Assembly (NCBI GenBank): GCA_964016885.1
Contig: OZ024747.1
Coordinates: 56,854,001-56,918,000, forward strand
Length of the DNA stretch: 64,000 nucleotides
Direction of reading: 5' to 3'
DNA from: Eledone cirrhosa
Taxonomy: Eukaryota
This document shows positions 1 through 64,000 of the stretch, in pieces (position 1 is the stretch's first letter; each line of letters opens with the position of its first letter). The position numbers and the translations under genes are program-made. Under the pieces are notes generated by a model, which was given only the letters and a program-made list of their open reading frames with translations, ran no database searches and had not been told where the DNA came from.

Positions 1-154
1 CCGCGAAGAGTTTGCTGTCGTTTATTTATCTAATATTTCTTCATAGGTGCCTTTTAATCTTATAGCCTGGTCTAATTGATTTTTTATGTGGTTGATTATG
101 CTAATTGGGAGAGGAAATGGTGTATGTATATTATCAAATGATTCTTTGGACAAT

Positions 155-172
155 TATATATATATATATATG

Positions 173-208
<36 letters not shown>

Positions 209-238
209 TGTATGTATGTATGTATGTATGTATGTATG

Positions 239-307
<69 letters not shown>
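155..307. repeat. (TA)n/(TATG)n microsatellite
   Basis: Direct reading; the RTE fragment begins immediately after it. Confidence 0.95.
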
Positions 308-309
<2 letters not shown>

Positions 310-1488
310 AGAAAGGGTCTCAAAGTCAACCTGACAAAGACTAAGGTCCTCGTAAGTAGACGAGCAAACAGAACCCAGATTCCCTCAGGGAAATAGCCTT
401 GCTCAGTATGTAGGAAAGGTGTAAGTAGGAACTCCATCCTCTGCCCCAAATACAAACAATGGGTACACAAGAGATGTAGTGGGATCACAGGAAGCTTAAC
501 TAAGAATGTAGGCTTCATATGTAGCAGCTGTGCTGGGACAGCAAGCAGCAAATGGCCACAGGAATCAAGCACCACCAAAATCTGGGAGGGCTCTGTAGAA
601 ACAGTAGACAGCTTGTGCTACCTAGGTGTGTGTTCGGAAAGTACAATAACTAGGGTAAGAACAGGATGGAAGAAGTTCAGGGAGCTATTGCCACTGCTAG
701 CTGCAAAAGGCTTTTCCCTCAAAATGAAAGGCAGACTGTATGATGCGTGTATACGAACATCAATGTTATATGGTAGTGAAACCTGGGCGCTGTCTGTAGA
801 AGACTTGCGTAGATTAGAAAGAAACGAAGCTTGCATGTTCCGATGGATGTGTAATAGTAATATTCGCGAACGGCAAAGCATAAACTAATTGAGAGAGAGA
901 GACTGAGCATAAGAGTAATCAAATGTTGTGTGCAGGAGAGGAGGTTGCGTTGGTATGGACATGTGATGTGTAGGAAGGATGACAGCTGCATAAAAAGATG
1001 CAGAGCACTAGAAGTCAATGGAACCGTGGAGTGGGCAGACCCAAGAAGACCTGCAATGAGGTGATAAAAGCCGACCTTACCCAATTGCACCTCTCAAGGG
1101 CGATGACACACAACCGTAACCTCTGGCGTCACGCAGTAATACAGAAGACCCGACTTCCCACGAGTACAAGCCGAAGCTGAAGCATATAGACAATATGCCC
1201 CCACTCCCTCCCATTGCAAAGTGGTCGTGGAGGTGCCACGGCAAAAAAGCACCCAGCCCACACTGTAAAGTGGACGAGTAGGTGCCATGGAAAAAAAGGA
1301 CTCAGCACTCACTGTAAATGAGGTTGGTGTTAGGAAGGGCAACCAGCTGTAGAAATCAAGCCAGAATCAGTTCCCATATGAGCAAGACAAAGTCAGCCGA
1401 CTGGACACTGCCCACAACAGGGCAACCCGTCTAACCCATGCTAGTGTGGAAGAACGGATGTAAAATGGTGATGATGATGATGATGATG
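308..1488 (+). mobile_element. 5'-truncated RTE-clade LINE (family 1): post-RT region, PHD-like finger, C-terminus, 3' UTR and (GAT)n tail; pseudogenised
   Basis: Translates [13 protein letters not shown]...CYLG...RVRTGWKKFRELLPLL...KGRLYDACIRTSMLYGSETW...ERRLRWYGHV...GRPKKT, with stops/frameshifts; these are typical RTE C-terminal motifs; ends in gatgatgat. Confidence 0.9.
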
Positions 1489-1708
1489 GAGAAATCCAAT
1501 AACTTCTTTGAGAATGATTTTCTTTTCTTGATACAGAGGGTCGGCCCGGTGTATGGTGTTGATGCCTCCAAACTTAAAGGTTTTTTTTATGAACTTTCAT
1601 TGTTTTAAAATGTTTTGCCGTGTGAAGAACTCAGACTATCATAACTGATAGTCCTCAGTCATTTTAAATAAACCTGAACCAACTGAATATGGCCTCAAAT
1701 CTTTTATT

Positions 1709-1760
<52 letters not shown>

Positions 1761-1932
1761 AATATACAAGAGAGATAAACACAAATATAAACATACATGT
1801 GTTCGAATTGTAAAGGACCAGGTTTGCTATGCTGAAAAAATACTAACTATGACAATATGGTTTGCCAGACTTAATTTAAAGTAGTAAATTAAGCAAAAGA
1901 ATAACAAACCTATATTGGGCAACTGCCTGAAA

Positions 1933-2014
1933 ACACCTAGACAGTTATAGAAACTATTTCGAAAAATTATTATTAAGTGAAGGCATCACCAACTCTCTGC
2001 TCATCAGTAGGTGT
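1933..2014 (-). ncRNA. Type I hammerhead ribozyme (canonical core, GUC cleavage triplet)
   Basis: Minus strand: ACACCUA-CUGAUGA-[G...C stem II]-GAA-AUAGUU/ucuau/AACUGU-C-UAGGUGU; 7-bp stem I, 6-bp stem III. Confidence 0.8.
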
Positions 2015-2171
2015 AAAAATTAGCGATCCTTTCACTTCTAAAAATATTAGAGGACTGAATTGTGTGCAATATGAAATAACGCATATGTCTTCGGAGCCTA
2101 GCTTGTCTCGAAAACCTATGCCGCTAAAAATAGCAGCCTGGTTAACACAACATTAAAATTAGCTCAACATC

Positions 2172-2320
2172 TATGTATGTATATACATACATATATATAT
2201 GTGCATATTTGTATTATATATATATATAAGTATATATATATACATATATACATATATATACATGCATCTATACACCGCATACATATATATGTATATATAT
2301 ATATACATACGTATGTACAC
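2172..2320. repeat. TA/CA-rich microsatellite
   Basis: Direct reading. Confidence 0.9.
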
Positions 2321-2778
2321 AGGTGTATTTATAAATTGACTACACTTAACTTCTCTGAGATTTCTGTGTGCATCCATAAGTCTGACCAGATGTTTTCAAT
2401 AGGTTGTCATAGTTACTGAGTATGATTGAAAAGCCATTACACGAATAATAATTTTGTTGTTGAGAAACCAGCTGAAAATGTTATCAATCACTTTAAACAT
2501 ATTTACTTCATGTTACCATAGTTACTTGATTCTCTTAAAGCACCAATACTTGTGTAACATATTTAAGTTGATGATTGCTTCTTTAATTCTTTACTTCATT
2601 TACTGCTGCCATGCTGTAGCATTGATTTAAATGGATTTATGCAATCATATTGACCCCACTACTAAGTTTTCAAATTTGGTCATGGATTATTGATCTTGTT
2701 TTTGTTGAGATAAGTTAGGGAGCATAAACACAGTCACAAATATTCACATGTTTGAGCATCCTGCAGAAACATGAATCC

Positions 2779-3021
2779 TAAATCCTTTAGCATTTACATT
2801 ACTCTATATTTACTATTGTATATTCATGGTGAAGGCTTTATCCTACATAGATATCCCACATAATTATCTCACATAACCTTGAGTCTACAAGATGTTGATG
2901 ATGTTATAGTTTATTTTAAGAACGATATTGTAATGTCAGTGTGAGTTGTTGGTTTTGCCCAGTTTCAAAAAGGGGAAAGAAATCTGGCCAGATACAGCCA
3001 GTTTAAATGCTAAGGGGTTAA
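2779..3021 (+). mobile_element. MITE with (TTAA)CCCTTTAGCATTTA-type termini (piggyBac-like, non-autonomous)
   Basis: Ends aatcctttagcattta...taaatgctaaggggttaa; related copies at 3268, 27290, 49215. Confidence 0.75.
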
Positions 3022-3029
3022 CGTAGTTA

Positions 3030-3225
3030 GTTCTTGCAAAGATCCAGAATGTAAAAAGACAGAGGCTTTGAATTACAGGTACAACTCCATTTTGCCAACT
3101 GAATGGACTGAAGGACACAATCCACTGAAATAAAGTGTCTTGCTGAAGGACACAATCCACTGCCAGGAATTGAACTCATGACCTTACGATCAAAGCTTAA
3201 ACACCCTAAGGCCATGAATCTTTGC
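3030..3225 (-). mobile_element. Diverged tRNA-derived SINE (family A-type head)
   Basis: gaaataaagtgtcttgctgaaggacaca...gaattgaactc is the reverse complement of the SINE-A B-box/central motif. Confidence 0.65.
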
Positions 3226-3267
3226 ACATTACTGTTTATACTACAAAGCAATGTATAATACAATTTT

Positions 3268-3489
3268 TTAATCCTTTAGCATTAAACTGGTCGTGTCCAG
3301 CCAGAATTCTCTTACTCCTTTTTGTCAAACTGGCTGTAACTGGTCATTCATACTGATGTTAAAGTATTGTTCTCAAAAATAAATAATATCAGAATCTCCT
3401 AGATTCGATATTATGTGAGATGATTATGTGAGGTAAAGCCTTTACCATGAAAATATAATAATAGAGTAATGTAAAAGGTAAAGGGTTAA
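3268..3489 (-). mobile_element. TTAA MITE, second copy, opposite orientation
   Basis: ttaatcctttagcatt...aaagggttaa; interior is the reverse complement of 2779-3021. Confidence 0.75.
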
Positions 3490-4859
3490 CACCTTCTCCT
3501 CCTCTGAGTGGGTGAGACTCAGTTTACTGTTTCAAATTATTTTATAATGTCTAATATCAAGAATTGTTTTGTTAATCTTTCAGATTGATTTGTGTTGAAT
3601 TGTTTTACTTTGATGAAAAAACAAAATATTTAAGAAGTCTAGATCACTTAAGCTGAAATAATTTTGTTTATTTTAAAATGATCTTAAAAATAGACTTACC
3701 TGATGCCATTCCTTTTGAATTAATATTTTGTTGAGAAACGGAAATGGTTTTCTAGGTTATTTGATATTTAAGGATCTTTGGTCTTAGCATGACAAAGTTA
3801 GTAATTTCCTGTTATAGGATACATAACTGGATATTTTGAGTTGGTAAGATCTGGAATCCAACTTAATGGAGGTGATTTACACCAACAAATGTTAATCCAT
3901 AAAAGTTCATAGATGACACATAAATTACAATGAGTTGCTGAGAGGTAAATGAAAAATTGAATATTTTAGTAAAATAAGAAATTCTTTATTGCTTGATGAA
4001 CAACAAGTGTTCAAAATGTCAGATGTTTTTTTGCTCCTCATGGCACATCGACGCAACGTAATTTTGTTTTACTGTTTAGACAGAGTGGAGGAGGGACATT
4101 ACCCTTAGCAATTTTCTAGGTCCCCAGGTCTGATGAAAGTGAAGGGAGAAGGTATCCTCAAAATAGAGATATGGTTCAAAAGCTTACAACAAATTGCACT
4201 ACAATAAAGTTACCAATGGGTCAAGTGATGATATCAAACTGAACAGTGGATTAAGTTTACCATCCAAGCAGATCACAGTGTAATTTTAACTCAAAATACT
4301 GTACAAAAACTGGAACAAAAACTATAAGGTATCTTGTCAGACACTATCAATTTTATCAATCCACGTCTCTGGACTGATAATTTTTTTCAACCCCAAAAGA
4401 TAAAATGCAGAGTTGGTTCTGGCAGAATTTCAACTCAGAGCAAAAAGAGCCAAATAAATATTGCAAACATTTTGTCCATCACTATCATGGCTCTGCCAGT
4501 TTTACAAACTTTTATGGATATTTAAAGTTAGGAATGAATATTTAAAAGTAGGCAGCTCTTATTCAGCTCACAGGTCTTTATTGTGCTGATGCTGTCATTG
4601 ACATTGTGTTTGGAAATGGATGATGTTACTGCTGACACTGTGGTAGTAAGAATGTTTCCTTTTGTGCATGAAGACAAAATCTTTTAGTTCTATAAAGGTG
4701 TTTTTATTGCAGAATTTTAAAATTTTATGTATGATATTTATAGAATATGTTTCTCAGTGTGAATTGTTTATTGTTAAAAGTATTCAGTACCAACCTGTAA
4801 TGTTTGGAAGGGAACTAACTATGGTATTTTCCCTCTTTATCATTGATGCTGAGATATGC

Positions 4860-5260
4860 TGTTGTTGATGTTGGTGGTGGTGGTGGTAGTAGTGGTGGTG
4901 TTGGTAGTGGTGTTAGTGGTAGTTGTGGTGTTGGTGGAAGTGGTGGTGGTAGTTGTGGTGTTGGTGGAAGTTGTGGTGTTGGTGGTAGTGGTGTGGTGGT
5001 GGTGGTGGTGGTAGTGGTGGTGTTGGTGGAAGTTGTGGTGTTGGTGGTAGTGGTGTGGTGGTGGTGGTGGTGGTAGTGGTGGTGTTGGTAGTGGTGGTGG
5101 TGATAATGGTGGTAGTAGTGGTGGTGTTAGTGCTAGTGGTGGTGGAAGTTGTGGTGTTGGTGGTAGTGGTGGTGGTGGTGTTGGTGTTGGTGTTGGTGGT
5201 GATCGTGGTCGTTATGGTGATGCTAATGGTAATGGTAGTGGTGGTGGTGGTGGTGGTGGG
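4860..5260. repeat. (GGT/GTT/AGT)n trinucleotide low-complexity tract
   Basis: Direct reading. Confidence 0.9.
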
Positions 5261-5459
5261 TTTTGGTATAATTTTAATTTATTTCTATCTTGGTATTGTT
5301 GTTGTTGTCAGTAGACTCCAACCTCTGAACCAATCCCCTCTCCACCCCCAGTTCCACTTGAGTTCTTCACATAATCGGTGTCGCCCATTTCCTTCACGTT
5401 ACACTTCATTGCATTGTACCACTTCTCAACAACACTGCCTTGCTGATGTGCCATCAACA

Positions 5460-5637
5460 TAATCATCATTGTCATCATCATCATCATCATCGTTAGTATC
5501 ATCAAAATCATCATTAATTTCATCATCACTACCATCATCAACAACAACATCATCAATGTCATCATCATGACTATCAACACCATCAACATCATCATCATCA
5601 TCACCAAAATCCCACCACCACCATCATCACCACCACC

Positions 5638-5669
<32 letters not shown>

Positions 5670-6792
5670 CAAAAACATCATCAACTCTACCACCACCACT
5701 AACAACAACAACAACAGCAACAACACCAACAACAAAAACAACACCAACAACACCAACAACAAAAACAACAACAACACCAACAACACCACCACCACCAACA
5801 ATAACAACACCAACAACAGCAACAACACCAACAACAGCAACAACACCAAAAACAAAAACAACAACAACGCCAACAACACCAACAACACCACCACCAACAA
5901 CAACAACACCAACAACAGCAACAACATAAACAACACCAACAACACCAACAACAAAAACACCAACAACACCAACAACAAAAACAAAAACAACACCAACAAC
6001 AACACCAACAACAATAAAAACACCAACAACAACAAAAACATCACCTCCAACACCACCATGAACAACAACAGCAGCAACAACAACGACAACAACAACAACA
6101 ACAAAAACACCACCAACACCACCATGAACAACAACAGCAACACCAACAACAACAACACCAACAACAAAAACAACACCAACACCAACAACACCATCACCAC
6201 CAACAACAATAGCAACACCAACAACACCAACAACAACAATAACAACAACACCACCAACAACAACAACATCAACAACACCAACAACACCAACAACAACACC
6301 ACCAACAACAACATCAACAACACCAACAACACCAACAACAACAACACCAACAACAACAACATCAACAACACCAACAACACCAACAACAACACCACCAACA
6401 ACAACAACATCAACAACACCAACAACACCAACAACAACAACACCAACAACAACAACAATAACACCAACAACAACAACAACAACAACAACCACAACCACAA
6501 CATCCTCAACAACATAAACAACATCAACAACAATAAAAACACCAACAACAACAACAAAAACATCACCACCAACACCAACAACACCACCAACAACAACAAA
6601 AACACCAACACCACCATGAACAACAACAGCAACACCAACAACAAAAACAACATCAACAACACCACCACCACCACCACCAACAACACCAACAACACCACCA
6701 ACAACAACAACAGCAACACCAACAACAAAAACACCACCAACACCACCATGAACAACACCACCACCACCACCACCACCACCACCACCACCACC

Positions 6793-6847
<55 letters not shown>

Positions 6848-6895
6848 CCAACACCACCACCACCACCACCACCACCACCAGCAGTGCCACCACAG
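5460..6895. repeat. (CAT)n-(CAA/CAC)n compound trinucleotide array
   Basis: Direct reading; produces poly-T/N/V/L artefact ORFs. Confidence 0.9.
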
Positions 6896-7280
6896 CTGCT
6901 ATCATTAACATCATTATTATTAGGCAATAAACATTGATGTCAAATAGATTGGAACATACTTCCAACCCACCAGTCTGCCATTTAACATCACATTCTTAAT
7001 TCATCTGTGACATTACAAATATCAACTCCTTCTCCTAATATAATTTACATATATTTTGCCTTTTCTCATTCACTATAACTTTATACCTCTCTTTCTCTCT
7101 TCTCCAACTCCACGTTTAAGCTATGTCATACTTTTGTTATTTTGTATGCTTATATTATTTGTTCTTTTTCCTAATTTTGTTCTGAATTCAAATGTTTTGC
7201 TTTTCTTTTAAATTATATTTTTGCCATACATATACATGCATATATATATATAAATATATATATGTATGTATGTATATATA

Positions 7281-7505
7281 AATCATGATGGATTCAGTTT
7301 GAAATTGGTTAGATCATTACTCAACAGAGTGCTCGATGCTTGTGGCAGTAGAGTATGGGTTTATTATAAAGTACCAGTAATGTACTGTGTAATTGCTGGC
7401 CTTGTGCCAATAGTAGAAACAATTATAAAGAGTAGAGACCATGTCAGGAACTAGCTGTTCAAACAGCAAGAGGTCAGCCATTGGGGCCCCAAGACTTTAT
7501 AATAT
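7281..7505. mobile_element. Diverged copy of palindromic MITE family (see 58238) interrupted by a SINE-B tail
   Basis: cattactcaacagagtgctcgatgcttgtggcagtagagtatgg...aactagctgtt matches 13896-14068. Confidence 0.55.
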
Positions 7506-7593
7506 AAATATATATATTATATGGGTTTCAGAAGATCCTGGAATAGAGTGAAAGCAGTGATGCTTTGCTTAAACTTTAATCTGTACTAATACA

Positions 7594-7624
<31 letters not shown>

Positions 7625-7991
7625 AGTGTCTGTGTATAATATGTTGAGCTTATAAACCCCTAGAGAGAGGAAAAGTAGACAGCATCTCCTGTTGGATTAG
7701 AATTAGACATGTTCTATTGTCTGGCTAAGACTTAGTATATGACATCCCATCTGACCCAGCTGGGTTTGGGAGAGAGATGTATATTGATAGTGAAGATGCA
7801 CTCCCCCACACCCAACTGATAAACCTTCCTGTCCAACCCAATCATACATGCATGTAAAGCTGGATACAATCTACCCTTGCTCTCTTACAAAGCTGGTAAC
7901 CTGACAAGAATCAGCTAGTCTAACCTATAAGAGATACACAACAAAAATATAACTATATATAAATGAAACTTCATCATTATTTTTATTGGTT

Positions 7992-8826
7992 TGGGATAAT
8001 TGCTGGCCTTGTGCCAAAAGTAGAAACAATTATTTTTATTGGCAGTGGGCGGTGAATTGGCAGTACCGGTAGAGGGTCGGACATGCTTTCCATCATAGTT
8101 ACGTCCCTTTACGATGAGTTCAAATCCCGCCGAAGTTAACTTTGCCTTTCATCCATACAGAGGTCGATAAAATAAAGTACCAGTAATGTACTGGGTAATT
8201 GCTGGCCTTGTGCCAAAAGTAGAAACAATTATTTTTATTGGCAGTGGGCGGTGAATTGGCAGTACCGGTAGAGGGTCGGACGCCATGCTTTCCAGCATAG
8301 TTACGTCCCTTTACGATGAGTTCAAATCCCGCCGAAGTTAACTTTGCCTTTCATCCATACAGAGGGCGATAAAATAAAGTACCAGTAATGTACTGGGTAA
8401 TTGCTGGCCTTGTGCCAAAAGTAGAAACAATTATTTTTATTGGCAGTGGGCGGTGAATTGGCAGTACCGGTAGAGGGTCGGACGCCATGCTTTCCAGCAT
8501 AGTTACGTCCCTTTACGATGAGTTCAAATCCCGCCGAAGTTAACTTTGCCTTTCATCCATACAGAGGGCGATAAAATAAAGTACCAGTAATGTACTGGGT
8601 AATTTGCTAGCCTTGTGCCAAAAGTAGAAACAATTATTTTTATTGGCAGTATCGGTAGAGGGTCGGACGCTATGCTTTGACGCATAGAGTTAAGGCCCTT
8701 GCCATTCTGAGTTCAAATCTCGCCGAGGTTAACTTTGCCTTTCATCCTTATGGGGTCGATAAAATAAAGTACCAGTAATGCACTGGTTTATTGCTGGCCT
8801 TGTGCCAAAAGTAGAAACAATTATTA
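7992..8826 (+). mobile_element. Head-to-tail array of tRNA-derived SINE family B (~200-bp unit, 4 copies plus a leading tail)
   Basis: Units start at about 8041, 8240, 8442, 8645; A-box-like tggcagtaccgg, B-box gagttcaaatcc, central gcctttcatcc...gtcgataaaataaagtacc (MetaSINE-like), tail gtagaaacaattat. Confidence 0.85.
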
Positions 8827-8911
8827 TATATATATATGTATATATATAATATATAAATTCAATCAATAAAAATATTGAATTATATATACATGCATATACA
8901 TAAATATAATA

Positions 8912-9095
8912 TAATTGTTTCTACTTTTGGCACAAGGCCAGCAATTTCCCAGTGTATTACTGGTACTTTATTTTATCGACCCCCATAAGGATGAAAGGCA
9001 AAGTTAACCTCGGCGGGATTTGAACTCAGAATGGCAAGGGCCGTAACTCTATGCGTCAAAGCATGGCGTCCGACCCTCTACCGATACTGCCAATA
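8912..9095 (-). mobile_element. SINE family B, inverted relative to the 8641-8826 copy
   Basis: Reverse complement of unit 4 of the array. Confidence 0.85.
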
Positions 9096-9384
9096 TGTAT
9101 ATGTGCGTGTGTGTGTATATACATATATTTATACATACATACATATTCGTAAACATATATATATATATGTGTGCGCGTGTGTATGTGTGCAACTACGTGT
9201 GTGTGTGTGTGTGTGTGTGTGCAACTATATGTGTGTACATCTAGCAAACTACTTTTGAGTACTTTTGAAAATATAGTACCAGGAAAAGTTTTAAAGAAAA
9301 TCCATTCATGAAATCCCAAACAATTACAAAAAGAATATATAAAATATGAAATAGAGTGTAAAGTTTGAACCTAAGAACATGAAT

Positions 9385-9425
<41 letters not shown>

Positions 9426-9689
9426 GTGTGTGTGTGGGTATATATATATATATAGGTGTGTGTGTATATGTATATGTGTGCATGTATTTGCTTTCTATGA
9501 AATAATTCACTCACATGACCCTTTTGAAGAATCATCAATCCTACTCTTTATACTTACAAAAAAATAAATAAATAAAACATAATCTGACATACATAATCAA
9601 AAATAACATATCAAAGTTATTTGAAAAAAAAAATATACAGTTTAAATATACTGGCACTGTGACAGTTGGTGTATTGAAGATAGATGTTT

Positions 9690-10347
<658 letters not shown>

Positions 10348-10629
10348 GTTGTTGCTGCTTTCATCTCATCACATGATGATTATTTAATCGCGACCATTTG
10401 ACACGAACATCTTCACTGCAATTTAAAATAAGATAAAGTTCATCTCACACTTTCCCTTTCGTGAAATAATATCAAGAAAAATATATAGAAATGTTTGCAT
10501 TGAATTCAATTCAATTCTTCTGTCTGTCCCCCATTGATGGTGAATGCTGGTGATGGTAATAATAATAATAACAACATTAATACAATACTGTGAATAACAA
10601 TAGAAGAAGAAGAAGAAGAAGAAGTTGTT

Positions 10630-10685
<56 letters not shown>

Positions 10686-10810
10686 CGTCAAATAATTACA
10701 GCTATATTATTGAAATGAAATTCTAAAAACTGATAGAAATGAAAATATCTTAAAAGATATTTTTCAAATGTCAAAATCTCCTAACATTCCCATACATTCT
10801 ATATACACAC

Positions 10811-10814
<4 letters not shown>

Positions 10815-10871
<57 letters not shown>

Positions 10872-10887
10872 TATATATAAGTATATA

Positions 10888-10929
<42 letters not shown>

Positions 10930-10946
10930 CATATATATACATATAC

Positions 10947-10996
<50 letters not shown>

Positions 10997-11177
10997 GTAT
11001 ATATATGTATATATATATATATGTATATACTTATATATATATATATATATATACATATATATACACACATATATATGTATATATATATATATGGAAGTTT
11101 TTGTGTATATGTATCATCATTGCTTTATGCCTATTTTTCCTTGCCTGTATACACAGACACACAGAGAAATAAATACA

Positions 11178-11225
<48 letters not shown>

Positions 11226-11363
11226 CATATAATATATATATATATATATACATATATATACATATACATATACATATGAATACATATACATACATATACA
11301 CACGCACATGCACACACACACACACACACATATATATATACATATGAATACATATATATACAT

Positions 11364-11412
<49 letters not shown>

Positions 11413-11490
11413 ATCATTATGAATGGATACTAAATGATGGTGATATGTATATATATATATATATGTATGTATCATGTTTATATATTTGTG
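10815..11490. repeat. (TA)n/(CA)n compound microsatellite
   Basis: Direct reading. Confidence 0.9.
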
Positions 11491-11704
11491 TATGACATAT
11501 GACTTTACTGTAGATTCAATATCTATAATAATTATATAATAGCTTGTCAATTTTAAATTCCCTCATTCAATCACGCATTGCATGCATGCAACCATGCATG
11601 CATATTTACTCATTCTCACAAGGAATATTCTGCACACTTATTCAGTTAGTCTACACTGCACATTTATGTAGATTAATGTGAGTGTAGACACACATACATA
11701 CATC

Positions 11705-11736
<32 letters not shown>

Positions 11737-11773
11737 GTCTTCACATTTATTATTGTTGCTATATATATATATA

Positions 11774-12291
11774 TATTGGTAAATGGAATAGGAAATGCTG
11801 ATAAATTGTTCACAGTGAAAAATAGTTTAATTAGGAATAAGTGAGAAGTAGTAATTGTATTGGTTAGTATTCAGTTTTGGTTTTAAGTTTTACCGGTTGC
11901 GCATTTCTAATGCTTTTCAAAAATAATTGTGAGATAGAGCGTCTGTGATGTTTGCTCTGATCTGATTAGTTTTGGGAATTCTACCTGTTTTTATGTTAAA
12001 AAAGTGGCTCCAGCGGTATTAAAATAAGTTTTGCGCCAATTCGTGTTGCAAAAATTCTTGTGGTCAAAACAATTTTGATTGGTCGGTAGAGGTCATGTGA
12101 ATGTAAAAAATTGATTTTGCGGACGCTCTATCTCAAAATTATTTTTGAAAAGCATTAGAAATGCGCAACCGGTAAAACTTAAAGCCAAAACTGATTACTA
12201 ACCAATACAATTACTAATTCTCACTTATTCCTAATTAAACTTTTTTTCACTGTGAACAATTTGTCAGCATTTTCTATTCCGTTTACTAATA
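11774..12291. mobile_element. MITE with ~170-bp terminal inverted repeats, flanked by TA
   Basis: ttggtaaatggaatagg...gagatagagcgtc (11776-11943) is inverted at 12122-12289 (gacgctctatctc...ccgtttactaa). Confidence 0.85.
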
Positions 12292-12324
12292 TATAATAAC
12301 TTGTGTGTTACACCTCTATTCTTT

Positions 12325-12422
<98 letters not shown>

Positions 12423-12559
12423 GTTACCCCCGATTGAACCTGGGATAAACATATATATATATATATATATATATATCCAAACCCATGCAAGCGTGGAACA
12501 TGGACGTTAAACGATGATGATGATGATGATGATGATATATATATATACATATATATATA

Positions 12560-12725
12560 TGAAAAGATTCAAGACTCCGACAGCTGAGCTCTGGCCCTTT
12601 CGACAACTAGATCCGAGCTGACAGAGTATCTAGCTCAGCCATCGAGGTCCTGTATCTTTTCATATTACCCACTCTACTACTCCAAGTATTGAGTACTCTG
12701 GTGAGGAAAGGTCTAGCCAGTTTTT
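12560..12725. mobile_element. Fragment of palindromic MITE family
   Basis: gactccgacagctgagct...agctcagccatcgaggtc...acccactctactactccaagtattgagtactctgg resembles the right half of 58238-58640. Confidence 0.6.
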
Positions 12726-12736
12726 CTCTTATCCTA

Positions 12737-12778
<42 letters not shown>

Positions 12779-13055
12779 GGGATAACAGATTATTGTTATA
12801 GGTAGTCCACTTAGGTGTAGTCCAGTTAGGGTACTCCGAGTAGTGGATGGTATCAATGCTTGACTCAACAAGGCGTTTCCATAGTGATGTTGCGAGTACG
12901 CAGTGATTTCTATGTTGTTTACACTTGGAGTAATGATAAATCAAGAAAGAAGAGTGACACGGTTTGCTATACAATAAGGGCTTTAATCACATTGCTGACA
13001 ATTGTTTCTCTGAACTGGTAGGTCTAGAGATCGCTACCCACCTGTTTCTGCGTCA

Positions 13056-13117
<62 letters not shown>

Positions 13118-13119
<2 letters not shown>

Positions 13120-28262: not shown

Positions 28263-28621
28263 CTATCTACACACTTATAAACACAAAAACACATATATTA
28301 GTGTATATATATATATACACATATATATATATATAATCATACATATGCATGTATTCTGATGGTAATAAACCACACATAAAAACTAGCATACAATATATAA
28401 ATGTCACACATAAAGGAAAAGAGCAGATTGTCTGATTGGACCAAGGAAACTAAGTTTCCACTAATCTTTTCATTGCTGAAACTGTTGGCTGGTCGCAATT
28501 GATAAACTACTAGCAAATGATATTGCACTAGAAACGCAGGTTTAAAAAAATAAAATCCTGTAATATAAAACACATTAGTATAGAAAAAATCATTAGCATA
28601 ATAAACACATTAATATAAAAG

Positions 28622-28905
28622 ATGGCTTGCAATCAGGAGGCTGTGAGGTCAATTCTCAGACAGGCATCGAACAAGACACTTTATTTCATGTTGCACCAGT
28701 TTTCTTAGCTGTAGAAATGAGTTGCGACATCACTGATGCCAAGCTGTATCGGCCATTGCCTTTCCCTTGGACAACATTGTTGGCATGGAGACTGGAATGC
28801 ATGGGCAACAACAGGTCTTCCACAAACAAACCTTGCCCAGGCTTGTGCCTTAGAGGAGAACTTTCTAGGTAAACATCTCGTGGTCATTCATGACCAAAGG
28901 AGGTC
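28622..28905 (+). mobile_element. SINE with family-A-like head/core but a different 3' part (family C)
   Basis: ggcttgcaatc...caattctcagac...caagacactttatttc...gctgtagaaatgag, then a distinct tail (aactttctag...tggtcatt also near 44265-44300). Confidence 0.6.
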
Positions 28906-29899
28906 ATTATAAAAGATGGTTATCCCAGTAATACTTCAACCATGCTACGAAGTACACTCTAATAAATAGTATCATTGGGTTACATTTATATATACAGAAC
29001 TCCTCTTGGCTTTCAAATTGTAACAGATAACTAAAGAGGTAACACAATATCAACAGAACTCCATTTGCATCTAAAACAAATCAACTTAATATACATACTC
29101 AAATATAAGCTGACCCGACAATTTTATGTTTGAAAAATGGGCAAAAATCCAAACCTTATTTATGTAGAATTTGAAGTTGGTGGAAATCCTCAAAATATTG
29201 ATCCCAAATATAAGAAGACCCACCCCAACTCAACCATCAATTTTTTTTGTTCACAGATTCCTCAGCTTATATTTAAGCATATACAGCACTTCATGAAGCC
29301 AACTACAAAACTTACTTAGGTTATAACCTTTTGTTCTACACATCTTGCTACTACAACCTGTAGGTAAACAATTCCTAAACTTTCTTCCAGACTGTCAACT
29401 AACTTAGTTACTTCAGCCACAAACTACAATGCTGCAGTCCGCAATGCTGAGGACTGGAAAACAAACAAATACTGGGGTTTGTTTAACTGCTTTATATTTG
29501 CACGGTTGTCGTTGAGACCTCGGGTGTCTTCAGACTCTGGACAGCTGACCTCCTCCGTAAAATCAGAACAATAGCAGCCCATCTGAAGAAGGAGCCCTGC
29601 AAGGTGGGGTAGCTGTTACAGTGGTTGTCACTTGCCATTGTCCATGGAAATGACTTTGCCATTTTGGCTGTGGGGTACAGCTGAAACACCACCTTGACCG
29701 AGGTGTAGATTGGTTGCCCTCTCCTCTTCCCCCTTCCTTTGCTTAATAGTCCTTGCTCTTTCCCTCATTTTCCTCTCATTTATGATATCTATATTCCATT
29801 CCAATGTTTTTTTCTTTTTTTGTATGTTTGATCAATTTATATTTATATCAACCAGAGAGTCACTCCAGGAAAAGCCCCTACTTCCCTGAATTGAGAGGT

Positions 29900-30140
29900 C
29901 ACATATCCAATAATATGGGCATGTGGTTAGAATGTCTCACCAAAAGAATCGCCAAATGGATTTTATGGGCAAAACCAACTGGCAGGAGACCCAGGTGTAG
30001 CCCTCGAGCAAGAAAGTTGGATAAAATCTATGAGATTAGCTGGTCTCACTTGGCAGATCAGTTGGAGACAGTTGCTTCTGACAGGACCCACTGGAAGCAG
30101 TGTTTGAGGACTCTGTCCCAACGACCCTCTCAGGAATAAG
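29900..30140 (+). mobile_element. RTE LINE 3' fragment (further family)
   Basis: IAKWILWAKPTGRRPRCSPRARKLD...VASDRTHWKQCLRTLSQRP*. Confidence 0.6.
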
Positions 30141-30389
30141 TGGGCAAAGAAGAACTATAAATTTATTCCTTTTCCACCCCCAAAAATCTACTAACTATGA
30201 TCACAATGTACATATCAACATAGAAAGCAAGGACACCCTTTATAAAGTTAAACAAAAGCCCAATGGAATAATATCTACAAAGAAACAGAATTTAGGTTTT
30301 CAGATTTCAGCAACACTAACATCAACAGCATAAAGACACTGTTGCATTTACATTCAACAAAATAATTACTGTCACATCTAAATCTCATA

Positions 30390-33300
30390 GAAATGGTAAT
30401 TGGGATAATGGAGGTGGTAGGAGATGATAATGGTGGTGATGAGATTGATGGTGGGGAGGGATAGTGGAGCAATGATGGTGGTGGCGGGGAGTGGTATTGA
30501 TGGTGATGGTGGTGCTTGTGGGCGTGATAGTAATGATGATGATGGTGGTGAGGGTGATAGCAGTGGCGGAGATGGAGGTGGAGGGAGGTGGTGGGAGGTG
30601 ATACTGGTGGTGATGATGGTGATGGTGGAAGTGGTATTTATGGTGATGGTGGTGGTTGTGGGGCATGATATTGATGACGGAAAATGGTAGTGGTGGTGAA
30701 GATGGCGGTGGGGGGGGGGGTGTGATTAGTGGTGGTGGTGGGAGGTCATTGTGGTGATGATGGTGGTGATCGTGGGAGTAATAGTGGTGACAATGAAGGT
30801 GGTGGTGAGAAGTGATGGTGTGGTCAGTTCTGATGGTATTGGTGGTAGTGGTAAGTGATAGTGGTGGCGATGATGGTAGGGGTGGGGATTGATAGTGGTG
30901 GCAGTGGTGGTGATGGTGATGGTAGTGGTGGTCAGTTAGTGTAGTAAAAGTGCTTGTGAAAGTGGAGGTTTTGGTAGTAGTAGAGGTGGTAGTGTTAATG
31001 TTGACAGTGGTGTTGATGGTGTGGTAGTGTTGGTCATAGTATTGGGGGGAGTTGTGTTATTGGACTGGTTGTAGTGGTGGTAGCTAATAGTGGTGGTGGT
31101 GGTGGTGGGAATAGTGTTAGTGGTATTAATGGTAGTGGTGGTGGTGGTGGTAGTAGTGGTAGGGCTAGTGGTGCCAGCAGTAGTGGCAGTGGTAATAGAA
31201 ATGGTGGTAGTATTGTGAGCAGTAGTGATGGTGCTAGTGATGGCAGTTACAGTGGCAGTAGTGGTGGTGGTAGTAGTGTTGATGGTAGTGGTGTTGGTGG
31301 TGGTAGTGGTGGGGCTAGTGGTGCCAGTAGTAGTGATAGTGGTAATGGTGTTGGTGGTAGTAGTGTTGGCGGCAGAGGTGTTGGTGGTAGTGGTGCCAGT
31401 ACTGTTAGTGGTAGTGCTGCTGGTGGTAGTGGTGTTGGTGGTAGTGGTGCCAGTAGTACTGTTGGTTGTAGTGGTGTTGGTGGTAGTACTGTTGGTGGTA
31501 GTGCTGCTGGTGGTAGAGGTGTTGGTGGTAGTGGTGCCAGTAGTAGTGGTGCTAGTGGTTGTAGTGTTGGTTGTAGTGGTGCCAGTAGCAGTGGTGTTGG
31601 TGGTAGTGGTGCTGCTGGAAGTGGTGTTGGTGGTAGTGGTGCCAGTAGTGGTGTTGGTGGCAGTGGTGCAGTTCATAGTAGTGCCAGTAGTAGTGATGTT
31701 GGTGGTAGTGGTGCTGGTGGTAGTGGTGCCAGTAGTAGTAGTGTTGGTGGTAGTGGTGCTAGTAGTAGTGTTGATGGTGGTAGTGGTGTTGGTAGTAGTG
31801 GTGCTGGTGGTAGTGGTGCTGGTGGTAGTGGTGCCAGTAGTAGTAGTGTTGGTGGTAGTGGTGTCAGTAGTAGTAGTGTTGGCAGTTGTGGTGTTGGTAG
31901 TAGTGGTGCTGGTGGTAGTGGCGCTGGTGGTAGTGGTGCCAGTAGTAGTAGTGTTGGTAGTAATGGTGCTGGTGGTAGTGGTGTTGATGGTAGTGGTGTC
32001 AGTAGTAGTAGTGCTGGCAGTAGTTGTGTTGGCAGTAGTGGTGTTGGTGGTAGTGGTGTTGGTAGTAGTGGTGTTGGTAGCAGTGCTGCTGGTGGTAGTG
32101 GTGTTGGTAGTAGTGGTGCTGGTGGTAGTGGTTTTGGTGATAGTGGTGCTGGTAGTAGTGGTGTTGGTAGTAGTGGTGCTGGTGGTAGTGGTGCTGGTAG
32201 TAGTAGTGTTGGCAGTAGTGGTGTTGGTAGTAGTGGTGCTGGTGGTAGTGGTGCTGGTAGTAGTGGTGCCAGTTGTAGTAGTGTTGGTGGTAGTGGTGTT
32301 GGTGGTAGTGGTGCTGGTGGTAGTGGTGCCAGTAGTAGTAGTGTTGGCAGTAGTGGTGTTGGCAGTAGTGGTGCTGGTGGTAGTGGTGCTGGTGGTAGTG
32401 GTGCTGGTAGTAGTGGTGTTGGTAGTAGTGGTGCTGGTGGTAGTGGTGCTGGTAGTAGTAGTGTTGGCAGTAGTGGTGTTGGTAGCAGTGGTGCTGGTGG
32501 TAGTGGTGGTGCTGGTAGTAGTGGTGCCAGTTGTAGTAGTGTTGGTGGTAGTGGTGTTGGTGGTAGTGGTGCCAGTAGTAGTAGTGTTGGCAGTAGTGGT
32601 GTTGATGGTAGTGGTGCCAGTAGTAGTAGTGTTGGCAGTAGTGGTGTTGATGGTAGTGGTGCCAGTAGTAGTAGTGTTGGCAGTAGTGGTGTTGGTGGTA
32701 GTGGTGCCAGTAGTAGTAGTGTTGGCAGTAGTGGTGTTGGTGGTAGTGGTGCCAGTAGTAGTAGTGTTGGCAGTAGTGGTGTTGATGGTAGTGGTGCCAG
32801 TAGTAGTAGTGTTGGCAGTAGTGGTGTTGGTGGTAGTGGTGCCAGTAGTAGTAGTGTTGGCAGTAGTGGTGTTGGTGGTAGTGGTGCCAGTAGTAGTAGT
32901 GTTGGCAGTAGTGGTGTTGGTGGTAGTGGTGCCAGTAGTAGTAGTGTTGGCAGTAGTGGTGTTGGTGGTAGTGGTGCCAGTAGTAGTAGTGTTGGCAGTA
33001 GTGGTGTTGGTGGTAGTGGTGCCAGTAGTAGTAGTGTTGGCAGTAGTGGTGTTGGTGGTAGTGGTGCCAGTAGTAGTAGTGTTGGCAGTAGTGGTGTTGG
33101 TGGTAGTGTTGCCAGTAGTAGTAGTGTTGGCAGTAGTGGTGTTGATGGTAGTGGTGCCAGTAGTAGTAGTGTTGGCAGTAGTGGTGTTGGTGGTAGTGGT
33201 GCCAGTAGTAGTAGTGTTGGCAGTAGTGGTGTTGGTGGTAGTGGTGCCAGTAGTAGTAGTGTTGGCAGTAGTGGTGTTGGTGGTAGTGGTGCCAGTAGTA

Positions 33301-34470
33301 GTAGTGTTGGCAGTAGTGGTGTTGGTGGTAGTGGTGCCAGTAGTAGTAGTGTTGGCAGTAGTGGTGTTGATGGTAGTGGTGCCAGTAGTAGTAGTGTTGG
33401 CAGTAGTGGTGTTGGTGGTAGTGGTGCCAGTAGTAGTAGTGTTGGCAGTAGTGGTGTTGGTGGTAGTGGTGCCAGTAGTAGTAGTGTTGGCAGTAGTGGT
33501 GTTGGTGGTAGTGGTGCCAGTAGTAGTAGTGTTGGCAGTAGTAGTGGTGCCAGTAATAGTAGTGTTGGCAGTAGTCGCGGTGGTGGTAGTGGTGCCAGTA
33601 GTAGTAGTGTGGTGGTAGTAGTGTTGGCAGTAGTGTGGTGGTAGTGGTGCTGGTCAGCAGTGATAGATGGTCAGACTGATTAGGTGAGGATAACAACAGA
33701 GGCTGCAGTGAAGAATATTACAAAAATGTGTGGATGGACAGATGAGGAAAAAATATAATGTAAAAAATAGTGTGGGGGGGGGGGGGGGGGATGATGATGG
33801 TGGTGGTGGTGGTAGAAGGGTAGTGGTGTAGGGTTGGGTTGGAGTGTGATGGTGCCCCCCCCCCGGGTGGTGTAGTGGTAGAGGTGGGTGGGGCTGATGG
33901 AGTGGTGGTTGTGGTGGTGGTGGTGGTGGTGATAGAAGGGTAGCGGTGTAGGGTTGGGTTGGAGTGTGATGGTGGGGCCCGGGTGGTGTAGTGGTAGAGG
34001 TGGGTGGGGGATGATGGAGTGGTGGTGGTGGAGTGTGGGGATGGTGGTGATGGTGGTGGTGGTAGCAGTAGTAGAAGTGTTGGTGGTGGTGGTGATAGTG
34101 GTGGTGGTAACAGTAGTGGGGGGTGTTGGTGGTAGTAATGATGGTGGTGGTGGTGATAGTGGTGGTGGTACCAGTAGTGGGGGTGTTGGTGGTAGTGAGG
34201 ATGGTGGTGGTGAGAGTGGTGGTGGTAACAGTAGTGGGGGGTGTTGGTGGTGGTGATGATGGTGGTGGTGGTGATGGTGGTGGTGGTAACAGTAGTGGGG
34301 GTGTTGGTGGTGGGGTAGCAGTAGTGGGGGTGTTGGTGGTGGTGATGATGGGGGTGGTGATGGTGGGTGGTGGTAGTAGTGGGGGTGAGGGTGGTGGTGG
34401 TAGCAGTTGTGGGGGTGATGGTGGTAGTGATGATGGTGGTGGTGATGATGGTGGTGGTGATGGTGGAAAT
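30390..34470. repeat. G-rich trinucleotide-based satellite region with a homogenised 45-bp unit (~32530-33540)
   Basis: gtggtgccagtagtagtagtgttggcagtagtggtgttggtggta repeated more than 20 times (3 x 15-bp subunits). Confidence 0.9.
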
Positions 34471-35141
34471 ATGTGAGAGAGACTGTGAGAGAAAGTGGGA
34501 GAGGGTGAAAGGAATAGTGAAAGTATGTGAGGAAAACAAAGGGAAAAGAGAAGTGGATTTTGGATAGATAGATAGATAGATAGATAGGGAGAGAGAGAGA
34601 GAGAGTGATGGAGAGTGAGGAAGTGTGAAAGAGGGGGGAGAAGGAAGGAGGATAGGCAGAGAGGTGGGTATAGAAAGAGAGAGTAGGGAGAGGAGAGGAT
34701 TGAGAGAGAGAAAAAGAGATTGTCTGAAAATAAAGGATATAGAGGCAGAGAGAAGGATAGAGAGAGTGGGCATAGAGAGAGAGAGAGACTAGGAGAGAGA
34801 GAGAGAGAGAGAGAGACTAGGAGAGAGAGAGAGAGAGAGAGAGACTAGGAGAGAGAGAGACATTGATGAGGATAGAGAGAGAGAGAGAGGAATCATAGAG
34901 TGAGAGACAAAGAGAAACTAGGAGAGAGACATTGATGAGGATAGAGAGAGAGGGCATAGAGAGAGAGACTGTGAGAGAAAGTGTGTGAAGAGAGAAAGAA
35001 TAGAGAGTGGGGTTTAGAGATAGAAAGAGTGAATAAAGAGAGAGAGGTGTAGAGAGAGTATGTATAGAGAGAGTGAGAGGAAGGGGGAGAGAGATAATGA
35101 GATGTGGAGAAGTAGTGAGAAAGAGTAAATAGAGATTGGAA

Positions 35142-35215
<74 letters not shown>

Positions 35216-35690
35216 AAGAGAGAGAAAGTGTAAAAGGAGGGAGAGTGCGATAGATATATATATATAGAGAGAGAGTGGAGAGATTGAGAGATTATGTAAG
35301 AAGACAGAAATTGAAGCTGCTAAAAAGAGAAAGACAGAAAGATAGATAGAAAAAGTGGGATAAGTGAGAAGATGCTACAGAGAGAGAGACAGAGGATATA
35401 GTGAGAGAGAGAGAGAGATGATTTTGTGAGAGAGAGAGAGGGGGATATAGTGAGAGAGGATATAGTGAGAGGGAGAGAGAGAGAGGATACAGTGAGAGGG
35501 AAAGACAGATTGTGTAAGATAGTAAGGGGATATAGAGAGTGAAATGAGAGGGAGGGTGGGAGAGTGATGTAGCAAGAGATAAACAGAGAAAGGGGGAGGT
35601 GGCTAAGTAAAAAATAAATAAATACTGCCCAGAGATGGATGGAGTAGCAGGATGAGGTAGATTGGAGCAGGAGGGGGAGTTATACAGCAA
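34470..35690. repeat. (GA)n polypurine low-complexity tract
   Basis: Direct reading. Confidence 0.9.
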
Positions 35691-35729
35691 GGCCTCATAG
35701 TGAAAAAAAGGGATTTATTTGAAGAGTAA

Positions 35730-36780
35730 TGGTGGAGGTGATGGTGGTGGTGGTGGTGGTGTTGTTGTGGTACTAGTGATGATGCTGGTGGTGGTGTGGT
35801 GCTAGTGATGGTGGTGGTGGTGGTGGTGGTGGTAGTTGTGGTGGTGGTGGCAATGGTTGTAGTGGTGTTAGTGGTGTTAGTGGTGGTGGTAGCGGGGGTG
35901 GTAGTGATGATGGTGGTAGTGTTGCTAATAGTGGTGATGGTGGGGGTGGTAGTGTTGTTGGTGGTAGTGTTGCTAATAGTGTGATGGTGGGGGTTGTAGT
36001 GTTGTTGGTGGTAGTGTTGCTAATAGTGGTGATGGTGGTGGTTGTAGTGTTGTTGGTGGTAGTGTTGCTAATAGTGGTGGTTGTAGTGTTGTTGGTGTTG
36101 GTAATAATGGTGATGGTGGTGGTAGTGTTGTTGGTGGTAGTGTTGCTAATAGTGGTGATGGTGGTGGTAGTGTTGTTGGTGGTAGTGTTGCTAATAGTGG
36201 TGATGGTGGGGGTGGTAGTGTTGTTGGTGGTAGTGTTGCTAATAGTGGTGATGGTGGGGGTGGTAGTGTTGTTGGTGGTAGTGTTGCTAATAGTGGTGAT
36301 GGTGGGGGTGGTAGTGATGGTGGTGGTAGTGTTGCTAACAGTGGTGATGGTGGAGGTTGTAGTGTTGTTGGTGTTGGTAATAGTGGTGATGGTGGTGGTT
36401 GTGGTGATGGTGGGAGTTGTAGTTCTGGTGGGGGTTGTAGTGTTGGTGGTGTTGGTAATAGTGGTGATGGTGGTGGTTGTAGTTCTGGTGGGGGTTGTAG
36501 TGTTGGTGGTGTTGGTAATAGTGGTGTTGGTGGTGGTAGAGATGGTGGTAATAGTGGACATAGTAGTGGTTGCAGTGATGGTGTTGGTAATAGCAGCGAT
36601 GGTAGTGTTGGTGGTGGTGTTGGTGGTAGTGTTGCTTGTAGAGGTGGTTGTGTGAGTGGTATTCATGTTGTTAGTAGTGATGATGATGGTGGTGCTTGGT
36701 GTGATGATAATTATTATGATTTTGATGATGGTGGTGATGGTGATGGTGCTGGTCATGATCATGATGATGATAGTGGTGAG
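35730..36780. repeat. ~45-48-bp minisatellite (gtagtgttgttggtggtagtgttgctaatagtggtgatggtggg) within a (GGT)n tract
   Basis: gttgctaatagtggt recurs regularly over 35920-36340. Confidence 0.8.
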
Positions 36781-36784
36781 TGTA

Positions 36785-36785
36785 A

Positions 36786-36842
<57 letters not shown>

Positions 36843-36863
36843 CAGCAGCAGCAGCAGCAGTGA

Positions 36864-36956
<93 letters not shown>

Positions 36957-36958
36957 CA

Positions 36959-36989
<31 letters not shown>

Positions 36990-36992
36990 TGA

Positions 36993-37046
<54 letters not shown>

Positions 37047-37090
37047 CAGCAGCAGCAGCAGAGCAGCAGCAGCAGCAGCAGTAGCAGCAC

Positions 37091-37179
<89 letters not shown>

Positions 37180-37211
37180 ATAGTAGTAGTAGCAGCAGCA
37201 ACAGCAGCAGC

Positions 37212-37243
<32 letters not shown>

Positions 37244-37264
37244 CAGCAGCAGCAGCAGCAGTAT

Positions 37265-37315
<51 letters not shown>

Positions 37316-37335
37316 CAGCAGCAGCAGCAGCAGCC

Positions 37336-37396
<61 letters not shown>

Positions 37397-37402
37397 CAGC
37401 AA

Positions 37403-37486
<84 letters not shown>

Positions 37487-37505
37487 CAACAGCAGCGGCA
37501 GCGGC

Positions 37506-37543
<38 letters not shown>

Positions 37544-37570
37544 CAGTAGTAGTAGTAGCAGCAGCAGCAC

Positions 37571-37615
<45 letters not shown>

Positions 37616-37643
37616 CAGTAGTAGTAGTAGTAGTAGTAGTAGT
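36785..37643. repeat. Alternating (AGT)n/(AGC)n blocks
   Basis: Direct reading. Confidence 0.95.
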
Positions 37644-37974
37644 ACATATAGCCCTAATGGTCATTTCTATAGTTCAAGAGAGTGCTGTTTTTTTTGGGTT
37701 TATTTGTTTTGCAGTTCTTGTTTAGCCCTTGGTCAACCGTGTTCTAGCAGACAGATGATCAAAACCATGTCAACCATGACCACCCTGCCTTATTGAATAT
37801 CTAGAGATTATATTATGTAGAATATCCTTTTATATTTAAAAGAGAAAACTGATTTAAGGTAGATTTCACAGCTATATCCAGTAGAGCGACTGACCACATT
37901 GTGGTACTCTCATTCATTCTTGTGATGATAATGATGATGATGGTCACTATTATTATTATTATGACGTAATACTA

Positions 37975-38060
37975 TTCATCCTTACGGGGTCGATAAAATA
38001 AAGTACCAGTAATACATTGGTTAATTGCTGGCCTTGTGCCTAAAGTAGAAACAGTTATTG
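37975..38060 (+). mobile_element. SINE-B 3' fragment
   Basis: ttcatccttacggggtcgataaaataaagtacc...gtagaaacag. Confidence 0.75.
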
Positions 38061-38129
38061 TTATTATTGTCAAGTTAAAAATTTGAAAAAATAGAAAATA
38101 TATGCACAGAAGCACACACGCATGCCCAC

Positions 38130-40110
<1,981 letters not shown>

Positions 40111-40133
40111 TTTATGTATGCATATTTATAAAT

Positions 40134-40164
<31 letters not shown>

Positions 40165-40262
40165 CATTAAAAATATTAAAATCACACACAATTGAATAAC
40201 ATAAACTCCTTTCAACATACATTTTTATCCAAATTTTTACACACACACACACACACACATAG

Positions 40263-40297
<35 letters not shown>

Positions 40298-40779
40298 CAC
40301 ATGTGTGTGCATATGGAATGATATCCATACACACACATATACATGCATTCATGCATGCATGCGCCTTACATGTTACATCACAAACGTGCTTAAAAATATG
40401 TGTATGTGTCTACATATATAGATGCATGGCTCCATGTAGTAATACATATAGATAAAATATATATATTACACACATACATATATGCATACATTTATATACA
40501 TACACAACAATTTTCTACCACAGCCCATGATTTTCCTGCCTCACCACCACCTCTAGACCCCTATCCTCATCATTTCACAGAGTTTCTAGTACCACCATCA
40601 CTACCACACAGCCACCACAACCACAACCACCACCAGAGACACTGCTACCTCCACACAAACACTACCACTACAGAGCCACTACTACCAACACACAACCACT
40701 ATCACTACTACCACACAACCACTGTCACTACTACCACTACTACCTACCACACAAATACTACCACTACAGAGCCAACCAT

Positions 40780-41400
40780 CACTACACAACCACTACCACC
40801 ACACAGCCTCTACTACGACCATACAACCACTACTACCACCACGCAGCCTCTACTATGACCACACAACCACTACTACCACCACACAGCCTCTACTACCACC
40901 ACACAACCACTACTACCACCACACAGACTCTACTACCACCACACAACCACTACTACCACCACACAGACTCTACTACCACCACACAGCCTCTACTACCACC
41001 ACACAGCCTCTACTACCACCACACAACCACTACTACCACCACACAGACTCTACTACGACCACACAACCACTACTACCACCACGCAGCCTCTACTATGACC
41101 ACACAACCACTACTACCACCACACAGCCTCTACTACCACCACACAACCACTACTACCACCACACAGACTCTACTACCACCACACAACCACTACTACCACC
41201 ACACAGACTCTACTACCACCACACAACCACTACTACCACCACACAGCCTCTACTACCACCAAACAACCACTACTACCACCACACAGACTCTACTACCACC
41301 ACACAACCACTACTACCACCACACAGCCACTACTACCACCACACAGCCTCTACTACTACCACCACACAGCCACTACTACCACCACACAGCCTCTACTACC
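40780..41400. repeat. 20-bp minisatellite (acacaaccac/acacagcctc/acacagactc + tactaccacc) with a 240-bp higher-order period
   Basis: Variant pattern ...tactacgacc...acgcagcctctactatgacc recurs at 40801 and 41041. Confidence 0.85.
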
Positions 41401-42654
41401 ACCACCAAACCATCACCATACCATCACCACACCACTACCATACCATACCGTCACCATACCATCACCACACCACTACCATACCATCACCATACCATCACCA
41501 CACCACTACCATACCATCACCATCACCATACAACCAACACCATACAATCACCATACCACCACACCACCACCATACCATCACCATACCATCACCACACCAC
41601 TACCATACCATCACCATCACCATCACCATCACCATACAACCAACACCATACAATCACCATACCACCACACCACCAGCATACCGTCACCATACCATCACCA
41701 TCAAGCCACACTATCTACATCGCCTCACCCCACAACCACCACAATTTAATACAAGTAAGGCCACCTCCAGCACCAAAGTCCACTATTTCAAGTATGCATA
41801 TACATACATACATACATATATATATATATACATACATACACACATGCATACAATAATATATATGTACATACATACATACATACATTATATATATACATAC
41901 ATACATGCATACATACATATATATATATATATGTACATACATACATACGTACATATATACATACATAGATGTACACATATACACATACACAGTCTTCTAC
42001 CCTCACCACCACCACCACTACCACCATCACCAATACTTCCACCACCACCACTCCCCACTACCATGACCTCAACCACTACCACTCCCCCCACTGCACTGCA
42101 CCTCTACCCCCACTACCACCACCATCACCTCCATCACCACCATCACCTCCACCACCCCTCAGAACACTACACCCAATCCTCCCCCACCCCACCACAACTC
42201 CCCCCACCACCACCACACTCCTCCATCACCACCGTGACCACACCACCACCACCACCACAGCTACACAACCCCCATCACCACCACCGCAACACCACAACCA
42301 CCTCTGCCACCACACCACCACCACCACTACCACCACACCCCCACCGCACCCCCACCACCATACCACACTCCCCCACCACCTCACCACCACCACTCCCCCA
42401 CCCCACCACTACAACACCACACTCCCCCACCGCCCCCACACACCACCACCACCGCCACCACTCCTCCACCACCACCACCACTCCCCCACCACCACCACAC
42501 CACACTCCCCCACCACCACCACACCACACTCCCCCACCACCGCCACCGCTGCCACCTAAGTCCATCATTACAACAGAGAAAATATTCACTCAACCCTTTT
42601 TTATTGATTTCAAAGACTGTCCAAAAATTCCTTTGCTACTGTAAAACATCAGCT

Positions 42655-43010
42655 GCTACCATTGGGGAGTGGTATGAGAGGATGAGAGAGATAGAGAGAG
42701 GGTGTAGGAGGCTACCATTGGGGAGTGGTATGAGAGGATGAGAGAGATAGAGAGAGGGGAGGAGGCTACCATTGGGGAGTGGTATGAGAGGATGAGAGAG
42801 ATAGAGAGAGGGGGAGGAGGCTAGCATTGGGGAGTGGTATGAGAGGATGAGAGAGATAGAGAGAGGGGGGAGGAGGCTATCATTGGGGAGTGGTATGAGA
42901 GGGTGAGAAAGATAGAGAGAGGGGGGAGGAGGCTACCATTGGGGAGTGGTATGAGGATGAGAGAGATAGAGAGAGGGAGGAGGAGGCTACCATTAGAGAA
43001 TGGTATGAGG
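42655..43010. repeat. ~55-bp minisatellite, 6-7 copies (gctaccattggggagtggtatgagaggatgagagagatagagagagg..aggag)
   Basis: Direct reading. Confidence 0.9.
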
Positions 43011-43347
43011 GGGGGTGATAGAGATATAGAGAGAAGGATGTGGTGGTGGGTGGGGCGGTTAATGGGGAAGTGGGTGGTGTGGTGGGTGGAGTGGTTAGTG
43101 GGGGGAGTGGTTAGTGGTGAGTGGAGTGGTTAGTGGGGGTGGTGGGTGGAGTGGTGGTGAGGGTGATGGTGGTGGTGTTTAATACTGCAGTGACAGAAGG
43201 ACCGAAACACTAGGGAACCAGATTACAGTAGAAATTGAAGGATGAGAATCGAGAATGTGCTGTCGTGGGGATGAGGGAGGTGAGCAGATAACCATGGAGG
43301 TGGAGGGAGATGATGCAAATACATATTTATATATATATATATATATA

Positions 43348-43690
43348 GTTATACTTTGGGAGGGTCATGTTGCCAATAAGAAACACACGCACCAGTTACA
43401 TTCACTTCAATTTATTATGAATTAAATTTATAAATTTAAGAATTTATAAATTTCCGGTTGGCTGGTTGGTTGGTTCCACAACCGGACGGTTGTTCATATA
43501 TTGTCAAAGTTCTTTCGTCACAGATTCTCTGACCTCTTCAGTGACTGGGGATTCTTCTCTTTGTTTTGTGCCTCTCCTTTGTTCTGTCCTCCCCCATCTT
43601 ATTGGCAACATGACCCTCCCAAAGTATAACAATATCGGTTTCAACACACGTTTTCAGATAAAGAATCTTGCTAAACAAATTCAGAAACGA
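43348..43690. mobile_element. Short Penelope-like remnant: 34-bp perfect inverted repeats plus a one-sided extension, containing a hammerhead motif
   Basis: 43348-43381 is the reverse complement of 43597-43630; both flanks are (TA)n. Confidence 0.55.
43503..43545 (-). ncRNA. Minimal type I hammerhead-like motif
   Basis: GUCA-CUGAAGA-G-GUCA/gagaaucug/UGAC-GAA-AG/aa/CU-U-UGAC. Confidence 0.6.
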
Positions 43691-43691
43691 A

Positions 43692-43752
<61 letters not shown>

Positions 43753-43936
43753 TATATATAAATACATAAACGGAGAAAGCTAATAGCGATACTCCGGCCA
43801 AATTCCAACTCACTCAACAAACATTTAGGAAATATCTGAGTATATTCCTAATTAAACGTTCGGGGTGCTAACTATATTGTATTGTGTGGAGAATTGGCTG
43901 TATCAGTTCATATGAGATATATCAAATATATGACTT

Positions 43937-64000: not shown

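Follow-up and report, generated by a model that had tools for sequence, protein, structure and literature searches.

A type I hammerhead motif in Eledone cirrhosa probably belongs to a decayed solo copy of a non-autonomous Penelope-type retroelement

Introduction

Type I hammerhead ribozymes are built from a core (CUGANGA, GAAA and UH) placed at a three-way junction of stems I, II and III, of which stem I is open. The numbering and core rules applied throughout this work agree with the available part of PMC4209133. Three described systems come closest to the element analysed here, i.e. the metazoan non-LTR retrozymes (Cervera & de la Peña 2020, PMC7229834; Li et al. 2026, 10.64898/2026.07.22.740005), the EN+ Penelope-like elements or PLEs (PMC8557442; PMC4209133) and the pseudoknotted hammerheads, including human C10orf118 (Perreault et al. 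2011, PMC3088659). The comparisons below refer to the accessible portions of these papers, according to which the mobilisation of animal retrozymes is still deduced from co-occurrence and phylogeny (10.64898/2026.07.22.740005, PMC7761336).

We analysed a 64,000-nt stretch of contig OZ024747.1 (hereafter the window), and found that a hammerhead motif on its minus strand belongs to a dispersed non-coding repeat of ~510 bp, a family which the preceding sequence-only reading of this DNA had not recognized. The motif is probably the type I hammerhead of a solo, slightly decayed copy of a non-autonomous Penelope-type retroelement (a non-LTR retrozyme), and is likely to be a weak cleaver at best.

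Like the non-LTR retrozymes (PMC7229834; 10.64898/2026.07.22.740005), the repeat has a unit of a few hundred bases which is non-coding, low in GC and equipped with a single type I hammerhead; it likewise occurs as monomers, a dimer and a near-trimer, and together with PLEs. In a mussel retrozyme family, the usual loop 1-loop 2 nucleotides are missing as well. Judged by DNA-level features (short unit, hammerhead tandems; PMC7229834, PMC7761336), the family would be placed in this class. However, its unit measures 508-520 nt, compared with invertebrate retrozyme circles of ~170-400 nt, and its copies are mostly dispersed insertions of 1-2 units with inverted truncated copies at (TA)n, in contrast to retrozyme arrays. 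Its loop II of 34 nt, predicted to form a pseudoknot with the flank, also sets it apart from the non-LTR retrozymes described in the accessible text.

With the EN+ PLEs (PMC8557442; PMC4209133), the family has in common its insertion as partial tandems, neighbours that are inverted and truncated at the 5' end, a tail that may be absent, (TA)n as target and a repeated unit that contains a type I hammerhead. Unlike these elements, the family carries no RT/GIY-YIG frame, its stem III is a full 5-6 bp where animal PLEs have a minimal or palindromic helix III, and its tail is ~76 nt long (30-40 in PLEs). The pseudoknotted hammerheads (PMC3088659) have a Watson-Crick helix across stems I and II, which is predicted here, together with a short stem II. 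In comparison with the text of that paper, one partner strand here is the 5' flank of stem I, the other is the beginning of loop II, and the helix can be extended to ~22 bp; moreover, C10orf118 is a conserved single-copy intron element, whereas the present repeat is young and multicopy.

Our literature search, which covered article texts, found neither the ~510-bp family nor a type I retrozyme hammerhead with a pseudoknot described; either could be contained in the supplements of PMC7229834 and PMC3088659, in Repbase or in Dfam. Likewise, this search found no paper on non-autonomous Penelope-like elements with a hammerhead in cephalopods. Octopus Penelope families are given in PMC13282606, the accessible part of which does not mention ribozymes.

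Results and Discussion

The hammerhead motif

The features of the locus are collected in Table 1. Re-derivation from the minus-strand letters bore out the central claim of the sequence-only reading, i.e. a type I hammerhead with a 7-bp stem I, a CUGAUGA/GAAA core, the G10.1-C11.1 pair, a 6-bp stem III and a GUC cleavage triplet with its predicted cut. Stem III includes the A15.1-U16.1 pair and one U·G pair, and C17 of the GUC lies at position 1940. The core and all three stems of a type I motif are present; self-cleavage after C17 is a prediction.

Table 1. Features of the hammerhead locus and the surrounding repeat copy (window positions)
Feature	Position	Strand	Remarks
Solo repeat copy, 5'-clipped, without the 76-nt tail	1752..2170	-	unit ~20-437 by BLAST
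(TA)n run, 3' end of the element	1711..1757	.	likely target site
TA-rich microsatellite, 5' end of the element	2168..2320	.	
Type I hammerhead ribozyme motif	1933..2014	-	predicted cut between 1940 and 1939
Stem I, 5' strand ACACCUA	2014-2008	-	pairs with UAGGUGU 1939-1933, 7 bp
Core C3-A9, CUGAUGA	2007-2001	-	N7 varies between subfamilies
Stem II, 5' strand GCA	2000-1998	-	partner strand 1963-1961; G10.1 (2000) with C11.1 (1961)
Long loop II, 34 nt	1964..1997	-	pseudoknot strand, apical GGUGA/UCACU hairpin and A/U linker
GAAA core (1960-1957) and stem III	1941..1960	-	U at 15.2 (position 1956), C in the family
5' flank of stem I	2015..2038	-	predicted partner of loop II
3' flank	1917..1932	-	predicted fold-back onto stem III 3' arm and cut site

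A descriptor combining the core with the stems found one match in the real window and none in 150 block-shuffled windows. The stability of the 82-mer is ordinary (z -0.46). No hammerhead was called in an Rfam search of the window. Even an intact family copy (L009) reached just 16.8 bits against RAGATH-1-hammerhead (RF03152), which is below the gathering score of 56.3, probably owing to the long loop II. Since hammerheads with such loops score under the Rfam thresholds, similar families may be overlooked elsewhere. Window letters 1931-2000 were reproduced exactly in contigs of two of three public runs, which makes an assembly error unlikely; the three runs come from one sample, which may be the assembly's own source.

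A dispersed repeat family

Window positions 2167-1752 correspond in BLAST to positions 20-437 of the repeat unit (92% to copy L010). The latter has a period of 513 bp, and its unit is low in GC and contains no long ORF. A search of the 3.0-Gb genome with window positions 1880-2080 returned 1094 candidates, and all 40 of the 40 that were scored match, at 85-94% apart from the self match. An exact 26-letter pattern had 229 matches (36 for the control), and an exact 15-letter core pattern 300 (2 for the control).

Several other candidates were rejected. A mis-spaced pattern (15 N) gave 11 hits against 19 for its control; one of these hits, L077, is a rearranged copy of the family. Three more of them, L075, L078 and L079, were ruled out as ribozymes, being antisense PLE-like RT remnants. 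Together with L045, they are decayed members of another family, with the motif LY[R/H]DD. A metagenome scan yielded seven matches which we attribute to chance, as none could be aligned to the unit and none showed stems I and III by eye.

We assembled 72 non-redundant loci, picked by similarity or exact motif, and the proportions given below therefore describe a non-random sample. A tree of 73 segments resolved nine subfamilies, each 3-4% diverged internally (the two-member group D was left unscored). The alignment used for counting has 70 rows and omits L102 (truncated flank) as well as L043 and L057 (internal duplications).

Majority sequences of the subfamilies differ at 127 of 523 columns and at none of the 12 core positions; N7 does differ. 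By hand calculation, the chance of finding 0 of 12 is about 0.035, and that of 1 of 14, with 10.1 and 11.1 included, about 0.11, so core conservation alone would be a weak sign of selection. One pair of stem I has undergone a double change (C-G in 43 of 70 copies, A-U in 23), which represents a single evolutionary event. Pairing across the family amounts to 95.8% in stem I, 90.3% in stem II and 93.8% in stem III. The conserved core and the stem I covariation give support to the view that the ribozyme was under selection in the source elements.

Six of the seven copies of the window's own subfamily (L003, L004, L005, L007, L010 and L069) have A at 10.1, i.e. an A·C mismatch at the base of stem II. 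This subfamily was nonetheless amplified, and a fully active ribozyme may therefore be unneeded for spread. The series of nine subfamilies documents the evolution of a hammerhead together with that of its predicted pseudoknot.

Fold of stem II and loop II

Stem II is conserved over 3-4 bp only. The unusually long stem II described in the sequence-only reading survives in part: its apical GGUGA/UCACU helix does appear in the MFE fold, but a straight extension is not a conserved structure, the same level of pairing being reached in 3 of 70 copies, compared with 62 of 70 for a helix between the 5' flank of stem I and loop II. In the abutting register, these 62 copies form at least five of six flank-loop II pairs, and the mean of 5.6 pairs falls to 3.1-4.1 when the strands are slid. 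Column-wise counts fail to separate the long stem II from the pseudoknot (86.7% versus 88.7% paired), since the register of subfamilies G-I is displaced by an indel.

The predicted helix joins 2027-2015 with 1997-1985 (13 bp) and can be extended by 2038-2028 with 1984-1973. When folded with its flanks, the window forms a long hairpin (2038-2015/1997-1973), whose 17-nt loop consists of the stem I strand, CUGAUGA and GCA. In 49 of the 72 copies, the window copy included, at most 2 of 200 shuffles gave an equally good flank-loop II duplex.

Subfamily differences are consistent with this helix. Subfamilies G and H experienced a 2-nt loss in the flank, followed by a loop II change that retained pairing. 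Combined with the loop II of the same subfamily, the flanks of H and I reach -4.6 and -4.0 kcal/mol, respectively, and with A-F loops +0.2 to -1.2. The swap is asymmetric: A-E flanks still reach -3.5 with G/H loops, and the median self-pairing of G is only -1.7. The covariation amounts to a few subfamily-level events, in strands that are U-rich and pair easily.

The top 5-7 bp of the helix are likely to act as a pseudoknot which holds stems I and II together, and it is rather probable that this Watson-Crick helix replaces the usual loop 1-loop 2 contact. The lower arms are predicted to form either two small hairpins (one of them GGUGA/UCACU) or one long helix. Against this reading, nested-fold models assign ~0.1% of the ensemble to the hammerhead fold, and stem I with flanks receives 0%, in a framework (ViennaRNA) where pseudoknots cannot be scored. 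According to the accessible text of PMC3088659, some 40% of hammerheads have such pseudoknots, which can sustain a stem II as short as 1 bp, while the available part of PMC7936874 describes them in type III motifs only.

The same helix could instead be an inhibitory fold, forming first during transcription, running for ~22 bp and blocking the folding of the ribozyme; circular or multimeric RNA would thus be protected, and a short nested stem II would characterise the active form. It is indeed the MFE structure in four of five copies folded as flank plus ribozyme and in the window with flanks of 30-150 nt, and its full extension leaves a linker of ~7-11 nt back to stem II. A second predicted fold-back, which masks the cut site, points the same way. 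On the other hand, the helix ends at the edges of stems I and II in nine of nine subfamilies, so that the stem I strand, CUGANGA and GCA remain unpaired in the loop, the lower arms can fold locally as noted above, and pseudoknots that brace stems I and II are common. We consider a purely inhibitory role appreciably less probable than the bracing pseudoknot.

The second fold-back concerns window positions 1917-1946 (minus strand), where the 3' flank is predicted to cover the cut site and pair back with the arm of stem III; by eye, it is weaker in the oldest subfamily. Its action as a second off-switch is possible on the basis of these predictions.

Insertion anatomy and a candidate helper

More than one segment is present at 52 of the 72 loci. 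Exact head-to-tail junctions (tail joined to head), i.e. partial tandems, occur at 33 of the 72, and inverted 5'-truncated copies on the 5' side, in a 5'-to-5' arrangement, at 34. Terminal 3' ends run into a TA run in 84 of 104 cases. While the 5' ends are scattered, the 3' ends of segments cluster at unit positions 430-439 (46 ends) and 510-513 (83 ends, partly reflecting the end of the query). Both 3' end points (~437 and ~513) contain AUAU. At the family level, the traits listed for PLEs in the available text of PMC8557442 are present, i.e. the partial tandem, the inverted 5'-truncated neighbour, the tail and the bias towards (TA)n microsatellite targets.

Two loci illustrate the tandem organisation. 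L137 contains two complete hammerheads with 508 nt between their cut sites, and its unit folded as a circle has a z of -2.9 against 40 shuffles; L174 is a near-trimer of ~520-nt units, whose three motifs are mutated. Among the segments compared, 5' ends were not enriched at the cut site. Upstream copies often cross this site, and the template would therefore have been uncleaved or circular. In the contigs of the three runs (one sample), no joint showing an empty site was found. Truncated copies at L004, L010 and L017 start at unit ~231-237, inside the stem III hairpin, one of them with a short local duplication, which suggests stalling of the reverse transcriptase or fold-back.

The genome also contains a young Penelope-like family with many intact frames of ~775 aa encoding RT and GIY-YIG (L112-L136, L143:1362-3689). 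Its terminal repeat includes a minimal type I hammerhead whose loop III is a palindromic GUAC, and its copies end in TA runs with an optional tail of ~45 nt (23,308 first-look candidates). No alignable homology was found between the ~510-bp unit and the terminal repeat of this PLE family, the one family compared, which is therefore a candidate helper only. A second PLE-like family (L120, minus-oriented, ~2635) has another hammerhead-like motif, with a longer stem II, after its GIY-YIG frame.

It was also considered that the ~510-bp unit might represent just the 3'-terminal pseudo-LTR of a Penelope-like element that is autonomous and has longer copies elsewhere. The unit insertions do share PLE anatomy, most PLE copies are 5'-truncated according to the accessible part of 10.64898/2026.07.22.740005, and PLE coding remnants lie near several unit copies. 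However, no RT plus GIY-YIG ORF is present in the unit, and coverage plots revealed neither a coding flank nor any other upstream sequence common to the copies compared; at 33 of the 72 loci, it is the unit's own tail that lies upstream of unit position 1. The nearby PLE remnants are of different families that have only the TA target in common with the unit, and the PLE family examined owns a minimal hammerhead. This origin therefore appears improbable.

For the non-autonomous retroelement which we favour, the following sequence of events is proposed. Loci with at least two units would be transcribed, and the hammerhead would cut after GUC and free a unit of 508-520 nt, which may be circularised. 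In this ribozyme, a stem II of 3-4 bp and the Watson-Crick helix of loop II with the 5' flank would stand in place of the loop 1-loop 2 contact. A Penelope-like RT/GIY-YIG protein acting in trans would nick (TA)n and prime at AUAU (unit ~437 or ~513), and the RT would copy from one to nearly three units across the cut site, leaving truncated direct or inverted extra copies. Inserted copies would then decay neutrally.

A more specific version of this scheme is speculative, and we rate it as unlikely. According to it, the retrozyme hammerhead is switched by its own flanks, the short pseudoknot together with two local hairpins being the active form and the ~22-bp zipped helix the off form in a unit-length circle, and the TA-primed insertions of one to three units are footprints of rolling-circle reverse transcription by a Penelope-like RT. 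If true, it would make the mobility of animal retrozymes directly testable. Many copies of the family bear the insertion signature of Penelope elements, and a candidate helper of the Penelope-like type, itself intact, resides in the same genome.

State of the window copy

Two letters of the window copy depart from the majority of its relatives. At 11.2 (position 1962) it has U, where 47 of 52 copies have G, which results in a C·U mismatch at 10.2-11.2; this mismatch, beside the G10.1-C11.1 pair, was missing from the description in the sequence-only reading. At 15.2, U replaces the C found in 47 of 52 copies, and creates a wobble adjoining the cut site. Both private letters were seen in contigs of runs X1 and X2. 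The changes G11.2->U and C15.2->U would both be expected to reduce the rate of cleavage, and strong activity of this copy is therefore doubtful. The earlier description of the ribozyme as canonical and probably active is overstated, although its type, intact core and cut site stand.

The divergence of the window copy from its subfamily majority (3.8%) is an ordinary level of decay. Among the 70 aligned copies, 32 keep an intact core and 11 are fully family-like in core and stems; such low numbers are expected from neutral decay after insertion. As the window copy is a monomer, release of a unit by double cleavage is impossible. Judging from its letters, this copy is likely to cleave weakly at best and is probably a fossil; for detectable cleavage in vitro at 10 mM Mg2+ the chances seem somewhat less than even. 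The locus itself matters little, as one among hundreds of decaying copies.

The sequence-only reading had also raised the idea of an intron, which gained no support: in the window and the 30 kb to its left, the Pfam matches of the 150 longest of 194 candidate frames were to domains of mobile elements or, weakly, to zinc fingers, with no host exon among these frames (a search from which short exons would escape). The ultraconserved intronic hammerheads (RECK, C10orf118) are single-copy and conserved across species, while the window motif is multicopy and decaying. An active ribozyme used by the host, e.g. one lying in an intron as the RECK and C10orf118 hammerheads of amniotes do, is hardly credible, for although all core nucleotides and stem I are kept here (with the core intact in fewer than half of the aligned copies), the copy bears two stem-weakening private changes and ordinary divergence, no host exon is at hand, and in the accessible part of 10.64898/2026.07.22.740005 just one of nine predicted Xenopus retrozyme dimers cut in vitro. 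A host role of any kind is very improbable.

Other elements nearby

Several other elements were noted. By impression, the content of microsatellites, SINEs and LINEs is cephalopod-like. Window positions ~310-1150 contain a LINE remnant with a PHD-like finger hit, which we take to be RTE-like, followed by a SINE-like segment of very high copy number (~1190-1490). Inverted segments of ~70% identity at 2781-3021 and 3268-3487 are part of another high-copy repeat, and a tRNA-like match at 21232-21289 (plus strand, 31 bits) is likely to be the head of a SINE. Near the locus, there are also an open LINE ORF2 frame of 919 aa (L142:2588-5344, minus strand) and an integrase-core remnant (L141:1132-1548, minus strand), and a weak DDE transposase remnant is located at window positions 57412-57891 (minus strand).
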